Of a stretch of DNA of 64,000 nucleotides, positions 1 through 64,000 are shown piece by piece. The position numbers and the translations under genes were made by a program. The notes beneath the pieces are model-generated. The model searched no databases. It had not been told where the DNA came from and worked only from the letters and a program-made list of their open reading frames with translations. This DNA comes from an uncultured Lachnospiraceae bacterium. Its GTDB lineage: Bacteria; Bacillota; Clostridia; Lachnospirales; Lachnospiraceae. The stretch lies in contig ONSO01000002.1 in NCBI GenBank assembly GCA_900320485.1, forward strand, positions 1,187 to 65,186, read 5' to 3'. Every line of letters begins with the position of its first letter. The first letter of the stretch is position 1.

Positions 1-85
1 GTTTGATGAATTCCTAAAGACCTTTGACGTCAAGGAAGGCGACAACATGTACCTTGCGCCTGCAGACAGAGTGCTTGTCTGGTAA
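1..85 (+). CDS. 3' end of M13 family metalloendopeptidase (PepO/neprilysin-like), partial
   Basis: Frame 2 reads FDEFLKTFDVKEGDNMYLAPADRVLVW*, the characteristic M13 C-terminus (F..K.GD.MY..P..RV.[IV]W). Not in the ORF track. Confidence 0.8.
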   Translation, partial: FDEFLKTFDVKEGDNMYLAPADRVLVW

Positions 86-154
86 TTGCGAAGAAAGCAA
101 GACGTCACCATGGCGGATGCAGGCTAAGATACCTGCCCGTAAACCTAATCATAC

Positions 155-193
155 AAACTACCGTCAGTCAACTTATTGGCCGGCGGTAGTTTT
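155..193. terminator. Probable bidirectional intrinsic terminator
   Basis: AAACTACCGTCAGTCAA...TTGGCCGGCGGTAGTTTT inverted repeat between convergent genes. Confidence 0.7.
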
Positions 194-196
194 CAT

Positions 197-1177
197 TTAC
201 AATATTTTTCGAAGCCATGCCTTTACCTCAGGACTTGTAAAAGCGGCCTCCACTGCATTGGAAACAAGCGTCCTCTTTTCTTCCCGCGTCAGGTGAAGCA
301 ATTCCTCCACGTAGCGGAATTCCTCTGCCAGCGTGGTTCCTTCAATGCCCATGTCATCCGTATTGACCGTGACCAAAATTCCCTGTCTTAGATATTCCCG
401 CAAAGGATACTTTGTCATGTCCTCCACGGCATGGGTCTGGCGGTTACTGGTAGGGCAAGTCTCCAAAAAAATGCCCCGCTTCCTCACAAGCTCCACTACT
501 TCAGGGTCCTCACCCATGCGGATTCCATGTCCTATGCGGCGGGCGCCATACGTGACGGCAAGCCTTACGCTTTCCGGGCCGTCTGCCTCTCCTGCATGAA
601 TGGTAAAGGGAATTCCTGCCTCTCTCGCTTTTTCGAAAAGCTTCTCATAGTTTTTCGTGGGAAACAGTGCCTCTGCTCCCGCAAGGTCGATGGCAACCAC
701 TCCGCCATCCTCCACAAGATACTTCCTTGCAAGGTGCAGGGTTTCTTCGTTTTGCGCTTCATTTCCCTGTCCCCGCATGCAACAGAGGATCAAATTCACC
801 TTCAGCTTTGTCCGCTTCATGCCTTCCAGCGCCGCCTTTACGGCATCTTCCTGCGTCATGCCCTTTGTACAGTGTAGCTGCGGGGCAAAGCGTATCTCCG
901 CATAAACAACGCCCTGTGAAAGAATGGTATCCCCCACAAGGCGCACGGCTTCGCTAAGCCCTTCCGGCGTTTGCATTAATGACAACGGAAGTTCAAAGCA
1001 TTTTAAGAAATCATTAAGGCTCCGGCAATCCTCCGGAACGGTGAGAAGTCTTAAGAGCTCCCCTTCATCCTCCGGCAGTTCCATTTTCTGAATCTGCGCC
1101 AACCGCCTGGCGATCTTTGGCGTCAAGGCACCATCCAAATGTAAGTGCAGATCTACGTAACGCTCCCCTTGCTCCAT
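197..1177 (-). CDS. add: Adenosine deaminase
   Basis: DLHLHLDG, YAEIRFAP, HAGE, RIGHG, CPTSN and NTDD motifs. Confidence 0.93.
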   Translation of the reverse strand: MEQGERYVDLHLHLDGALTPKIARRLAQIQKMELPEDEGELLRLLTVPEDCRSLNDFLKCFELPLSLMQTPEGLSEAVRLVGDTILSQGVVYAEIRFAPQLHCTKGMTQEDAVKAALEGMKRTKLKVNLILCCMRGQGNEAQNEETLHLARKYLVEDGGVVAIDLAGAEALFPTKNYEKLFEKAREAGIPFTIHAGEADGPESVRLAVTYGARRIGHGIRMGEDPEVVELVRKRGIFLETCPTSNRQTHAVEDMTKYPLREYLRQGILVTVNTDDMGIEGTTLAEEFRYVEELLHLTREEKRTLVSNAVEAAFTSPEVKAWLRKIL

Positions 1178-1223
1178 GGCTTCTCCTTCCTTCCCTTCGT
1201 ACTTCCAAACTGCATGCTCTTTT

Positions 1224-1261
1224 GGCGTGCCCTTCGGCTCGTCCCTCAGTTCATTTGCGAT
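1224..1261. repeat. Degenerate single copy of the GCGTGCCCTTCGGCACGTCCCTC hairpin repeat family
   Basis: GGCGTGCCCTTCGGCTCGTCCCTCAGTTCAT matches the copies at ~27951, 28022, 62609 and 62666. Confidence 0.7.
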
Positions 1262-1356
1262 CGCATGCTTACAATTATTTTACCACGGGATCAAAGCGAG
1301 GGAAAGTCTTTTAGTGCAGGAAATCGTTAGGAAAGAAACCTTTCGGCACCCTCGTC

Positions 1357-2145
1357 TTAGATGACGTAATCCGGCGCTTCGAGAAGGCTCATTTTTCGAA
1401 GGAATTCCTTTGTCCTTTCCTGTCTTGGATTTTGAAAAACTTCCTTGGGCGTTCCGTCCTCAACGATCTTGCCGCCGTCCAGAAAAATGCACCTGTTTGC
1501 CACCTTGCGGATAAAGGCCATCTCGTGAGATACAAGGATCATGGTGTGACCTTCTTCCGCAAGTCGCCGGATGGTTTCCAATACTTCGCCCACCAGCTCC
1601 GGGTCAAGGGAGGAGGTCGGTTCATCCATGAGGATCAGGTCCGGCTTCATGGCAAGCACTCTGGCAATGGCCACTCTCTGCTGCTGCCCGCCGGAGAGAT
1701 GTACGGGATAATGATTGGCCCATTTCTCCATGCCGACTCTGGTAAGTTCCCGGAGAGCGATCTTTCTTGCCTCCTCCTTGCTCTTTTTTTGAACGGTGAC
1801 AAGTCCCTCCATCACGTTCTCAAGAGCAGTCTTTTTTTGAAACAGGTTAAATCGCTGAAATACCATGCCGGTTCGCTGTCTTAGTTCAATAATATTTTTC
1901 TTGTTGGATTTTCTGCCATTGGAAAGGTCAATGGTCTTTCCCTCCAGTTCAATAGAGCCGCTCTCAGGGACCTCCAGCTGATTGATGCAGCGGAGCAGCG
2001 TGGATTTTCCCGTTCCGGAAGGACCAATGACGCCAAGTACGTCCCCTTCACGGATGGTCAGGTCAATGCCGTCTAAAACCACGTTGTCATGAAATTTTTT
2101 ATGCAGGTTTTTAACCGCAAATTGTTTTTTCTCAGCCACCGTCAT
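1357..2145 (-). CDS. Polar amino-acid ABC transporter ATP-binding protein (TcyC/TcyN-like)
   Basis: GPSGTGKS, MVFQRFNLF, LSGGQQQRVAIAR, DEPTSSLDPE. Confidence 0.92.
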   Translation of the reverse strand: MTVAEKKQFAVKNLHKKFHDNVVLDGIDLTIREGDVLGVIGPSGTGKSTLLRCINQLEVPESGSIELEGKTIDLSNGRKSNKKNIIELRQRTGMVFQRFNLFQKKTALENVMEGLVTVQKKSKEEARKIALRELTRVGMEKWANHYPVHLSGGQQQRVAIARVLAMKPDLILMDEPTSSLDPELVGEVLETIRRLAEEGHTMILVSHEMAFIRKVANRCIFLDGGKIVEDGTPKEVFQNPRQERTKEFLRKMSLLEAPDYVI

Positions 2146-2963
2146 GCCTCCCCGGTCAATCGCTCACGCTTTCCAACGACCTTTTTTTGCTTCTCCGGCT
2201 TTTGCCCGTCTGCCTTCCGCGCCCCTTTGCCCTGCTGCTCTGTTTCCAGCTGTGCGGGCTGTTCCGGAATGGCAATTTTCTTTTCGATCAGTTTCAGTAC
2301 GTTCTCAAATAAAATGGTGATGGCCCAATAGATCAGTGCCAAAGAAACGTAAACCTCAAAGTATCTGTAATTTCTGCCTGAGAGGATCTTTCCCTCTGCC
2401 GTCATCTCCACCACCGCACAGGTGAATGCCAGTGAAGTTCCCTTAATGGCATTGATGAAAGAATTCCCAAGGGAGGGAAGTGCCACCGTAAGAGCCTCCG
2501 GGATAATGATCCGGCGAAGGGCCTGCCCGCCCGTCATGCCAAGGGCTGCCGCAGCTTCGTGCTGCCCCTTGTCTACGGATAAGAGGGCCGCGCGAAATAC
2601 CTCTGCGTCAAAAGCCGATTGGTTAAATCCAAGTGCCAGAACCGCATATGCGAATCCCGGAATGGCCGCCACCTTCAGATCACTCCCCGTCTGCTGGTTA
2701 ATATACTTCAAAAGCATGGGAACGCCAAAGTAGGCAATGTATAACTGTACCAGCACGGGCGTACCGCGTACCAGGGATACGTAAAAGGTGGCCAGCTTAT
2801 CCAGCACCTTTACGTGCTTAATCTTAATGACGGCGATCAATAGTCCGAGCAACATGCCAAACAGCGTGGAGGCGATCGCCAGTTCCATGGTGACCGGCAG
2901 ATATTTCAAAAGATCCGGGATCTGCGTAAAAACCAACTTAAAATCAAATATTTTACCGCTCAT
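2142..2963 (-). CDS. Polar amino-acid ABC transporter permease (cystine/glutathione type)
   Basis: RGTPVLVQL, AEVFRAA..SVDKGQHEAA.ALGM (EAA loop). Confidence 0.92.
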   Translation of the reverse strand: MSGKIFDFKLVFTQIPDLLKYLPVTMELAIASTLFGMLLGLLIAVIKIKHVKVLDKLATFYVSLVRGTPVLVQLYIAYFGVPMLLKYINQQTGSDLKVAAIPGFAYAVLALGFNQSAFDAEVFRAALLSVDKGQHEAAAALGMTGGQALRRIIIPEALTVALPSLGNSFINAIKGTSLAFTCAVVEMTAEGKILSGRNYRYFEVYVSLALIYWAITILFENVLKLIEKKIAIPEQPAQLETEQQGKGARKADGQKPEKQKKVVGKRERLTGEA

Positions 2964-2976
2964 GCCTTAATCCAAC

Positions 2977-3882
2977 CTAATTGATCTTACTTTCAAAATC
3001 TTCTGCCGCGGGCGTCGTGGCATATCCGAAATACTGCAGTGAAAGCTTCTCCAACGTTCCATCCTCATAGAGCTGCTTGATGGCTACGTCAATGTCGTCC
3101 CTAAGCTTTTTGCCCTTTTCATCCTTTGCGTAGAGATAATAGGTATTCACCGTGGGAAGAATGTCTGCCAGTGCCTCGGCGTCCAAGGTCACCTTCTTAA
3201 TTCCCTGGAATTGATATTCATCAAAATATGCGGAGATCATGGGGCCGTCATCCAAGGTGAAATCTGCGGCGCCGTCAGCAACCTGCTGATATCTCACTAC
3301 TACGGTCGCATCGGAATAGATTAGCTTGATCTGCTCATCCGGATGCTCCTCATTCCACTGCTCCAGCGCCGCAGTATCACCGCCGGAGGCTCCAACGATC
3401 ACGGAATAGCCTCTGGCCGCAGCATCATGCAGATCCTTTAAGGGTTCATCTCCCTCTCTTTGTACAAAGGCCTTATCCGTCACTTTATAGGGATAGGAGA
3501 AATAATAGGATTCTCCCCTCTGCTCGCGCCATACCCAGTTACCTACGGTTACGTCATAGAGTCCGGACAGAACGCCCGTAAGGCCGTCCGTTGCGGAAAT
3601 ATATTCCGCCTCATATTGGGGAAGGCGATCAATGGCCTCCTTAAACACCGCGTAGTCAAATCCATCCGACGTTCCGTCATCCTTTACGTAAAGATAAGGG
3701 GCGGGACCTTGGCTTACGTGTACCTTGATGGTAGTCACCTGAGCTGAACTTGCATCCCCTCCCTGGGAATTGCCTGCGGCGCTGGCCTTTGCACCGTCCT
3801 TTGCGCCGCATCCGCTCAGCGCTCCCGTAAGAAGCGCCAAGCCTAAAGTAACGGCAAACAGTTTTGTCAATTTATTTTTCAT
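2977..3882 (-). CDS. Amino-acid ABC transporter substrate-binding lipoprotein (SBP family 3)
   Basis: Lipobox LSGC; PY...DG..DGFD; DGTLEKLS..YFG C-terminus; operon context. Confidence 0.88.
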   Translation of the reverse strand: MKNKLTKLFAVTLGLALLTGALSGCGAKDGAKASAAGNSQGGDASSAQVTTIKVHVSQGPAPYLYVKDDGTSDGFDYAVFKEAIDRLPQYEAEYISATDGLTGVLSGLYDVTVGNWVWREQRGESYYFSYPYKVTDKAFVQREGDEPLKDLHDAAARGYSVIVGASGGDTAALEQWNEEHPDEQIKLIYSDATVVVRYQQVADGAADFTLDDGPMISAYFDEYQFQGIKKVTLDAEALADILPTVNTYYLYAKDEKGKKLRDDIDVAIKQLYEDGTLEKLSLQYFGYATTPAAEDFESKIN

Positions 3883-3905
3883 AATCTTTCTCTCCTCAAA
3901 TCAAT

Positions 3906-5138
3906 TTAGTTATTCTTCAAAAGTCCCTTTAAGGGATTTACGGTTACGTCAAAGTCCGGTCTGTAATTGGTCGGCTCTCTGTCCTCCCAGGAAGGAGAGT
4001 TCCAAATGGTCTTAGAGATCTCGGACTGATAATCCTCAGGGGTCTCGCCTTCTGGATGCTTTAAGAACAGGTTTTCAGGATCTGCGGAAAGCTTTGCTCT
4101 CTCGTGATCCGTCGCCCAAAGCTCCTCAAACGGGATCAGGGGCACGATTCTTTCCTCATAGCCCTTGAAGAATCCCTTTCCTCCGCCGATGCCTCTTCCC
4201 TCCCTAAAGAAGGTGTACTTCGCAAACTGAGGAATGGAATAAAGCTCTCTTACGTATCCCCAAATGTTCTTGTACTCGGTGATCCTCTTCTTCATGGGCC
4301 CAATGGACCTAAAGTATCCGGTCTCCCATCTCACCAGGGAAACGTATGCCCGGATGTCGGAATCCGTTACGTAATCGCCAAAGATAAAGCGGTTGGTCTC
4401 CAGTCTCTTATCCAGTTTCTCCAATGAATCGAAGAAATCTTCATAACCCTCATTATAAGCTTCCCATGACACGCCAAATGCCATGCGGTAATGTCCGTTG
4501 TTGATATGAGGGAAGAGCCAGTCATTAAACTCGTCGATTTCCTTTCTGTACTTTTTGGGGTACAGATCCGGCGCATCCACGGGCTGGAACTTTCTGAACT
4601 GTACCTCAATGTAGTTGGAAAGGCGGTGATAGTCGTTGTTTACGGCCTTCTTTTCCTTAACGTCTACAAAGGTCGGCGTGGTGGCGCGTCCCTTATACTC
4701 AGGATTAGCATTCTTGTAAAATTCAGAGAGGAAGTGCACGCCCGTGATGGGATCCTTGAAATCCTTCTGATCAGCAAAACCGTGACCGTACTTGTTGGTC
4801 TCGCCGGAATGGCTCGTGGTCTGATCTGCGATCACGTCCTGCAGTCCCAGAAGATCTCTTGCAATGACGGGGCGGTTAGACCAGTTGCATCCGTGCGCCC
4901 AGTAGATGGCAAACCTGTTTGCCTCCGCCTTGTGTTCTCCTTCCTTATCGCCAAAGGGAACAATGAAGGAATTGGGCTGGCGTACAAATACGCCCCTCTC
5001 GTTTGTTTCATCCTTCTGCTCGTTGGGCCTTGGTGCCAGGCCGCCTGCCTCCTGCGCAAACTTCTCTGCCAACTCATCCGTGTAATCCGTCTTAACGTTC
5101 TCTCTTTTCGTATAATCAAAAGTGCAACTTGCTGCCAT
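3906..5138 (-). CDS. Glutathionyl-hydroquinone reductase / omega-class GST (YqjG-like)
   Basis: G.FVRQ, GCNWS (equivalent of CPWA), Y.GRAT.P, LYP, INNG.Y, RFIFGD.VT.SDIR. Start reassigned to ATG 5138 after RBS AAGGAG. Confidence 0.85.
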   Translation of the reverse strand: MAASCTFDYTKRENVKTDYTDELAEKFAQEAGGLAPRPNEQKDETNERGVFVRQPNSFIVPFGDKEGEHKAEANRFAIYWAHGCNWSNRPVIARDLLGLQDVIADQTTSHSGETNKYGHGFADQKDFKDPITGVHFLSEFYKNANPEYKGRATTPTFVDVKEKKAVNNDYHRLSNYIEVQFRKFQPVDAPDLYPKKYRKEIDEFNDWLFPHINNGHYRMAFGVSWEAYNEGYEDFFDSLEKLDKRLETNRFIFGDYVTDSDIRAYVSLVRWETGYFRSIGPMKKRITEYKNIWGYVRELYSIPQFAKYTFFREGRGIGGGKGFFKGYEERIVPLIPFEELWATDHERAKLSADPENLFLKHPEGETPEDYQSEISKTIWNSPSWEDREPTNYRPDFDVTVNPLKGLLKNN

Positions 5139-5200
5139 GATCTTAATCTCCTTTTCTCTTTTTATTTTTCTTTTTCCTGCCATCCGGCGGAATTTTGGGT

Positions 5201-5236
5201 AAAAAAATAACAGCCTCACTCCCCATGAAACTGCCA
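5201..5236 (-). terminator. Intrinsic terminator (attenuator) in the leader of the GST-ABC operon
   Basis: mRNA TGGCAGTTTCA-loop-TGAGGCTGTTA (11 bp with G-U pairs) followed by T7. Confidence 0.65.
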
Positions 5237-5278
5237 CGTTTACGCATCATAAATCATGAATCCAGTTCATTGGAATCC

Positions 5279-5365
5279 TTACGAGATCCTATACATTTTC
5301 ATCCCTCGCATACAAAGACAACAACATGCCAGCTCCATTCCCATCATAGTATTCTTTCTCATCAT
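5279..5365 (-). CDS. Cys/Met-rich leader peptide, 28 aa (MMRKNTMMGMELACCCLCMRGMKMYRIS)
   Basis: Hand translation; RBS GAAAGGAG just upstream; 4 Cys and 8 Met; lies between a promoter and a terminator. Confidence 0.8.
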   Translation of the reverse strand: MMRKNTMMGMELACCCLCMRGMKMYRIS

Positions 5366-5423
5366 CTTTGCTCCTTTCTTCTGAATGAAAATTTCGAAGT
5401 CGTTTGTTTGCTTCGTTGTTGTT

Positions 5424-5452
5424 ATCATAATACGATTTCGCAGAGTTGTAAA
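5424..5452 (-). promoter_or_regulatory. Sigma-A type promoter
   Basis: TTTACA-17 bp-TATGAT on the minus strand. Confidence 0.65.
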
Positions 5453-5491
5453 TTACGGGGCATTTATCGTTCGTGATAAATGCCGTTTATC
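5452..5491. promoter_or_regulatory. Putative LysR (CmbR-type) binding sites
   Basis: TGATA-N9-TATC at 5474-5491, plus a weaker GATA-N9-TAAT (minus strand) abutting the -35; adjacent to the LysR gene. Confidence 0.55.
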
Positions 5492-5520
5492 GCCGTAAAA
5501 GGGAAGGAGGCGCGCCTTTG

Positions 5521-6426
5521 CTACGCCTCCTTGTATTTCAGCAGCTCTTCCACGTAGGCCTTTCCATACTTTGACAACTCGCCGCCTTTTCTTGTAAGGT
5601 AACCGATCACCAAAGGATCCTCTTCCCTTAATTTCACTGACACCATGCCCTTTAACACGGCATCCTCTTCCGACAACATGCCGGAACCGACGGAATATCC
5701 GCCAAGTCTGGCAATCAGCTCCATGGTGGTCGCCCGGTCATCCGACTTGATCAGCTTAGGGAAATCATAGTCTGCCATGGCTTCCTCTTTGAGGTAAAAA
5801 TGTCCCTCTTCTCCCTGGTCAAAGGACACGCAAGGGTAGCCTCCAAGCTCTTCCAGTGAGATTTCCTTTCTGTCAGCAAATTTATGTCCCTTCCAGAAAT
5901 ACGCGTAGGTTTCCCTTTTCATCAGGGGCACAAATTCCAGCTGGTACTCCTTCAGGAGCTTTTTTAAGGGACCTTCATTGCTGCCGGAATAGGACACGAT
6001 CCCCACCTCACTCTTGAGATCCCTGACGTTTTCCAATACCTCGTGAGTCCTTGTCTCATGGATGGAGAACAGATACTGCTCCGGTTCAAACCGCCTGATC
6101 ACCTCCGCGAAAGACTTTATGGCAAAATTATAATGTTGGGTTGAAACGGAAAATCGTTCCTTTTCTTTTGCGCGGGACAGATAACGTTCCTCCAAAACCT
6201 CATACTGTCCCACCGCCTGCTTTGCATAGGTAATGAACTCCCTGCCTTCCTGCGTCAGGGTGATGCCCTTATTGGTTCTCTCAAAGATCAGTATCCCAAG
6301 CTCCTCCTCCAGCTCACGAATGCTGGCGGAAAGCGCCGGCTGGGATACGTAAAGCTTTGTCGCCGCCTCACGCATGGATGGGGAATGGGCCACGGTCAAC
6401 ACGTATTTTAATTGATTTACGTTCAT
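5521..6426 (-). CDS. LysR family regulator (CmbR/MtaR-like, sulfur amino-acid metabolism)
   Basis: AA.KLYVSQPALS.SIRELEEELG..IFERTNKG; FSVSTQHY.F motif; context. Confidence 0.92.
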   Translation of the reverse strand: MNVNQLKYVLTVAHSPSMREAATKLYVSQPALSASIRELEEELGILIFERTNKGITLTQEGREFITYAKQAVGQYEVLEERYLSRAKEKERFSVSTQHYNFAIKSFAEVIRRFEPEQYLFSIHETRTHEVLENVRDLKSEVGIVSYSGSNEGPLKKLLKEYQLEFVPLMKRETYAYFWKGHKFADRKEISLEELGGYPCVSFDQGEEGHFYLKEEAMADYDFPKLIKSDDRATTMELIARLGGYSVGSGMLSEEDAVLKGMVSVKLREEDPLVIGYLTRKGGELSKYGKAYVEELLKYKEA

Positions 6427-7610
6427 GTATTTTCCTCCAGGCTTCTCCGGATCCTTAAAAGGGCTTCCTCCAGCGTCGCACGGTTTGTCGCCAGGTTTAT
6501 GCGCTGGAATCCCGATCCCGTTTTTCCAAAAATGGCACCGTCATCCAGCCACAGCTTTGCCTTGTGAACAATGAGATCCTCTAACTCCCCGTCGCAGAGA
6601 CCCAGGCCCCGGAAATCCAGCCAGACAAGGTAAGTTCCTTCCGGTTCAATGAGCTCTACGCCCGGGAGATGATCCTTTACAAAGGATCTCAAAAATTTTA
6701 AATTCTCATAAATATATCTGCAGACGGCCTCATGCCATTCCGCACCGTGCTCATAGGCGGCCTTGCAGGCCACGACGCCAAAAGTATTTAACTGGCTGTA
6801 ACCTGCCGCCTGGATCTGCTTGCGAAACTGCCTGCGAAGGCTCTGATTGGGGATCAGGATATTTGCGATCTGCAGACCCGCAAAATTAAAGGTTTTGCTG
6901 GGAGACGTACAGGTAACGCAGTACTCCCTGATCCGCTCGTTAACGCTAAGGAGCGGCACGTGCTTATGGCCCGGATAGATAAAGTCTTCATGGATCTCAT
7001 CACTGACTACCACAACGCCGTAACGGATGCACAGGTCAGCGATGCGCTCCAGCTCTTCCCTGGTCCACACCCTGCCCACGGGATTGTGCGGACTGCAGAG
7101 CATAAACAGTTTTACGTTATATTCCCGCAGCTTTCTCTCGAAATCATCAAAGTCAATGACGTAATGGCCATTTTCCAGTACAAGGTCACTGCTGACAACA
7201 ATGCGGCCATTATCCCTTACAACCTCCGTCAGCGGATAATACACCGGTTGCTGGATGAGCACGTGATCCCCCTCTTTCGTGTAGGCTTTGACGGCAGCCG
7301 CCAGGGCAAATACCACTCCGGGCGTCTTCAGGATCCATTCCGGCTTTATTTCCAGATCGTGTCGCGTTTTCATCCAGTCGGCCAAAGCTTCAAAATAATC
7401 TTCGCGGGTCTCCGTATATCCGAAAATGCCGTGACGGGTGCGTTCCTCTATGGCATCCTGGACGTAGCTGGAGGTCTTAAAGTCCATGTCTGCCACCCAC
7501 AGCGGCAACACGTCCTCCGGCTTCCCCCGCCTTAGGGCAAAGTCCCATTTCAGGCTGTCCGTTTCCCTTCTGTCTACCACTTCGTCAAAATTCAGGTTTC
7601 GTTCGCTCAT
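6423..7610 (-). CDS. patB: MalY/PatB family PLP C-S lyase (cystathionine beta-lyase)
   Basis: PLWVADMDF, LCSPHNPVGRVW, SDEIH, SPSKTFN, EGTYLVWLDF. Confidence 0.92.
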   Translation of the reverse strand: MSERNLNFDEVVDRRETDSLKWDFALRRGKPEDVLPLWVADMDFKTSSYVQDAIEERTRHGIFGYTETREDYFEALADWMKTRHDLEIKPEWILKTPGVVFALAAAVKAYTKEGDHVLIQQPVYYPLTEVVRDNGRIVVSSDLVLENGHYVIDFDDFERKLREYNVKLFMLCSPHNPVGRVWTREELERIADLCIRYGVVVVSDEIHEDFIYPGHKHVPLLSVNERIREYCVTCTSPSKTFNFAGLQIANILIPNQSLRRQFRKQIQAAGYSQLNTFGVVACKAAYEHGAEWHEAVCRYIYENLKFLRSFVKDHLPGVELIEPEGTYLVWLDFRGLGLCDGELEDLIVHKAKLWLDDGAIFGKTGSGFQRINLATNRATLEEALLRIRRSLEENT

Positions 7611-7622
7611 CTGCTCTTCCTC

Positions 7623-9323
7623 TTATTCCTCAAATGCCTGCGCCAGGTCTGCGATCAGATCCTTTGGATCCTCAAGTCCCGCGGAAAGACGCAGAACGCA
7701 GTCCGTAATGCCATTTGCGATCCTGACCTCCTCCGGTATGTCCGCGTGGGTTTGGGTCACGGGATACGTAAGCAGCGTTTCCACGCCTCCAAGACTCTCC
7801 GCAAAGGGAATCAGTTTTGTATGCTTCAAAATATGTTTTGCCAGTTCGCTGCTCTCCACCTCAAAGGTCAGCATGGCACCAAAGCCCGTAGCCTGTCTCT
7901 TACAGATCTCATGGCTTTCCGTTCCGGGAAGTCCGGGATAATAAACCTTCTTAACCCTGGGATGGCCCTGCAGGAAGTTCGCGATGGCCTTTGCATTGGC
8001 CTGTGCCTTCTCCATGCGGACGGGCAAGGTCTTGATCCCGCGAAGGATCAGCCAGCTGTCCATGGGTGCCAGTCCGGATCCCACGGTCTTGATGAGGAAC
8101 CGCATTCTCTCAGAGATTTCCTTGGAATTTGTAACCACAAAGCCTGCCAAAGTGTCATTGTGTCCTCCAAGGAATTTCGTGCCGCTGTGAATGACCACGT
8201 CCGCCCCAAGCTCCAACGGCTTTTGGAAGTAGGGGGATAAGAAGGTATTGTCTACAATGAGTAGCAGGCCGTGCTTCTTTGCAATCCGGGCAACCTTGCG
8301 TACGTCCGTTACGTTCATCATGGGGTTAGTCGGCGTTTCGATAAAGATGGCCTTTGTGTTTTCCTGAACGTAATCTTCAAGATCCACCTGACTGCAATTC
8401 ACGTGAGAAAAGGTGATGCCGTTCTTCTCGCTGACGTTGCGGAACAGCCTGATGCTTCCGCCGTAAAGGTCTGCTTCGGTGATCAGGTGATCTCCGGGTT
8501 TAAATAGCTCCATCAGTGCCGTTATTGCAGCCATGCCGGTGGAAAATGCCAGGGCGTCAATGCCGCCCTCCAGGGATGCCACAACCTTCTCCAGCTGTGC
8601 CCTGGTAGGGTTTTGCAATCTGCCGTAGTCAAAGCCAGTACTCTTCCCAACCTCAGGATGTGCATAGGTTGCAGTCTGATAAATGGGGAAGCTGATGGCG
8701 CCGGTTACGTCAGCCTTGGGTCTTTCGTGATCACCATAAATGCATTTGGTGGAAAATCCAAATTCCGCCTTCCCGGTCTCCTCCTTTGCGGACAAGGCTT
8801 CTGCCGCCGCCTCTTCCGATACCTCCAGATACTTTTCCACAAGAACGCATACAAAATCAGGCTTAAATCCGTCAGGTCGCTTGGGCCGGGGCGGACGGTT
8901 TTTCGCATGCACGTCATATTCATTGGGGGATATGTTGGGATTGTATACGTAGCCGCACTTTTCATAGAAGCCCTGGGCCCGGTCCTGGGCGGAAATGACG
9001 ACGTGAGAGATGCCCTTTTCAGCGATCCACTTTTCCGCCTCTTCGATCATGATGCGGCCGTATCCGCTCTTTTGTTTTTCCCGGATGGTGCAGACTCTCT
9101 CGATCTTTCCAATGCCGGGTCTGGGAAATGCAATGCGCAGTCCCGCCACGGGCTTATGATCCTCAATGATCAAAACGCCGTGAAAGTCTTCCTCCCCGCC
9201 ATCCCCAAGAAACTCCGTCTCCACGGGAATGTTCTGTCCAAAACAAAAGGCATCCGTCCTTACGTAGTTGTATGCATGAAACTGCCACTTGGGCGAATCC
9301 TTTGTCACTCTGTAAATCTCCAT
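7623..9323 (-). CDS. Fusion: N-terminal GNAT acetyltransferase (ElaA/YjcF-like) + cystathionine gamma-synthase/lyase (MetB/MetI family)
   Basis: aa 1-165: KIERVC..REKQKSGYG, SAQ..A.GFYEK.GY. aa ~190-566: PIYQTATY, YGRLQNPTR, IETPTNP, VDNTF, HSGTKFLGGH, ESLGGVETL. Confidence 0.88.
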   Translation of the reverse strand: MEIYRVTKDSPKWQFHAYNYVRTDAFCFGQNIPVETEFLGDGGEEDFHGVLIIEDHKPVAGLRIAFPRPGIGKIERVCTIREKQKSGYGRIMIEEAEKWIAEKGISHVVISAQDRAQGFYEKCGYVYNPNISPNEYDVHAKNRPPRPKRPDGFKPDFVCVLVEKYLEVSEEAAAEALSAKEETGKAEFGFSTKCIYGDHERPKADVTGAISFPIYQTATYAHPEVGKSTGFDYGRLQNPTRAQLEKVVASLEGGIDALAFSTGMAAITALMELFKPGDHLITEADLYGGSIRLFRNVSEKNGITFSHVNCSQVDLEDYVQENTKAIFIETPTNPMMNVTDVRKVARIAKKHGLLLIVDNTFLSPYFQKPLELGADVVIHSGTKFLGGHNDTLAGFVVTNSKEISERMRFLIKTVGSGLAPMDSWLILRGIKTLPVRMEKAQANAKAIANFLQGHPRVKKVYYPGLPGTESHEICKRQATGFGAMLTFEVESSELAKHILKHTKLIPFAESLGGVETLLTYPVTQTHADIPEEVRIANGITDCVLRLSAGLEDPKDLIADLAQAFEE

Positions 9324-9339
9324 TGCTCTCTCCTTCCTT

Positions 9340-10275
9340 CTACTCCCATTTGATCAGAGCGCGTTCTGCCTTTCCCACGGCCAGATCGATCAAGGTCGTG
9401 ATCAGTCCGACGGTGACAATGCCTGCCAGAACGCATCTGTAATCCGCAAAGCTTTTGTATTTTTCGATAAAGTATCCGATTCCTAAGTTGATGCCCAGCA
9501 TTTCTGCGCCGGACAGGCACATAAAGGCCCCCCGCAGGCTCTTGGAAATGCTTTTGATAATGCCGGGCAGGCAGTAGGGAAAGATGACCTTTCCAAGCAT
9601 GCCAAGGGTTCCGACTCCCATGGTCCTTGCCGCTTCGATGATCTGACGGTCGATCTGCCCCACTCTCACCACGGTTCCCTGAAAGGTAGGCCAGAATACC
9701 GCAAAGAAAATTACGGCGATGGCTGCCTGACGGAAGGTGGAAAAGATCATGATGAGATACGCCGAAAACATCAGGGGCGGGATCAGGGTGATCACGTTGG
9801 AAATGGGAAGAAGCACTTCCCGGATCCTGGGGATCCAGCCGGCCAACAGCCCCAGCAGCGTTCCCAATATGGCTGCCAGCAAAAAGCCCCAAAACAGGAG
9901 CTGCAGGGAACCCCAGACGTCCTTTAGGATCTCGGGTGTTTTCTCCACAAATACGTGAAACAATCCTTCCGGTGAAGGTAACAAAAGGTCATTGTGGATC
10001 CATCCCAGCTTATATGCCACTTCCCACAGAATGAAAAATCCAAACACCGTCACTGCCAGATCGTTGGCACTTTTTTTCTTGGAAGCAAACAGGCATGGCA
10101 CGTAAATGACGTAGGCGCCAAGAATGACAACAATATAGGCGGCGCTGTCATAATAGACCTTGTGGGGCGTAAAATAGGGAAACGTCAGGGTTAATGCGAC
10201 GTTGACGGCCATCAGGACGGTTGCGACCGCAAATTCAAGATACGCCCCTTTGTCCAGTTGAAAAAATCGCTTCAT
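9340..10275 (-). CDS. ABC transporter permease (SsuC/TauC/NitT family)
   Basis: LLPSP, EAARTMG, AEML...GIGY; hydrophobic. Confidence 0.88.
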   Translation of the reverse strand: MKRFFQLDKGAYLEFAVATVLMAVNVALTLTFPYFTPHKVYYDSAAYIVVILGAYVIYVPCLFASKKKSANDLAVTVFGFFILWEVAYKLGWIHNDLLLPSPEGLFHVFVEKTPEILKDVWGSLQLLFWGFLLAAILGTLLGLLAGWIPRIREVLLPISNVITLIPPLMFSAYLIMIFSTFRQAAIAVIFFAVFWPTFQGTVVRVGQIDRQIIEAARTMGVGTLGMLGKVIFPYCLPGIIKSISKSLRGAFMCLSGAEMLGINLGIGYFIEKYKSFADYRCVLAGIVTVGLITTLIDLAVGKAERALIKWE

Positions 10276-11090
10276 AGTGCAACCTCCGCGTCGATCTCTT
10301 CCTCAACCTGATCATAGAAGGCCGAGATCAACTGTCTGTGCAATTTTTCGTATTCCTCCGTCCCTGCCAGTTCCTCCCGGACTCTTGGATGAGGAAGGCG
10401 GACCTTCAGGATGCTCCGGATCCTTCCGGGTTCCATGACAACGATCCTGTCGGCAAGAAGTATGGCCTCATCAACGTCGTGCGTGATAAAGACCACGGTT
10501 TTTTTATGCTCCGCGCAAAGCTTGGATACAAGCTCCTGAAGCTCTAAACGAAGCCTCGGGTCAATGGCTCCAAAGGGCTCATCCATGAGCAGAACGTCAG
10601 ATTCCAGTGCGAGAGCCCTTGCCACGGCCACGCGCTGCTTCATGCCGCCGGAGAGCTGGCTGGGATATCGGTCCTTGGCCCCCGAGAGCCCAACGCTTTC
10701 CACGTACGACTCTGCCAGTTCCATGCGCTGCGCCCGCCCAAGCTTTCTCCCGCTCTGCCTGATTCCAAAAAGCACGTTGCCCTTTACCGTGAGCCATGGA
10801 AAAAGTGAGTATTGCTGGAACACGACGGCACGGTCAGTGCCGGGGCCTTTGACGTGACGGCCATCCAGCAAAATCTCTCCGGCGCTTGGCTTATGGAGTC
10901 CTGCAAGAAGGCTGAGAAGCGTTGATTTCCCGCATCCGGATGCCCCTAATATGCAGATGAATTCCCCTTCCCGTATCTTAAGGTCTACGCTCCGCAATGC
11001 CGCAAATTTCGTCTTCTTGTCCTCATAGTCAAAGGACACGTTCCTTACTTCGATCTTATATGCAGCTTGTGTTTCCTGATGCTCACTCAT
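10272..11090 (-). CDS. ABC transporter ATP-binding protein (SsuB/TauB family)
   Basis: GASGCGKS, VFQQYSLFPWLTV, LSGGMKQR, MDEPFGA. Confidence 0.92.
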   Translation of the reverse strand: MSEHQETQAAYKIEVRNVSFDYEDKKTKFAALRSVDLKIREGEFICILGASGCGKSTLLSLLAGLHKPSAGEILLDGRHVKGPGTDRAVVFQQYSLFPWLTVKGNVLFGIRQSGRKLGRAQRMELAESYVESVGLSGAKDRYPSQLSGGMKQRVAVARALALESDVLLMDEPFGAIDPRLRLELQELVSKLCAEHKKTVVFITHDVDEAILLADRIVVMEPGRIRSILKVRLPHPRVREELAGTEEYEKLHRQLISAFYDQVEEEIDAEVAL

Positions 11091-11111
11091 GCTTACTACT
11101 CCCTTTTTTGT

Positions 11112-12044
11112 TTATCCTTCTTCGTAAAGTGGCGTGGACAGGTATCTTTCTCCGCTGTCCGGAAGAATGACTGCAATGACCTTCCCTTTGTATTCCGGGC
11201 GCTTTGCCAGCTTCTCCGCCGCCCAAAGTGCGGCGCCGGAGGAAATGCCTGCAAGAACGCCTTCCGTTTTGGCAAGCCTGTTGGCTGCATCCAATGCCTC
11301 CTCCGTAGTCACGGCAATTACGTCATCATACACCTCCGTGTCCAGGGTGTAGGGAATAAATCCCGCGCCAAGTCCCTGCAGCTTATGGGAACCTGCACGC
11401 CCTTCCGATAATACGGGGGAATCCTTAGGTTCCACCGCAACCACCTGAATGCCCGGCTGTACTTCCTTTAAGTATCTGCCTGCCCCGGACAAGGTTCCGC
11501 CCGTCCCGACGCCTGCCACAAATACGTCCACGTGATGATCGCTGTCCTTCCAGATCTCGGGTCCCGTGGTCTCATAATGTGCCTTGGGATTGGACGAATT
11601 GGTAAACTGCCCCGGAATAAAACCATGGGGAATGGTTTCTGCCAATTCCTTCGCCTTTGCTATGGCGGCTTTCATGCCTCCCTTTCCCTCCGTGAGCACA
11701 AGCTCCGCGCCATAGGCCTTAAGCACGTTGCGTCTCTCCTCGCTCATGGTATCCGGCATGACTATGATGACGCGATATCCCTTTGATGCCGCAACGGCTG
11801 CAAGCCCGATCCCCGTATTGCCGCTGGTAGGTTCAATGATCACGGAATCCTTCTTCAAAAGGCCTTTCTCTTCCGCATCCCTGATCATGTACAGGGCGAT
11901 CCTGTCCTTAATGCTGCCTGCAGGATTATACCATTCCAGCTTTGCCAATATTTCCGCATGCAAGCCGTATTTTTTTTGGTATCTGCCAAGCCGAAGCAGT
12001 GGCGTACCACCGATCAGTTCCGATATTGTTTCAACTCGCTTCAC
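11112..12044 (-). CDS. cysK: Cysteine synthase A (O-acetylserine sulfhydrylase)
   Basis: [48 protein letters not shown]. Likely start GTG 12044 after RBS GGGGAGG (track start 12080). Confidence 0.93.
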
Positions 12045-12070
12045 GTCTGCCTCCCCGTCTTCCATGGATC

Positions 12071-13006
12071 TTATGCCCATGCGAAAAGATCACTGGACAA
12101 ATATTTATTTCCTCCGTCAGGAAATAGTACCACAATGTTTTTCCCTTCATTCTCAGGCCGTCTGCCCAGTTCCACGGCCGCCCATAGTGCCGCACCTGCG
12201 CTGATGCCGATCAAGAGGCCCTCCTTTTTGGGGCATAGCCTTGCATAGGAATAGGCATTCTCGTCGGTACACAAAAGAATCTCCTTATAGAGCGAAAGAT
12301 CCGTAATGGGACAGATGGCTCCGCCTCCAATGCCTTGGATCTTATGAGGTCCGGGCTCCCCGCCGTTTAACACGGGGCATCCGGCAGGCTCCACGCCATA
12401 GATCTCCACGTCCGGATTTTGTTCCTTCAGATATCTTCCTATGCCGCCGGAGGTGCCGCTGGTCCCCACCGCAGCCACAAATATGTCTACCTGCCCCTGC
12501 ATGGCCTTCCAGATCTCAGGCCCCGTGGTCAGGTAATGGGTCTCCGGATGATGAGGGTTTTCTCCCTGTGCAGGGCGAAATGCCCCGGGTATGGACTCGA
12601 CAAGCTCCACCGCTTTTTTGCCGCCTCCCCCAAAACCATTCGCCTTTGGCGTCAACACCACCTCGGCGCCATAAGCTTTCAGGATCTTGATCTTTTCCTT
12701 ACTTGCTCCTTCGGCCATGCAGAGAATGGCGGGGTGATCTTTCACCGCACAGGCCAGTGCCACGCCTATCCCAGTGTTACCGGAGCTTCCCTCCACAACG
12801 GTTCCGCCCGGCTTAAGCTTCCCCTCTTTTTCCGCGACCTCGATCATGTGAAGCGCCGCCCGGTCCTTGACGCTTCCGCCCGGATTAAAGCTTTCCACCT
12901 TTGCATATAGCCTTGCCTTCGACCGGGTTTCCTTTTCGATCTGATTTAAGTGGAGGATGGGCGTATTGCCCACCAGCTCCAAAACGTTATCATAGATCCG
13001 CCCCAT
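12071..13006 (-). CDS. Diverged cysteine synthase family PLP enzyme (second CysK paralogue)
   Basis: [29 protein letters not shown]. Several canonical CysK residues are altered. Confidence 0.88.
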
Positions 13007-13018
13007 TTTCAAACCTCT

Positions 13019-14254
13019 CTAATTTGCTTCATCAAACTGTTTCTGAAGATCCTTGTAAAATGCATTGTCGGGATTCGCTTCGATCAGCTGCCTTAATGCC
13101 TGCTGATAAGCCGAAACGTCAACGTTCTGCGTAATGTCATAGCTTCCAAAATCTACTGCATTGCCGGAAAACACGCCGGAATTATATGCAGCCTTGACGT
13201 ATTTCTGAATTCCTGCGGTATTGGGATCCACGGCAAATTTCGTAACGCCGCCGTACAGGTAGGTCTCCACGTAATCCTCTTCCTTGCCGGAATACTCTGC
13301 TACCGTCTTAACAACGTCCTTCTTAATGCTCTCATCCGTTTCCCCTTGCTTATAGTACTCAAAGGCGCGGATCCTTGCGGTTTCGTATGCCACAAAGGAA
13401 TCATACTTTTCAGTCAGGCAACTTTTGGAGGTCACTTCACGGCAGCATACGTAATCCGGAGAAAGATCTCCCGCAGCGGCTACCACCTCAAGATCATAGG
13501 CATCTGCATAAAGAAGCGCAAACTCCATGGGAAGGAAACCTAATTCCACTTCGCCCTTCTGTACGGCCTGAGCGGTTGCCGTCTGGTCTGCATAATAGGA
13601 AATGTGTCCCGTGGATTCATTTTCCACTGCCTCGATCACGTCTGCGCTTACGCCATTGTCCAAAAGATACTGTCTTGTAATGATCCAGGCAGCCTCATTG
13701 CGGGCAAAACCAAGCTTAGCTTCCGTTACTGCCTCAAGATTCAAAAGAGTGCCGTTCCCCTTAAACTTTTCCGCGTTTCCTTTCTTTGAGATCACCGCGC
13801 CGCCTTCAACGGCCGTTCCGGCAACAAAGGCAAGATCATATCCCGCGCCGATGGCCTGAACGTCTGCCACAAAACCTGCCGTCAGAATATCCAGTGCGCC
13901 GTTTCCCTCATTGATGGCGGTCAGGGCGTCATTTCCTCCGACGGCCACGGGGTTCACGGTAAGTCCCTCCGCTTCAAAATAGCCTTTTTTCAGCGCCAGA
14001 ATGTCAATGGTCACGCGAATGTTTCCTGCCGGATAGGACACGTTCAGGGGAACAAGGGCTTTTGTCTCCGATCCGCCGACGTTTGATGCATTTGCGTTGC
14101 TTGACGCAGCAGTGCTTACGTTTTCCACGCTGCCTGAATTTGCTCCGCTTTCACTTGAAGCAATGCTTCCCTGCACGCCACATCCGGCCAACGTACCCGC
14201 TGCCAGCAGGACTCCTGCCAATAAGTAATTCCATCTTCTTCCAAACTTTTTCAT
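13019..14254 (-). CDS. ABC substrate-binding lipoprotein (SsuA/NMT1-like)
   Basis: Lipobox LAGC, Ser/Asn-rich linker, A..KGYFEAEGL.V motif; same operon as ssuBC-like genes. Confidence 0.82.
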   Translation of the reverse strand: MKKFGRRWNYLLAGVLLAAGTLAGCGVQGSIASSESGANSGSVENVSTAASSNANASNVGGSETKALVPLNVSYPAGNIRVTIDILALKKGYFEAEGLTVNPVAVGGNDALTAINEGNGALDILTAGFVADVQAIGAGYDLAFVAGTAVEGGAVISKKGNAEKFKGNGTLLNLEAVTEAKLGFARNEAAWIITRQYLLDNGVSADVIEAVENESTGHISYYADQTATAQAVQKGEVELGFLPMEFALLYADAYDLEVVAAAGDLSPDYVCCREVTSKSCLTEKYDSFVAYETARIRAFEYYKQGETDESIKKDVVKTVAEYSGKEEDYVETYLYGGVTKFAVDPNTAGIQKYVKAAYNSGVFSGNAVDFGSYDITQNVDVSAYQQALRQLIEANPDNAFYKDLQKQFDEAN

Positions 14255-14280
14255 AATCTCTCTCCTCAACCTTTCTTTTT

Positions 14281-15426
14281 TTAATTTGATCGTGTCATTA
14301 TTCGCAGCGTTACCTGAGCAGCCCTAGTGAGCTCAGGCACCGTTGTATACTCATCCGTGCCGTGGCAATTCTCCATGGCACATGCCAGGACAATGGTATC
14401 TATGCCATTGGCATTCAGCCTGTTGGCATCACTTCCGCCATAGGTAGTGATGCACTGCGCCTTCCTTTCCGGAAGAACCTCTTGCACTGCTTTCAGAAAC
14501 CTTTGTACGACGCTCTTTTCTTCCCTTAGTCCATAGGAGCGAATGTGTTCTTCCACGTGAAGCTGAACGCTTCCTCCGTATTTTTTTGCCGCCTTTTCAA
14601 AGATCTTCCGGATCAGATCCGCCTCGCAAAGGGCTTTCTCATGATCCAGGCATCGGATCTCTCCTTCCAACAGGATTTCCTCCGGGACAACGTTCCGGCC
14701 ACTCCCGCCGCGGATGGTTCCAAAATTCACGGTCAGATCCTCTGCGACCCGTCCCGTCCTTATGTTGGCAAGGGCGTCCGCCGCTATGCTCAGGGCATTG
14801 ATCCCTTTTTCCGGGGCAAACCCTGCATGAGCTGCCTTGCCCCGTATGTCCGCTTTTAAGGAAAGAATGGAGGGGGCTGCCGTTGCCGCCGTTCCCACGG
14901 GGCCGTCCAGATCAAGTACGTAGCCCTCCTTCGCCTTCAGCCTGTCATATTCCACAAATCTGCTTCCCGAACAATAGGGTTCCTCCGCCACCGTGATCAG
15001 AATTTCCAGATCCGGATGGGATAAGCCTTCTTCCCTGATCACCGTCAGGGCTTCAAGGATGGAGGCAAGTCCTGATACGTCATCCGCCCCCAGCACCGTC
15101 GTTCCGTCCGAGGTGATCCTTCCGTCCTCCTGCAAAATGGCTTTCTTTCCCATTCCCGGACTGACCGTGTCAAGGTGTGCCGAAAACAGGATGGGAGCAC
15201 CCGGAAGATCTCCCTTGAGATAAGCATAAAGGTTGGATCCCGTTTTTTCTCTGGAAGGATCCTCCTCAAGGAGTTTTTGTCTCGCGTTATCTTCCTCCAC
15301 CTGAAGGCCAAGGCTCTGAAGTTTTTCTTTTACGTAGGCGCTGATCTCCCGCTCCTGAAAGGACGGGGCGTCAAAAGAAGTCAGCCTCACAAATTCATGA
15401 ACCAATCTTTGGGTATCTACGCTCAT
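14281..15426 (-). CDS. M20 family metallo-hydrolase (peptidase T-like, YqjE type)
   Basis: SAHLDTV, LGADD.SG, TVAEE, GKAAHAG..PEKGI, GGSDAN, H...E. Confidence 0.9.
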   Translation of the reverse strand: MSVDTQRLVHEFVRLTSFDAPSFQEREISAYVKEKLQSLGLQVEEDNARQKLLEEDPSREKTGSNLYAYLKGDLPGAPILFSAHLDTVSPGMGKKAILQEDGRITSDGTTVLGADDVSGLASILEALTVIREEGLSHPDLEILITVAEEPYCSGSRFVEYDRLKAKEGYVLDLDGPVGTAATAAPSILSLKADIRGKAAHAGFAPEKGINALSIAADALANIRTGRVAEDLTVNFGTIRGGSGRNVVPEEILLEGEIRCLDHEKALCEADLIRKIFEKAAKKYGGSVQLHVEEHIRSYGLREEKSVVQRFLKAVQEVLPERKAQCITTYGGSDANRLNANGIDTIVLACAMENCHGTDEYTTVPELTRAAQVTLRIMTRSN

Positions 15427-15476
15427 ATGCATTCTCCTTCATAATCCTTTAATCAAGCTCGGCAACGAGTTCCCGA

Positions 15477-15668
15477 GTGTCGCGGCGTTCGTCGAATGCG
15501 ACACGCTTTCGCGTGGCCTCCGCTTGGTACCGGGCTCTTGCTCATGCAAGCATGGCTCGCGCCCGGTGTCGCGGCGTTCGTCGAATGCGACACGCTTTCG
15601 CGTGGTCTCCGCTTGGTACCGGGCTCTTGCTCATGCAAGCATGGCTCGCGCCCGGTACCAGGCGGAGT
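15477..15668. repeat. Tandem duplication of an 89-bp GC-rich multi-hairpin (REP-like) unit
   Basis: Copies start at 15477 and 15566 and differ by about one base. Internal stems GTGTCGC/GCGACAC and CTCCGCTTGGTACCGGGC/GCCCGGTACCAGGCGGAG. Confidence 0.85.
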
Positions 15669-15696
15669 CCTCCCGCATTCTCCTCACTGCTCGCGC

Positions 15697-15721
15697 AAAA
15701 AAAGGAGCCTGTGTAGGCTCC
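15697..15721 (-). terminator. Intrinsic terminator (attenuator) in the leader of the cysteine operon
   Basis: mRNA GGAGCCT-ACAC-AGGCTCC-T7. Confidence 0.85.
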
Positions 15722-15746
15722 CGGGCAAATGGCACGCAACGTTTCT

Positions 15747-15872
15747 CTAGCTTAGCGTTGTATCAGGACGCGCGGACATGCGTTCGAACGCCCCAGCCAC
15801 TTTGTATGCCCGGGATTTCTGCATTCGACAACACATTCCTGATTTCCATCCGTAATTCCAAGCAAGAAACAT
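15747..15872 (-). CDS. Leader peptide, 41 aa, with Met-Cys-Cys (MFLAWNYGWKSGMCCRMQKSRAYKVAGAFERMSARPDTTLS)
   Basis: Hand translation; strong RBS AAAGGAGGT; tandem TGT TGT at 15828-15833; stop ~25 nt before the terminator. Confidence 0.75.
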   Translation of the reverse strand: MFLAWNYGWKSGMCCRMQKSRAYKVAGAFERMSARPDTTLS

Positions 15873-15904
15873 TTCCGTACCTCCTTTTTCTTTGTGATAG
15901 GCAT

Positions 15905-15933
15905 ATATTATCATTCATTTCCTACTTTGTCAA
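15905..15933 (-). promoter_or_regulatory. Sigma-A type promoter of the cysteine operon
   Basis: TTGACA-17 bp-TAATAT with extended -10 TGn. Confidence 0.7.
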
Positions 15934-15992
15934 TAGGTTTAATAGCAATTATAGGAAAATTATTTTAAAACTTGCGCCCGGCAGCAATGCAC

Positions 15993-16024
15993 AAAAAAAG
16001 CGGCGCCCGCATAAGCACCGCTTT
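15993..16024 (-). terminator. Intrinsic terminator after copA
   Basis: mRNA AAAGCGGTGC...GCGCCGCTTT running into a T tract. Confidence 0.7.
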
Positions 16025-16053
16025 CTCATTAATTACCATACTGCACCGTTTGA

Positions 16054-18696
16054 TCACTCAATTCCCGTCACTTTGTAATCCTTTGCCTCGACGGTATTTT
16101 TTAACGTCTCGTCGGAAACCTGTCCGTCCAGGGTTACAACTGCCGTTCCTTTCTCGTGGCTCACCTGCGCTTCGCGAACGCCGTCAAGCGCCTCCAATGC
16201 TTTCTTTACGGTTGCCTCACAGTGTCCGCACATCATTCCCTCGATCTTTATGGTCTTTACCATTTCTTCACCCTCCGTTTTTGTTTTTTCTGTTTCTTTT
16301 GCATCCGGCATCACCGGAAGATCTTTCAGCTCCACTCTCTTCTTTTTAACTTTTCCGGACTTTTGGCGTATCTTTACGAGATTCAGTCTCAATGCATTAC
16401 TTACAACGCAAAAGCTGGACAGACTCATGGCGGCGGCACCGATCATGGGGCTAAGCTTAAGTCCGAACCCGTAAAATGCCCCCGCTGCCAGCGGTATGCC
16501 AATGACGTTATAGAAAAAGGCCCAAAACAGATTCTCACAGACGTTGCGCAAGGTCGCCTGAGAAAGGCGGATGGCTGCGGGGACGTCCAATATGGAGCTC
16601 TTCATGAGTACCACGTCAGCTGCATCAATGGCCACGTCGGTACCCGCTCCTATGGCAATTCCCATGTCCGCCGTCACAAGGGCAGGTGCGTCGTTGATAC
16701 CGTCTCCAACCATGATCACCTTGCCATTTTTCTTTAAGGCTTCCACTGCCTTTGCCTTGCCGTCCGGGAAGACGCCGGCGATCACGTAATCCACTCCGGC
16801 CTGCCCTCCTATGGCTCTGGCCGTGCGTTCATTGTCTCCCGTCAGCATGATCACGTGAAGCCCCATGTTCTTCAACTGATCAATGGCTTCCACGCTGTCA
16901 TCCTTCAAGGTATCCGCCACGGCAATGATGCCGAGGATCTGATCCTTTGTCGCAAAGATCAGCGGGGTTTTCCCGGCGTCAGACAAAGCATCCACTTTAT
17001 CTTTGACGACCTGAAGCTTTTCACTGCAGACCTCACTGATCAGCCGCAGGTTTCCGCCGTATAGCATTTGACCTCCCAGCCTTCCCTGAAGACCTTTTCC
17101 GGGTATGGCCTCGAACTCCTCCACCTCCCCATTCTCCGTCTTCAGCTCCTGCTCCTCGCAAGCCGTAACAATGGCCCTTGATAAGGGATGCTCGCTTTTC
17201 TTTTCCAGCATTCCCGCTAAAAGCAGTAAACCCTTTTCTGCAGGCAGTTCCCGCAATGCCGTTCCCCGGCCCAAGGCACCGGCCCAAAATCCGGCCAGGC
17301 CATCCTCCATGGGGATCACGTCCGTGACCACGGGCTGACCATTGGTAATGGTACCCGTCTTGTCAAACACTATGACGTCAGCCTTCCCCGTCTCCTCAAG
17401 GGATACTGCCGTCTTGAAAAGAATGCCGTTTCTCGCTCCAACGCCATTGCCCACCATAATGGCCACGGGCGTTGCCAGTCCAAGGGCACAGGGACAGCTG
17501 ATCACCAAAACGGAAATAGCCCTTGCCACGGCGAATCCGGCGGTCTCTCCAAGCAAAAGCCAGATCAGGAAGGTTACCAGGGAAATGCAAAGGACCACGG
17601 GGACAAACACGCCGGAAACCCTGTCAGCGATCTTAGCAATGGGGGCCTTGGTCGCAGCCGCGTCACTTACCATCTGGATGATCTGCGACAGCGTCGTGTC
17701 CTCCCCGACCCGAAGGGCCTGACATTTCATAAATCCCGCGTTATTCATGGTTGCCGCCGAAACCTTGTCTCCCGGCTGCTTGTCTACGGGGATGCTCTCT
17801 CCCGTCAGGGCGGATTCATCCACGGCGGAGGTTCCTTCCAGCACAACGCCGTCAGCGGGAATGCTCTCTCCCGGCCTTACCACAAAGACGTCGCCGGTTT
17901 GGACGTCACTGATGGGGACCGTGACTTCCTTTCCACCCCGAAGAACGTTAGCAGTCTTCGGGGAGAGTCTCATCAGGCTTTTCAGTGCATCCGTGGTTTT
18001 TCCCTTGGATCTTGCCTCCAGCATTTTACCAACGGTGATCAGGGTAAGGATCATGGCCGCAGACTCGAAATATAGCTCATGGCCGTAGGTCATAAGTCTA
18101 TCCTCGTCCCCAAGCCTCTGGGCATCCGTCATCAGGAACAAGATCCCCGTGCTGTACAGGAAGGAAACACCGCTTCCCAAAGCCACCAACGTGTCCATGT
18201 TTGGCGACAGGTGGAACAGGCTCTTAAAACCACTGATAAAAAACTTTTGGTTGATCACCATGACAATGATGCAAAGCAGCATCTGAACAAGTGCCAGCAT
18301 CACGTGGTTTCCGTGCATGAACTTTGGCACGGGAAATCCCGCCATGGAATGTCCCATGGAAAAATACATGAGGATCAATAAAAAAGCAAGAGAAATGACA
18401 AGTCTCTTGGCAAGGACCGGCGTCTCATGATCCTTTAGGCGCTCCAATTCCTCAGAGTAATCTCCGGACCCGCGTCCTTTGCCTTCACTTGTTTCATTTC
18501 CCTTAACGGAAGCGCCGTAGCCCGCGCGGACTACGGCGTCAATGATTTGATTGTCGGTGGCATCTCCCTCCACTGCCATGGAGTTCGTCAAAAGGCTGAC
18601 GGAACATGAGGAAACGCCATCCAGTGCGCCTACTGCCTTCTCGACTCTTGCCTGGCAGGCGGCGCAGCTCATTCCGGTAATATTATACTGTTTCAT
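16054..18696 (-). CDS. copA: Cu(I)-translocating P1B-type ATPase with N- and C-terminal HMA domains
   Basis: [40 protein letters not shown]/MxxSS, C-terminal GMMCGHC. Start set at MKQYN (18696). Confidence 0.95.
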
Positions 18697-19057
18697 GTTT
18701 TTTATAAAATGCGTTGATGCACTCGTAGGTTTTATCACTGATCACGTGCTCAATAAGACAGGCTTCTTCCGCAGCAGTCTTCTCATCAACTCCCATCAGG
18801 GTCAATACCTTGGTCAGCAGTCTGTGCTTACCATAGACTTTTTCCGCAATGGCAAGACCTGCGTCGGTAAAGGAGATATGTCCGTCCTCGCCGAATACGA
18901 TGAGATTCTGTTCCCTGAGTTTCTTCATGGCAACACTCACGCTGGGCTTTGTAACGCCCAGTTCGATGGCAACGTCGATGGAACGGACGTATCCCTGTTT
19001 TTCCTTGATGATCAAAATGCTCTCAAGATAATCCTCTGCCGATTGATTATTTTTCAT
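18683..19057 (-). CDS. DtxR/MntR family metal-dependent repressor (short form)
   Basis: [37 protein letters not shown]. Confidence 0.92.
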
Positions 19058-19220
19058 TTTTGTGACACGTGCCTCCGGCCGGACAACAGCTGCAGTTACA
19101 ACCGCACGAAGACATTCCCTTTCTTTTTTTCTTAAAACCATTATACAGAATGTCTCCGATAACTGCAACTAAAATCATACAAACGATGATCGTCCCGAGG
19201 TTTTCAGCAATCCACGTCAT
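19047..19220 (-). CDS. FeoB-associated Cys-rich membrane protein, 57 aa
   Basis: Hand translation [57 protein letters not shown]; overlaps the feoB stop; missed by the ORF track. Confidence 0.9.
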   Translation of the reverse strand: MTWIAENLGTIIVCMILVAVIGDILYNGFKKKRKGMSSCGCNCSCCPAGGTCHKNEK

Positions 19221-21685
19221 TATTTTACCTTTACCTTCTCCTTTAAGGTTGTTGCTTCCTTATAAGGTCTAAAGAGCAGCCACAGGAATGCTGCGATCAC
19301 GGCAATGGCTATGATAAGTCCAAGCACGTTGCCCGTTCCTAAGATCATGCTGCCGATCTGGTATACGACAAATGCCGTCACGTAAGCGAAAACACACTCG
19401 TAACCGATGGCAAACCAGGTCCACTTTGCATTGTTCATCTCTCTCTTGATGGCACCGATGGCTGCAAAGCAAGGCGCGCAGAGCAGGTTGAATATCAGGA
19501 AGCTCAGTCCGGAAGCAGTGGTAAATGCTGTTGCCAATGCTGCCCATGCGGAACCTTCGCCGCCGTACAGAACGCCCATGGTACCAACGATGTTCTCCTT
19601 CGCCACAAGTCCGGTGATGGATGCAACGGCTGCCTGCCAGTTACCAAAGCCAAGAGGTGCGAAGATCCAGGCGATCACGTTTCCAAGGGATGCAAGAATG
19701 CTGTCGCCGATCTCCTCTTCCTCCAAAAGTCCAAAGGATCCTTCCACCCAGCCGAGGCGGGACAGGAACCAGATGACAACGCTGGATACCAAAATGATGG
19801 TACCGGCCTTCTTGATAAAGCTCCAGCCTCTCTCCCACATGGAACGAAGTACGTTGGAAAGGGTAGGCCAGTGGTATGCAGGAAGCTCCATAACGAAGGG
19901 AGCAGGCTCTCCCGCAAACATCTTTGTCTTCTTCAAAATAATGCCGGAGCAGATGATGGCTGCAATACCGATAAAGTATGCTCCGGTGGAGATCCATGCG
20001 CTTCCGCCAAAGATGGCACCTGCGATCATGGCAATAAAGGGCACCTTTGCACCACAGGGAATAAACGTGGTGGTCATGATGGTCATACGTCTGTCGCGCT
20101 CATTCTCAATGGTTCTGGATGCCATGATGCCGGGAATGCCGCATCCGGTACCGATCAGGATGGGAATAAAGCTCTTTCCGGACAGGCCAAAACGTCTGAA
20201 CACGCGGTCAAGCACGAATGCCACGCGGGCCATGTAACCGCTGGCCTCAACAAAGGCAAGCATGAAGAACAGTACCAGCATCTGAGGCACAAATCCAAGT
20301 ACGGCGCCAACACCGGCTACAATACCATCAAGGATCAGGCTCTTAAGCCAATCCGAACAGCCGATGGCATCCAGGCCGCTCTCCACAAGAACGGGAACGC
20401 CGGGTACCCATACGCCGTAATCCGCGGGATCGGGCTCTTCAAATCCATTATCCTCAAAATATGCCACTGCGTCAAGATAGCTCATGGCATTTGTCTCATC
20501 CCCCGCATCCTCGGGAACGCCGTCATAATATACGGTGATCTCGCTCTGCTCCAGGGTCTCTTCATCCTCAACCACGTAGGATACGGTATTTTCCGTAGCA
20601 GTGAAGGCCTTCAGCTCAGCAATGTCTGCCTCTTCGTCAAATCCCACAAAGGCGTCCACGGCCTGCATGGCTGCGGTATAATTTTCCCCTGCTTCCTCTG
20701 CTGCCGCGGATCCGATGCCAAACAGATGGAAACCGTCACCGAACAGACCGTCATTTGCCCAGTCCGTTGCAGATGCGCCGACGCCGACCATGGCGATCCA
20801 GTAGATCAGGAACATCACCAGTGCAAAAATGGGAAGTCCAAGGAAACGGTTGGTCACCACTTTATCGATCTTATCGGAAGTGGTCAGGGCATTTGCATCC
20901 TTCTTTTTGTAAATGCCCTTCAAAAGTTCAGCGATGTATACGTATCTTTCGTTGGTGATGATGCTCTCCGCATCGTCATCCATCTCCTTCTCGGCAGCCT
21001 GAACGTCACCCTCCACGTGGGCCAGCTTATCCTGAGAAATCTTCAGCTGCTCCAGTACCTTTTCATCTCTCTCGAAGACCTTGATGGCATACCATCTCTG
21101 CTGCTCCTCGGGAAGGTCATGTACAATGGCCTCTTCGATGTGTGCGATGGCATGTTCCACGGGACCGGAGAAGGTATGCATGGGAACCTTCTTCCCTGCC
21201 TTGGCTGCGGCGATGGCTGCCTCAGCTGCCTCCAAAGTCTTCTCTCCCTTTAATGCGGAGATCTCAACGATCTCACAGCCAAGCTTGGAAGCCAGCTCCT
21301 TGGTATTTAGCTTATCTCCGTTCTTCCTCACCACGTCCATCATGTTGATGGCAATGACTACGGGAATGCCAAGCTCGATAAGCTGGGTGGTAAGATAAAG
21401 GTTTCTCTCCAGGTTCGTACCATCCACGATGTTCAGGATGGCATCGGGTCTCTCACCGATCAGAAAATTTCTTGCCACAACTTCCTCCAGGGTATAAGGA
21501 GAAAGGGAGTAGATGCCGGGAAGGTCCACAACCTGTACGTCATCATGCTTCTTTAATTTACCTTCCTTCTTCTCCACCGTTACGCCGGGCCAGTTACCCA
21601 CGAACTGGTTCGATCCGGTCAGGGAATTAAACAGGGTCGTCTTACCACTGTTAGGGTTTCCCGCAAGTGCGATTCTTATGCTCAT
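19220..21685 (-). CDS. feoB: Ferrous iron transporter B
   Basis: GNPNSGKT, VGNWPGVTVE, DLPG, NMMD, gate motifs; acidic extracellular insertion. Confidence 0.96.
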   Translation of the reverse strand: MSIRIALAGNPNSGKTTLFNSLTGSNQFVGNWPGVTVEKKEGKLKKHDDVQVVDLPGIYSLSPYTLEEVVARNFLIGERPDAILNIVDGTNLERNLYLTTQLIELGIPVVIAINMMDVVRKNGDKLNTKELASKLGCEIVEISALKGEKTLEAAEAAIAAAKAGKKVPMHTFSGPVEHAIAHIEEAIVHDLPEEQQRWYAIKVFERDEKVLEQLKISQDKLAHVEGDVQAAEKEMDDDAESIITNERYVYIAELLKGIYKKKDANALTTSDKIDKVVTNRFLGLPIFALVMFLIYWIAMVGVGASATDWANDGLFGDGFHLFGIGSAAAEEAGENYTAAMQAVDAFVGFDEEADIAELKAFTATENTVSYVVEDEETLEQSEITVYYDGVPEDAGDETNAMSYLDAVAYFEDNGFEEPDPADYGVWVPGVPVLVESGLDAIGCSDWLKSLILDGIVAGVGAVLGFVPQMLVLFFMLAFVEASGYMARVAFVLDRVFRRFGLSGKSFIPILIGTGCGIPGIMASRTIENERDRRMTIMTTTFIPCGAKVPFIAMIAGAIFGGSAWISTGAYFIGIAAIICSGIILKKTKMFAGEPAPFVMELPAYHWPTLSNVLRSMWERGWSFIKKAGTIILVSSVVIWFLSRLGWVEGSFGLLEEEEIGDSILASLGNVIAWIFAPLGFGNWQAAVASITGLVAKENIVGTMGVLYGGEGSAWAALATAFTTASGLSFLIFNLLCAPCFAAIGAIKREMNNAKWTWFAIGYECVFAYVTAFVVYQIGSMILGTGNVLGLIIAIAVIAAFLWLLFRPYKEATTLKEKVKVK

Positions 21686-21701
21686 GACTTTTCTCCTTCC
21701 A

Positions 21702-21923
21702 CTATTTCACTTCGATCATTTCCGCATCCGCCTTACGGATGGAAAGCTCGTAACCTCTTACGGTAACTTCAACGGGATCTCCCAGGGGAGCCACCTTTCT
21801 TACGTAGATGCTCGTTCCCTTTGTGATTCCCATGTCCATGATCCGTCTCTTAATGGCGCCCTCGCCATGAAGCTTTACAACGGTCACGGTTTCACCGACC
21901 TTCACGTTCTTCAATGTGTTCAC
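21702..21923 (-). CDS. feoA: FeoA
   Basis: RRIMDMGIT.G, APLGDP, RGYELSIR. Confidence 0.93.
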   Translation of the reverse strand: MNTLKNVKVGETVTVVKLHGEGAIKRRIMDMGITKGTSIYVRKVAPLGDPVEVTVRGYELSIRKADAEMIEVK

Positions 21924-21944
21924 GCTTTTTTCCTCCTTGCTTCC

Positions 21945-22166
21945 TTAAACAAACACTTTTCGGGCCATGATCTCATCCAGGGCGATCCTGGACTCCTTCA
22001 CCTTTACGATCACGTTACCGCCGATCGCACTAACCAAGGTCACGGTTCCTCCCGGCGTAAAACCCAGATTTTCCAAATGCCTTTTCACGTCTGGATTTCC
22101 GCCAACTTTTTTGATGACGTTCTCCTCCCCGGGGAGTGCGTATACTAATGGTACCATCCGCCTCAT
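21945..22166 (-). CDS. feoA: FeoA family protein (second copy)
   Basis: HLENLGF.PG, VIVKVKESRIAL. Confidence 0.9.
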   Translation of the reverse strand: MRRMVPLVYALPGEENVIKKVGGNPDVKRHLENLGFTPGGTVTLVSAIGGNVIVKVKESRIALDEIMARKVFV

Positions 22167-22196
22167 CTCCTCCCGTTTCCTAATGTTATTTTCTTA

Positions 22197-22281
22197 ATTA
22201 GACTTATCTAACTCACGGGCTAAAAAAATGGTTAGATTCGTCTAACAATATAGTTATACGAGTCTAACCTTTTTTTGTCAA
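22197..22281 (-). promoter_or_regulatory. feo promoter with three palindromic DtxR-like operators
   Basis: ATTAG-N6-CTAAC (22197-22212), GTTAG-N6-CTAAC (22231-22246), GTTAT-N6-CTAAC (22253-22268); TTGACA on the minus strand at 22276-22281. Confidence 0.75.
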
Positions 22282-22322
22282 GTCTTTTTTGAAATATCTT
22301 TTCAATTAGCCATGGCGTTGAT

Positions 22323-23258
22323 TTATTTACTCATTTCTTCCGGGTCTTCCATGGGATTTACGTGGATCATGACGTGCTTTACCAGGGGATATGTTGCCTC
22401 CAGCGCGTCATGCAACCTCTCCGCCACGGCATGGGCCTCCCGCAGTCTCAAGTTTCCGTCCACGCTGATTTCCATCTCCACGTAGATCTTCTCACCAAAC
22501 TTCCTTGTACGCAGCAGGTCAACTCCGATCTCTTGCTTCTCACCGGAAGCAAAATCCGCCACAAACTCCTTAAGCCCCTCTTCAAATTGCTCGTCGCAGG
22601 CCGTATCCAGCATTTTCTCGATGGCATCCTTGAAGATGCCGATGGCTACCCACAGGATCATGACGCAGATCAGGATTCCAGCCACCTGGTCGAGAACGGG
22701 AAACCCATGCCTTGCTCCAAAAATACCAGCCAGGGCGCCAATGGAGGATATGGCATCCGACCTGTGATGCCAGGCATCCGCCTTAAACGCGCCGGAGCGA
22801 AGTTTTTTCGCATAATGCATGGTGTACCAGAACATGGCTTCCTTCACCGCAATGGAAACTACAGCCGCAACAAGAGGCAACAGGCCTGGAATCGTTGCCT
22901 CCAGATATGACTTATTCCAAATGCTTAAAATGCAATTCCAGCCGATCCCTGCACCCGTTGCAAATAAAATGACGGACAAAAGAATGGAGGCCACGCACTC
23001 CAGACGCTCATGCCCATAGGGATGCTTTCCGTCCGCTTCCTTTCGCGACAGGACAACCCCAACATAGGCGATCAGCGTTGCAAAGACGTCGGATAGCGTG
23101 TGGATGCTGTCGGACAGCATGGCAGCTGAACGTCCCAGGATTCCCGCCAAAAGCTTAAACACGGCCAAAAATACGTTGCCCAGAATCCCCACCGCCGCCA
23201 ACTGGTTTGTAATCTGTTTGATCCTTTTCTCCTCTGGTAACTTTTCATTCTTTTCCAT
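22323..23258 (-). CDS. Cation diffusion facilitator (FieF-like) transporter
   Basis: DSIHTLSD, HPYGHERLE, ADAWHHRSD, H.MIHVNP. Confidence 0.93.
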   Translation of the reverse strand: MEKNEKLPEEKRIKQITNQLAAVGILGNVFLAVFKLLAGILGRSAAMLSDSIHTLSDVFATLIAYVGVVLSRKEADGKHPYGHERLECVASILLSVILFATGAGIGWNCILSIWNKSYLEATIPGLLPLVAAVVSIAVKEAMFWYTMHYAKKLRSGAFKADAWHHRSDAISSIGALAGIFGARHGFPVLDQVAGILICVMILWVAIGIFKDAIEKMLDTACDEQFEEGLKEFVADFASGEKQEIGVDLLRTRKFGEKIYVEMEISVDGNLRLREAHAVAERLHDALEATYPLVKHVMIHVNPMEDPEEMSK

Positions 23259-23378
23259 AGGAAACTCCTCCCAAAAAGATTAACTTAGTCTTATCACAAA
23301 GATGCTTGGTAAGTCAATGCCAACCACAGCCATTTGAAACAATTCTGTTAGATATTACGCCTCTTTCTTCAAGGACAA

Positions 23379-23407
23379 TTGACAATTTTTTTCCCGCTCC
23401 CTATAAT
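23379..23407 (+). promoter_or_regulatory. Consensus sigma-A promoter
   Basis: TTGACA-17 bp-TATAAT. Confidence 0.8.
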
Positions 23408-23492
23408 ATAAAGATGCGGAAGAATTTTGCATTTCTCATTTCTCTCTGCCAGTGACTTGTTTTAGCATATGTTATCTTAATAAGGAAGTTTC

Positions 23493-24875
23493 ATGAGCAT
23501 AAGAAAAAGTAAGATCAGCTTTACAACAAAATACGGCATTTTTATCTGTATGTTCCTGTTAGCCGCCAATTTCCTTCTCGGCATTGTATTGATGACGCAG
23601 TCCAAAAAGGCCATGACGGAACTGATCCAGGGCAAAATGCTTGGGGCTGCCAAGGTGGCTGCGGCATCCCTGGACGGAGACCTGCTTGGTTCGGTCACGT
23701 CCAGTGACGTGTCTTCCAATTCAGAGAACTATCAGCTTCTCCTAAATACCCTGAAACTGTTTCAGGATAACATGGACATGGAGTACGTCTACGCCGTCAG
23801 GCGCATAAACGATACGAAGTACACCTTTATTGTGGATCCGGATCCCGTTGATCCCGGTAAATTTGGAGAAACCATCACCTACACGGAGGCCCTGTCCCAC
23901 GCCAGCCTTGGAATGCCCTCCGTGGATGAAAAGCCCTCCTATGACAGATGGGGATATTTCTACAGCGCATACTGTCCCGTCTATGATTCTGAGGGAAGGC
24001 TTGCAGGCATAGTCGGCGTAGACTATGACGCAAGATGGTATGACGATCAGGTGGCCACAAATACGGCCAGCATCCTGCTCATCAGCATTTTCTCTCTTTT
24101 GATCTGCGGCTCAGTCATCTTCATCGCCACCAACCGTTTCAGCAAAAAGATCAAGGATCTCAATGAGGAACTGTTCGACCTGAGCAACGAGGTAGATTGT
24201 CTGAATAAAGAAGTAACTGCCAACGCCAAATTACAAAAGTCCACCACTCCCGCCTCCTGGCAGGCAAGCGCCGAAGCCGAGGACGTTGAAAAGGCCACCA
24301 GCTTTGACGTCCTGGGAGACAGGATCCGTCAGGCTCGTCAGGACGTAAAACAGTACGTATCCTTCATCAGGGAGCAGGATTACGTGGATCCCCTGACTGG
24401 CGTTGGAAACAAAACGGCCTATCTGGAATACGCAAAGGATCTGGACCTTCACTTTGGAAATGAAGAGCTGGTCTTCTCCACCGTGGTTCTCAACGTCAAT
24501 AATCTGAAAAGCATCAATGACCGCTATGACCTAAAGCTCGGCGACCGGATGATCATCGACACCGCAACGCTTCTTTTACGCGTGTTTGACCCGAAGACAG
24601 TCTTCCACTTAGAGGGCGGCAACTTTATAATCTTCATGGAGGATGCCAACCTCAACAGCCTGAACAAAGCGCTGGAAGACCTGCAAGGAAGGCTGGCAGT
24701 GTTCAACGCCTGTGAGAAAAACTACGAAACGGATCTGTCCTTTATTTGGGGCTCCTCCACGTACGACGCCTCCACGGATCAAAACTGCGGTGCCGTGATC
24801 AAAAAGGCCATGGAAGACCTGTCAAAAAACAAAGCACTTTACTATCAAAAAAATGGCGACCGGAGAAAACAATGA
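23493..24875 (+). CDS. Membrane sensor (2 TM, Cache-like loop) with degenerate GGDEF domain
   Basis: Y.DPLTGVGNK, NNLKSINDRY...GD; A-site reads EGGNF. Confidence 0.85.
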   Translation: MSIRKSKISFTTKYGIFICMFLLAANFLLGIVLMTQSKKAMTELIQGKMLGAAKVAAASLDGDLLGSVTSSDVSSNSENYQLLLNTLKLFQDNMDMEYVYAVRRINDTKYTFIVDPDPVDPGKFGETITYTEALSHASLGMPSVDEKPSYDRWGYFYSAYCPVYDSEGRLAGIVGVDYDARWYDDQVATNTASILLISIFSLLICGSVIFIATNRFSKKIKDLNEELFDLSNEVDCLNKEVTANAKLQKSTTPASWQASAEAEDVEKATSFDVLGDRIRQARQDVKQYVSFIREQDYVDPLTGVGNKTAYLEYAKDLDLHFGNEELVFSTVVLNVNNLKSINDRYDLKLGDRMIIDTATLLLRVFDPKTVFHLEGGNFIIFMEDANLNSLNKALEDLQGRLAVFNACEKNYETDLSFIWGSSTYDASTDQNCGAVIKKAMEDLSKNKALYYQKNGDRRKQ

Positions 24876-24903
24876 TCTCCGGCCGCTTTTCTTTTCCCCG
24901 CGC

Positions 24904-24980
24904 TTTTACGAGCGTCAACGTTTGTATTTCAAATTTTACCCGCATCAGCGTTTGTATTTCCAAATTTACCCGCGTCAGCG
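24904..24980. repeat. 30-bp tandem repeat, ~2.5 copies
   Basis: TTTACCCGC(A/G)TCAGCGTTTGTATTTC(A/C)AA units between convergent genes. Confidence 0.7.
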
Positions 24981-26489
24981 ATATTCTATGACGTTGCTCA
25001 CCCTTACGTAGACCTCGCCCGAATAAGCCTCCAGCCAGATCTTGCATTCCTTTCCCTCATCCAGATACTCTTTGAAGAATCCGGAAGGATCAAAGTTAGT
25101 CTCGTTCTCTGCGCCACGTCCCAGGATCTCGACTCCCTCCACGTCCAAATGCCACGTGAGATTCCATACGTCCTCATCCAAGGTGGACCGGGTAATGCTT
25201 CCGTCCTTTTCCTTTGTCAGCAGGAATTTCTCTACGACCGGCGTATTTGCAAGCACCTCCTGGCGATGGGAAAAATACTCCATCTCCTGATCTTCCCTGC
25301 CGCTGCGGCGTAAAATGACGTTGGCTGCGCAATCCTTAAAATGAAGATATCCCTCTCTTCCGATAATGCTTCCCACTTCCCCATAAGCATCCTCAATGAC
25401 GCCTTCCACGACAATGTTTTCCCATTCTCTGGAAATATAGATCTCTCCGCCCACGATCCCCGTGTAGGATCCGCCTTTTACGTAGGCATTCTTAAACTCC
25501 AGGTCCCGCACGACAACGCCGGTGGAATAACCGATAAAGGCACAATGGGACTGATTCGGCACGTCAATGCTCATGTTCAAAATGGCATGTCCCCGTCCAT
25601 CCACCACCCCGTTAAAGCGATTATCCTGAGCCCCCATCCAGCCCATGGGTACCCATTTGTACCCATCCAGATCTATGTCGTCCTCAAGATAAATCTCCAG
25701 ACTAACGGGTTCCGTGGCATAATTGGCAATGGCATTGTTGTAATATACCACGCTTGCCAGCTGCTCCGGCGTGGAGACGTGAAAGACCGGCGCATTTTCC
25801 ATGGCCCATTTTTTATCTGCCAGCTCCATGATGGATCCGGTATCGCACGATCTTTCCCAATCGGAAACGTAAGCCGTGGGATCCACGTCATACGCATATT
25901 CAGACACGTCGATGCCCCAGGCGGAATACCACTGATAGCGGTCCGCCATCATGTAAATGCCAGGTTCCGGGATGGCTACGGACAGCGTATGAGCCGCCTG
26001 ATCCAGCGTTTCCTGCCCCACCTGGTCATAAGTGCCATTAACGCTTTCATGCAAAATGATGAGATTCCGCTCCGGAATTCCCCGAAGCGCATCCTTGTTA
26101 TAATAGAACGTAAGGGTAGGCTTTGCATTCTCATCATAATCTACCCTGACCGGCACGCCCACCAGTCCAACCACGCCGCTTGCCATATATTCGATCTCAA
26201 AAACGTCCCTGACGGAGGCCGCACCAACGTCGCCGTTAGGGCCCTCGTCCTTTAATAGCACGTGCTCCACCTCGGGCTTTTTACGGTTTACAACGTCGAT
26301 CCCGTATTCCGGGCTTTTTGTCCGTGCCCCTATCTCCGTCTGTTTCTCAATCTCCCTTTTGCGCATCTCATCCCTTGCATCTCTTGCCCTCCTTAGATAG
26401 GCCCCTGTGGAAATGGTCGTCGTGACCAGAAACATCAGAAACAATCTTAATAAAAATGCCATCTTTGAGTCCCTCCCCAAACCGATCAA
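24975..26489 (-). CDS. Exported or membrane-anchored protein with GLUG/beta-helix-like region
   Basis: N-terminal hydrophobic segment; IYLEDDIDL...WVPMG...FNG..DGRGH.I.N and TGIVGG motifs. Confidence 0.7.
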   Translation of the reverse strand: MIGLGRDSKMAFLLRLFLMFLVTTTISTGAYLRRARDARDEMRKREIEKQTEIGARTKSPEYGIDVVNRKKPEVEHVLLKDEGPNGDVGAASVRDVFEIEYMASGVVGLVGVPVRVDYDENAKPTLTFYYNKDALRGIPERNLIILHESVNGTYDQVGQETLDQAAHTLSVAIPEPGIYMMADRYQWYSAWGIDVSEYAYDVDPTAYVSDWERSCDTGSIMELADKKWAMENAPVFHVSTPEQLASVVYYNNAIANYATEPVSLEIYLEDDIDLDGYKWVPMGWMGAQDNRFNGVVDGRGHAILNMSIDVPNQSHCAFIGYSTGVVVRDLEFKNAYVKGGSYTGIVGGEIYISREWENIVVEGVIEDAYGEVGSIIGREGYLHFKDCAANVILRRSGREDQEMEYFSHRQEVLANTPVVEKFLLTKEKDGSITRSTLDEDVWNLTWHLDVEGVEILGRGAENETNFDPSGFFKEYLDEGKECKIWLEAYSGEVYVRVSNVIEYR

Positions 26490-27218
26490 CTACAAAAGCA
26501 TTCCTTCACAAAGATCCCGGATGACCTCTCCCGCAAGGATCAGTCCTGCCACGGAAGGCACAAACGCCACGGAACCAGGCGTGCTTCTCCTGCCATTCTC
26601 ACCGGGAACCCCGGATTTTCTGGGTTCTTCCTTGGAATAAACACATTTCAGCTTCTTAACGCCCCGCTTTTTTAGTTCTCGCCGCATGACCTTAGCCAAA
26701 GGACACACGCTTGTCTTATATACGTCAGCCACTTCAAACGCCGCGGGATCCAGCTTATTCCCCGCGCCCATGCTGCTGATCACGGGAACGCCGGCTTCCT
26801 TTGCCGCCATCACCAAACCAATCTTTGCAGTCACCGTATCCACGGCGTCCACCACGTAATCATATTCCCGGAAAGGAAAGGCATCCGCTTCCTCCGGAAG
26901 GAAAAAGCACCGGTACTCATGGACCAGAAGATCCGGATTCACGTCAAGAAGCCGTTCCTTCATGACCTCCGTCTTGTATCTTCCGATGGAAGAATGGGTC
27001 GCTATGATCTGACGGTTCAGATTGGAAAGGCTCACCACGTCGCTATCCACCAGATCGATCTCTCCAATGCCGGACCTCACCAGCGCCTCTGCCACGTATC
27101 CTCCCACGCCGCCTATGCCAAACACGGCAACCCGGCTTTTCCTGAGCTTTTCCATGGCCTTTTCCCCAAGCAGGATTTCCGTTCTGGTAAATTGTTCCCT
27201 TCGTTCTTCTTCCTTCAT
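26490..27218 (-). CDS. tcdA: tRNA threonylcarbamoyladenosine dehydratase (ThiF family)
   Basis: GIGGVG, SNLNRQ, DAVD, SSMGAGNKLDP, CPLAKVMR, YSKE, PGS.AFVP. Confidence 0.92.
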   Translation of the reverse strand: MKEEERREQFTRTEILLGEKAMEKLRKSRVAVFGIGGVGGYVAEALVRSGIGEIDLVDSDVVSLSNLNRQIIATHSSIGRYKTEVMKERLLDVNPDLLVHEYRCFFLPEEADAFPFREYDYVVDAVDTVTAKIGLVMAAKEAGVPVISSMGAGNKLDPAAFEVADVYKTSVCPLAKVMRRELKKRGVKKLKCVYSKEEPRKSGVPGENGRRSTPGSVAFVPSVAGLILAGEVIRDLCEGMLL

Positions 27219-27254
27219 CTTGCTCCCTTAACGCTTTATCAGCATACGCTTGCT

Positions 27255-27884
27255 TTATTTATACTGTTTTCCCGTTATCTGTTCCCGCTTCTTGTTGGCC
27301 TTTACGTCCAAAGTCAGGCCAATACTCACGCCGATCACCACGCCGATGATCATGCCCGTCACCACGTGGGCAAGAACAATTCCCAAAATAAAGCCAATAA
27401 ATATGCCAATGAACAGGTACAGCCCCGTCCAGGCAGTCTTCGGCTTTGTCAGGGAATAGGCATCCCATCTTCCGTGGCTGCTGCCGCGGCGTACAAATCC
27501 TGCACTGTCAAGTACCCTGACGGCTGCATCGTTTTCCCTGTCTGCCTCTGCCTTGATCTCGTATACGTTATCAAAATGAAATAACCAGCTTGTCAGCATG
27601 TTCAGGGCCTCTTTGCCGTATCCCTGATCCCGGTATTCCTTCTTGATCTCCAAAGAAACGGGAATGGCGCCCAAAACCTTCTCTCCCGCAAAGGAAGCTT
27701 TCCCGATCTCCGTTTTTTCCTCATCCAAAAGAGTTATGATCCAGTCCGCATTCCAAATGTCATTGTCATCAGAGGCGGTGATTTCTAATTTTTTGGACTT
27801 TAATATGTGCTTCCGCGTCTCTTCACTCTCTGCCGGCGCTTCCTTCGTAACCTCAGTTTCCATATCCTTCCCCATATTATCCAC
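27255..27884 (-). CDS. RimJ/RimL-like GNAT protein with two C-terminal TM helices
   Basis: YRDQGYGKEA, N.AA.RVL...GF; hydrophobic Gly-rich C-terminus. Confidence 0.75.
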   Translation of the reverse strand: MDNMGKDMETEVTKEAPAESEETRKHILKSKKLEITASDDNDIWNADWIITLLDEEKTEIGKASFAGEKVLGAIPVSLEIKKEYRDQGYGKEALNMLTSWLFHFDNVYEIKAEADRENDAAVRVLDSAGFVRRGSSHGRWDAYSLTKPKTAWTGLYLFIGIFIGFILGIVLAHVVTGMIIGVVIGVSIGLTLDVKANKKREQITGKQYK

Positions 27885-27931
27885 TCACTCTTTTCCTGCA
27901 AAGCCTCTATGGCTTCACGCTCCTGCCAAAA

Positions 27932-28102
27932 GCAATTCTGAAACTATTCCGGCGTGCCCTGCGGCACGTCCCTCGCTTCGCTCGGGATTTCAGAATCGCT
28001 TCGCAATTCTGAAACTTTTCCGGCGTGCCCTGCGGCACGTCCCTCGCTTCGCTCGGGATTTCAGAATCGCTTCGCAATTGCTTCGCAATTCTGAAACTAT
28101 TC
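27932..28102. repeat. Tandem 71-bp structured repeat (2 full copies plus partial)
   Basis: GGCGTGCCCTGCGGCACGTCCCTCGCTTCGCTCGGGATTTCAGAATCGCTTCGCAATTCTGAAAC, identical cores. Confidence 0.9.
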
Positions 28103-28126
28103 TACCATGGCGGGGGGATTTTGTCA

Positions 28127-28951
28127 CTAAGAGAACGTGACGTGCAGCCGGAGCCTTGCCAGAAACCCCCTGTCCTTTTCCTCATAAGTTTCCAGTGCCT
28201 TTAAGAGCTTTTCGCAGCTCTGATAGCGTCTCCAGGGCTGCTTTGCCGTGCATTTACGGACAATTCCCGCCAGGGTCGGCGAGATGTTTTTATTCCACTC
28301 ACGAACGTCGCAGACCTGATGCGGAGGTTCCCCGGGGTCATGCCCCGTCAGTGCGTGATAAAGCGTTACCCCAAGCCCGTATACGTCCGTCCGGACGTCG
28401 CTGTGAGGATGCTTTCCATATTGCTCCGGCGCCGCATACCCGGGCGTCCCCAAGGGAAGCGTATCCCTGCTCCTTTTCTGTTGCCGTATGGAACCAAAAT
28501 CGATCAGCTTTACCCGTCCGTCCTTTTGCAGGATCACGTTGGCAGGCTTCATGTCCCGGTAGATCACGGGCGGGTGAAAACCGTGAAGATAGACCAAAGC
28601 CTTACAGAGCTGCTTTGCCCATTCCACCGCCTGCTCCTGGGAAACTCTTCCCCTCTCCCGCAGTAGCGCATCCAGGGCAATGCCCTCCACGTAATCCATC
28701 GCCACGTAAACAAAGCCCTTTCCCTCCCACGCCCTTCTTACGCGCGGCAACGCCGGATGATAAAGCTTTTCCTGCAGGCGAAGCTCCGTCAATGCTCCGG
28801 CAAGCTGCGCCTTTTCCACCGGGATCTCCTTTACGGCAAGCCTTTCGCCTCCCTTTACGTCCTCCGCCAGATATACTCTGGAGGTTCCCCCCGTTCCGAG
28901 TAGTCCCTTAATAACATAGGTTTCCCCAACCACTTCCCCAAATTCTGCCAT
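28127..28951 (-). CDS. Stand-alone Hanks-type Ser/Thr protein kinase
   Basis: LGTGGTSRV, AVK, YRDMKPAN, DFG, GTPGYAAPEQ, DVYGLG. Confidence 0.93.
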   Translation of the reverse strand: MAEFGEVVGETYVIKGLLGTGGTSRVYLAEDVKGGERLAVKEIPVEKAQLAGALTELRLQEKLYHPALPRVRRAWEGKGFVYVAMDYVEGIALDALLRERGRVSQEQAVEWAKQLCKALVYLHGFHPPVIYRDMKPANVILQKDGRVKLIDFGSIRQQKRSRDTLPLGTPGYAAPEQYGKHPHSDVRTDVYGLGVTLYHALTGHDPGEPPHQVCDVREWNKNISPTLAGIVRKCTAKQPWRRYQSCEKLLKALETYEEKDRGFLARLRLHVTFS

Positions 28952-28962
28952 ATTTTACCCTC

Positions 28963-30093
28963 TTATTCGCCGTACTCACACCCCACGTGACCGATCCGGA
29001 ACTCCTCCACCAGTTCCTTCCCGCCGGGCTTTTTGCGGTACAGCTTGATCCATCCATACCCGTTTCCCCCGTTCCAAAGCCGCTTATGCACCCTGTTGCC
29101 ATCCGGGGCTTCATAGTTGACAAACAGCATGTCCCGCCGCTTGCAGTGCACGTTTGTCTGCATCACGTACTCCCAGTTCTCCTGCTGCACGTGCCAAATG
29201 ATCTCCTCTTTTGTCTCGTTACAGCGGAACTTTGTCCTGGCTCCCGTCCAAAACTTAGAAAAATTGAATTCAATGGGCTTTCCCTCCAGATAAAAGGCCC
29301 CTAAAAGGATCCTGTCAAGCCCGATGCCAAAGACCTTAGGCCTGCCGCCGCCTATGTCAAAGACGGTATTCCGCAACCTCTTTCCGTCCCGCTTTCTGAC
29401 CACGTCATTGGAGGATAGCCAGATCCAGGGCGTGGTAAAATGAGAACCCCAATTCTTGTCCGCATATCCATAACAGCTCTCCGGCCTTACGTCATACACC
29501 TCGCCGTCCAGGGTCACTTCTCCCTCAAAGGCCGTTTTCATGCCCTCCGCGTGCCAGTACATTTCAAAGGCATTCAGCTTGCGCATCAGCTTTCCCGCAC
29601 CATATCCCACGTTAAATGCCACCTGCTTTTGCACCTTCAGATTCCAGCTCATCTCGCCGGCCTGGCTCATCCACTCCGGATGCGCAATGGCTTCCTCCTT
29701 CGTCACCTTAACGCTTCCCCGGATCAGATTCTCGGAAGCCCTGCAGTCTCCCGCCCAGAGGCGATAGGCCTTGGAGCCATAAACGCTCACGTCCTCCCAG
29801 GCAAAAAACCTGTGCATTTGTCTGGCATCCTCCCCCCAGCAACCCGCCTTCACCATGAGATAAGACGGCCACCATTCATTTTCAAGGCATTCCGGAAGCT
29901 GGCCGAAGATGGGCTCCGCCTGTCCCAGTGCAGGATTACAGAGAAAATACTCCACAAAAAAAGATTTCTCCTCACCCGTTCTCCTGTTGATCCCGGTAAA
30001 GGAATGCCACCACCAGTCATATCCCTGAAAGGCCAGCTTACCCCAAAGCTGACAGGCGTTTCTTTCTTTATCCGATCTATTAAAACTATGCAT
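28963..30093 (-). CDS. Tocopherol cyclase-like family protein
   Basis: YDWWW, GYADKNWG..F..PW.W motif. Confidence 0.75.
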   Translation of the reverse strand: MHSFNRSDKERNACQLWGKLAFQGYDWWWHSFTGINRRTGEEKSFFVEYFLCNPALGQAEPIFGQLPECLENEWWPSYLMVKAGCWGEDARQMHRFFAWEDVSVYGSKAYRLWAGDCRASENLIRGSVKVTKEEAIAHPEWMSQAGEMSWNLKVQKQVAFNVGYGAGKLMRKLNAFEMYWHAEGMKTAFEGEVTLDGEVYDVRPESCYGYADKNWGSHFTTPWIWLSSNDVVRKRDGKRLRNTVFDIGGGRPKVFGIGLDRILLGAFYLEGKPIEFNFSKFWTGARTKFRCNETKEEIIWHVQQENWEYVMQTNVHCKRRDMLFVNYEAPDGNRVHKRLWNGGNGYGWIKLYRKKPGGKELVEEFRIGHVGCEYGE

Positions 30094-31237
30094 CTTTTTC
30101 TCCTCCTTCTTTGCCGGACAATGCCCCCTGCGAGATCATAAACGTAATGCAAAGCGCCGCCATGGCCACAAATGCCCCCAGAATCCACAGGGTCCCCTGC
30201 GACACCTTCGGTGCTTCCGGCGTTTTTGAATACATTGCACTGATCACCTCATCATCTACGTCTTCCATAAGCTGCTCCCAGGAATCCTCTCCCTCCTCAG
30301 CCTTCGGTTCTGCGGTGGGCTCTGGCGTTACTTTCAGAATGGGCCGCACGGCAATGGCGCCGCAGTTTTTACAAATTCCCTGCTCTTCGCCCTCCGCTTC
30401 CTGCGTGGCCTCGCGGGTCACGCTCCATTCGTAATCATGATCCTTCAGCGTAAAATGATCCCGCTCTTCATATCCGCAGGTTTCGCAGACGTACGTCACG
30501 TAACCGAATTCACAGCCGCTTTCCGTCACTTCCTCCCGCATCACCGGATTATCACAGGCATGGGGAAGCAAATCCACGTCATAGGTAAAGACTTCGTCCC
30601 TGACAAAATCATTTTTATTCCTGCCATTTTCAAAATCCCAGTTCATGATCTCGCCGATAAATCCGTTACAGTAAGCCCTTCGGTTCTTGTTATCCTCAAA
30701 GAACCGGATCTTTCCCCGTACGTAATTGTCCGTGATGGATCCCCGATAAGTCTTTCCCTTGGGATAAAACATATACATGCCGATAAGTCCGCCGTCATGA
30801 ACGTAACCATGGTCCGAATCGAACCCTTGGATCATGATCTCGCATCCGTGAACGTCCGGATACCCTGCGGCACAAACGCCGCCCATAAACTGCTCATCCT
30901 TTGTGGTCGCGTCCGTATCCACGCAGACCAGGGTAACGTCGCACGACGTGTCCGAGATCTCTCCGCAGCCGTATCCGATGATGCCGCCAACGCCAAACAT
31001 GCGGTCATGGGCATAAAGCGTTAAATTTCCCTGCACCGAGCAATTCTGAATGGACGCATCCTCCATATATCCCGCGATCCCGCCAATGAAACAAGGCTGG
31101 TCGGTCTCCACGCCGATCCGCAGGTTCACAAGATTTAAGTTCGACACGCACCCGCCGCTCAGCTCGTCAAAAAGCCCGGAAAAATACGTGTCATAAACCT
31201 TCATGTTTCCGTCATAGGTCTCCCGGATGCTCTCCCC
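30086..31237 (-). pseudogene. 5'-truncated surface protein (GLUG-like repeats, CxxC repeats, C-terminal TM)
   Basis: IGGIAG/VGGIIG repeats, C..C motifs, PT linker, TM anchor. No signal peptide; the frame begins inside dinB sequence. Confidence 0.6.
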
Positions 31238-32315
31238 GCCAAAGCTCCCGAAAAAGGGAAACGGCCGTCTCGTAAATCTCATCCGTCACGTCCGTGGGAC
31301 TGTCTAGCTTGCGCTGATGCGAACGGTTGGTAAACCTTGTGGAGGGCGTATTCCCGCGAGCGTTCTGAAGCTTGCTAAGACGAATGTCCACGGCAACGCA
31401 GGAGGCCTTAGCCCCGTCCGCGCGCATGCGTCTCGCCACGTTATCCGCCAGGGCAAGTAAAACGTGCTTTGCCCTCTCCAGCGTGGTCACGTCCTCCTCC
31501 AGCGTCGTGGAAATGCTGTATCCCTTTGCATCCTCCCGCTCCTCCGACACGGGAGAATCGTCGATCCCGTTGGCATATTCCCAGGCCTGCTGCCCTCCCT
31601 TTTCACCAAGCAGGGCCTGGATCTTTACAAGAGGTGCGTTTGCAAGTGCGCCAATGGTTCCGATCCCCGCCTCCTTAAGCCTTGCGGAAGTCGCCTTTCC
31701 CACAAACAGAAGGTCTCCCACCGGCAGGGGCCACATCTTTTCCGACACCTCCCTAAGGAACAGGGTATGCACCTTGTCAGGCTTTTCAAAGTCACTGGCC
31801 ATCTTTGCCAGAAGCCTGTTGGAACCGATCCCCACGTTCACCGTAAAACCCAGGGTCTCGCGGATCTCGTCCTTGATCTGACGCGCAAGGGCAATGGGGT
31901 CGGGATAGAGCAACGAAGTACCCGTCATGTCAAGAAAGCACTCATCCACGGAAAATTTTTGCAGCACCGGCGCGTATTTCCGGCAGACGTTCATGAATGC
32001 TCTGGAATTTCTCTCATAGAGTCTGAAATTGGGCGGAACCAGTACTAACCCCGGGCATTTCTGCATGGCCAGGGATACGGGTTCTCCCGTGGTGACGCCA
32101 TATTTCTTTGCGGGAATGGATTTGGCCAAAATGATCCCCGTCCGTTTCCCCGGTTCTCCCCCGACGGCAGCAGGGATCAGGCGCAGATCCTCAAGGCCCT
32201 CGGAAACCCTTTTGGCAGACTCCCAGGACAGATATGCGCTGTTTACGTCCACGTGAAAGATCAATCGCTCCCTTGTTTTTCCGATGGCAGATTTTTCTTC
32301 TGCAGGCTCTCCCAT
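31212..32315 (-). CDS. dinB: DNA polymerase IV, apparently lacking its last segment
   Basis: FHVDVNSAY, SVDECFLD, LAKMASD.EKP; ends abruptly at LWRGEHPGDL* with no RLLGV strand. Confidence 0.88.
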   Translation of the reverse strand: MGEPAEEKSAIGKTRERLIFHVDVNSAYLSWESAKRVSEGLEDLRLIPAAVGGEPGKRTGIILAKSIPAKKYGVTTGEPVSLAMQKCPGLVLVPPNFRLYERNSRAFMNVCRKYAPVLQKFSVDECFLDMTGTSLLYPDPIALARQIKDEIRETLGFTVNVGIGSNRLLAKMASDFEKPDKVHTLFLREVSEKMWPLPVGDLLFVGKATSARLKEAGIGTIGALANAPLVKIQALLGEKGGQQAWEYANGIDDSPVSEEREDAKGYSISTTLEEDVTTLERAKHVLLALADNVARRMRADGAKASCVAVDIRLSKLQNARGNTPSTRFTNRSHQRKLDSPTDVTDEIYETAVSLFRELWRGEHPGDL

Positions 32316-33217
32316 GCTTTTTCCTCCCGCTGCCGCCTTCCGCTTTCGCGGTACTCTCCGGGGGCCGTTCCCATCTGCCTCCGGAAAACCCTGTTGAAAT
32401 AGCTGACGTTGTCAAAGCCGCAGCTCCCGGCAATCTCCGTGATCTTGTCATCCGTGAGGATCAGCCTCTCTGCGGCCTTGATGATCCGAATGCGGTTAAG
32501 GTAAGCAAAGGGCGCATACCCCGTGACCGCCTTAAACCGGTGGCAGAAATGGCTCTCACTGTAGCCGGAGCTTTCCACCAGCGCCGAAAGGGTAACGTTC
32601 TCACCATAGTGCAGCATAAGGTAATCGATTCCTTTCCTGACGCCCTCCCTGGATCCGTCGGCCTTCTCATTATAGCGCATCTGGTCGGAAACTGCATTAA
32701 ATATTTCTTGCAACGTGATCATCAGCTCCCCCATCAGCCGCATCTCGTAGCTTTGCAGCGGCGCGGATACGTAATTCCAAAGCCCCGCAAGACGCTCCAG
32801 CGTCTCCCGGGATTCCTCATCCCCGCGGCAAAAGACCTTGACGGACTCTGGCCTGTGATTTAGGATCGCGTTTACGTAAAGATTACCCGTTTCGCCCAAA
32901 TAGCCGGCCAGCCATTCCAGGGAAAAAACCACGGCGCGGTGACTGCAAGCCTCTCCAAGCCTTTTTTCCGCGTGATGCGTCAGATTTGGCGGCACAAAAA
33001 TGCCGTCCCCGGCGTGAAGCGTAAAGCTGCGGTCCTCCACCCAAAAGGTGATCGTTCCCTCCTCCAGATAAAAGAGCTCTGCCTCAGGATGACAGTGGAG
33101 ATACAGCGCGCTGGCATTCTCCTCCCCCACGTAGGTCCTGTGGATGGAAAAGGGCCTGGCCTCGGTCTCATGATTTACTTTTTCCAAGATTGTTTTTTTC
33201 TCTTCCCATGCATTCAT
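32261..33217 (-). CDS. AraC family regulator with cupin domain
   Basis: LHCHPEAE cupin; YSESHFC..FK...G, GFDNVSYF.RVF. True start 33217; the 870-aa track ORF is an antisense extension. Confidence 0.92.
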   Translation of the reverse strand: MNAWEEKKTILEKVNHETEARPFSIHRTYVGEENASALYLHCHPEAELFYLEEGTITFWVEDRSFTLHAGDGIFVPPNLTHHAEKRLGEACSHRAVVFSLEWLAGYLGETGNLYVNAILNHRPESVKVFCRGDEESRETLERLAGLWNYVSAPLQSYEMRLMGELMITLQEIFNAVSDQMRYNEKADGSREGVRKGIDYLMLHYGENVTLSALVESSGYSESHFCHRFKAVTGYAPFAYLNRIRIIKAAERLILTDDKITEIAGSCGFDNVSYFNRVFRRQMGTAPGEYRESGRRQREEKAWESLQKKNLPSEKQGSD

Positions 33218-33319
33218 GGCAAAATAGTACAATAAAATCATGATTTTCGTCAAGTATTTTACAAAAAATTGCAATATAATGTCATTAGCAAACGGCATTT
33301 TGGAAAAGGAGAGATACGC

Positions 33320-35293
33320 ATGGGAAAAATCAGGATCGAAGGAAAGAAGCTGATCTATCAGCGAAAGGACGAGCTTACGGTCATTGAGCCTTACGGTGCT
33401 AACTGTCTGCGCTGTCGCAGCACGAAAAACGGCAGACTGTCCGACGAAAAATGGACGGTGCAAGATCCCGTCACGGAGGATGCCTGCATTCTCAGCGGGG
33501 ACGAGAAAAAGGCCACCATCCAAAACGGCCTTGTCAGTGCCACCATAGAGGCCGGCCAGATCTGGTACGGCGGGCTCATCACCTATTATCGCAAGGATCA
33601 GCCCATTCTCCGCACAAGATTTGAGGGCGACTACGCCAACCGGAACCAGCACGTGGAAGGGGACCACTATCGCATTCAGGTGATCTTTGAGCCCAATGAG
33701 GGCGAGCATTTTTATGGCATGGGGCAGGAACAGACGGACCTTTTCGACCGCAAGGGCAGCACATGTCAGATCGTGCATTACAACACAAAATCCACCCTGC
33801 CGGTCCTTTACTCTTCCCTGGGGTACGGTTTTTTCTGGAATAATCCCGCACCGGGGCGGTGTGAGACCACGCGGAACCACACCATGTTTGTAGCTGACAG
33901 CGCCTATCAGGCAGACTATTTTATCTATGGCGGCGAGACCCCCGCGGACGTGATGAAGATCTACTGCGACCTCACCGGCTACGCGCCAAAATTCCCCAGA
34001 TGGGCCGCAGGCTTCTGGCAGTGTAAGTTGCGCTATGAAAGCCAGGAGGACCTTCTCTCCGTCGCCCGGGAATATAAAAAGCGCGGCATTCCCATGGATG
34101 CCATTGTCATCGACTATTTCCACTGGACGGAGCAGGGCGAATGGCAATTTGATCCGAAATACTGGCCCGATCCCAAGGCCATGGTGGATGAACTGAAGGA
34201 AATGGGCGTGGAGCTGGTGGTCTCCATTTGGCCCACCATCAATCCCAAGAGTAAAAACTATCTGGAAATGAGCGAGGGAAACATGCTGATCCGCACGGAG
34301 AATGGTCAGTACGGCACCTTTGATTTTTACGGACAGCAGACCTTTATCGACGTGACAAACCCTGCCACAAGAGCCTTTGTCTGGGACAAGGTAAAGGAGA
34401 ATTATTATAAATATGGCATCAAGACCTTCTGGCTGGACGAGGCGGAACCCGAGGTTCATCCCCAGCAACCCTCCCACCTTAAATACTATCTGGGCAATGG
34501 CGCGCAGGTGGCACAACTCTATCCCTATTACTATGCAAAGACCTTTTATGACGGCCTGACTGCGGAGGGGGAATCCCCCGTCTCCCTGACCAGGGCCGCT
34601 TACCCCGGAAGCCAGAAATTCGGCGCCATCGTATGGAATGGCGACATTCCCTCCACCTTTGAGGCCCTGAAGATGAGCATCAAGAGCGGACTTTCCATGG
34701 GCATGTGCGGCATTCCCTGGTGGAATTCCGACATTGGCGGATTTCTTTTTGGCGACATAGAAAGTGATTATTTCCGGGAGCTTATTGTCAGATGGTTTCA
34801 GTTTGGAGTATTTTGTCCCGTCATGCGTCTCCACGGTGCCCGCAAAAAGCAGTCTGACTATCAGTTCCGCCATCCCGGCATCATTGAGCCCAGCGGCGGG
34901 GACAATGAGATCTGGTGTTTTGGTGACGATAATTACCCCATTTTGAAAGGTCTCATCGAGCTTCGGGAACGCTTAAAGGATTATACCTGCAAGTATATGG
35001 ACGAGGCCTCGGAGACGGGTGCCCCCATCATGCGCCCCATGTTCTGGGAATATCCCCAGGATGAAAAATGTTATGAATTAGAGGATCAGTATTTCTACGG
35101 ACGGGACATTCTCTTTGCCCCCATCTTTGAGCAGGGCCGCACGGAGCGGGACGTCTATCTCCCCGAGGGTACGTGGGTTCATGCCCTCACAAAAGAAAAA
35201 ATCCCGGGTGGCCAGACCATCCGGTGCCACGCCGGGATTCAGGAATTTATCGCCTTCGTCCGCGAAGGCAGTGACGTTCTTTCCTGTTTTTGA
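33320..35293 (+). CDS. Glycoside hydrolase family 31 (alpha-xylosidase-like)
   Basis: GFWQCKLRY, IDYFHW, WLDEAEPE, WNGDI, SDIGGF, MRLHG; RBS AAGGAG before ATG 33320. Confidence 0.92.
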   Translation: MGKIRIEGKKLIYQRKDELTVIEPYGANCLRCRSTKNGRLSDEKWTVQDPVTEDACILSGDEKKATIQNGLVSATIEAGQIWYGGLITYYRKDQPILRTRFEGDYANRNQHVEGDHYRIQVIFEPNEGEHFYGMGQEQTDLFDRKGSTCQIVHYNTKSTLPVLYSSLGYGFFWNNPAPGRCETTRNHTMFVADSAYQADYFIYGGETPADVMKIYCDLTGYAPKFPRWAAGFWQCKLRYESQEDLLSVAREYKKRGIPMDAIVIDYFHWTEQGEWQFDPKYWPDPKAMVDELKEMGVELVVSIWPTINPKSKNYLEMSEGNMLIRTENGQYGTFDFYGQQTFIDVTNPATRAFVWDKVKENYYKYGIKTFWLDEAEPEVHPQQPSHLKYYLGNGAQVAQLYPYYYAKTFYDGLTAEGESPVSLTRAAYPGSQKFGAIVWNGDIPSTFEALKMSIKSGLSMGMCGIPWWNSDIGGFLFGDIESDYFRELIVRWFQFGVFCPVMRLHGARKKQSDYQFRHPGIIEPSGGDNEIWCFGDDNYPILKGLIELRERLKDYTCKYMDEASETGAPIMRPMFWEYPQDEKCYELEDQYFYGRDILFAPIFEQGRTERDVYLPEGTWVHALTKEKIPGGQTIRCHAGIQEFIAFVREGSDVLSCF

Positions 35294-35303
35294 TCCTCGA
35301 AGC

Positions 35304-36257
35304 TTACTGCTGCTTTTTTTGCTCCGCCCAGGAATTTCTCTCCCAGAACACGCCACCCAGGTAGCCTTGGATCCGCGGATCTTCCTCCGCCATTTCCAAT
35401 CGCTTTCCGGCCCAGGCGCAATAAAGTTCATTTTGCTCCATCGTCACAAAATGACGCCCCAGTTTTTTTGCCGTAACTGCCGTGGTCCCGGAGCCTCCAA
35501 AGGGATCCAGTACCACGTCTCCGGAATTGCTGCTGGCAAGGATCAGCTTTGCCATCAGCTTTTCCGGCTTTTGGGTCGGATGCGCCGTATTTTCCGGCAT
35601 GGACCAGTAGGGAATGGAAACGTCGTCCCAAAAGTTGGAGGGACAGGTATTGCGGAAGTTCCCTTCCTCCGTCTCCTCCCAGTCCTTGGGCGCTCCGTCC
35701 ACCTTATAGGGCGCCATGACCTTTCTGCGGATCATCACGTCCTCCAGTTGAAAGACGTACTCTTTTCCCATGGTCGCAAACCATATGTCCTCCATGCCGT
35801 TTTTCCAATTCCGCTTTGCTCCCCGGCCCTTTTCCCTCTGCCAGGTAATGCGATTTTGCACCATCAGGAATTCATGAAGCACTTCCCCGATGATCAGGCT
35901 GCTCTTCCAGTCACAGCATACGTAGACGCTGGCTCCGGGCTTTAGGAGCGGCAGAGCTTTTTTGAGCCAGCTCCTCGTGTATTCCCGGTACTGATCCCAG
36001 CTCTTTGGCAAAAAAGCGTTCCCGTGATAATCCTTTGCCAGATTATAGGGCGGATCTGCGATCAAAAGATCCGCAAATGCCCGGGGTAGCTGATCCATGA
36101 TCTGAAAGCTGTCCCCGATCAGTATCTGATCCCGCACCTCGTCCAAAGTAAGGCTCCCCATCCCCGGCTTCCTGCAGCGTTCCAGATATTTCTTCCCTTC
36201 TTCACTGTCCAGGGTAAAATCTATGGTCTTGTTGCGAAGTGCTTTTTTCTTTTTCAT
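35304..36257 (-). CDS. Site-specific N6A/N4C DNA methyltransferase (beta class), orphan
   Basis: DPPY precedes HPTQKP and LDPFGGSGTT; no endonuclease adjacent. Confidence 0.92.
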   Translation of the reverse strand: MKKKKALRNKTIDFTLDSEEGKKYLERCRKPGMGSLTLDEVRDQILIGDSFQIMDQLPRAFADLLIADPPYNLAKDYHGNAFLPKSWDQYREYTRSWLKKALPLLKPGASVYVCCDWKSSLIIGEVLHEFLMVQNRITWQREKGRGAKRNWKNGMEDIWFATMGKEYVFQLEDVMIRRKVMAPYKVDGAPKDWEETEEGNFRNTCPSNFWDDVSIPYWSMPENTAHPTQKPEKLMAKLILASSNSGDVVLDPFGGSGTTAVTAKKLGRHFVTMEQNELYCAWAGKRLEMAEEDPRIQGYLGGVFWERNSWAEQKKQQ

Positions 36258-36354
36258 GCTCACGTCCTGCTCTTTCCCTTGATCCGATACGTTCCGGCAT
36301 ATTGTTCATGCAAGTGATAAAGAAGGCTAAAAATCTTCCCACGGTGATCCCGAT

Positions 36355-36397
36355 AAAAAACAGAGGCGCCGTCACGGTCTCCCGCCACGCGCCTCTT
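36355..36397 (-). terminator. Intrinsic terminator after the 1642-aa gene
   Basis: mRNA AGAGGCGC...GCGCCTCT-G-T6. Confidence 0.7.
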
Positions 36398-36440
36398 GAC
36401 CTGTTCCCGTCAATCATTATAACAAAACTTTAGGATTTTC

Positions 36441-39400
36441 TCAATCGCGATCTCTCTTCTGTTTTCTTTGTTTCTTCACAAGATGCAGGATCACAAATAG
36501 CATGCAAATGATCACCAGGGACAGCCCCGCAATAACCGCAATGACTCCCCAGCTCACCTGCCGGTCCAGGGTTGCAACGCAGAACACTGCATCCGTCCCC
36601 TGCATTTCCACCTCTTCATAGCTGCCAAGGCTCTTGGCATCCAGCTTTGTCCACTTCCCGTCATCCAGACGGAAGACCGTGGCCTTCCCCTCTTCCTCCC
36701 GAAGGAGTCTTACCTTGGTCACTGCCGTTTCATCCAGGCTTGTGTTTTCAAGAGTGACGCGCCAGTAATGGCAGACGCTCCCCAAGGGAATCCCTTCCGG
36801 CGCGGGACCGTTATAGGCCTCCACCCTGATCCCTGCCTCCTCCTTAAAGGTGCCCTTTGCAAGCACCACGGGCTTTGCCTCGCCCTCACGGATTCCGGAG
36901 AGAATGGTCACGTTCTCATTTTCTGAGGCCTCCAGTACAAGGTTGCCTTCCATTCTGTCTCCCACAAGTCCGCTCCAATTCACGTAATCTCCGCTCCCGG
37001 CTTTCAGATCCGGATATTCCAGTTTGGAAAGGTCGGCGCCGTAAGGCAGCACCAGCTTCCGGATGAAATTCTGGTCGGAATCGATGAACGTTATGGTCAG
37101 CTCTTCAAAGGCTGCCGGTACGTCACCCATGTCAAGAAGCTCCCGGTACGTCACCCCCTGGGCTGCCCCCTGATAGCTGACGCCGTTTACGCCATATAGC
37201 GAGGAGCTGACGTAATAATTCTCCGACATCCAGTTCTTTACATTGGCGCGGCGGATGGTAACGTCCCTTTCCTCTTCCTCATAAGAGGTCTTTCCCACAA
37301 TGGCGCCAACCCAATCCTTTGCGTCAAGCACCGTCACCATGGAATAACTGCCGCGGACGACGCCCGCCTGACCGGCAATGCCACCCACGTAGTTTTGGCC
37401 TTCCAGCACGGCCATGGAACTGCAGCTTTGGATGGTGCCTTCGCTTTTTCCCGCGATGCCGCCCACGTAGTTTGCTTCCTCCCCGCGCACCCGGCCGCTT
37501 CCAAGGCATCCTGCCACGTAGCCGATCTCTAAGTTGCCCACAATGCCTCCGGCATTTTCCGTTTTTACGGTGATAAAACCGTCATTCTCACAATCCCTCA
37601 AAACGGCTCTGGCCACGTACTGATTCCCCACGGATACCTTTGTCTCGTTATCGGAGATCTCCGCCTCCTCAACGCCCATGCTCCCGGCGATCCCTCCGAC
37701 GTTTCTGTCCCCGGTAACGACGCCGCGGTTCATGCATCCACTGACCTTGGATGCATTCAGGCTCTCCGGATCATCCGCGGAAAGATCCTCGATCACATTC
37801 TCCCCGCTTGCCAGTTCCTGTACGTGATCCAATCTGTCTACCATGATGGTCAGCACTTCATTCATCTTGTCATTAACGGCCCGCATGTCATCCTCCAGCT
37901 TTTGGGAGTGCAGATAAGCATGCTGGTCCAGCTGGTCCAGAATATCCGCCACCGTATCAAGCTGCTGCTTTAGCTTCTCGGAATTCCGGTCAAAATTATC
38001 GCTAAGGTTCACTGCCCGGAGCTTATCCAGGGCATTTAAGTAATCCACGATCCCCTGAAGCTCCTTTCCTGCGGACTTCAGGGAATCACTCATGGCCCTG
38101 GCATCCTTTGAGAGCTGATCCAGATCGTCCCCGGCTTTCTCCATGGCCTCCTCGGCATAAGGTCCGGTAATGGCTGCAATGGTCGCGGCATCACCCAAGA
38201 TGGCCCCTGCCGCAGCTCCCGTGTCAGATACGTAACCGGCCAGCTGCGCCATAAGATCCCCTAATTCCTCCAGCTCCTCCGGCGTCAGATCTTCCGGCTT
38301 TTTGCTTTCTCCGTATTCGTCCGTCAAAAGCTCCCGGATCCGGTCAGCCACCGCTGACATGTTGTTCACGCCGTCCACCACTTGATCCGTTTGGTTTTCC
38401 AGGCTTTCCCTGGCATCCTCCACGGCCTCTTTATTGTTACGGCGAAGGAAGGTAACCTGAAGTCTCCCATGGTGGTCTCCCAACGCCTTCGCGGGAAACC
38501 GATACTCTTCCGAGCCCTCATGCTGCTTTTGCAGAGGTATTTCCGTACCATCCTCCATGGTCAAAAGGATCTTCTCCACGGAAAAGCCTGCATCCGGCAA
38601 AATCGTCACGTTCACTTCGCCGTCCGTGACGGCATAACTTCCCTTGCCGCTGACGGTCACGCTCTCCAGAATAAGCTTTACGGGCTGAAAACGCGCTTGG
38701 ATCTCCACGGCTGCGGCAATTTCCTCCGGAACCTCATATTCATACGCATTCCCTTCCACCCGGTCAGCCAGATTTTCCCCGCCGTTCACCGTAAGCTCAG
38801 ACAATGCGTAGCCCGGCTCATTTACCGCAAGGATCCGGATAACGTCCCCGGCCTTTACGGCCGTCTTGTCGGAAAGCACTCTTCCTCCAACGCCGGAGGC
38901 AGTGGAAACTTCTCTCCTGTTTTCTTCCGTCTTTACAAAGGTAACGTCCGCCCTCACGGGATTTGTCAGCGTGCTTCCGGACAGCTCATAATTATATACC
39001 TTTGCGGAGGCGCTCTTCGTCATTTCAGAGGGCAGGATCACATAGGTTTGGGGATCCTGCTCCGCTCCATCCGTAATGGTCATCTTCTCAACGTCATAGC
39101 CATCCTCACAGCTGATGGTGATCTGGACGTTGCTGGTCGCGGGATTGGTAAATGCCGTGGCCTTTCCGCCCGGATTGGACGTCACGTAGACTCCCGTGTT
39201 TTCATCCGGCTGGTAACGAAAGCTTCCTTCCACGTATGCATCGCCCTCCGGCATAACAAAGGAGTAGGAAAGACCCGTTTCAAAGGGAATGACCTCCCCG
39301 CGGACATTCTTTACGGAGAAGCTCTCCGGATCAGGCTCATAGCCCCGGACGGAGGTAAACTTAAGTGTAACTCTCTCCCCGGGAGCAGCCTGCGCCGGCT

Positions 39401-41369
39401 CAGCCGTAATGGTTCCGCCGGTTCCTGACGTAACGTGCACGCGGCTTACTCCCGCCTCTTTTTCAAAGGTTATGAATACCACCTGCGGCTTTCCGTTTTT
39501 AATGGGCGCGGGCAATGCAATCTCCCCGTCCGCTCCCTCATACAGATTTTCTCCGCCGTCTATGCTAACGGCCGCCACGCGATAACCGGCCGCCGGCTCC
39601 ACGCGAAGCGTTCTTTCATCTTCGGAGAGAAATGCCTTGCCGCCGGCGCCCGATTCCAATACGTAACTGCCCACGTACTGAAAGGTTGCTGCCAGCGCTA
39701 CGTTCTCCGCCGGCATGGCGTCAATGACGTACTTTCCGTCCAAAACCGAGGCCGTCACGTCCTCCGCTTCTTTCCCATAAGGCTTCGCCGTCAGCTTAAG
39801 AAGTTCATACCCCTTCTGCGGCCGAACCGTCACCGTTACCTTAGCGCCTTGCGCCGGATCTGCGTTATCTGCCGTGATCACGCCGCCAAGCCCGCTCTCC
39901 AATACAAGGCGGCGGTTCTTTGCAGCGTCATAATCGTCCTCCTCCATCTGGTCGTAAAGATCCAGATCCTCCTTGATGCGATCCATGTCATTTAAGATGG
40001 TACTTCCCTGATTCAAAGCCTGATTTAAGTAGCTCATGACCGTGCCAAAATGATTCATGGCGTAATCAATGCGCTGCGCCAACTGGTTGATCACTTCCAC
40101 GTTCTTCTCGACGACGTCACGCATTTCCGTCATCAGGGCATCCGTGGTATCTCCCGCTGCCTTTGTCTCCTCATTCAGTGCATTGAAATCTCCGTGAAGA
40201 TCCGTTCCCAGCCGGTCCACGTCCCCGATCATCTGATCCATCAGATCATGAAGCTCTTCTACCTTTTCTCCCAGAACCTCTGCATCCTTGTATGCCGTCT
40301 TCGGCTCCAGTTGTCCCGTCACGCCGCCCACGTCCTGCTTTCCGTAGATCCTGCCCGAATTTGTGCAATTGATCAGCTGCCCCTCCTGGCGTCCCGCAAT
40401 GCCGCCTACGTTCTTGCCTGCATGCTGATAGCCGACCACGGCCTTGTTCTCGCAGCCTGCGATCACGCCGCCGTTCCAGCCGGCAATGCCGCCAAAGTCC
40501 GTTCCCTCTTCGATCTTTTCCTTAATGCCGTTCCATATTCCGGCCACGGACATGGAAAATTCCTCTTCCTCTTCAAAATCCAGCCATTTCGTTCCGGCAT
40601 TCACCGATGCGGAATTGGTACAGTCTGAGATGACGCCATGGTTAACCCCGGCAATGCCTCCCACCTTGTGGACACCGTTCACGGATCCAAAAGACTTGCT
40701 CTGAATTACGGAGCCTCCCGTCCCGTTGATCCCAACGATCCCTCCGGTCTCGCCAAGGCTGCTGACCACGCCGCGGAAGATGCATTCCCTGATGGTGCCG
40801 GCATTGATCCCGGCAATGCCGCCCGCGACGATCCTGCTTTCGCTGCATTCTATGGTTCCCTTGACCGTAAGGTCACGGATCAGTGCTCCCTGCTCCACGT
40901 AACGGAAAAGACCAACTGCCTCTCCGTCCTCCGTAAGATCCAGTCCCGAGATGGAATGATAATAACCGCGGAAGGTTCCCGAAAAGCTGGTGATTCCGTG
41001 AAACTCCGTCCCCTCAGGAAGCTCTCCAAGATCCAGGTCCGCCTGCAAAAAGACCTCTCTTCCCACGCTGTAATCCGCATCATTGCATGCCTGCGCAAAG
41101 TTCAGGAAATCCTCCAGCGTCTTTACGTAGACGGGTTCTTTTTTCTGCGCCGTCTGCGTCGTTTCATTTTTCTGCGTCGTCTGGGTCGCTTCCTTTGCCT
41201 GTGCCGTCTGAGTTGCTTCCTTTGCCTGTGCCGTCCGGGTCGCTTCCTTTGCCTGCGCCGTGACGGGCATGCCCTGCACCGTCAGTAAGGCCGTAAGCAC
41301 AAGGCAGGCAAATCTCCTTATTGTCTTTTTCCTTTTGTTACGTCGAAACATATCCGTCACTTCCTTCAT
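36441..41369 (-). CDS. Large surface protein (signal peptide, GLUG beta-helix, coiled coil, InlB-B-like repeats, coiled coil, GLUG, TM anchor)
   Basis: Many VGGIAG repeats at both ends; central GG.I/V...GY repeats; helical acidic segments; C-terminal TM plus basic tail. Alternative start 41351. Confidence 0.8.
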   Translation of the reverse strand: MKEVTDMFRRNKRKKTIRRFACLVLTALLTVQGMPVTAQAKEATRTAQAKEATQTAQAKEATQTTQKNETTQTAQKKEPVYVKTLEDFLNFAQACNDADYSVGREVFLQADLDLGELPEGTEFHGITSFSGTFRGYYHSISGLDLTEDGEAVGLFRYVEQGALIRDLTVKGTIECSESRIVAGGIAGINAGTIRECIFRGVVSSLGETGGIVGINGTGGSVIQSKSFGSVNGVHKVGGIAGVNHGVISDCTNSASVNAGTKWLDFEEEEEFSMSVAGIWNGIKEKIEEGTDFGGIAGWNGGVIAGCENKAVVGYQHAGKNVGGIAGRQEGQLINCTNSGRIYGKQDVGGVTGQLEPKTAYKDAEVLGEKVEELHDLMDQMIGDVDRLGTDLHGDFNALNEETKAAGDTTDALMTEMRDVVEKNVEVINQLAQRIDYAMNHFGTVMSYLNQALNQGSTILNDMDRIKEDLDLYDQMEEDDYDAAKNRRLVLESGLGGVITADNADPAQGAKVTVTVRPQKGYELLKLTAKPYGKEAEDVTASVLDGKYVIDAMPAENVALAATFQYVGSYVLESGAGGKAFLSEDERTLRVEPAAGYRVAAVSIDGGENLYEGADGEIALPAPIKNGKPQVVFITFEKEAGVSRVHVTSGTGGTITAEPAQAAPGERVTLKFTSVRGYEPDPESFSVKNVRGEVIPFETGLSYSFVMPEGDAYVEGSFRYQPDENTGVYVTSNPGGKATAFTNPATSNVQITISCEDGYDVEKMTITDGAEQDPQTYVILPSEMTKSASAKVYNYELSGSTLTNPVRADVTFVKTEENRREVSTASGVGGRVLSDKTAVKAGDVIRILAVNEPGYALSELTVNGGENLADRVEGNAYEYEVPEEIAAAVEIQARFQPVKLILESVTVSGKGSYAVTDGEVNVTILPDAGFSVEKILLTMEDGTEIPLQKQHEGSEEYRFPAKALGDHHGRLQVTFLRRNNKEAVEDARESLENQTDQVVDGVNNMSAVADRIRELLTDEYGESKKPEDLTPEELEELGDLMAQLAGYVSDTGAAAGAILGDAATIAAITGPYAEEAMEKAGDDLDQLSKDARAMSDSLKSAGKELQGIVDYLNALDKLRAVNLSDNFDRNSEKLKQQLDTVADILDQLDQHAYLHSQKLEDDMRAVNDKMNEVLTIMVDRLDHVQELASGENVIEDLSADDPESLNASKVSGCMNRGVVTGDRNVGGIAGSMGVEEAEISDNETKVSVGNQYVARAVLRDCENDGFITVKTENAGGIVGNLEIGYVAGCLGSGRVRGEEANYVGGIAGKSEGTIQSCSSMAVLEGQNYVGGIAGQAGVVRGSYSMVTVLDAKDWVGAIVGKTSYEEEERDVTIRRANVKNWMSENYYVSSSLYGVNGVSYQGAAQGVTYRELLDMGDVPAAFEELTITFIDSDQNFIRKLVLPYGADLSKLEYPDLKAGSGDYVNWSGLVGDRMEGNLVLEASENENVTILSGIREGEAKPVVLAKGTFKEEAGIRVEAYNGPAPEGIPLGSVCHYWRVTLENTSLDETAVTKVRLLREEEGKATVFRLDDGKWTKLDAKSLGSYEEVEMQGTDAVFCVATLDRQVSWGVIAVIAGLSLVIICMLFVILHLVKKQRKQKRDRD
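41141..41261 (-). repeat. 27-bp in-frame tandem repeat (AQAKEATQT-like, ~4.5 copies)
   Basis: Seen in DNA and protein immediately after the signal peptide. Confidence 0.85.
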
Positions 41370-43402
41370 TCCTGATCCGCCTCATTTCCTGCGGACGATC
41401 TCCCATCCGTCCACCGCTTCTCCGGCTCTGTGCCATCCGGCGCTACCCATTCCTCCGGGTTTTGTAGCCTCGCGCTTTCAGAGGACGGATCCCGTGGTTC
41501 CCCGCTTTCTCTCTCCGGTTCTTGTATCTTAGCGCCATCCGGCGCCGGATCCTGCACCTCCCGTGCCACGGCGCTGCCCGACTGCATTAAGAGATTTACG
41601 CTGCCTCGTATGGTGGCATGCATCACGCCCACTACGGTTCCCTCGATCCGGCCCTGTACCAGGCCATCCACTCTCACAAGGCCGGACATGCTCTGGTTTG
41701 TCACAGGAAGATTCAGATTTACGTCAAAGCTGGTCTTCTCTATGACCTTGTCACCCAAAAGCAGGATCTGCGGCAACGCAAACAATACTGCCAGGATCGA
41801 GATAATGGTTCCCCTTCCAAGGCACATGCCAATGCCGCTGATACAGGGTTCACTGGTCATGTTGCCGATGAGGAATCCGGCGAGTACCATCATGCTTCCC
41901 GAAGTCACAATGGTGGGGAAGGCAAAGTTCATGGTATCAATAATGGCATCCCTGGGATGCATCTCCTTCTTCACCTCCTGATAACGGCTGGACACCACGA
42001 TGGCATAGTCAATGTTAGCGCCCATCTGGATGGAGCTGACGATAAGATATCCAAGGAAAAACAGATTCTCATGGGCAATCGTCGGGTACGAGAAATTCAG
42101 CCAGATGCACCCTTCAATGACTACGATCAGAAGCACCGGCATACCCGCTGACTTAAAGGTAAACAGGAGTACCACAAGCACGATCAGCGCGGATGCAATG
42201 TTTACAACCATGTTGTCCCTTGCAAAGGTAGTCTTTAGGTCTAACTGGCTGGTGGATTCTCCCACAACCAGTACGTCGGCCTCCTCCCCATAATACTTCC
42301 GCGCAATGTCATGAAGCTCTCCGAGGAAGGCGAAGGTTTCCTCTCCCTCCTGCGGAAGATTTAAATACAGCAGCATGCGGTCATAATTCTCGCCCTGCAA
42401 CTGGTTTTTTGCAATGGTGATCTTCACGAACGCATCATCTACGGACTTTTGCTGATCCTCATCCAGGGTGACGTACCCCTCCTCCACTTCCTTGTGAAGG
42501 AACAGGAACATGTCAATAAAAGGTACCTTATAGGTGGAGATTCCCGTGATCAGCTTTGCATAATTCTCGTCATCCACCGCGTATGCGGCATAAAGAAGGC
42601 TTGCGATCTCCGTGTCCACGTCGATCAGCTCCGCAAATTCCCTGGCATTTAGCTTCTCCGTCAGCATCCTGCCCTTCATGGCCTCCGTATTTGCAAGGCC
42701 CGTACTGGACTTGATCTCAGGCCTTTCATCCAGCTCCTTAAGGAGCCGCGCCTCCTTCTCGTAATCATTTCCGGGAACCACCAGTGCCACCATGTTGGGT
42801 GAAGTAAAGGTCGTGTCAATGAGCTCGTCGATCTTGTCCTTTTCACTCTGAAGCCTGGTGCTCAAAGTGGAATACCCGTACACGTAAGGGCAATGGGAAG
42901 AATAATAATAAGCGCCTATGATCAGTACCACAAAAAGAAGGGGCATAAACCTTCTCGTGGCATAAGCAAATTTCCCGACAAACGGTATCTTCGGCACAAA
43001 ATTCTTGTGGGTGGTCTTCTTCATCAGATCCGAGAACAGCATGATCAGCCCCGGCATCAACAGGAATACGGTCAAAAGGCTTAACATAATGGCCTTGATC
43101 AGTACCACTGCCAGATCCGGGCCCAGGCCATACTGCATGAACATCATGGCGATCAGTCCGCCGATGGTCGTCAGGGACGAGGAGGCAATCTCCGGAATGG
43201 CCTTGCTCAGGGCGATAATGTCAGCCGACCGGGGATCCGTCCGCTTTAATTCATCCTTATAGCGGTTTAGCAAGATCACGGCATAGTCCACGGAAAGCGC
43301 CAGCTGAAGTACAATGGTCACGCTGTCGGACACAAAGGAAATGGTCCCCAAAAGAAAATTTGTTCCGTCTGCCAGGGCCGCGGAAGTCAGAAAGGTCATC
43401 AA
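41366..43402 (-). pseudogene. MMPL/RND family transporter, C-terminal fragment
   Basis: LQLALSVDYA, SSLTTIGG, IQMGANIDYAI motifs; begins mid-TM. Confidence 0.8.
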
Positions 43403-43478
43403 CGAAACTACGATGGCGTTTAGCCAGTCGCTTGGCTTCGCTGTCGAAATAACTAGTCGTTTGAATTTCGAAGCTCAT
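43400..43478 (-). other. Foreign fragment resembling the N-terminus of a Bacteroidota RelE/HigB-type toxin
   Basis: MSFEIQTTSYFDSEAKRLAKRHRSFVDDL(SDFR), recognised from memory; interrupts MMPL and shifts its frame. Confidence 0.65.
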
Positions 43479-43991
43479 TGATGAGACAAAAAGATCATAT
43501 TCCGAAAGCTCGCCCTTTAGCTTCTCCAAAGCCTCCAGGCATCGGTCATCCTTCTCGCCGTATGGGAACGTCACGGTAAACAGGGCGGAGAAATCATTAT
43601 AGTGATCCGTACTGTTGTCAAACTGCACCATGGATACGTAATCCAGCTCCGAAACCCGGTCTGCCAGCTCCTTCGCATCCGCGTAAGAAATATTGGCTAC
43701 CATGACCTTGGCCGTTCCGTAGGTCACAAAATTGTCCTCCATGCGCTCCAGCCCCACGGAGGTTTCCGAGGTATCCGGCAAAAAGGCCGCCAGGGAATTC
43801 TCCACGCTGACCCAGTTCTTTGCCACCAGGGAAAAAATGACGGCAAGGGAAAAGATCAAAAAGAACAGATTTCGTTTATCCACAATAAAGCTGGCAAGCT
43901 TGATCATAAAGCTTGGTTTATTTTCATTCTCCGCATTCACGTTACGGCTTCCTCCCGGATTCTTCTGAAAAGACAAATGTTTTTTCTTCAT
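43479..43991 (-). pseudogene. MMPL/RND family transporter, N-terminal fragment
   Basis: MIKLASFIVDKR, TM1, L..FLP..SET..G...M...F, typical of clostridial MMPL. Confidence 0.75.
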
Positions 43992-44154
43992 GCTTACTTG
44001 ATTTTCTTTACTGGACTTATTATAATGTATGATAATAAAAAGGCAATAGTCAAAAACTCAACTATTGCTTAATATTGAACACAATGTGCGTTTTTGTTGA
44101 TAAGTTCATAAAAAGTTTAGATACTGATCATTGATCTCAAAAGAGGAAAAAACT

Positions 44155-44754
44155 ATGGCAGAAGAGAAAATGGACCGCAGGGTAAGAAAGACCAGGGCAC
44201 TGCTCACGCAGGGCCTGATCCGGTTAATGAAGGAAAAGGACATCAAGGACATTTCCGTAAAAGAGCTGTCCGACCTGGTGGACATTAACAGGGGGACTTT
44301 TTATCTCCATTACAGCGACGTCTATGACATGGTGGCCAAAATAGAAGACAATCTCTTTGAACAATTCTCCGAAATACTGAAAAAGGACCTGAAAGGGACC
44401 AAGGAGCCTTCGTCCCATTATCAGATCCTTCTTGACGTATTCACCGTACTAAACAACAACCGCGAGATCACCCGCGTTCTCATCGGCCCCCACGGCGATC
44501 TGACCTTTGTCAACCGCCTGAAGTCCATGATCAAAAACCAATTGGAGGCCTTCTTCCGGGAAGAGATGCAAGAGCCTGCTTCCGAATATCTCTTTGCCTT
44601 TGTGGTATCCGGATACGTGGGGGTTTTTGAAACCTGGCTGAACTCTGACGCCCCCCTTTCGGAGGAGTACGTGGCAGAGCTTTGTACCAAGCTGATCACC
44701 CCCGGTCTCCTGGACGTTACGTCACCTTACTTTACGGTAACGGAAGTAATGTGA
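44155..44754 (+). CDS. TetR/AcrR family regulator, divergent from MMPL
   Basis: DRRVRKTR, ISVKEL...DINRGTFYLHY. Confidence 0.93.
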   Translation: MAEEKMDRRVRKTRALLTQGLIRLMKEKDIKDISVKELSDLVDINRGTFYLHYSDVYDMVAKIEDNLFEQFSEILKKDLKGTKEPSSHYQILLDVFTVLNNNREITRVLIGPHGDLTFVNRLKSMIKNQLEAFFREEMQEPASEYLFAFVVSGYVGVFETWLNSDAPLSEEYVAELCTKLITPGLLDVTSPYFTVTEVM

Positions 44755-45575
44755 GGATTTACGCCCTCATACCAGTAAAGGAAGCCCTCCATGTCAACCA
44801 CGTCGCCAACCTTCAGTTCCTTCACTGCCTTGTAAACCTCCGTATCTGCGCCGCACAGATAAGACTCTACGGTAAAGGTATAGGTTGCGCCGTTTACGGA
44901 AACGTTGAAATACAGGTCGTCTCCCTCTGCGCCTGAACCATCCCACTTATAAAGAGCCTCGCTCTCCACGGTCATGCCCTTGAAGGCAACAAGCTGGTTC
45001 TGCTTCTCTATGAGCTCTTCCTTACCAAGAAGGTCGGTCACGTCAACGGGCTGTGCCACAAAAGCATCTCCCTCAACGATTTCATAAGTAGCATCTGCGA
45101 TCTCGATCTCTCCGGACCACTCTGCCTTAAACCCTGAAACGCGGATCTTGGTACCCTTTACAAGCTTGTCAGCCTCTTCCTGAGATGCACATGCCATGTT
45201 GTAAAGAAAATATGCGCCATCCTGATCCTGCGCGTAAACGGTGATCTTTCCATCCCACCAGCTCTGGTTTGCCTGAACGTAGGCTTCGATCACAACGGGA
45301 TCATCTACTTCCGCTGCAACATACTCTGCATAAGTCATCACTGCCTGCTCCTCCGTTGCGACTTCAGTGGAAGCCTCCGCAGTGCTGCTCTCGCTTGCCT
45401 CGGTGCTCTCTGCGGAAGTACTCTCTTCAGAAGTGCTCTCCGTGCCATTTTCATCCTGAGCGGAAGTTGCCTCGGAAGAGGTCTCCTGGGAAGATGCCTG
45501 TTCTGCGGTGCCGCATGCTGCCATTGCGAAGGTCAGGGAAGCGGCCATCAATACTGCCAAAACTTTCTTTTTCAT
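44727..45575 (-). CDS. Acidic lipoprotein with Ser/Thr/Glu linker and two probable OB-fold domains
   Basis: Lipobox MAAC; L.KGTKIRVSG.K.EWSG.IEI and LKVGD.V..EG.L.WY patterns. Confidence 0.7.
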   Translation of the reverse strand: MKKKVLAVLMAASLTFAMAACGTAEQASSQETSSEATSAQDENGTESTSEESTSAESTEASESSTAEASTEVATEEQAVMTYAEYVAAEVDDPVVIEAYVQANQSWWDGKITVYAQDQDGAYFLYNMACASQEEADKLVKGTKIRVSGFKAEWSGEIEIADATYEIVEGDAFVAQPVDVTDLLGKEELIEKQNQLVAFKGMTVESEALYKWDGSGAEGDDLYFNVSVNGATYTFTVESYLCGADTEVYKAVKELKVGDVVDMEGFLYWYEGVNPHITSVTVK

Positions 45576-45687
45576 TCTTTTGTCCTTTCCGGCACCCGGA
45601 AAGGATGCCATGCAAAATTCAATTTTTTGTTATTTTACAAGGCTTTCCAAAAGAATGCAATCTCATTTTTATACAATTTTGACAGTT

Positions 45688-47316
45688 TCAGTTTCTCAAT
45701 TTTGAACGTTTTACATAATTTAATATCGCTTTTTTAACTGAAAAGACCAAAATGCAGCCCCAGATCACTGCCAGACTGCCAAGAAGGAGCTTTGCCGTCA
45801 GGGGCAAGGGCCCCAGATCCTTCTTTGTCTCCGCCACGTCACCGATCTGGTCCAGACGGTATAAGCTGGTGACGTCCTGATACAGCTTTTCGATATAGGC
45901 GTCATCCACGGTCTGCTTTCTTCTTACGGACTTTACCGTATTTTCAATGAGCTGCCCCGCCGCGTCCCGCAGGGAGGCAGAGCCGTTAAACACGGGCGTG
46001 ACAAAGGTATTCCTCGTATTTTCCAAAAGGAGCTTTGTGGCCTTTAGCTTGATTTCATAATGCTCGCGGTTATCCTGCCCTTCTTTTGCAAGATACTCCT
46101 CATATTCCGGCGTCTGTCTCGCCTTTAACGTAACGGGAACGTAGCCCTCCGTCTTGGAATAAGCGATCTGTACGTCATTCGTCAAAAGAAACTGTGCAAA
46201 CAGCCAGGAGGCCAATACTTCCTGCGGGTCTTCCTTGTTGAACACGCAGACGGAAGGACCCTGGGAGATCATCTGCGGGTTCGCCGGATCAAATTGCGGC
46301 ACCATCCGCACCGCCGTTTGAAATGGCACCACCTTGTCCGCGCTAATGTCCATCAGAGGCGCTTCCGACCCCATCCAGGTCGCTCCCGCCGTGGAATCTA
46401 CCGCAAAGATGCACTGCCCCGCATTCAGGAAATTCGCAGGATAACTGGAGATCTTAAAGGTGGAAAATGCCTTTGTCTTTCCATGCTCCGCAATGGTTTT
46501 AAGGAGCCCCGCCGTGTCATCGTTAAATAAAAGAACCTCCCCGCTTTCCGCGGAATATCCCCACCCTTTTTGGCGAAGCATCTGGATCATCATGTTGTCC
46601 GTGGACTTATAAATAAAGGGGATCATCACGCTCTGTCCATTTACCGCAAACTTCCCCGCCTCGTCCTTTTTCATGGCCGCCTCTGAGACCTCCCACACGA
46701 AATCCCAGGTCAGTACCTCCGGCAGCTCATAGCCCAGCTTCTCCACGTAAGTCTGGTTGACGTAACAGGCCTCCGTGGACCGCATAAAGGGAATGGCGTA
46801 AACGTTCCTGCCAATGGTACATTCCTTTAGGAAGTCAGGAACGATCTCGTTTTTCTTTACCGACTCAAAAGCCACGTTCTTTCCCCCAAGGCCATAGCGC
46901 GGATCCTCAAACAAAGAATCCAGCGGCACCACCGTTCCTTCCCCCGTAAGGTACGTGGCAATGTGGTCCGGATAGGTGATGCAGACGTTGGGCGTGGTCC
47001 GGGTTGCTATGTTGGTGATCACGTCATTATAGATGTCGCCGTAATTTGTATAGAGCCGGATGTTTACGTGAACGTTAGGATAATAGCTTTCAAAATCCTT
47101 TGCGGCTTTTTGATAAATCTCCGTCTGGGTCTTATTGGTATCATTCTTTGCCCAAAAAGTGATCTCATATTTCCGGCTTTCGTCAAACTCCCCGGGGACC
47201 TCAAAAGACGCCCTCCCCCCGGAGCCATGACATCCCGCCAGGGAAAGAAGGCCAAGGAGCAGGCACAATGCCACGCCAAACCGCCCGGTCCTCCAAAGTT
47301 TTCGTTCCTTTCTCAT
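45688..47316 (-). CDS. CUT1-type ABC substrate-binding lipoprotein with extra C-terminal TM
   Basis: Lipobox LAGC, YAIPF..STE, TGYVP-like motif; last ~25 aa hydrophobic. Confidence 0.85.
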   Translation of the reverse strand: MRKERKLWRTGRFGVALCLLLGLLSLAGCHGSGGRASFEVPGEFDESRKYEITFWAKNDTNKTQTEIYQKAAKDFESYYPNVHVNIRLYTNYGDIYNDVITNIATRTTPNVCITYPDHIATYLTGEGTVVPLDSLFEDPRYGLGGKNVAFESVKKNEIVPDFLKECTIGRNVYAIPFMRSTEACYVNQTYVEKLGYELPEVLTWDFVWEVSEAAMKKDEAGKFAVNGQSVMIPFIYKSTDNMMIQMLRQKGWGYSAESGEVLLFNDDTAGLLKTIAEHGKTKAFSTFKISSYPANFLNAGQCIFAVDSTAGATWMGSEAPLMDISADKVVPFQTAVRMVPQFDPANPQMISQGPSVCVFNKEDPQEVLASWLFAQFLLTNDVQIAYSKTEGYVPVTLKARQTPEYEEYLAKEGQDNREHYEIKLKATKLLLENTRNTFVTPVFNGSASLRDAAGQLIENTVKSVRRKQTVDDAYIEKLYQDVTSLYRLDQIGDVAETKKDLGPLPLTAKLLLGSLAVIWGCILVFSVKKAILNYVKRSKLRN

Positions 47317-48191
47317 CCCTTGGTCCCTCCTCTGGAAACGCCCGTCATGATCTTCTCCCGGAAGGCCAGGAACAGTACTGCCAGCGGCGCCGAGATCACT
47401 ACGACTGCTGCCATCATGGCAGGTATGTTTTCCCGTCCAAATCCGTTCTCACGGATCTCCTGGATCCCGTTTGACACAAGGAAATACGCCTCGTCATCCG
47501 TGATCAGCCTCGGCCATACGTAGGAATTCCAGCATTCGATAACCTTTAAGATCCCGACGGTGATCAGCGTCGGCCGGCACATGGGAAGCATCACCTTCCA
47601 AAGATATTTCAGGTCGCTTGTTCCGTCCACCTTTGCCGCATAGTACAAGGCATCCGGCACCTGTGCAAAATTCTCCTTCAGCAGATACACGTAAAACACG
47701 GAGGTGACGGAAGGCAGGATCAGGCCCGGGAAGGAATTCCGCAGATGAAGATTCGTAATGGTGGCAAAATTGGTGATCACCACCAGCTCATTCGGGATCA
47801 TCATCAGTGCCAAAAATCCGGTAAAGACAAGATCCTTTCCCGGAAAGGAAAGTCTCGCAAATCCATAGGCCGCCAGCGTCACGACAATGAGCATGACGGC
47901 CGTGGTGATCACCGTAAAGATCAGCGTGTTCAAAAGGTACCTGCCAAGGGGCACCGTCCGAAAAGCATCCAGGTAATTCTGCAGCGTGGGCGACGATGCG
48001 TAAAACTTGGGGATCCGCTCCGAGTTATACTCTCCGTAGCCCTTCACGGAGGTCAGGATCATCCAGTAAAAGGGAAACAGTACCATCAGGGCCCACAAAA
48101 CCAGCCCGGCGTAAATGATGCTCTTTCGGATCACTTCCCCGGGTACGTGCCGCGTATTCTTTTTTTGCTCTGCTGCATTTAAGTCTCCCAT
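47313..48191 (-). CDS. CUT1 ABC permease (MalG/UgpE-like)
   Basis: PFYWM, AAYGFARL.FPG, AAKVDG, WNSY.WP. Confidence 0.92.
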   Translation of the reverse strand: MGDLNAAEQKKNTRHVPGEVIRKSIIYAGLVLWALMVLFPFYWMILTSVKGYGEYNSERIPKFYASSPTLQNYLDAFRTVPLGRYLLNTLIFTVITTAVMLIVVTLAAYGFARLSFPGKDLVFTGFLALMMIPNELVVITNFATITNLHLRNSFPGLILPSVTSVFYVYLLKENFAQVPDALYYAAKVDGTSDLKYLWKVMLPMCRPTLITVGILKVIECWNSYVWPRLITDDEAYFLVSNGIQEIRENGFGRENIPAMMAAVVVISAPLAVLFLAFREKIMTGVSRGGTKG

Positions 48192-48234
48192 GCTTTCCCC
48201 TTTCTTCCCTTTTGCCTGCCGCCTCTTTTCACGC

Positions 48235-49125
48235 TTAGTAATACACGTGCTTTTTGCTGAAGGTCAGGTTCAGGTAGGTAATGGTCATGACGATCAGGAA
48301 TAAGATAATGGCTGCCGCTGACGCGTAGGAGGGATATCCGCCGCTGTCCCCGTACAGCATGTCGTAAACGTAGCCCACGATCGTATTCATCTCGGCGGCA
48401 TTTAAGTCCGTTCCAAACAGCGCCACCGCGTTTCCGTACTCCTTGAACGCCCCGATAAAGCCCGTAATGATCAGGTAAAAGACCGTAGGGGAGATCATGG
48501 GAAGCGTGATCTTATAAAAGATCCGGAAGGGAGAGGTTCCGTCCACCCTTGCCGCATTGTAATAATTGGGATTCACCGAAGAGATGGCACTGGTCAAAAG
48601 CAGGATCTTAAAGGGCATGACCACCCAGATGACGTAAAGACACATGACAAACATCTTTGCGGGATAAGGCCCGTCAATAAAGTCCACGGACTCCCCGCCA
48701 AATACGTTGATGAGAAGATTTACAAGCCCGTCAGAATAGGCCGTCTTCTTAAACAGCACCATAAATACAAGACCGACTGCCAGCGTGTTGGTCACGTAGG
48801 GCAGAAAATAAATGGTCTGGAATAATTTCCGAAGGGGCGTAATGGAAGAAAGTCCCACGGAGATCAAAAGCGCAATGCCCGTGGAAAGCGGCACCGTGAT
48901 CACCACCATCAGGAACGTATTCTTCACCGCCTGCAGGAAATAGGGATCGTGAAGCACGTAGGAAAAATTGTAAAGCCCCGTTCCAAAGCTGGTCTGGGAG
49001 GCAAAGTTATAGCCCTCCTCCATGGAATAGACAAATACGTCCACCAGGGGATAAACCAGGAACGCCGCCAAAAACAGCGCCGCCGGCAAAAGATATAGCC
49101 AACCCTTATACTGATTCTTCTCCAT
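48235..49125 (-). CDS. CUT1 ABC permease (MalF/UgpA-like)
   Basis: YFLPYVT, YYNAARVDG, ITLPMISP. Confidence 0.92.
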   Translation of the reverse strand: MEKNQYKGWLYLLPAALFLAAFLVYPLVDVFVYSMEEGYNFASQTSFGTGLYNFSYVLHDPYFLQAVKNTFLMVVITVPLSTGIALLISVGLSSITPLRKLFQTIYFLPYVTNTLAVGLVFMVLFKKTAYSDGLVNLLINVFGGESVDFIDGPYPAKMFVMCLYVIWVVMPFKILLLTSAISSVNPNYYNAARVDGTSPFRIFYKITLPMISPTVFYLIITGFIGAFKEYGNAVALFGTDLNAAEMNTIVGYVYDMLYGDSGGYPSYASAAAIILFLIVMTITYLNLTFSKKHVYY

Positions 49126-49146
49126 GGCTGCTCCTTCCGTACCTTT

Positions 49147-50238
49147 CTACCGGATCCTCTCGCCGGTCTCCTTTTGGAACAAAAGCACCTTTGCCTTTTT
49201 CAGGTTAAAACGAATCTGCTCCTTTGCCGCATCCACCACGTTTTCCGCCTGAATAATGGACCTGACCGTTCCTCCCTGACACTTGTCATGGGTGGAAACC
49301 ACGGTTACGTCGCGTCCCATCACTTCTACTCCGAACAGCTTACAGGAAAGCTGCCCCGCTTCGTCAAGCACAAAGCCCTCCGGCCGGATCCCGACGGTCA
49401 CCTCGCCGTCAGCCACGCCGGGAACGTCAAGCACGTCCTCCTCGCCGAGATAAAGCTTTCCGCCCTGCACGTTGCCGTCAAAGACGTTGATGGGCGGCGT
49501 CCCCAAAAACTTTGCCACAAACAGGTCCACGGGATCATCATAAACCTCCTGCGGCTTTCCGATCTGATGCACTCTTCCCGCTTCCATGACCACGATCCTG
49601 TCCGTGATGCTCATGGCCTCCTCCTGATCATGGGTCACAAAAATCGTAGTGATCCCCGTCTCCTGCTGGATCCTGCGGATCTCCTCCCTGGTCTGCAGGC
49701 GAAGTCTCGCATCCAGATTCGACAATGGCTCATCTAAAAGCAGCACCTTGGGGCGCTTCACCAGGGCTCTCGCGATGGCCACTCTCTGCTGCTGGCCGCC
49801 GGAAAGCTCATGGGGCTTTCTCTCCATCAGCTCCTCGATCTGCACCAGCTTGGCCGCCTCGTAAGCCTTCTCCTTCATCTGCTCCTTGGTGAGCTTTTCC
49901 TCCCCCTTCAGGTTCTCCAACGGGAAGGTAATGTTCTGCAGCACCGAAAGATGCGGATAGAGGGCATAGTTTTGAAATACTACGCCCACGCCCCGTTCCT
50001 CCGGCGGAAGATTTGTCACCTCCTGCTCGCCAAAAAAGATCTTCCCCTCCGTTGGCTTTTGCAGGCCGCAGATCATAAAAAGCGCCGTGCTCTTCCCACA
50101 GCCGGATGGGCCAAGCAGTCCCACCAGCTCCCCGTCCGGGATCTCAAACCGGAAATGATCCACGGCCACCACGTCGCCGCCCGCCTTTTTATTCCGATTT
50201 GGAAACTTCTTTGTCAGGTTATCCAATACGACCTTCAT
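49147..50238 (-). CDS. CUT1 ABC ATP-binding protein (MalK/UgpC-like)
   Basis: GPSGCGKS, VFQNYALYPH, LSGGQQQR, DEPLSNLDA, THDQEEAM. Confidence 0.94.
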   Translation of the reverse strand: MKVVLDNLTKKFPNRNKKAGGDVVAVDHFRFEIPDGELVGLLGPSGCGKSTALFMICGLQKPTEGKIFFGEQEVTNLPPEERGVGVVFQNYALYPHLSVLQNITFPLENLKGEEKLTKEQMKEKAYEAAKLVQIEELMERKPHELSGGQQQRVAIARALVKRPKVLLLDEPLSNLDARLRLQTREEIRRIQQETGITTIFVTHDQEEAMSITDRIVVMEAGRVHQIGKPQEVYDDPVDLFVAKFLGTPPINVFDGNVQGGKLYLGEEDVLDVPGVADGEVTVGIRPEGFVLDEAGQLSCKLFGVEVMGRDVTVVSTHDKCQGGTVRSIIQAENVVDAAKEQIRFNLKKAKVLLFQKETGERIR

Positions 50239-50283
50239 TTGTTTCTTCTCCTTTTGAGAAATAACGGATCTGCCACGGCTTTC

Positions 50284-51258
50284 CTACCTGTGAAGGAGGT
50301 TTAGGAACAGCTCCGCCTCGATCCGAAGCTCCCTGCGAAAGCTCCGGACGCTCCCGGGCACCTTATGCCTTTTGCCCTCCGGGCTCGCGCAGAGCTTTAC
50401 GCCGTCCATAAGTCCCTTTACGTATAAGCCTCCCATGCCCTTTTTTACAAAAAACAGAAATTTAATAAAAAATCCCGCAAGCCAAAAAGGGGCATTCAGT
50501 ATCTTGAAATAAGGCGGCACGTTCTTATACAAGACGTAGACGCTGTTGGCCGCCGCCCGCCTGGTCTTCCATGCATTATATTTTGAACCGCTGGAGGCGC
50601 TGCCATAGTGGATCACCCTTGCACCGGGCTCATACAGGTTCTCATACCCATGGATCTTTGCCCGGTACCCAAGATCCAGATCCTCCAGATAGGCAAAATG
50701 ATTTTCATCAAAAAGACCGATCTTGTCAAGGACGCTGCGACGGTATAGCGCCGCCCCGCCACATGCGGAAAAGACCTTCTGGCGCCGCCCGTACCGTGCA
50801 TAGGGCTTTCCCTTGCCCCTTCCGAGGGCCCATCCGAATACGGTATAGACGTCGCCTGCGTCATCCATGATCTTTGGATCGTCCCAGGTCAGCATGGCCG
50901 CGCTGACGGAGAAAACCTTCTCCCGCCTTCCGTCCCTGCCCATGGCAAGATAAAGATTCTTCACAAAATCCGGAAATACCTTTACGTCATTGTTTAACAG
51001 GAGCACGAAGGGACTTTCGCTGTTTTGGATCCCCACGTTCACCGCATGGCAAAAGCCCGTGTTTTCCTCAAGGCAGATCAGCCTTGTCTGAGGGAATTTT
51101 TCGCGGATGAGCTCCACGCTCCCGTCTCCGGAAGCATTATCTACCACCAGGACCTCAAAGTCCGGCGTCCCCTCCACCTGATCATACAGGGAAGAAAGGC
51201 ATCCGTCGATAAACTTGATTCCCTTGTAGTTTGGAATGACTACCGTGATCGTTGCCAT
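50284..51258 (-). CDS. Glycosyltransferase family 2
   Basis: VVIPNY, VDNAS.DGS, LLNND, YLEDLDL. Confidence 0.92.
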   Translation of the reverse strand: MATITVVIPNYKGIKFIDGCLSSLYDQVEGTPDFEVLVVDNASGDGSVELIREKFPQTRLICLEENTGFCHAVNVGIQNSESPFVLLLNNDVKVFPDFVKNLYLAMGRDGRREKVFSVSAAMLTWDDPKIMDDAGDVYTVFGWALGRGKGKPYARYGRRQKVFSACGGAALYRRSVLDKIGLFDENHFAYLEDLDLGYRAKIHGYENLYEPGARVIHYGSASSGSKYNAWKTRRAAANSVYVLYKNVPPYFKILNAPFWLAGFFIKFLFFVKKGMGGLYVKGLMDGVKLCASPEGKRHKVPGSVRSFRRELRIEAELFLNLLHR

Positions 51259-51320
51259 AAAAACTCCTTCCGCTTCCTTTTGCCTTTGCTTTTGTCTTTT
51301 TGCCTTGCCTTACGTTTTCC

Positions 51321-52748
51321 CTAAAGTCTTACAATCATCTCCGGATCCCATAAGATCCGCCCGCCCTGCTCCCGCAACGCCTTACAAAGGCGAAGGCTCA
51401 GGGCCTTTACGTCCGCCCCCGCAGGCAAAGTCGTCACGTCAAAAATATCTGCACGGGTCCTTCCCCCGTCCTCAAGCTTCCTTGTCACGTAGGGAACGCC
51501 CACAATACTTTCAAAAAGAGGCCAAAGCTCTTCCCTTACGCAGATGCAGCGAAGATCCACCGCCTCCGCATCCTGCGTCAGCACGGCCCTGTGAAGATAG
51601 CCGCTAAACCCTTCCTTGAGGCCTTCGTAGTAAACGCCGCCGTCCCCGGCCATCCGTCCGCCTGCAAGCATTTTATCCTGCAGAACCTTGCCGCCTATGG
51701 CGAAAAGATCCTTACGCTCTCTTAGCTCCTCCATGGCGCTCTCAAAGGAAAGACGATAAAAGCCCACGTGCTTTAAGTTCTCCGCCTTTGCCTTCCACTT
51801 CCTATGATCTGCAAAGTCCTGAAGCGCCCTGCGGCCTGCCTCGTAGGCATAGGTCTTGCTCCGGGGATTTTCCGCCGTGGAGCCCACGTGGCACCTCCAG
51901 TGATATAAGGCCGCCGGCACGTGGCAGATCTCCTTCTCCGGTGAGCCCCCGCGGTCCAAAATGGAGGCAGCGGCCCTAAGCACCAGATCATAATCCTGCG
52001 CGCCGTCATATGCCGCCCGAAGCTTTAGCTCCCGGAAAAAGTCTGCCTTCATGACAAGAAAATGGCACACGTAATTGTTGGAAAGAAGGAGGTCCAGGTT
52101 AAAGTCCTCCTTCCGGTGATACTCATAATAACGGTCCGCGCCGTCCCATTTATCCTCGTCGGAATAGATCATCACCGGCTCTTCACCCTCGGCGGACAGG
52201 ATCACCTTCGCCATTTCGTACAGCGCATCCGGCGTCAGCACGTCGTCATGATCCAAAAGGCCCACGTAGCCCTCCTTCAGATAGGGGATCGCCGCATTCG
52301 TGTTTTCGGAAATACCGCCGTTTGAGGGTAAGTGCACATATCTCACTTGCCCTTTCATCTCGCCCGCATCTTCCAAAGCCTTACAGATCTCCTCCAGGGC
52401 CACGCAAACCTCTTCTCCCTCCGTAGCATCAAGGATCAAAAGCTCCCAATTGGGGTAAACCTGCGCCTGCAAGGACTGTGTCAGTTCCCTTAAAAACTGC
52501 GGGTTTGTGCGATAGGCGGGAACCAGGATCTGGAAAAACGGAGCCTCTCTTCCGCTCTCCTTTTCCTGCAGGCTCCACGCCTTCGCCTGCTCCTGCATTT
52601 TCCGAAGTTCTTGTTCGGTAAAAATCCTCGGCGCATAATGCTCCGTGGCAGCCATTCTCTCCCTGGCCGCGTTCCAAGTTTCCCGAAGGCCGTTCCGCTT
52701 AAGGTAATATACAGTTTTCTTTATGTTTGCCAGGGACAATTTACCCAT
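51321..52748 (-). CDS. Glycosyltransferase family 2
   Basis: GISENTN, LDHDD, YSDEDK, DGAQDYDL, LYHWR. Confidence 0.9.
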   Translation of the reverse strand: MGKLSLANIKKTVYYLKRNGLRETWNAARERMAATEHYAPRIFTEQELRKMQEQAKAWSLQEKESGREAPFFQILVPAYRTNPQFLRELTQSLQAQVYPNWELLILDATEGEEVCVALEEICKALEDAGEMKGQVRYVHLPSNGGISENTNAAIPYLKEGYVGLLDHDDVLTPDALYEMAKVILSAEGEEPVMIYSDEDKWDGADRYYEYHRKEDFNLDLLLSNNYVCHFLVMKADFFRELKLRAAYDGAQDYDLVLRAAASILDRGGSPEKEICHVPAALYHWRCHVGSTAENPRSKTYAYEAGRRALQDFADHRKWKAKAENLKHVGFYRLSFESAMEELRERKDLFAIGGKVLQDKMLAGGRMAGDGGVYYEGLKEGFSGYLHRAVLTQDAEAVDLRCICVREELWPLFESIVGVPYVTRKLEDGGRTRADIFDVTTLPAGADVKALSLRLCKALREQGGRILWDPEMIVRL

Positions 52749-52750
52749 GA

Positions 52751-52855
52751 AGCTACCTTCCTTGCCGCATTCCCATCCGCTTTAGAGCTGCTTTCCTTGC
52801 CGCATTCCCATCCGCTTTAGAGCTGCTTTCCTTGCCGCATTCCCATCCGCTTTAG
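52751..52855. repeat. 35-bp tandem repeat x3 filling the pgm-GT2 intergenic space
   Basis: AGCTGCTTTCCTTGCCGCATTCCCATCCGCTTTAG at 52786 and 52821; variant copy at 52751. Confidence 0.92.
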
Positions 52856-54573
52856 ATCAGCGCCTTCAGATCCTCCGTCAGCTTTGCCAGTCTTTCTTCG
52901 GCATCCGCAACACTGCTTCCCTTGACGCCCACGTAGAACTTGATCTTAGGCTCCGTTCCGGAAGGTCTGGCGCAGCACCACTCCTCATTCGGCAGTTCAA
53001 AATAAAGCACGTTGGACTTTGGAAGTCCCGTGGGAGTCTTCTCCCCGCTCTCCAGATCCAGGATCTCATCCTTCTGGTAATCCCGAAGCCTTAAAACCTT
53101 CTTGTCGCCGATAAACTTCGGCGGATTTGTGCGAAGCTTTTCCATGATCTGGGCGATCTGCTTTGCACCGGACTGTCCCTTCATGGTAATGGTATACTGG
53201 CCTTCCTTGAAATAGCCGTACTTCTCATAAATCTCCGTCATCATGTCGCAGAGGGTCTTCCCCTGCTTCTTACAGTAAGCCGCCACCTCACACAGGCAGG
53301 TCACCGCCACAATGGCGTCCTTGTCACGGGAATGGGTTCCCGCAAGGCATCCATAGGATTCCTCCAGACCAAATACGTAGTTGTAGGAATGCTCCTGCTC
53401 AAAGAATTTGATCTGTTCCCCGATATACTTAAAGCCCGTCAGCGTCTCGATCAGCTTTACGCCGTAAGCCCTGCTGATGGGGAAGGTCATATTTGTCGTT
53501 ACGATGGTAGTCACCATGGCCGGCTTCTCGGGCATGAGTCCCAGGGCGGTCCGCTCCCGGAGGATATACTCTGCAATGAGCATGCCGGACATGTTACCGG
53601 TAAATGCCTCATATTCGCCCGTCCTGGCATTCTTAGCATAAACTCCAAGGCGATCCGCATCCGGATCCGTGGCCAGTACAATGTCCGCGTCCTTCTCCTT
53701 TGCAAGGCGCAGGGCATAGGTAAATGCCTTGGGATCCTCGGGGTTAGGATATTCCAGTGTCGTAAAGTTCGGATCGGGATTCTCCTGCTCCGGAACTACG
53801 AATACGTTCCGGAAGCCCAGTTCTTTCAGGATCCTCTGCACGGGCTTATTCCCCGTACCGCAAAGGGGCGTGTAAACGATCTTGACGTCTCCCGACATTT
53901 CCTCGATCACTTCCGGATGAAGGATCTGCTTTTTCAGCTCCGCCATAAAGAGGTCATCGATCTCCTTGCCGATCACCTGATACAGACCTGCCGCCTTCGC
54001 ATCTTCCTTCTTCATGGTCTTCACGCTGCCAAAGTCCGTAACGGCCCTGACCTCACTGATGATTTCTTTGTCTCTGGGCGCCGTGATCTGGGCGCCATCC
54101 TCCCAGTAAACCTTGTATCCGTTATACTCCGGCGGATTGTGACTGGCCGTCACCATAACGCCCGCGGTACAGCCCAGCGTCCGCAGCGCAAAGGAAAGCT
54201 CCGGCGTAGGCCGAAGGCTTTCAAAAACATAGGCCTTAATGCCGTTTGCCGCAAGGCACAGCGCCGTCTCCTCCGCCAATTCCGTGCTCATGCGACGGTT
54301 GTCAAAGGAAATGGCAACACCCCTGCCCTGCGTTCCCTGCTTCAGGATATAATTGGCAAGGCCCTGGGTAGCCTTTCTTACGGTGTAGACGTTCATGCGG
54401 TTTGTCCCTGCGGCAACAATGCCCCGAAGTCCTCCGGTTCCAAATTCCAGCTCGCGGTAGAATCTGTCCTCCACCTCCGCTTCATTGTTGCGGATCGCTA
54501 AAAGCTCTTCCTTCGTCTTCTCATCAAAATAATCATTCTCTAACCAAAATCCGAATTCGTCCCGATAACCCAT
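52852..54573 (-). CDS. pgm: Phosphoglucomutase/phosphomannomutase (PgcA-like)
   Basis: FGTGGLRG, TASHNP, TDPDADR, EESYG, RPSGTEPK. Confidence 0.95.
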   Translation of the reverse strand: MGYRDEFGFWLENDYFDEKTKEELLAIRNNEAEVEDRFYRELEFGTGGLRGIVAAGTNRMNVYTVRKATQGLANYILKQGTQGRGVAISFDNRRMSTELAEETALCLAANGIKAYVFESLRPTPELSFALRTLGCTAGVMVTASHNPPEYNGYKVYWEDGAQITAPRDKEIISEVRAVTDFGSVKTMKKEDAKAAGLYQVIGKEIDDLFMAELKKQILHPEVIEEMSGDVKIVYTPLCGTGNKPVQRILKELGFRNVFVVPEQENPDPNFTTLEYPNPEDPKAFTYALRLAKEKDADIVLATDPDADRLGVYAKNARTGEYEAFTGNMSGMLIAEYILRERTALGLMPEKPAMVTTIVTTNMTFPISRAYGVKLIETLTGFKYIGEQIKFFEQEHSYNYVFGLEESYGCLAGTHSRDKDAIVAVTCLCEVAAYCKKQGKTLCDMMTEIYEKYGYFKEGQYTITMKGQSGAKQIAQIMEKLRTNPPKFIGDKKVLRLRDYQKDEILDLESGEKTPTGLPKSNVLYFELPNEEWCCARPSGTEPKIKFYVGVKGSSVADAEERLAKLTEDLKALI

Positions 54574-54762
54574 TTTTCACCTCCCAAAAATTGGAGAATT
54601 GCCATGCAACTCTCCAACCATTTTATCATGTTCCGCGTAAAACCGCAATGAAAGAAATCCCCGCGGCATCAGCCGCATGGATTCCCACTTCAGGAATCCT
54701 GATGAAAACAAACCAATAAGGCCATCCAAACTCGTACCAGGCAGAACCATTCGCATGATACT

Positions 54763-57009
54763 TCATTCATTTTCTTTCAGATAAAGCATAACTCTGCTTC
54801 CAATAATACTTGTCACCTCGCCCGCCGTCTTATCACCAACATAAAAAGCCGGCGTCTCTTCGAAGATGACGTCCATGATTTCCTCTTCCATCCTCTGATC
54901 ACTTCCTACGGCATTTTCCATGATTTCTTCCAATAGAGTCAAGGATTCTTTTTCTATATAGTTCATGTCATCAGGTTTGCTTTTCCGTTTTGAAAACTCA
55001 TACGCTTTTTTTATTTGCACGTTAAATTTGCTTTTCAGGGAAGATAAATGATCCAGCTTCTCGCTATCCGATGAATGAAGATAATACTCTAAAAACACCC
55101 ACGCAGCATCCTTATGCTTAGATGACGAAAGCATACCCATTCCTCCAAAGGGGGATAGAATACTTTTCCCCTTTCCCTCCTCTGTCGGATAACCAATCAC
55201 CGTCATATCTTGTTTATGGAATGATTCACGAAAATAATCAGTCAAGCCATAAAATGAACTGATCCAAGCGTCGACTAACAGACATTCATTCGCATTCTCT
55301 GACTCTCCAACATTGGAAATATTATCATATTGTTTTTTTGCTTCCCGTATCATATGAATAAATGTTTCCTGATCAAATGTCTTATTAAAAAGCTTGGATT
55401 GATTTAATGCAAACGCACATCCTAATATGTGATTTGCCCAATTAGTTTTCTGTTGAGGGTCCCTTCCAGCCATTCCGCTTATAAGCGGTTTGTCGGGATT
55501 ATTCTGCGCCAGTTTGATCATCCCCTCCAAGGTCCATTTTTCTTGCACCTGCTTTAGGATTTCCGATTGACAGAGTAATGTCTCCACCGTCATCTCATCC
55601 GTCAGCCACAAAAGCGAACCCTTTTCCGTTGCCCCTTGCAGTACTTCCGGAAAAAAATCATCTTCTCGAATCAAGCTGCTCCGCTCAAGGTACGGGGTTA
55701 AATCCTCCAACAAACCAATTGGTGAAATTTCCTGGCTTTTCAGAACGCTGATATCGATCAAATCTATCTTATTTTCTTTGATCAGGTCTAACTTCAATCG
55801 TTCCACGGCTGCTTCATAATCGGCATCTGATGAATACGCTCCAAGCATTTCAAAGTAATTTATGACTTCTATCCTATACTTTTCATTCGCTCGGTTGAAT
55901 CTAACAGCTATCCTTCGAAGTTTCGTCTGACTTCCATTTACTGCAATATGTATAACTTCCTTTTGGGATAACTCTTCCTTTGATCTGATTTCCGCAGTTA
56001 TCAAATACTCTTCCTGAATACCTTTTTCTTGAAGAATGACATATATGTTTCCATTTTTCCCCATCCACCATTTTATGACGTCATCTGAGCAAATATCTAT
56101 ATTTACAAAATCAATTATTTCTTGCCATTCTTTTACCAATTCAGAATATATGTATATTTTTTCTCTCGTTCTTGCCATGACTCTCCCGTCAGCCGTTCGA
56201 GAAATCTCCGTAAAACCATGTTTTTTATCAATGATTTCTTCCTTGCCCCGGTATACTCTCAGTAAAACCGGAGCCACGTCCATGCCAAGTAAATAACATC
56301 CTCCCGCATCGTCACCGCATATGTCCCATCCGTATGTTTCGGAAGCCAGTTTCTGCGTTTTGATATTCTTTCCCTTCGCATTAAAAGTTCGTAGTTCATT
56401 TCCGGACAGGATAAATATTTCTCCTTTGGAATTCGAAGTCAGGTGTTCCGTATACACACCCTGATCAAGCTCTACCGAAAAGACAAGGCATCCATCTGAA
56501 TCCAGCATCGTCAGCCATCCCTTTTCTTCAAGCCCCAAATAACCAGCCGCACTTTTTAAAGTCACGATGAGTTTCTCATTCTCATAAACGCTCGCTCCCA
56601 TAACATACCCGTCCAACTCACCTACCAGTTTTCTTTCAGATAATTTTTTATCTTCTATCGTATTTTTAAAAATTTTTGTTATAATTTTAAATTGATCATA
56701 TTCCTCTGCCAAATTCCCGATTTCTTCTTCATCAACTAATTCTCCTTTGTACAAAAACACATACTCACAAACAAATACGTCGTTTTCCGAGCAAGCCAAT
56801 ACTCTTAAATTTTTCTTGTTATCATTCCATGAAATTTCCTCACGTCCAACGCAGACATAACTGAATCCCTTTTGAATACTCCACTCTATTTCCTTTTTTT
56901 CTTTCCTTGCGTCATCCTTTTCGCAACCGGTTAAAACCATCAATAACGTAATGGTAATAAACAATTTAATAATTCCGTTCTTCGTTACTCCCACGTTAGG
57001 CCCTCGCAT
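54763..57009 (-). CDS. Large lipoprotein: N-terminal beta-rich (propeller-like) region plus solute-binding domain
   Basis: Lipobox LTGC; FN..N..YRIEV..Y, LEDLTPYL, WT, IGYPT..G, AW.FL motifs. Confidence 0.75.
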   Translation of the reverse strand: MRGPNVGVTKNGIIKLFITITLLMVLTGCEKDDARKEKKEIEWSIQKGFSYVCVGREEISWNDNKKNLRVLACSENDVFVCEYVFLYKGELVDEEEIGNLAEEYDQFKIITKIFKNTIEDKKLSERKLVGELDGYVMGASVYENEKLIVTLKSAAGYLGLEEKGWLTMLDSDGCLVFSVELDQGVYTEHLTSNSKGEIFILSGNELRTFNAKGKNIKTQKLASETYGWDICGDDAGGCYLLGMDVAPVLLRVYRGKEEIIDKKHGFTEISRTADGRVMARTREKIYIYSELVKEWQEIIDFVNIDICSDDVIKWWMGKNGNIYVILQEKGIQEEYLITAEIRSKEELSQKEVIHIAVNGSQTKLRRIAVRFNRANEKYRIEVINYFEMLGAYSSDADYEAAVERLKLDLIKENKIDLIDISVLKSQEISPIGLLEDLTPYLERSSLIREDDFFPEVLQGATEKGSLLWLTDEMTVETLLCQSEILKQVQEKWTLEGMIKLAQNNPDKPLISGMAGRDPQQKTNWANHILGCAFALNQSKLFNKTFDQETFIHMIREAKKQYDNISNVGESENANECLLVDAWISSFYGLTDYFRESFHKQDMTVIGYPTEEGKGKSILSPFGGMGMLSSSKHKDAAWVFLEYYLHSSDSEKLDHLSSLKSKFNVQIKKAYEFSKRKSKPDDMNYIEKESLTLLEEIMENAVGSDQRMEEEIMDVIFEETPAFYVGDKTAGEVTSIIGSRVMLYLKENE

Positions 57010-57019
57010 ATCAACAATC

Positions 57020-58180
57020 TTATTCCGCAGACTCTATGTTTGCTTGTGTTGGATATATGTTTATCAGTCTCAGCACGTGAAAACCCAGTGTCAGTATTTC
57101 AAAACCAATTGTTATAACAAAAGACCCCATGATTGTCAGCAATACCTCTAATACTTCCAGATTCCCTGCCATGTGAAAACATAACTTTAACAGCATCACG
57201 ATCACGGCTGCAAAAAATGCTGATCCGGTTACCCAAACAGCACTTATGAATGCCGTTTTGAACAAGCTAAGCACATTACATCCCAACATTCTTCTGATCA
57301 AATATTCTCTCTTTCTACGGGTAAACCATACTTCCATCAGATAGAATATGACAAATAGGCAAAAAAGCTCCATGAGGGAATATATCTTTTGCATTTTTTT
57401 GTACAGATCCTGCCTCTCCCATTGTTCATAGTCATCAAAATTCTTATAGGCCGTCAGAAATTCTTCAAAATAATCCTGAAAATCGTTAATCTCCTCATTG
57501 AATTTGGTAAGCTTTTCGAATAGGAGCGGAATTCCATTCCATCCGCCTGTTTCATACTTATCTGCCAACCGCCAGGTAAACCACTCTTTGTAATCTTCTT
57601 GCAAGTTTTCCCAATTCAAGTATACCGATTGAGCAAGCATCACGTCGCTTTCAATGACATCATAAACCCGAAATTCCTTACCGTCAATTATAATCCACTT
57701 TTTGCCTTCTCTTAAGTAAGTTCTGTTTAATAATCTGCCTGCTATCAAAACAGAATTGGGTATTTTAATCCACTCTCCGTAATCAAGCTTTTCTTTCTTT
57801 GCAAGTGCCTCTGCAGATAAATAAGTCCGAACTTCACGATGGTCATTTGTCAGTCCAACCGACACCATGAATCCCCTGATCACGCAATTAGTGCCGCTTC
57901 CTTTCAGCATCTCGGAAGATTCATCAAGCATGTCTTTATTCCACGGACCATCCAAAAAAAATTCTTTATGATAAAGATAATCCGGTTTGTTTAGATTGTT
58001 GAGCAGTATCTGAGATTTGATTAGATGCATTCCCAAATAGAACAACAAAAACATTCCCACGAAAAGAAGCAGTGAATCATATTCTTTTTGGCAAAAAAGG
58101 AATACCCTTTTAAACATGTTATACTTCAGCCACCTCGTTCTTTGATTCCCCATACCTATTCTAATTAAGTATCCTTCCAT
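57020..58180 (-). CDS. FtsX/MacB-like ABC permease (diverged)
   Basis: N-terminal TM, large loop, RKREY.IRRMLG, 3 C-terminal TMs. Confidence 0.75.
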   Translation of the reverse strand: MEGYLIRIGMGNQRTRWLKYNMFKRVFLFCQKEYDSLLLFVGMFLLFYLGMHLIKSQILLNNLNKPDYLYHKEFFLDGPWNKDMLDESSEMLKGSGTNCVIRGFMVSVGLTNDHREVRTYLSAEALAKKEKLDYGEWIKIPNSVLIAGRLLNRTYLREGKKWIIIDGKEFRVYDVIESDVMLAQSVYLNWENLQEDYKEWFTWRLADKYETGGWNGIPLLFEKLTKFNEEINDFQDYFEEFLTAYKNFDDYEQWERQDLYKKMQKIYSLMELFCLFVIFYLMEVWFTRRKREYLIRRMLGCNVLSLFKTAFISAVWVTGSAFFAAVIVMLLKLCFHMAGNLEVLEVLLTIMGSFVITIGFEILTLGFHVLRLINIYPTQANIESAE

Positions 58181-58817
58181 CTGACATTCTTAACAAGCGC
58201 GTACAACCAGATGCCACGTTACTGTCATGCGTGGCAATTACAATGGTTTTCCCGTGCTTATTCTCTTTACGCAGAATATCCATGATCTCTGTTGTTGTTT
58301 TGCTGTCAACCGCACCCGTAGGTTCATCGCAGAGCATAAGTCGGCAGTCCGTCATTAGGGCCCGGCCTATAGCGCAACGCTGTTGCTGACCTCCCGATAA
58401 TTTCTGGGGAAATTTATTCGCATATTCCGCAATACCCAATTGCTCCAGACAATCCATAATCTTTTTGCGATAATTCTTTTGATTTCTTGCCAAAAGAGGA
58501 ATTTCCATATTTTCGTATATCGTATAACGATTCAACAAAGCAAAATTCTGATACACAAAGCCAATATTCTTCTTTCGAAAACCGTGAAGTCCCATGGCGC
58601 GATATGAGGATACTTCTTCATCCTCAAAAAAATACTTTCCCGAATCAGGTCGATCCATTCCTCCCAAAATATTAAGAAGCGTACTTTTTCCACACCCACT
58701 TGTACCTAATACCGCTACCATTTCTCCGGCAGCAATCTCTAACGACAAACCGTCGAGAGCAATCGTGTCTTTCGAATCATCTGTATATTTCTTGGTTATT
58801 TCTTCTAATCTGATCAT
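58161..58817 (-). CDS. LolD/MacB-type ABC ATP-binding protein
   Basis: GTSGCGKS, IGFVYQ.F.LL, LSGGQQQR, DEPTGAVD, THD. Confidence 0.93.
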   Translation of the reverse strand: MIRLEEITKKYTDDSKDTIALDGLSLEIAAGEMVAVLGTSGCGKSTLLNILGGMDRPDSGKYFFEDEEVSSYRAMGLHGFRKKNIGFVYQNFALLNRYTIYENMEIPLLARNQKNYRKKIMDCLEQLGIAEYANKFPQKLSGGQQQRCAIGRALMTDCRLMLCDEPTGAVDSKTTTEIMDILRKENKHGKTIVIATHDSNVASGCTRLLRMSDGRILN

Positions 58818-58824
58818 TCGGTTC

Positions 58825-60156
58825 TTAACCTCTCGTATCTTTCAACAGTTCATAAGGTTCTTTTCCCCCCATGATCAACATTGGAATGACAGTACATATA
58901 ATAAAAAGTACTAATCCCATGAAAATCATGAATGGGAGAGCTGTCTGATTTCTCCAAAAAGCCACTAGCTCACCATTTTCGTAGGTGTAGCATGCTTTGA
59001 TCATTTTTTCGGCAACCCCGGCAGAACCTGTGCTTTCGGTTCCTGCAAATATCGGAATGTCGTAAAAGTTTTCCAAATATTTATTTAATGCAAACCACGC
59101 TCCGAGCAAAGGAAGCATTACCCTGATTACATTTTGGCAGATATGGATTCCTAAAAGATCTTTCAAGGAAAAACCATTCGCATAATAAATCCCGTATTGC
59201 TTTCGATTACCAATCATTTCCATACATATGATGCACGCACAAAGCAAAACACAAGTAACAATAATCAATCTGCTCAGATCCCTGTCTACTCTTTGCACAT
59301 CGTTTTCTTCAATCTCTTCTGCCCTAAAACCATTGCTCAAATACCCGCTTTCCAGATCTACGCACAACTCTTTTGCTTTGTTTTCTAAATAATCCCTGGC
59401 TTCTTTTAACGTATGACCGTTAGCAGCGGCATAAGCTCCATTGCAATATGTTCCAACCCATGCGGGGGGGTGCCCCACGTAAACCATGATAATGGCATCA
59501 TCCAATATGCATAACGAAGTCAACTCATCTGCGCGTCCAAACGCACAAACGTCACTTGACATCATCATCTGTCCTTTTTTAATAATTCCCAACACTTCAA
59601 ATTCCGCTGATTCATCATATCGATCCATGACATATGTTGTACCAACCGGTATTCCTTTGTAATTGGCCCCTAAGTATATTCCATACCAATTCGTCTTGTT
59701 CCAATTCACGTCAAGGCTGTCGATTCTCTGTGAAAACTTGATATTATGAAGTCCAAGCACATTCTTTTCAACATAAATCCATGGTGTCGCATCTGCTGCA
59801 AAACCATTGTTTGATCTTCTCATCTCTAAAAAAACATCCGGGAGCGGAAATGCATTGATAGCGTATTCCCATACTCCTATGAATTCGAAAATACCGCTAT
59901 CATATGCATTTTTGATCAGTTCTGTCTCGCTATTACCATCCGCCGAACCAAAAACCTGCATCACTCCGGTTCCATTCACTCCCTTTGTAAGTATCTTGTC
60001 GCATTCATTTCTATTCAGTTTGGAAATATTAGAAAACAAAGAGAAATAACCCATGATTGTCAGCCCCACTCCGATGATGATCATAGAGAGAAAAAAACGG
60101 GTCTTTTGACACATGATATCCATAACAGCAACCAGAATGACGTTCTTTTTGTTCAT
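58825..60156 (-). CDS. FtsX/MacB-like ABC permease (diverged)
   Basis: N-terminal TM, large loop, RKQYGIYYANG, C-terminal TMs. Confidence 0.75.
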   Translation of the reverse strand: MNKKNVILVAVMDIMCQKTRFFLSMIIIGVGLTIMGYFSLFSNISKLNRNECDKILTKGVNGTGVMQVFGSADGNSETELIKNAYDSGIFEFIGVWEYAINAFPLPDVFLEMRRSNNGFAADATPWIYVEKNVLGLHNIKFSQRIDSLDVNWNKTNWYGIYLGANYKGIPVGTTYVMDRYDESAEFEVLGIIKKGQMMMSSDVCAFGRADELTSLCILDDAIIMVYVGHPPAWVGTYCNGAYAAANGHTLKEARDYLENKAKELCVDLESGYLSNGFRAEEIEENDVQRVDRDLSRLIIVTCVLLCACIICMEMIGNRKQYGIYYANGFSLKDLLGIHICQNVIRVMLPLLGAWFALNKYLENFYDIPIFAGTESTGSAGVAEKMIKACYTYENGELVAFWRNQTALPFMIFMGLVLFIICTVIPMLIMGGKEPYELLKDTRG

Positions 60157-60198
60157 AAAACTCCTTTAGGGCATGCTTATTATCAGTTTTTTGATTCT

Positions 60199-60558
60199 TT
60201 ATTGACTTACCGATGCATCTACGGCTCCCGCAGAGCATTTCGCATATGTATGTACGCTCTTTTTTTGGGCGCCCCCGTGTGTAAGCGGATTAGAATTCCC
60301 AATCATATAATCCTTCTTATTTACCTTCTTAGATCCATTGACCGCAATATAAGCTTCTAAAAGCTTAATTGCCGTCCCGCTCGTATAGGAATGTATAATT
60401 GTCCCGGAATGACATTGACTGTCATTGTAAGCCGTAGCAGTAAGAACCTGTGACCCTGTTGTAATCATGGAATCACTTTGACCAATTGCTTTTGCTCCTA
60501 CGCCCAAACACAAGAACACAGTTAAAACAATACCGAAAAATCCATACACTTTTTTCAT
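60199..60558 (-). CDS. Small Sec-secreted protein, 119 aa
   Basis: RBS GGGGGA; MKK plus hydrophobic signal ending A-K-A; mature part ~95 aa with 2 Cys. Confidence 0.75.
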   Translation of the reverse strand: MKKVYGFFGIVLTVFLCLGVGAKAIGQSDSMITTGSQVLTATAYNDSQCHSGTIIHSYTSGTAIKLLEAYIAVNGSKKVNKKDYMIGNSNPLTHGGAQKKSVHTYAKCSAGAVDASVSQ

Positions 60559-60760
60559 TTGATTTCCCCCTTGCATTAAAGTTATAACGATGAATGCGAC
60601 GCATTTATTATATATTATTATGAACATTTTTCCAACCTTTTATTTCTTTTTTCTTCCAAAAAGTGCACTCTTACGATAAGCTATTGGGGCTCAACTTGTC
60701 AGGCGACCTTCCCCATACATAACCTCACGTGAAATCCCCGTTCGTCAGGCGCACCACCAC

Positions 60761-60799
60761 TAAAAAACCGCCCCGGAATTGTCCACGGCGGTTTTTTAG
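60761..60799. terminator. Intrinsic terminator after the second pgm
   Basis: TAAAAAACCGCC...GGCGGTTTTTTA. Confidence 0.8.
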
Positions 60800-60821
60800 T
60801 ATAAGTAATCTACAGTATTGT

Positions 60822-62504
60822 TTACGCCAAGATTCCCTTGGCTGCCTGCGCCAAAATATCTTTCCTGGCCTGTGCCTCGGCAAGATCCTTGCCCTTCGTA
60901 GTATAGTAAATCTTGATCTTGGGCTCCGTGCCGGAAGGACGGACAATGACGGTAGAACCATCTGCCAGACCATAGATCAGCACGTTGGCCTTGGGCAGCC
61001 CGGTCTCTTCGGGCTTTGCGTAGTCCGTCACCTTTGTAACGGCAATGCCTGCAAAATCCTTTGGTGCGTTCTCACGAAGGCCCTTCATGATGGAAGCCAT
61101 CTTATCCATGCCTGAAAGTCCGGGGAATTCAAAGGAATCCACCTTGTTTAAGTACCTTCCGTACTGTGCGTAAATCTCCTCAAGCCTCTGCTTGATGGAG
61201 GAGCCGATGCTTCTGTAATATGCCGCCATCTCACAAATCAGCATGGAAGCGATCACGGCATCCTTATCGCGCACGTAAGGACCTGCAAGATAACCATAAC
61301 TCTCCTCAAAGCCAAAGATGAAACGGTCTACCTCACCTGCTGCCTCCAGCCGCGCGATCTGATCTCCGATCCACTTAAAGCCAGTCAGCACGTGGCGAAG
61401 CTCCACGCCGTAATGCTCTGCCACCGCATCCGCCAAAGGCGTGGAAACAAGGCTCATGACCGCCACGGGCTTTGCAGGCATGGTTCCCTTTTCGATGCGT
61501 CCGGCGCAGATATAATCCAAAAGGAGTACGCCCATCTCATTTCCGGAAACCAACTCATAGCTTCCGTCAGGGCACTTCATGGCAATGCCCACGCGATCTG
61601 CATCAGGGTCAGTTGCCAGCATCAGGTCAGCCCCTTCCTTCTTAGCCAGCTCAAGGCCATACTTCAGGGCCTCAAAGATCTCAGGGTTTGGATAAGGACA
61701 GGTGGTAAAATAACCGCTGGGATATTCCTGCTCGGGAACAATGGTCACGTCCATGATGCCCATGTCATGCAGGATCCTCGTCACAGGAACAAGGCCGGTG
61801 CCGTTTAAGGGCGAATAAACCAGCTTCAGGCCGGAGGTCTTTGCCAGGCCGGGACGAACCTGTCTCTCTTCGATGGCCTTATAGAAAGCCTCCTTGCAGT
61901 CATCTCCCACAAAGCGGATGAGTCCCTTTTCCACGCCCTCTGCAAAGGACATTCTCTTTGCACCGGTGAGTACGTCGAGCTTTTGGATCTCATCATAAAC
62001 GATGGCAGCCGCGTCGTCCGTCATCTGACAGCCGTCGGGGCCGTATGCCTTATATCCGTTGTACTTGGAAGGATTATGGGATGCCGTCACCATAACGCCG
62101 GCATTGCACTGATAATATCTCGTTGCAAAGGAAAGCGCCGGAACGGGCATCAGCGCGTCATAAATGCGGACCTTAATGCCATTTGCGGCAAGAACGCCTG
62201 CTGCCTCTTTTGCAAACACGTCGCTCTTTAAGCGGCTGTCATAGGAAATGGCAACGGTCTGGTTGCCTCCCTGGGTCAGCACCCAGTTTGCGAGGCCCTG
62301 CGTTGCCTGACGTACCACCCATACGTTCATGCGGTTTGTACCTGCGCCCAGCGTTCCGCGAAGACCCGCCGTGCCAAACTGCAGTGACACTGCAAAGCGG
62401 TCCTTGATCTCCTCCTCATTGTCCTTCACCTTAAGAAGCTCCGGCAAAAGATCCGGATCCTCTAAGTTAAATGCTACCCAACGGTCATACTCTTGTTTAT
62501 ACAT
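60822..62504 (-). CDS. pgm: Phospho-sugar mutase (second PGM/PMM paralogue)
   Basis: FGTAGLRG, TASHNP, TDPDADR, FEESYG, RPSGTEPK. Confidence 0.94.
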   Translation of the reverse strand: MYKQEYDRWVAFNLEDPDLLPELLKVKDNEEEIKDRFAVSLQFGTAGLRGTLGAGTNRMNVWVVRQATQGLANWVLTQGGNQTVAISYDSRLKSDVFAKEAAGVLAANGIKVRIYDALMPVPALSFATRYYQCNAGVMVTASHNPSKYNGYKAYGPDGCQMTDDAAAIVYDEIQKLDVLTGAKRMSFAEGVEKGLIRFVGDDCKEAFYKAIEERQVRPGLAKTSGLKLVYSPLNGTGLVPVTRILHDMGIMDVTIVPEQEYPSGYFTTCPYPNPEIFEALKYGLELAKKEGADLMLATDPDADRVGIAMKCPDGSYELVSGNEMGVLLLDYICAGRIEKGTMPAKPVAVMSLVSTPLADAVAEHYGVELRHVLTGFKWIGDQIARLEAAGEVDRFIFGFEESYGYLAGPYVRDKDAVIASMLICEMAAYYRSIGSSIKQRLEEIYAQYGRYLNKVDSFEFPGLSGMDKMASIMKGLRENAPKDFAGIAVTKVTDYAKPEETGLPKANVLIYGLADGSTVIVRPSGTEPKIKIYYTTKGKDLAEAQARKDILAQAAKGILA

Positions 62505-62585
62505 ATCCCATCCTCCTTTAAGCTACCGTCATCCCACAGGGGATGCAACTCACAAAACCCGCAGACTCCATGACGGAATCCCTAA

Positions 62586-62722
62586 AACTGCGTGCCCTGC
62601 TTGCAACTGCGTGCCCTTCGGCACGTCCCTCATTTCATTCGGGATTGCAAGCAAAGCTTGCAACTGCGTGCCCTTCGGCACGTCCCTCATTTCATTCGGG
62701 ATTGCAAGCAAAGCTTGCAACT
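62586..62722. repeat. Tandem 57-bp structured repeat (2 full copies plus partial)
   Basis: ACTGCGTGCCCTTCGGCACGTCCCTCATTTCATTCGGGATTGCAAGCAAAGCTTGCA x2. Confidence 0.9.
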
Positions 62723-62779
62723 ATCTTATCACGTTTGCCGCGTTGCCGCAAGCACCAGCTTGCACGATGCCGGCCTCCT

Positions 62780-64000
62780 TTACATGCTTTTATAATATCT
62801 TTCCAGCTTCGGCCGGGCATTCTCGTAAACACTCTTTAGTCTCGGATCAAACTGTGTCCCCATGCCCTCCATGATGATGGCATCGGCCTTGGCAAAGTCA
62901 AAGGCCTCCTTGTAGACGCGCTTGCTCACCAGGGCATCGTAGACGTCAGCCACCGCCATGATCCTTGCCTCGACGGGGATCTCTTCCTCTTTCAGTCCCA
63001 TCGGATAACCGGAGCCGTCCCATCGCTCATGATGATAGTGCGCCACGTTCTCCGCGATGACCTTAAAGGATTCATCGTCCGTGTGCTCCAGGATCTCATG
63101 GATGACCTTTGCGCCCTCCTCTGCGTGCTTTTTCATTTTTTCATATTCTTCCGGCGTAAACCTGCCCGGCTTTCGGAGGACTGCATCGTCTACGGCGATC
63201 TTTCCAAGGTCATGCATGGGTGCCGCCTTGATCACGTCCTTACAAAACTCCGGCGTAAGGGAGAACGTCCCTTCCCTCTTGATCTCATCCACCAGGATCC
63301 GGACGCCCTCGCTGGTTCTCTTAATGTGACCGCCGGTGGAATTGTCCCGGCTTTCCACCATCATCGCAAGACTCATGATCAGATTATCATGCATCTCGAT
63401 AATGTGCTGCGTCTTCTTTTCCACCTCGCGTTTTAGGTTCTCGTTATATGAGTCCAGGAGGTTTATGTACTTACGGTTCTGGGTGTCATCCGTGAAGGTT
63501 ACAAGATACCCGCGCCTTTTTGTACCGTCGCTTAAAAAGCTTACGTTCACGTTGTAATACTTATCGTCCTCTTCCTTTTCATTCTTCAGGACGTACATGA
63601 AAAGATCGTCATCCTGATTCCTGCTAAAGCCGTCCATGAAATGACGAAGCCGTCTCTCTCCGGGCCGATACCCGAGAATCTCGTCCACGGCCAGCTGCGT
63701 CAGCTCCGGAATGATGCTCTTTGCCGTCTCATTGCTTCCCAGATACTTATACTTAAAGTCAAAGGAAACATAACCGATGGCCCTCTCCCGGATCATGGAA
63801 TCGATGGCCGTGTCGCTGACGTTATAAAGGTTCAGCCGGTAAGCGATCACAAGATAGATAAACTGTGCAATGACGTACCCAAGAGGGATCAGGTCCACCT
63901 TGTTGGTGATCTTGCTGCCCATGAAATATAAGAGGATCACGATCACGTCCGGGATCAGCATCAGGTGAATAATGGTCCTTGGTACCTGACGGCGTTTGAT
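62780..64000 (-). CDS. Membrane-linked HD-GYP phosphodiesterase with PAS-like region, 5' end outside the window
   Basis: ESRD.STGGH, HDLGK, HHERWDGSGYP, ADVYDAL; frame open to the window edge. Confidence 0.92.
   Translation of the reverse strand: MKRRQVPRTIIHLMLIPDVIVILLYFMGSKITNKVDLIPLGYVIAQFIYLVIAYRLNLYNVSDTAIDSMIRERAIGYVSFDFKYKYLGSNETAKSIIPELTQLAVDEILGYRPGERRLRHFMDGFSRNQDDDLFMYVLKNEKEEDDKYYNVNVSFLSDGTKRRGYLVTFTDDTQNRKYINLLDSYNENLKREVEKKTQHIIEMHDNLIMSLAMMVESRDNSTGGHIKRTSEGVRILVDEIKREGTFSLTPEFCKDVIKAAPMHDLGKIAVDDAVLRKPGRFTPEEYEKMKKHAEEGAKVIHEILEHTDDESFKVIAENVAHYHHERWDGSGYPMGLKEEEIPVEARIMAVADVYDALVSKRVYKEAFDFAKADAIIMEGMGTQFDPRLKSVYENARPKLERYYKSM

Follow-up and report, generated by a model that had tools for sequence, protein, structure and literature searches.

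In the trp operon of Escherichia coli and the his operon of Salmonella, transcription is attenuated by a leader that combines a Shine-Dalgarno (SD)-led ORF rich in cognate codons, an antiterminator whose 5' strand lies just past the stop codon, and an intrinsic terminator before the first gene. The trp and his leaders also form a protector helix, so an untranslated leader terminates. Available passages of 10.1101/834739 summarise these classical leader-peptide attenuators and report that poly-Cys, leaderless small ORFs (sORFs) were demonstrated to be translational attenuators in mycobacteria; polycysteine sORFs had been predicted there earlier (PMC1262725, in part). In Rhodobacterales, a passage of PMC8632094 describes the uORFC-8-2 motif before cysS, with a predicted Cys uORF and an intrinsic terminator. 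Within the Bacillota, excerpts of PMC2965389 and PMC4833913 predict His leader peptides for Bacillus hisS and hisZ, and excerpts of PMC6851288 and PMC9226507 state that the antibiotic-sensing tlrB and vmlR leaders of B. subtilis need NusG pausing, TTNTTT being named for vmlR. Cys T-box and S-box control has been described in Clostridium, including C. perfringens (PMC2940859, in part), and the Bacillota have been classed as runaway transcribers (PMC13323073, in part).

The leader described here lies in a 64,000-nucleotide stretch of DNA from an uncultured Lachnospiraceae bacterium, the whole of which is called the window. Like the trp and his attenuators, it has an SD-led ORF rich in cognate codons, an antiterminator 5' strand just past the stop and an intrinsic terminator before the first gene. 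Unlike them, its signal would be Cys and Met, its sensing codons lie 13 to 17 codons before the stop in most members of the family and pair with the leader's own start, no protector helix was found that would force termination of an untranslated leader, and its host belongs to the Bacillota. The other comparisons refer to the passages cited above. The uORFC-8-2 motif shares a Cys-codon uORF (Cys at ~14-15) held in a stem and followed by an intrinsic terminator, but it belongs to Alphaproteobacteria and cysS and has two mostly UGC codons, and the passage names neither a Met cluster nor start-site pairing; the supplement of PMC8632094 contains 0 mentions of cysteine or of clostridial names. The mycobacterial sORFs likewise place runs of Cys codons upstream of sulfur genes, but they are leaderless, act on downstream translation and have no terminator, whereas the window leader is SD-led with a terminator and an antiterminator. 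The Bacillus His and tlrB/vmlR leaders are also ribosome-controlled transcription attenuators of Bacillota, responding to other signals, and tlrB and vmlR depend on NusG pausing, whereas TTNTTT is absent from 16 of 17 leaders of the present family and present in one. Finally, the T-boxes and S-boxes of Clostridium also terminate transcription of cysteine genes prematurely according to sulfur amino acid supply, but through tRNA- or SAM-binding RNA without translation, and neither element occurs at the window leader.

The leader and the genes around it have the following features:

5521..6426, minus strand: LysR regulator gene, candidate operator binder (Pfam HTH_1 and LysR_substrate), directly upstream of the leader
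5465..5493, minus strand: putative CmbR/CysR-like LysR operator, YGATA-N9-TATCA-N4-YGATA, ending 13 nt upstream of the -35 box
5424..5452, minus strand: sigma-A-type promoter TTTACA-17-TATGAT (-35 TTTACA at 5452-5447, 17-nt spacer, -10 TATGAT at 5429-5424)
5371..5378, minus strand: Shine-Dalgarno sequence GAAAGGAG of the leader ORF, invariant in 14/14 aligned leaders
5279..5365, minus strand: leader ORF MMRKNTMMGMELACCCLCMRGMKMYRIS, 28 codons with 4 Cys and 8 Met (7 internal), from the ORF call and orthologues
5360..5371, minus strand: 5' strand of helix P1, GCAAAGATGATG, comprising the SD's final G, the spacer and the AUG; 12/12 pairing with 5323-5312
5312..5323, minus strand: 3' strand of helix P1, TGTTGTCTTTGT, the codons Cys-Cys-Leu-Cys, with compensatory changes between clades
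5263..5275, minus strand: antiterminator 5' strand, +4 to +16 past the stop codon; predicted partner 5233-5220, in the upper arm and loop of the terminator
5201..5237, minus strand: intrinsic terminator (arm 5237-5225, loop 5224-5220, arm 5219-5207, U-tract to 5201)
3906..5138, minus strand: Xi-class glutathione transferase (GST)/glutathionyl-hydroquinone reductase (YqjG) relative, the first regulated gene (PDB and Pfam)
1357..3882, minus strand: polar amino-acid ABC importer of cystine type, with binding protein, permease and ATPase (NCBIfam and PDB)

A preliminary description of this DNA had reported the promoter, the SD, the 28-codon ORF and the terminator with its T7 tract, and each was recovered at the position given; a helix that would occlude the start, P1, and the LysR box had been missed. 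The promoter match is on its own at chance level (1 found compared with 1.6 in shuffles), and orthologues carry TTTACA or TTTTCA at the matching -35 place. The SD lies ~40 nt past the predicted +1. The Cys residues are codons 14, 15, 16 and 18 (5326-5312), every one TGT, which is rarer than TGC as a Cys codon in the host genome (0.51% versus 0.98%). The second ATG of the ORF (5362, 27 aa) is, judged by orthologous leaders, the likelier start, since the first triplet is ACG in loci L009 and L017 and the position of P1 marks 5362 as the homologous start. The terminator hairpin (5237-5207) has 13 bp and -14.4 kcal/mol, with the T7 tract at 5207-5201; it stands between the leader and the first gene, which starts at 5138, and is conserved in the family, with 4 of 9 consensus pairs altered on both sides among 16 aligned leaders. 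In loci L001 and L002, an A-rich array of short repeats (AAAATCAAAAC-like) lies between the terminator and the GST start and stretches this spacer to 140-150 nt.

Conservation was scored on 80 species-level GST loci, of which the 33 with at least 200 nt free upstream were treated as operon heads. A Cys leader was defined as an SD-led short ORF with at least 3 Cys in six codons. Such a leader stood before 18/33 operon heads compared with 5/662 upstream regions genome-wide, and Met clusters before 16/33 compared with 3/662, while clusters of other residues reached at most 3/33; the 33 loci are kin and not independent. By the same rule, 15/33 operon heads had no leader. Within the host genome, only 2 of the 385 SD-led short ORFs in 1402 upstream regions have at least 3 Cys in 5 codons, namely the window leader and one before metY, which is more than chance would give. 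The genome scan for an SD with a poly-Cys ORF that the preliminary description had suggested returned the window and metY leaders, and the conservation of the Cys run on which it had made its reading depend was borne out by the orthologous loci. A DNA pattern of SD plus MMCCC, blind to frame and to the next gene, gave 10 matches in 9 of 401 genomes of the family and 0 with the reversed control. Nine of the ten have an in-frame start just behind the SD, and the next genes were as follows: MetQ-type in two cases, metY in one, an amino-acid binding protein in two (one named by NCBIfam, one by eye), an amidohydrolase in one, GST-like genes in two (named by eye and locus overlap) and no called gene in one. 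A sequence-only model of the leader, run on 151 relatives and 151 same-genus genomes, returned three strong matches beside the window, at loci L002, L011 and L036; none of these is new, since two had served to train the model and L002 is almost identical to a sequence that had. Three of the 37 other loci, the best-scoring weak matches, were inspected and are also Cys leaders; by eye they precede a cystathionine lyase, an amino-acid permease and a small ORF.

The orthologous leaders combine differing peptides with the same SD, Cys and Met clusters and terminator. The peptides vary widely (…MMMCCCCCMM…, …MMMCCCLCM…, …MLMCCCMCMM…, …MMCCRMCC…), whereas the SD, the AUG and a CAG core in the terminator arm are invariant. 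Judged by this conservation, the window element is a real, conserved cis-regulatory element. Six close GST orthologues (L012-L014, L015, L016, L018) have a promoter that runs directly into the gene, with no leader. At L025, ~180 nt upstream of GST, there is an apparently decayed leader in which an SD, Cys-Arg-Cys codons and a CAGTTC hairpin are visible by eye and no short ORF was found.

Folding was performed on 17 distinct leaders of the window family (the window and 16 others); near-identical or duplicate leaders (L002, L050, L111, L118, L119, L123, L128) were not among the 17, and L025 was left out for want of a short ORF. The stretch past the stop codon paired with the terminator arm at z<=-1.5 in 10/17 leaders compared with 13% of 63 ordinary terminators whose spacing was similar; taken alone, the duplex of the window was not significant (z -1.1, p 0.15). 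Folds of the nascent RNA showed a shared geometry in which nucleotides +2 to +14 past the stop bind the terminator loop and those that follow bind the upper arm, and the two sides co-vary (TTCC/GGGA in the window, CTTTTT/GAAAAG in L017, TTTC/GGAA in L114). This loop-lock helix was present in 14/17 leaders, compared with 7/63 ordinary terminators and 4-23% of spacer shuffles, by a criterion set post hoc on inspection of the leader folds and with the 17 leaders representing few clades. The energy gap between antiterminator and terminator had a median of 2.3 kcal/mol in leaders versus 12.6 in controls, and cognate spacer/arm pairs were better than swapped pairs (p 0.009). The segment 5270-5263, whose pairing with the terminator arm had been ranked weakest in the preliminary description, proved to be the core of the conserved antiterminator. 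The antiterminator is absent from L126, and RNAalifold on the post-stop region recovered the terminator only, because the spacers align poorly.

With a ribosome placed at the first Cys codon, the mean loop-lock probability was 0.54, falling to 0.11 at the stop codon. This drop was found in 15/17 leaders with a 12-nt footprint, 11/17 with 9 nt and 15/17 with 15 nt; at 15 nt the window's lock re-forms in another register (0.44). In these predictions the lock held wherever the ribosome stood short of the last codon, so both Met and Cys codons can act as delay sites. Full-length equilibrium folding with a moving ribosome gave a clear switch for L004, L008 and L069. The window leader showed none, with a terminator probability of 0.94 at the first Cys, 0.92 at the stop and 0.96 without a ribosome, and an equilibrium switch model was rejected for it; with the terminator ahead in each of these states, only a kinetic switch would fit. 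A protector (1:2) helix or anti-antiterminator was sought in the leaders and not found, the no-ribosome nascent folds keeping the antiterminator (mean lock 0.51), so that an untranslated leader would likely read through. Such read-through would suit Met sensing, since a shortage of Met also slows initiation and a Met-sensing leader would need to read through without translation. Rho was not found in the host genome, which is 86% complete, and 55 of its 279 crudely called terminators start within 12 nt of a stop codon. A short distance from stop to terminator, the stop-to-stem criterion, reportedly served Johnson et al. in 2020 as a signature of runaway transcription.

Helix P1 joins a 12-nt strand, which runs from the SD's final G to the end of the AUG, to four Cys-run codons, and all 12 positions are paired in 9/17 leaders. 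In the window, this pairing was equalled or bettered by 7 of 1000 shuffles (-13.1 kcal/mol, z -3.0), and across the 12/12 leaders 1-12 of 1000 shuffles did as well. Two further leaders have 11/12 and 10/12 pairs and six have at most 9/12; by the 12-nt test P1 is absent from these six (L007, L010, L011, L019, L126, L171) and from distant leaders, and L126 has an 8-bp variant in which a Pro codon, CCC, lies opposite GGG in the spacer. Between the CCLC and CCCC clades there are compensatory changes at helix positions 5 and 7 (A-U to U-G or C-G, and A-U to G-C at a synonymous Cys third position), and this pairing with changes on both sides explains the Leu within CCCLC. Cognate P1 pairs beat swapped ones (p 0.0003), a result that draws on few clades. 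P1 may serve as a gate on ribosome loading, a pause hairpin, or both.

Several other readings of these data were weighed. One takes up the first pairing listed in the preliminary description, that of codons 10-14 (5338-5324) with the 5' arm of the terminator, as the antiterminator; it would act while the ribosome remained within the opening codons of the ORF. This duplex is indeed the strongest in the window sequence (-15.8 kcal/mol, z -4.3), and placing the A site at codons 3-6 lowers the equilibrium probability of the terminator to 0.1-0.2. However, it reaches z<=-2 in only 2/16 orthologues (L114 and L126), it would be hidden by a Cys-stalled ribosome, which is the wrong logic, and without a ribosome it competes with P1 (terminator probability 0.96), so we consider this switch highly improbable. 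What stood of the earlier proposal is the Cys/Met leader with its terminator, the Met cluster being conserved along with the Cys run; the codon 10-14 pairing as the switch did not. It is also very unlikely that the element works as RNA only, bound by a protein or metabolite, with the Cys codons a by-product of the G/U-rich strand that P1 needs. P1 does covary, and pairing accounts for the one non-Cys codon in the run (Leu, CTT), but in-frame Cys runs persist without P1 in the 6/17 leaders with at most 9/12 pairs, in the 9 in-frame SD+MMCCC matches and in distant Cys leaders, so the runs are not merely a by-product; in addition, the SD and AUG are invariant, and Rfam at gathering score gave 0 matches in the window, T-box and SAM riboswitch included.

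A trans-acting peptide, perhaps one that binds metals or thiols, with a hairpin that merely ends its transcript, is in our view scarcely probable. Metal-binding peptides are rich in Cys and Met, as this one is, but the Cys spacing varies freely (CCCLC, CCCCC, CCCMC, CCRMCC, CCPC, CMCMC) and the flanks diverge, the leader always precedes sulfur genes and carries a competing helix, and an unrelated leader can stand in for it. The leader peptide has no match in Pfam or NCBIfam, and exact look-up of leader peptides in a protein collection found 0/3. Little credence can be given, likewise, to a general sensor of translation speed or to a terminator of fixed, partial strength, the LysR box then being responsible for the sulfur response; selection is specific to Cys and Met clusters, even if the predicted lock holds wherever the ribosome stands short of the last codon and two relatives (L015, L016) keep the LysR box and promoter with no leader.

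The leader that can stand in for the window type belongs to a second family, which has a member elsewhere in the window:

15747..15872, minus strand: 15.8 kb leader, carrying a CC pair, with a terminator near 15731-15706

As the preliminary description held, this leader is unlike the one before GST (local alignment z 0.3). It is homologous (z 26) to the metY leader (G000:C176, L209). In both, TCCCGGGCA lies a few codons past the Cys cluster and is complementary to the terminator arm, and equilibrium folding of the metY leader switches between the two Cys codons of its CC pair. The family, with a CCCGGGAG terminator, leads GST in L008, L069, L113, L115, L166 and L189 and also heads operons in L026-L028, L038 and L078. 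On comparison of these loci, an unrelated 15.8 kb-type leader takes the place of the window-type leader at the GST gene of other genomes. A direct repeat of ~80 nt, in two near-identical copies, occupies 15678-15512 on the minus strand, downstream of the 15.8 kb terminator and ahead of the peptidase start.

The window leader lies in a sulfur cluster that comprises a peptidase, an ABC importer, two cysK-type genes, a GNAT-cystathionine lyase fusion, a PatB C-S lyase and the LysR gene, followed by the leader, GST and the cystine-type ABC importer. The GST product matched 3m1g (E 2.5e-48), YqjG 3r3e and GST Xi in the PDB and GST_C_2 in Pfam, and its nearest relatives come from rumen Lachnospiraceae. 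The top NCBIfam matches of the ABC permease and ATPase are a cystine permease and TcyN, under the curated cut-offs; those of the binding protein in the PDB are 4eq9 and 4c0r, which we take to be the glutathione binder GshT, and YtmK. The genes downstream fit the supply of the sensed amino acid, GST Xi and the cystine-type importer here and metQ, metY and cysK for related leaders. Other genes and relatives seen here include a fusion of an N-terminal GNAT acetyltransferase with a cystathionine gamma-synthase/lyase domain (7623-9323, minus strand), an adenosine deaminase gene right after the ABC importer and possibly co-transcribed with it (197-1177, minus strand), and tandem paralogues of the Xi-class GST in Lachnospiraceae, up to four per genome (L094, L096, L098-L100, L103, L106-L109). 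The host genome also holds 8 T-boxes, one of them before cysE (G000:C206:18344-18615, L191), so T-box and leader-peptide control of cysteine genes would coexist in it, as far as sequence can tell.

A second layer of control is suggested by the LysR box, which, searched with a relaxed pattern, recurs at this spacing from the -35 box in 22/32 orthologous upstream regions, including the two leaderless relatives that keep the promoter (L015, L016), and, with the strict pattern, occurs only once in the host genome. Compared by eye with the S. pneumoniae CmbR consensus in a passage of PMC5131005, it agrees at 17/21 positions. LysR orthologues, 70-81% identical, lie just upstream of GST in most leader-bearing loci, and annotation of the adjacent protein returned generic LysR names only. 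We infer that the box is a probable site of this adjacent protein, which likely controls the promoter.

We are fairly confident that the element is a ribosome-operated transcription attenuator that induces the GST-ABC operon in response to a shortage of charged Cys-tRNA and probably of Met-tRNA; what is observed is the conserved SD, leader ORF, Cys and Met clusters, terminator and complementarities. In the nascent RNA, positions +4 to +16 past the stop would pair with the upper 5' arm and loop of the terminator and block its nucleation. When sulfur amino acids are plentiful, a ribosome would reach the stop codon in time and cover +1 to +10, freeing the loop so that the terminator zips; a ribosome held back anywhere before that, at a Cys or a Met codon, would not disturb the lock, and RNA polymerase would continue past the terminator. 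We predict a kinetic switch, as the terminator wins at equilibrium, and P1 may limit or time ribosome loading. Modelled in this manner, the system works like a classical leader-peptide attenuator but would best be classed as a variant and not a member, because the protector helix is missing.

A more elaborate and rather speculative version, which we hold as possible but doubtful, is a kinetic sulfur sensor with two stages, suited to a bacterium in which RNA polymerase runs ahead of the ribosomes, combining closure of the start by P1, a no-ribosome state that is ON, and one loop-locking antiterminator. P1 would shut over the start codon once the Cys codons are transcribed, excluding a ribosome that initiates late when fMet-tRNA is low, and might double as a pause hairpin unwound by the initiating ribosome. 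With no protector helix, absence of a ribosome would mean ON; Met shortage would be read at initiation and at the Met codons and Cys shortage at the Cys run, and only a ribosome at the stop codon would release the loop-locking antiterminator.

In the literature covered, which did not extend to subscription journals or bioRxiv supplements, no Cys/Met leader attenuator was found in Lachnospiraceae or Clostridia, and no case of sensing codons pairing with the leader's own start was found outside closed journals. A prior prediction may exist, for example in Russian comparative-genomics surveys in subscription journals. The clostridial sulfur genes of the literature covered are under T-boxes, S-boxes and LysR, and amino-acid leader peptides of Bacillota are reported for histidine only. 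Cys/Met leader attenuators seem to have at least two designs in Lachnospiraceae, unrelated and interchangeable, and the host genome has a T-box as well. A covarying helix between the sensing codons and their own start, P1, is a specific and mutable candidate for a timing device, and the system would offer a direct test of ribosome-coupled attenuation in a phylum classed as transcriptionally 'runaway'. The leaders may also flag unannotated sulfur-scavenging genes, here an operon of GST Xi and cystine/glutathione-type import.

Follow-up and report, generated by a model that had tools for sequence, protein, structure and literature searches.

A probable ribosome-dependent attenuator with Cys-Cys-Arg-Met control codons heads a sulfur amino acid gene cluster in an uncultured Lachnospiraceae bacterium

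The window analysed here, a stretch of 64,000 nucleotides from an uncultured Lachnospiraceae bacterium, carries on its minus strand a leader which precedes nine closely spaced genes and which is probably a ribosome-dependent transcription attenuator sensing the supply of cysteine and methionine (a rough probability of 0.7 is assigned to this reading). The argument starts from the sequence, its conservation and covariation, the codon bias and the gene context. Judged from the sequences of its relatives, the element is real and conserved, and it recurs widely in gut and rumen Clostridia, comprising several clostridial families.

The leader starts with a sigma-70-type promoter (TTGACA-17-TAATAT, 15905..15933, minus strand; 10 of 12 matches, with a TG before the -10 box), whose layout was also found at 57 operator-anchored sites. 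It is followed on the same strand by the Shine-Dalgarno (SD) sequence AAAGGAGGT (15879..15887), the best-scoring one downstream of the operator described below, and by a leader ORF of 41 codons (15747..15872). Within this ORF, Met13-Cys14-Cys15-Arg16(CGA)-Met17 (15822..15836, with the Cys codons at 15833-15828) are regarded as the control codons. The strand TCCCGGGCA (15815-15807) starts exactly 12 nt past the Cys codons and is complementary to 15727-15719, while AAGTGGC (15802-15796) is complementary to GCCATTT (15733-15727). An intrinsic terminator of -12.9 kcal/mol (15697..15722, minus strand) comprises an 8-pair stem (15722-15703), a 4-nt loop and a U7 tract (15703-15697), which lies about 170 nt from the start codon. 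The promoter, the SD sequence, the ORF, the Cys pair, the complementary strands and the terminator had all been described in an earlier note on this DNA, and each was found base for base on the minus strand. By chance, 0.8 promoter-like and 1.2 terminator-like sites are expected in 1.2 kb, so that a lone match of each is uninformative; it is the conservation and covariation in relatives that place the arrangement far beyond chance. The leader RNA of the window folds better than 200 of 200 shuffles (z -4.3). A profile search gave no NCBIfam or Pfam match for the leader ORF, and the window showed no match to the T-box (RF00230), SAM-I (RF00162) or any other Rfam model.

The nine genes downstream (5521..15432, minus strand) are separated by gaps of at most 21 nt or overlap, and this spacing suggests that they are co-transcribed. 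They encode a PepT-like peptidase, a lipoprotein solute-binding protein (NMT1 match weak and below the cut-off), two cysteine synthases, an ABC ATPase, an ABC permease, a GNAT domain fused to a Cys/Met PLP enzyme, a PatB C-S lyase and a LysR regulator, which is the last gene (5521-6426). The previous description as a nine-gene cysteine operon is correct in the number of genes, but the content is the supply of cysteine and methionine together with a peptidase, an ABC transporter and a LysR regulator rather than cysteine only.

The antiterminator consists of three helices on the minus strand. The 5' strand of helix a (15807..15815) pairs with 15727-15719, with 95.7% of cells paired and two-sided changes in 7 of 10 pairs, and the 5' strand of helix b (15796..15802) pairs with 15733-15728 (88.1% paired, two-sided changes in 3 of 4 pairs). 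Helix c, which was absent from the earlier note, lies inside the antiterminator loop (15765..15794; 15794-15788 with 15771-15765) and showed 80-88% pairing and two-sided changes in 5 of 6 pairs. The last 4 nt (15722-15719) of the antiterminator 3' strands (15719..15733) also form the base of the terminator. In the window copy, the overlap of antiterminator and terminator is restricted to these 4 nt, whereas in most relatives the terminator takes most of the strand; very short overlaps were also observed in a few relatives (L297 and L358).

A terminator finder applied to 102 leaders called a terminator in 62 and none in 38, which comprise a sister class plus some leaders that the finder missed, while 2 were of insufficient length. 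Pairing between the leader window 9 nt past CGA and the terminator 5' arm reaches -12 kcal/mol or better in 57 of the 62 terminator-bearing leaders, compared to at most 4 of 62 leaders for control windows further upstream. Three of the 62 were dropped from the covariation alignment because their called terminator lies outside +85..+125, leaving 59 sequences. In this alignment, 90.2% of the cells of the three-helix antiterminator are paired and 15 of 20 pairs showed two-sided changes. Shuffles gave 7.4 pairs, with 0 of 500 reaching 15, and slid versions were paired in at most 51.5% of cells, a comparison which favours the real structure because it was derived from the same 59 sequences. Together with the pairing in 57 of 62 leaders, this covariation bears out the earlier proposal of an antiterminator overlapping the terminator. 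The distance from the Arg codon to the antiterminator 3' strand amounts to 90-117 nt (5th to 95th percentile).

The folding of the free RNA also gave a protector hairpin, formed by the Cys/Arg codons and the antiterminator 5' strand. It was rejected as a conserved element, because its inner stem showed no covariation beyond shuffles (183-340 of 500 shuffles reach it), deletion of the codon strand left the pairing of the antiterminator strand unchanged (0.69 either way) and the relay test was weak (0.30 versus 0.24-0.26).

This genome contains three leaders of this kind, namely the window copy, one before metY, which we take to encode an O-acetylhomoserine sulfhydrylase, and one before a presumed methionine-type ABC transporter, both labels being recognised from sequence. 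A search by DNA similarity alone yields relatives in only 4 of 61 genomes. A pattern in which Cys-Cys/Trp-CGA-AUG and the antiterminator strand were fixed matched at least 120 stretches of species-representative genomes, of which 80 judged by title came mostly from Lachnospiraceae, Oscillospiraceae/Ruminococcaceae, Acutalibacteraceae, Saccharofermentans and unplaced Clostridia; 9 of 121 listed rows were removed as chance matches due to the lack of a good SD sequence and of the upstream motif. Since such a set cannot test the conservation of what it fixed, leader-blind sets were built.

The first of these was anchored on metY, for which about 160 matches were found in 154 of 201 family genomes. 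From these, 59 upstream regions were taken (the 30 best and 29 further down the list), and 5 regions anchored on the operator palindrome described below were added, giving 64. An SD-led small ORF with in-frame CGA-AUG was found in 22 of the 64 regions, one of them being a chance ORF (21 real), compared to 8 of 1729 long ORFs of this genome, among them its 3 real leaders. The second set came from scanning metagenomes for the upstream palindrome together with CGAATG, irrespective of Cys codons, reading frame and antiterminator, which yielded at least 119 stretches; pooled with 15 genome matches, it comprised 134 matches, of which 90 among those listed were non-redundant. In 88 of these 90 listed matches, the best SD-led ORF contains CGA-AUG as in-frame codons. 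An alignment of the upstream regions of relatives, which had been suggested as a check, thus speaks for the element, with the ORF kept in frame in these 88 and the stems covarying in 15 of 20 pairs. Among the same 88 listed leaders, Cys occurs in codons -3 to -1 in 65 and in codons -3 to +5 in 78, while 10 have no Cys in codons -3 to +5; Cys-free leaders occur before metY. In 401 genomes drawn across the class, the operator-plus-CGAATG pattern matched in 12, at least one of them by chance, which indicates that the family is patchy outside a few families. One complete leader with operator and metY (L080) lies on a contig titled Prevotella, which reflects either misbinning or a transfer out of Clostridia. 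Another record (L053) comprises two tandem copies of the leader start with N bases between them and is probably an assembly artefact.

Among the 62 leaders with a terminator, a set assembled without selection for Cys, codons -4 to -1 are Cys in 112 of 248 cases (45%) and Met in 64 of 248 (26%), compared to 9 of 620 (1.5%) and 23 of 620 (3.7%) in codons further upstream. Due to this enrichment, Met is a candidate control codon besides Cys. The assumption that the leader senses cysteine only agrees with the enriched Cys codons but is incomplete, as Met is enriched beside them and CGA-AUG is more constant than the Cys pair. The Cys and Met counts showed no clear difference among metY, cysK-like and lipoprotein downstream genes, only 4 cysK-like cases being classed.

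The near-invariant feature of the family is the in-frame CGA-AUG (Arg-Met), with Arg located at codon 14-17 in 137 of 151 leaders. CGA was not selected for in a set of 130 metY- or operator-anchored regions, which hold 33 small ORFs with Arg-Met at codon 9-24; 29 of these ORFs use CGA, and the four others resemble chance ORFs. Six more ORFs have at least two Cys codons without Arg-Met at codon 9-24, and three of these resemble real leaders. CGA is the rarest Arg codon of this genome (4.9% of Arg codons), and its background share is 5.0% before Met and 7.5% before Cys. Elsewhere in 198 non-redundant leaders, Arg is encoded by CGA at 84 of 121 positions followed by Cys/Met and at 26 of 371 positions followed by other codons, a comparison in which kin are counted as independent and to which a small hairpin near the stop may contribute. 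RNA pairing at CGA-AUG was considered as the reason for its near-invariance. The best duplex reached -8.0 kcal/mol compared to -6.5 kcal/mol for shuffled sequences, 67 of 198 leaders were better by 2 kcal/mol and a literal partner was present in 118 of 198; as it is present only in part, this pairing is insufficient as the full reason. Two in-frame CGA-AUG pairs were observed in the leaders L317, L323, L253 and L362.

The effect of the ribosome position was calculated by blocking 26 nt around each codon in 57 leaders, with equilibrium folding of the finished transcript. The mean terminator probability was 0.47 for the ribosome-free RNA; with a ribosome, it amounted to 0.34 for A sites at -1 and at CGA (position 0), 0.69 at +1, 0.88-0.92 at +2 to +9, 0.39 at +16 and 0.56 at the stop codon. 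The fold thus switches sharply between A site 0 and +2, while the antiterminator returns further on and at the stop. According to these values, the 'on' zone stops exactly where the control codons do, which is a requirement of attenuation. In contrast to a simple trp-like scheme, the 'off' zone is short, and termination is not enforced by a ribosome at the stop codon. The earlier suggestion that a stalled ribosome leaves the antiterminator free agrees with the model, in which the Cys codons of the family would sit at such a position. Its counterpart, that a ribosome running on melts the antiterminator, applies to A sites +2 to +9 past CGA, but the antiterminator often wins further on and at the stop. 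Since it also often wins in the ribosome-free state, equilibrium folding cannot explain the shut-off without a timing assumption; a conserved protector hairpin would have removed this difficulty.

For the finished transcript of the window copy with free upstream RNA, the terminator won at every ribosome position (0.96-0.97), which can be explained by the overlap of only 4 nt. A decision state was therefore modelled for this copy, in which the last three terminator bases are hidden, as they would be inside the polymerase. With free upstream RNA, the antiterminator reached 0.72-0.78 for an A site on Met13 or Cys14 and 0.25-0.27 for one on Cys15 or CGA, and it did not exceed 0.02 in the ribosome-free state or at any position from +1 on. 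When the RNA behind the ribosome was excluded, it amounted to 0.96 through CGA and 0 from +2.

We infer translation, termination, the signal, its timing and the repressor from these data, and the attenuator would operate as follows. As long as a ribosome is stalled on the Met-Cys-Cys-Arg(CGA) codons, the antiterminator would be able to form and the polymerase would continue into the operon. With plentiful charged tRNA-Cys and tRNA-Met, the ribosome would pass CGA-AUG onto the antiterminator 5' strand and would cover it at about the time when the polymerase makes the terminator, so that transcription stops. The leader would act as a timing device, in which a ribosome trailing the polymerase covers the 5' strand as the terminator emerges, and the near-fixed run-up to the Arg codon (14-17) and the near-fixed 90-117 nt to the 3' strand likely set this timing. 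In B. subtilis, and possibly in many other bacteria, the polymerase is reported to move faster than the ribosomes (review PMC7858274). As a slow codon, CGA likely prolongs the time spent by the ribosome at the last 'on' position or sensitises the next Met/Cys codon; CGA was reported as slow in a his-leader assay in Salmonella (PMC4046918).

The choice of CGA as the Arg codon is not accounted for by simple starvation. In an alternative reading, the CGA codon itself would be the main sensor and S-adenosylmethionine (SAM) the signal, with the Cys and Met codons as added sensors: low SAM would result in under-methylation of G37 in tRNA-Arg(ICG) by TrmD and in a stall at CGA, the weakest codon of this tRNA. 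The Arg tRNAs of this genome carry the anticodons ACG, CCG, CCT and TCT (assembly 86% complete). A tRNA pattern with the anticodon UCG, which could miss atypical tRNAs, matched in 0 of 61 family genomes, compared to 34 of 61 for the ACG control, and 34 of 35 ACG tRNA matches showed G37. As no UCG tRNA was matched and ACG is common, CGA is likely read by inosine wobble (ACG read as ICG). TrmD uses SAM and acts on tRNAs with G36-G37, the ICG tRNA of E. coli has A37, and a TrmD-family gene is present in this genome. SAM as the signal would further agree with the use of CGA in 29 of the 33 unselected Arg-Met small ORFs against a background of 5%, with the Cys-free leaders before metY, and with the ribosome model, in which the antiterminator peaks when the A site holds CGA and this codon is the last fully 'on' position. 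For E. coli, a loss of m1G37 is reported to cause A-site stalls at the codons of the affected tRNAs and to de-repress the leu attenuator, but the same report describes CGA pausing as not altered by TrmD loss (PMC8384417). Moreover, a fall of m1G37 under methionine limitation in these bacteria is an assumption, and this reading leaves unexplained both the fixed AUG after CGA and the use of CGA for other Arg codons before Cys/Met (84 of 121 versus 26 of 371). We consider CGA as the main sensor unlikely, and a leader acting as a codon-level sensor of methyl-donor status via inosine wobble and a TrmD-methylated G37 tRNA rather doubtful. If the latter were true, thousands of genes in gut and rumen Clostridia could be SAM-controlled through tRNA methylation, which would replace the S-box, and the Cys and Met codons would be extra inputs to a distance-based timer suited to uncoupled transcription.

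2-Thiocytidine restricts the reading of CGA. It was rejected as the reason for this codon, since a stall under sulfur plenty at the 'on' position would have the wrong polarity. Besides the Arg tRNAs, the genome encodes tRNA-Leu(AAG), tRNA-Pro(AGG) and a called tRNA-Ile(TAT) (contigs C110, C208 and C254); to our knowledge, A34 tRNAs are unusual in bacteria apart from Arg(ACG).

The calculated folds could also be read with the opposite polarity. With an ample supply of a sulfur metabolite, a nascent peptide ending in Arg-Met would then arrest the ribosome; stopped on the antiterminator 5' strand, the ribosome would lead to termination, and antitermination would be the default. This would match the strong preference for the terminator only at A site +2 to +9, the often antiterminated untranslated state and the near-fixed distance of Arg-Met from the start codon. 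It would also match the sister class, which has no terminator, comprises Cys after Arg-Met or not at all, and keeps the motif R-x-N-F/Y-R-x-G-R-M with synonymous codon changes, several of its leaders having a stop directly after Arg-Met. In the terminator class, however, the residues ahead of Cys-Cys-Arg-Met showed no conservation apart from Met/Cys-Arg-Met, the runs of Cys/Met codons immediately 5' of the switch boundary are those expected for starvation sensing, and a peptide signal would not require the codon CGA. Arrest under sulfur plenty is thus an improbable explanation for the window leader.

For the sister class itself, an arrest peptide or a translational attenuator is a candidate mechanism. 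Members upstream of metY are L180, L223-L226, L229, L159, L252, L276, L344 and L372, four of them without Cys, and two leaders (L237 and L198) combine the sister-class peptide with a terminator. Sequestration of the SD sequence was clear in L159, L379 and L384 and absent in others, and folding of 31 terminator-less leaders gave a mean SD access of 0.53 without ribosome and 0.67 with ribosome.

Very unlikely is a real family with a weakened window copy which mostly terminates and leaves the operon mainly to the Rrf2-type operator, as the 4-nt overlap compared to most relatives, the terminator winning at equilibrium on the full transcript and a 246-nt element inserted just downstream are set against helices and control codons which are all intact and match the family pattern, the very short overlaps in L297 and L358, shared bases located in the lowest part of the terminator stem, whose formation is needed for release, and a decision-state model which does switch.

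The preferred reading of a cysteine- and methionine-sensing attenuator is complemented by a site upstream of the leader. The earlier note had described the leader features correctly but missed an imperfect palindrome, CCTATT-N5-AGTAGG, which lies over the -35 box (15921..15937, minus strand) and is likely the operator of an Rrf2-family repressor. Such a repressor at the -35 box would likely add a second control at the level of initiation. With up to 2 mismatches, the palindrome has 4 matches in this genome, 3 of them before leaders of this family. With one mismatch allowed, it was found in 50 of 121 family genomes, a number to be read against a reversed control pattern which also matches often. 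The 71 palindrome sites, chance matches included, lie largely before genes for cysteine synthase, metY, cysteine desulfurase, uptake and Rrf2 proteins, most of these labels being presumptive ones recognised from sequence. This genome has only one Rrf2 gene above the cut-off (L386); it and a cysteine synthase-like gene point in divergent directions, and the stretch between the two contains a related palindrome. The Rrf2 protein passed the Rrf2 superfamily with 120 bits (cut-off 73) and stayed below the equivalog cut-offs for CymR (106 of 195) and IscR (105 of 208). Since some metY leaders have no palindrome, operator and attenuator are separable.

Other types of sulfur regulation were also observed in this genome. 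Eight T-box matches were found, all on other contigs, one of them before a presumed cysE-like gene, and a single SAM-I element lies elsewhere in front of what we take to be a metK-like gene. Of two genes presumed from their sequences to be serine acetyltransferase-like, one follows the palindrome without a leader (C242:21251) and the other a T-box (C206:18344-18615). Upstream of the promoter of several metY genes without Rrf2-type site (L133, L135, L137, L141 and L142), there is a different, AT-rich inverted motif, TTATC...GATAA, which in two cases directly follows a gene whose end resembles that of the LysR gene of the window; this motif possibly marks a second regulon.

Compared to known systems, the window leader resembles trpL, hisL and leuL of E. 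coli and Salmonella in its SD-led short ORF, in control codons just 5' of the antiterminator strand, in an antiterminator overlapping an intrinsic terminator and in biosynthesis and uptake genes downstream (classical mechanism: bioRxiv 10.1101/834739, PMC9413887). It differs in its specificity for Cys and Met, the invariant rare CGA-AUG pair, a stop mostly 20-27 codons past Arg instead of beside the control codons, and a three-helix antiterminator of about 100 nt without a supported protector hairpin. The trp promoter also carries a repressor site.

The statement that Cys-rich leaders are known mainly from actinobacteria is in agreement with the mycobacterial cases, but Cys-Cys leaders with terminators have also been predicted in Rhodobacterales (PMC8632094). 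Like the window leader, the latter (uORFC-8-2) is a predicted attenuator with two adjacent Cys codons, usually codons 14 and 15, and with a terminator ending in a U tract. As far as its description in that source extends, it occurs only before cysS and in one alphaproteobacterial order, a location other than that of the window leader, UGC dominates there whereas UGU dominates here, and neither Met codons nor CGA-AUG are mentioned. The mycobacterial polycysteine leaderless sORFs ('Cys ribulon'), first predicted in PMC1262725 and reporter-tested according to bioRxiv 10.1101/834739, likewise control cysteine-related operons by Cys codons in a leader ORF. However, they are leaderless, carry a C-terminal Cys run and act translationally via hiding of the SD sequence without a terminator, while the window leader is SD-led with an internal Cys pair and an intrinsic terminator and thus falls outside the mycobacterial sORF definition; the 'Cys ribulon' resembles the terminator-less sister class more than the window copy.

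Within the Bacillota, a leader-peptide attenuator paired with a repressor is reported for ilv-leu of S. aureus (PMC5794164), and His attenuators were predicted in the B. cereus group, Eubacteriales and Erysipelotrichales (PMC9413887, PMC2965389). These share phylum and logic with the window leader, and S. aureus likewise combines repressor and attenuator, but other amino acids are concerned, and the His cases are given for 17 genomes, compared to several clostridial families here. For C. perfringens, control of sulfur genes by Cys T-box and S-box is described (PMC2940859). Those elements likewise use premature termination, with Cys or SAM as the signal, to control cysK and related genes; in contrast to the window leader, they need no translated ORF, and the window gave no Rfam match. 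No description of the element was found in Rfam, Pfam, NCBIfam and the literature searched, while large catalogues of motifs or small proteins could hold it unnamed, and no methionine-sensing leader attenuator was found in that literature.

An attenuator of this kind would explain how metY, methionine/cystine-type uptake and cysteine synthase are controlled without T-boxes or S-boxes in many abundant gut and rumen Clostridia, and the controlled genes govern sulfide use and sulfur amino acid synthesis. The CGA-AUG pair, the fixed spacings and the two output types with and without terminator would offer a handle on how a ribosome can steer termination when the polymerase may run ahead, and the element bears on whether rare-codon context or tRNA methylation tunes a sensor.

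Some further features were observed in the window outside the switch. A palindrome-rich insertion of 246 nt (15429..15684) separates the terminator from the first gene. It is flanked by a 10-nt direct repeat containing the SD sequence of this gene, holds two 89-nt tandem copies, is single copy in this assembly and is missing from the metagenome copy L299, which otherwise aligns gap-free. Its appearance is that of a REP-like or MITE-like element which inserted recently and duplicated the SD sequence of the gene. A different tandem repeat was observed at a comparable place in L006. In the fusion gene of the operon (7623-9323, minus strand), the GNAT domain is located N-terminally of a cystathionine gamma-synthase/lyase-type enzyme, and the protein possibly makes or uses an O-acetylated precursor. 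Beyond the operon, a separate promoter-like site (5452-5424) is followed by a glutathione S-transferase-like gene and an amino-acid-binding lipoprotein gene (2977-5237, minus strand), which are possibly further sulfur-related genes.
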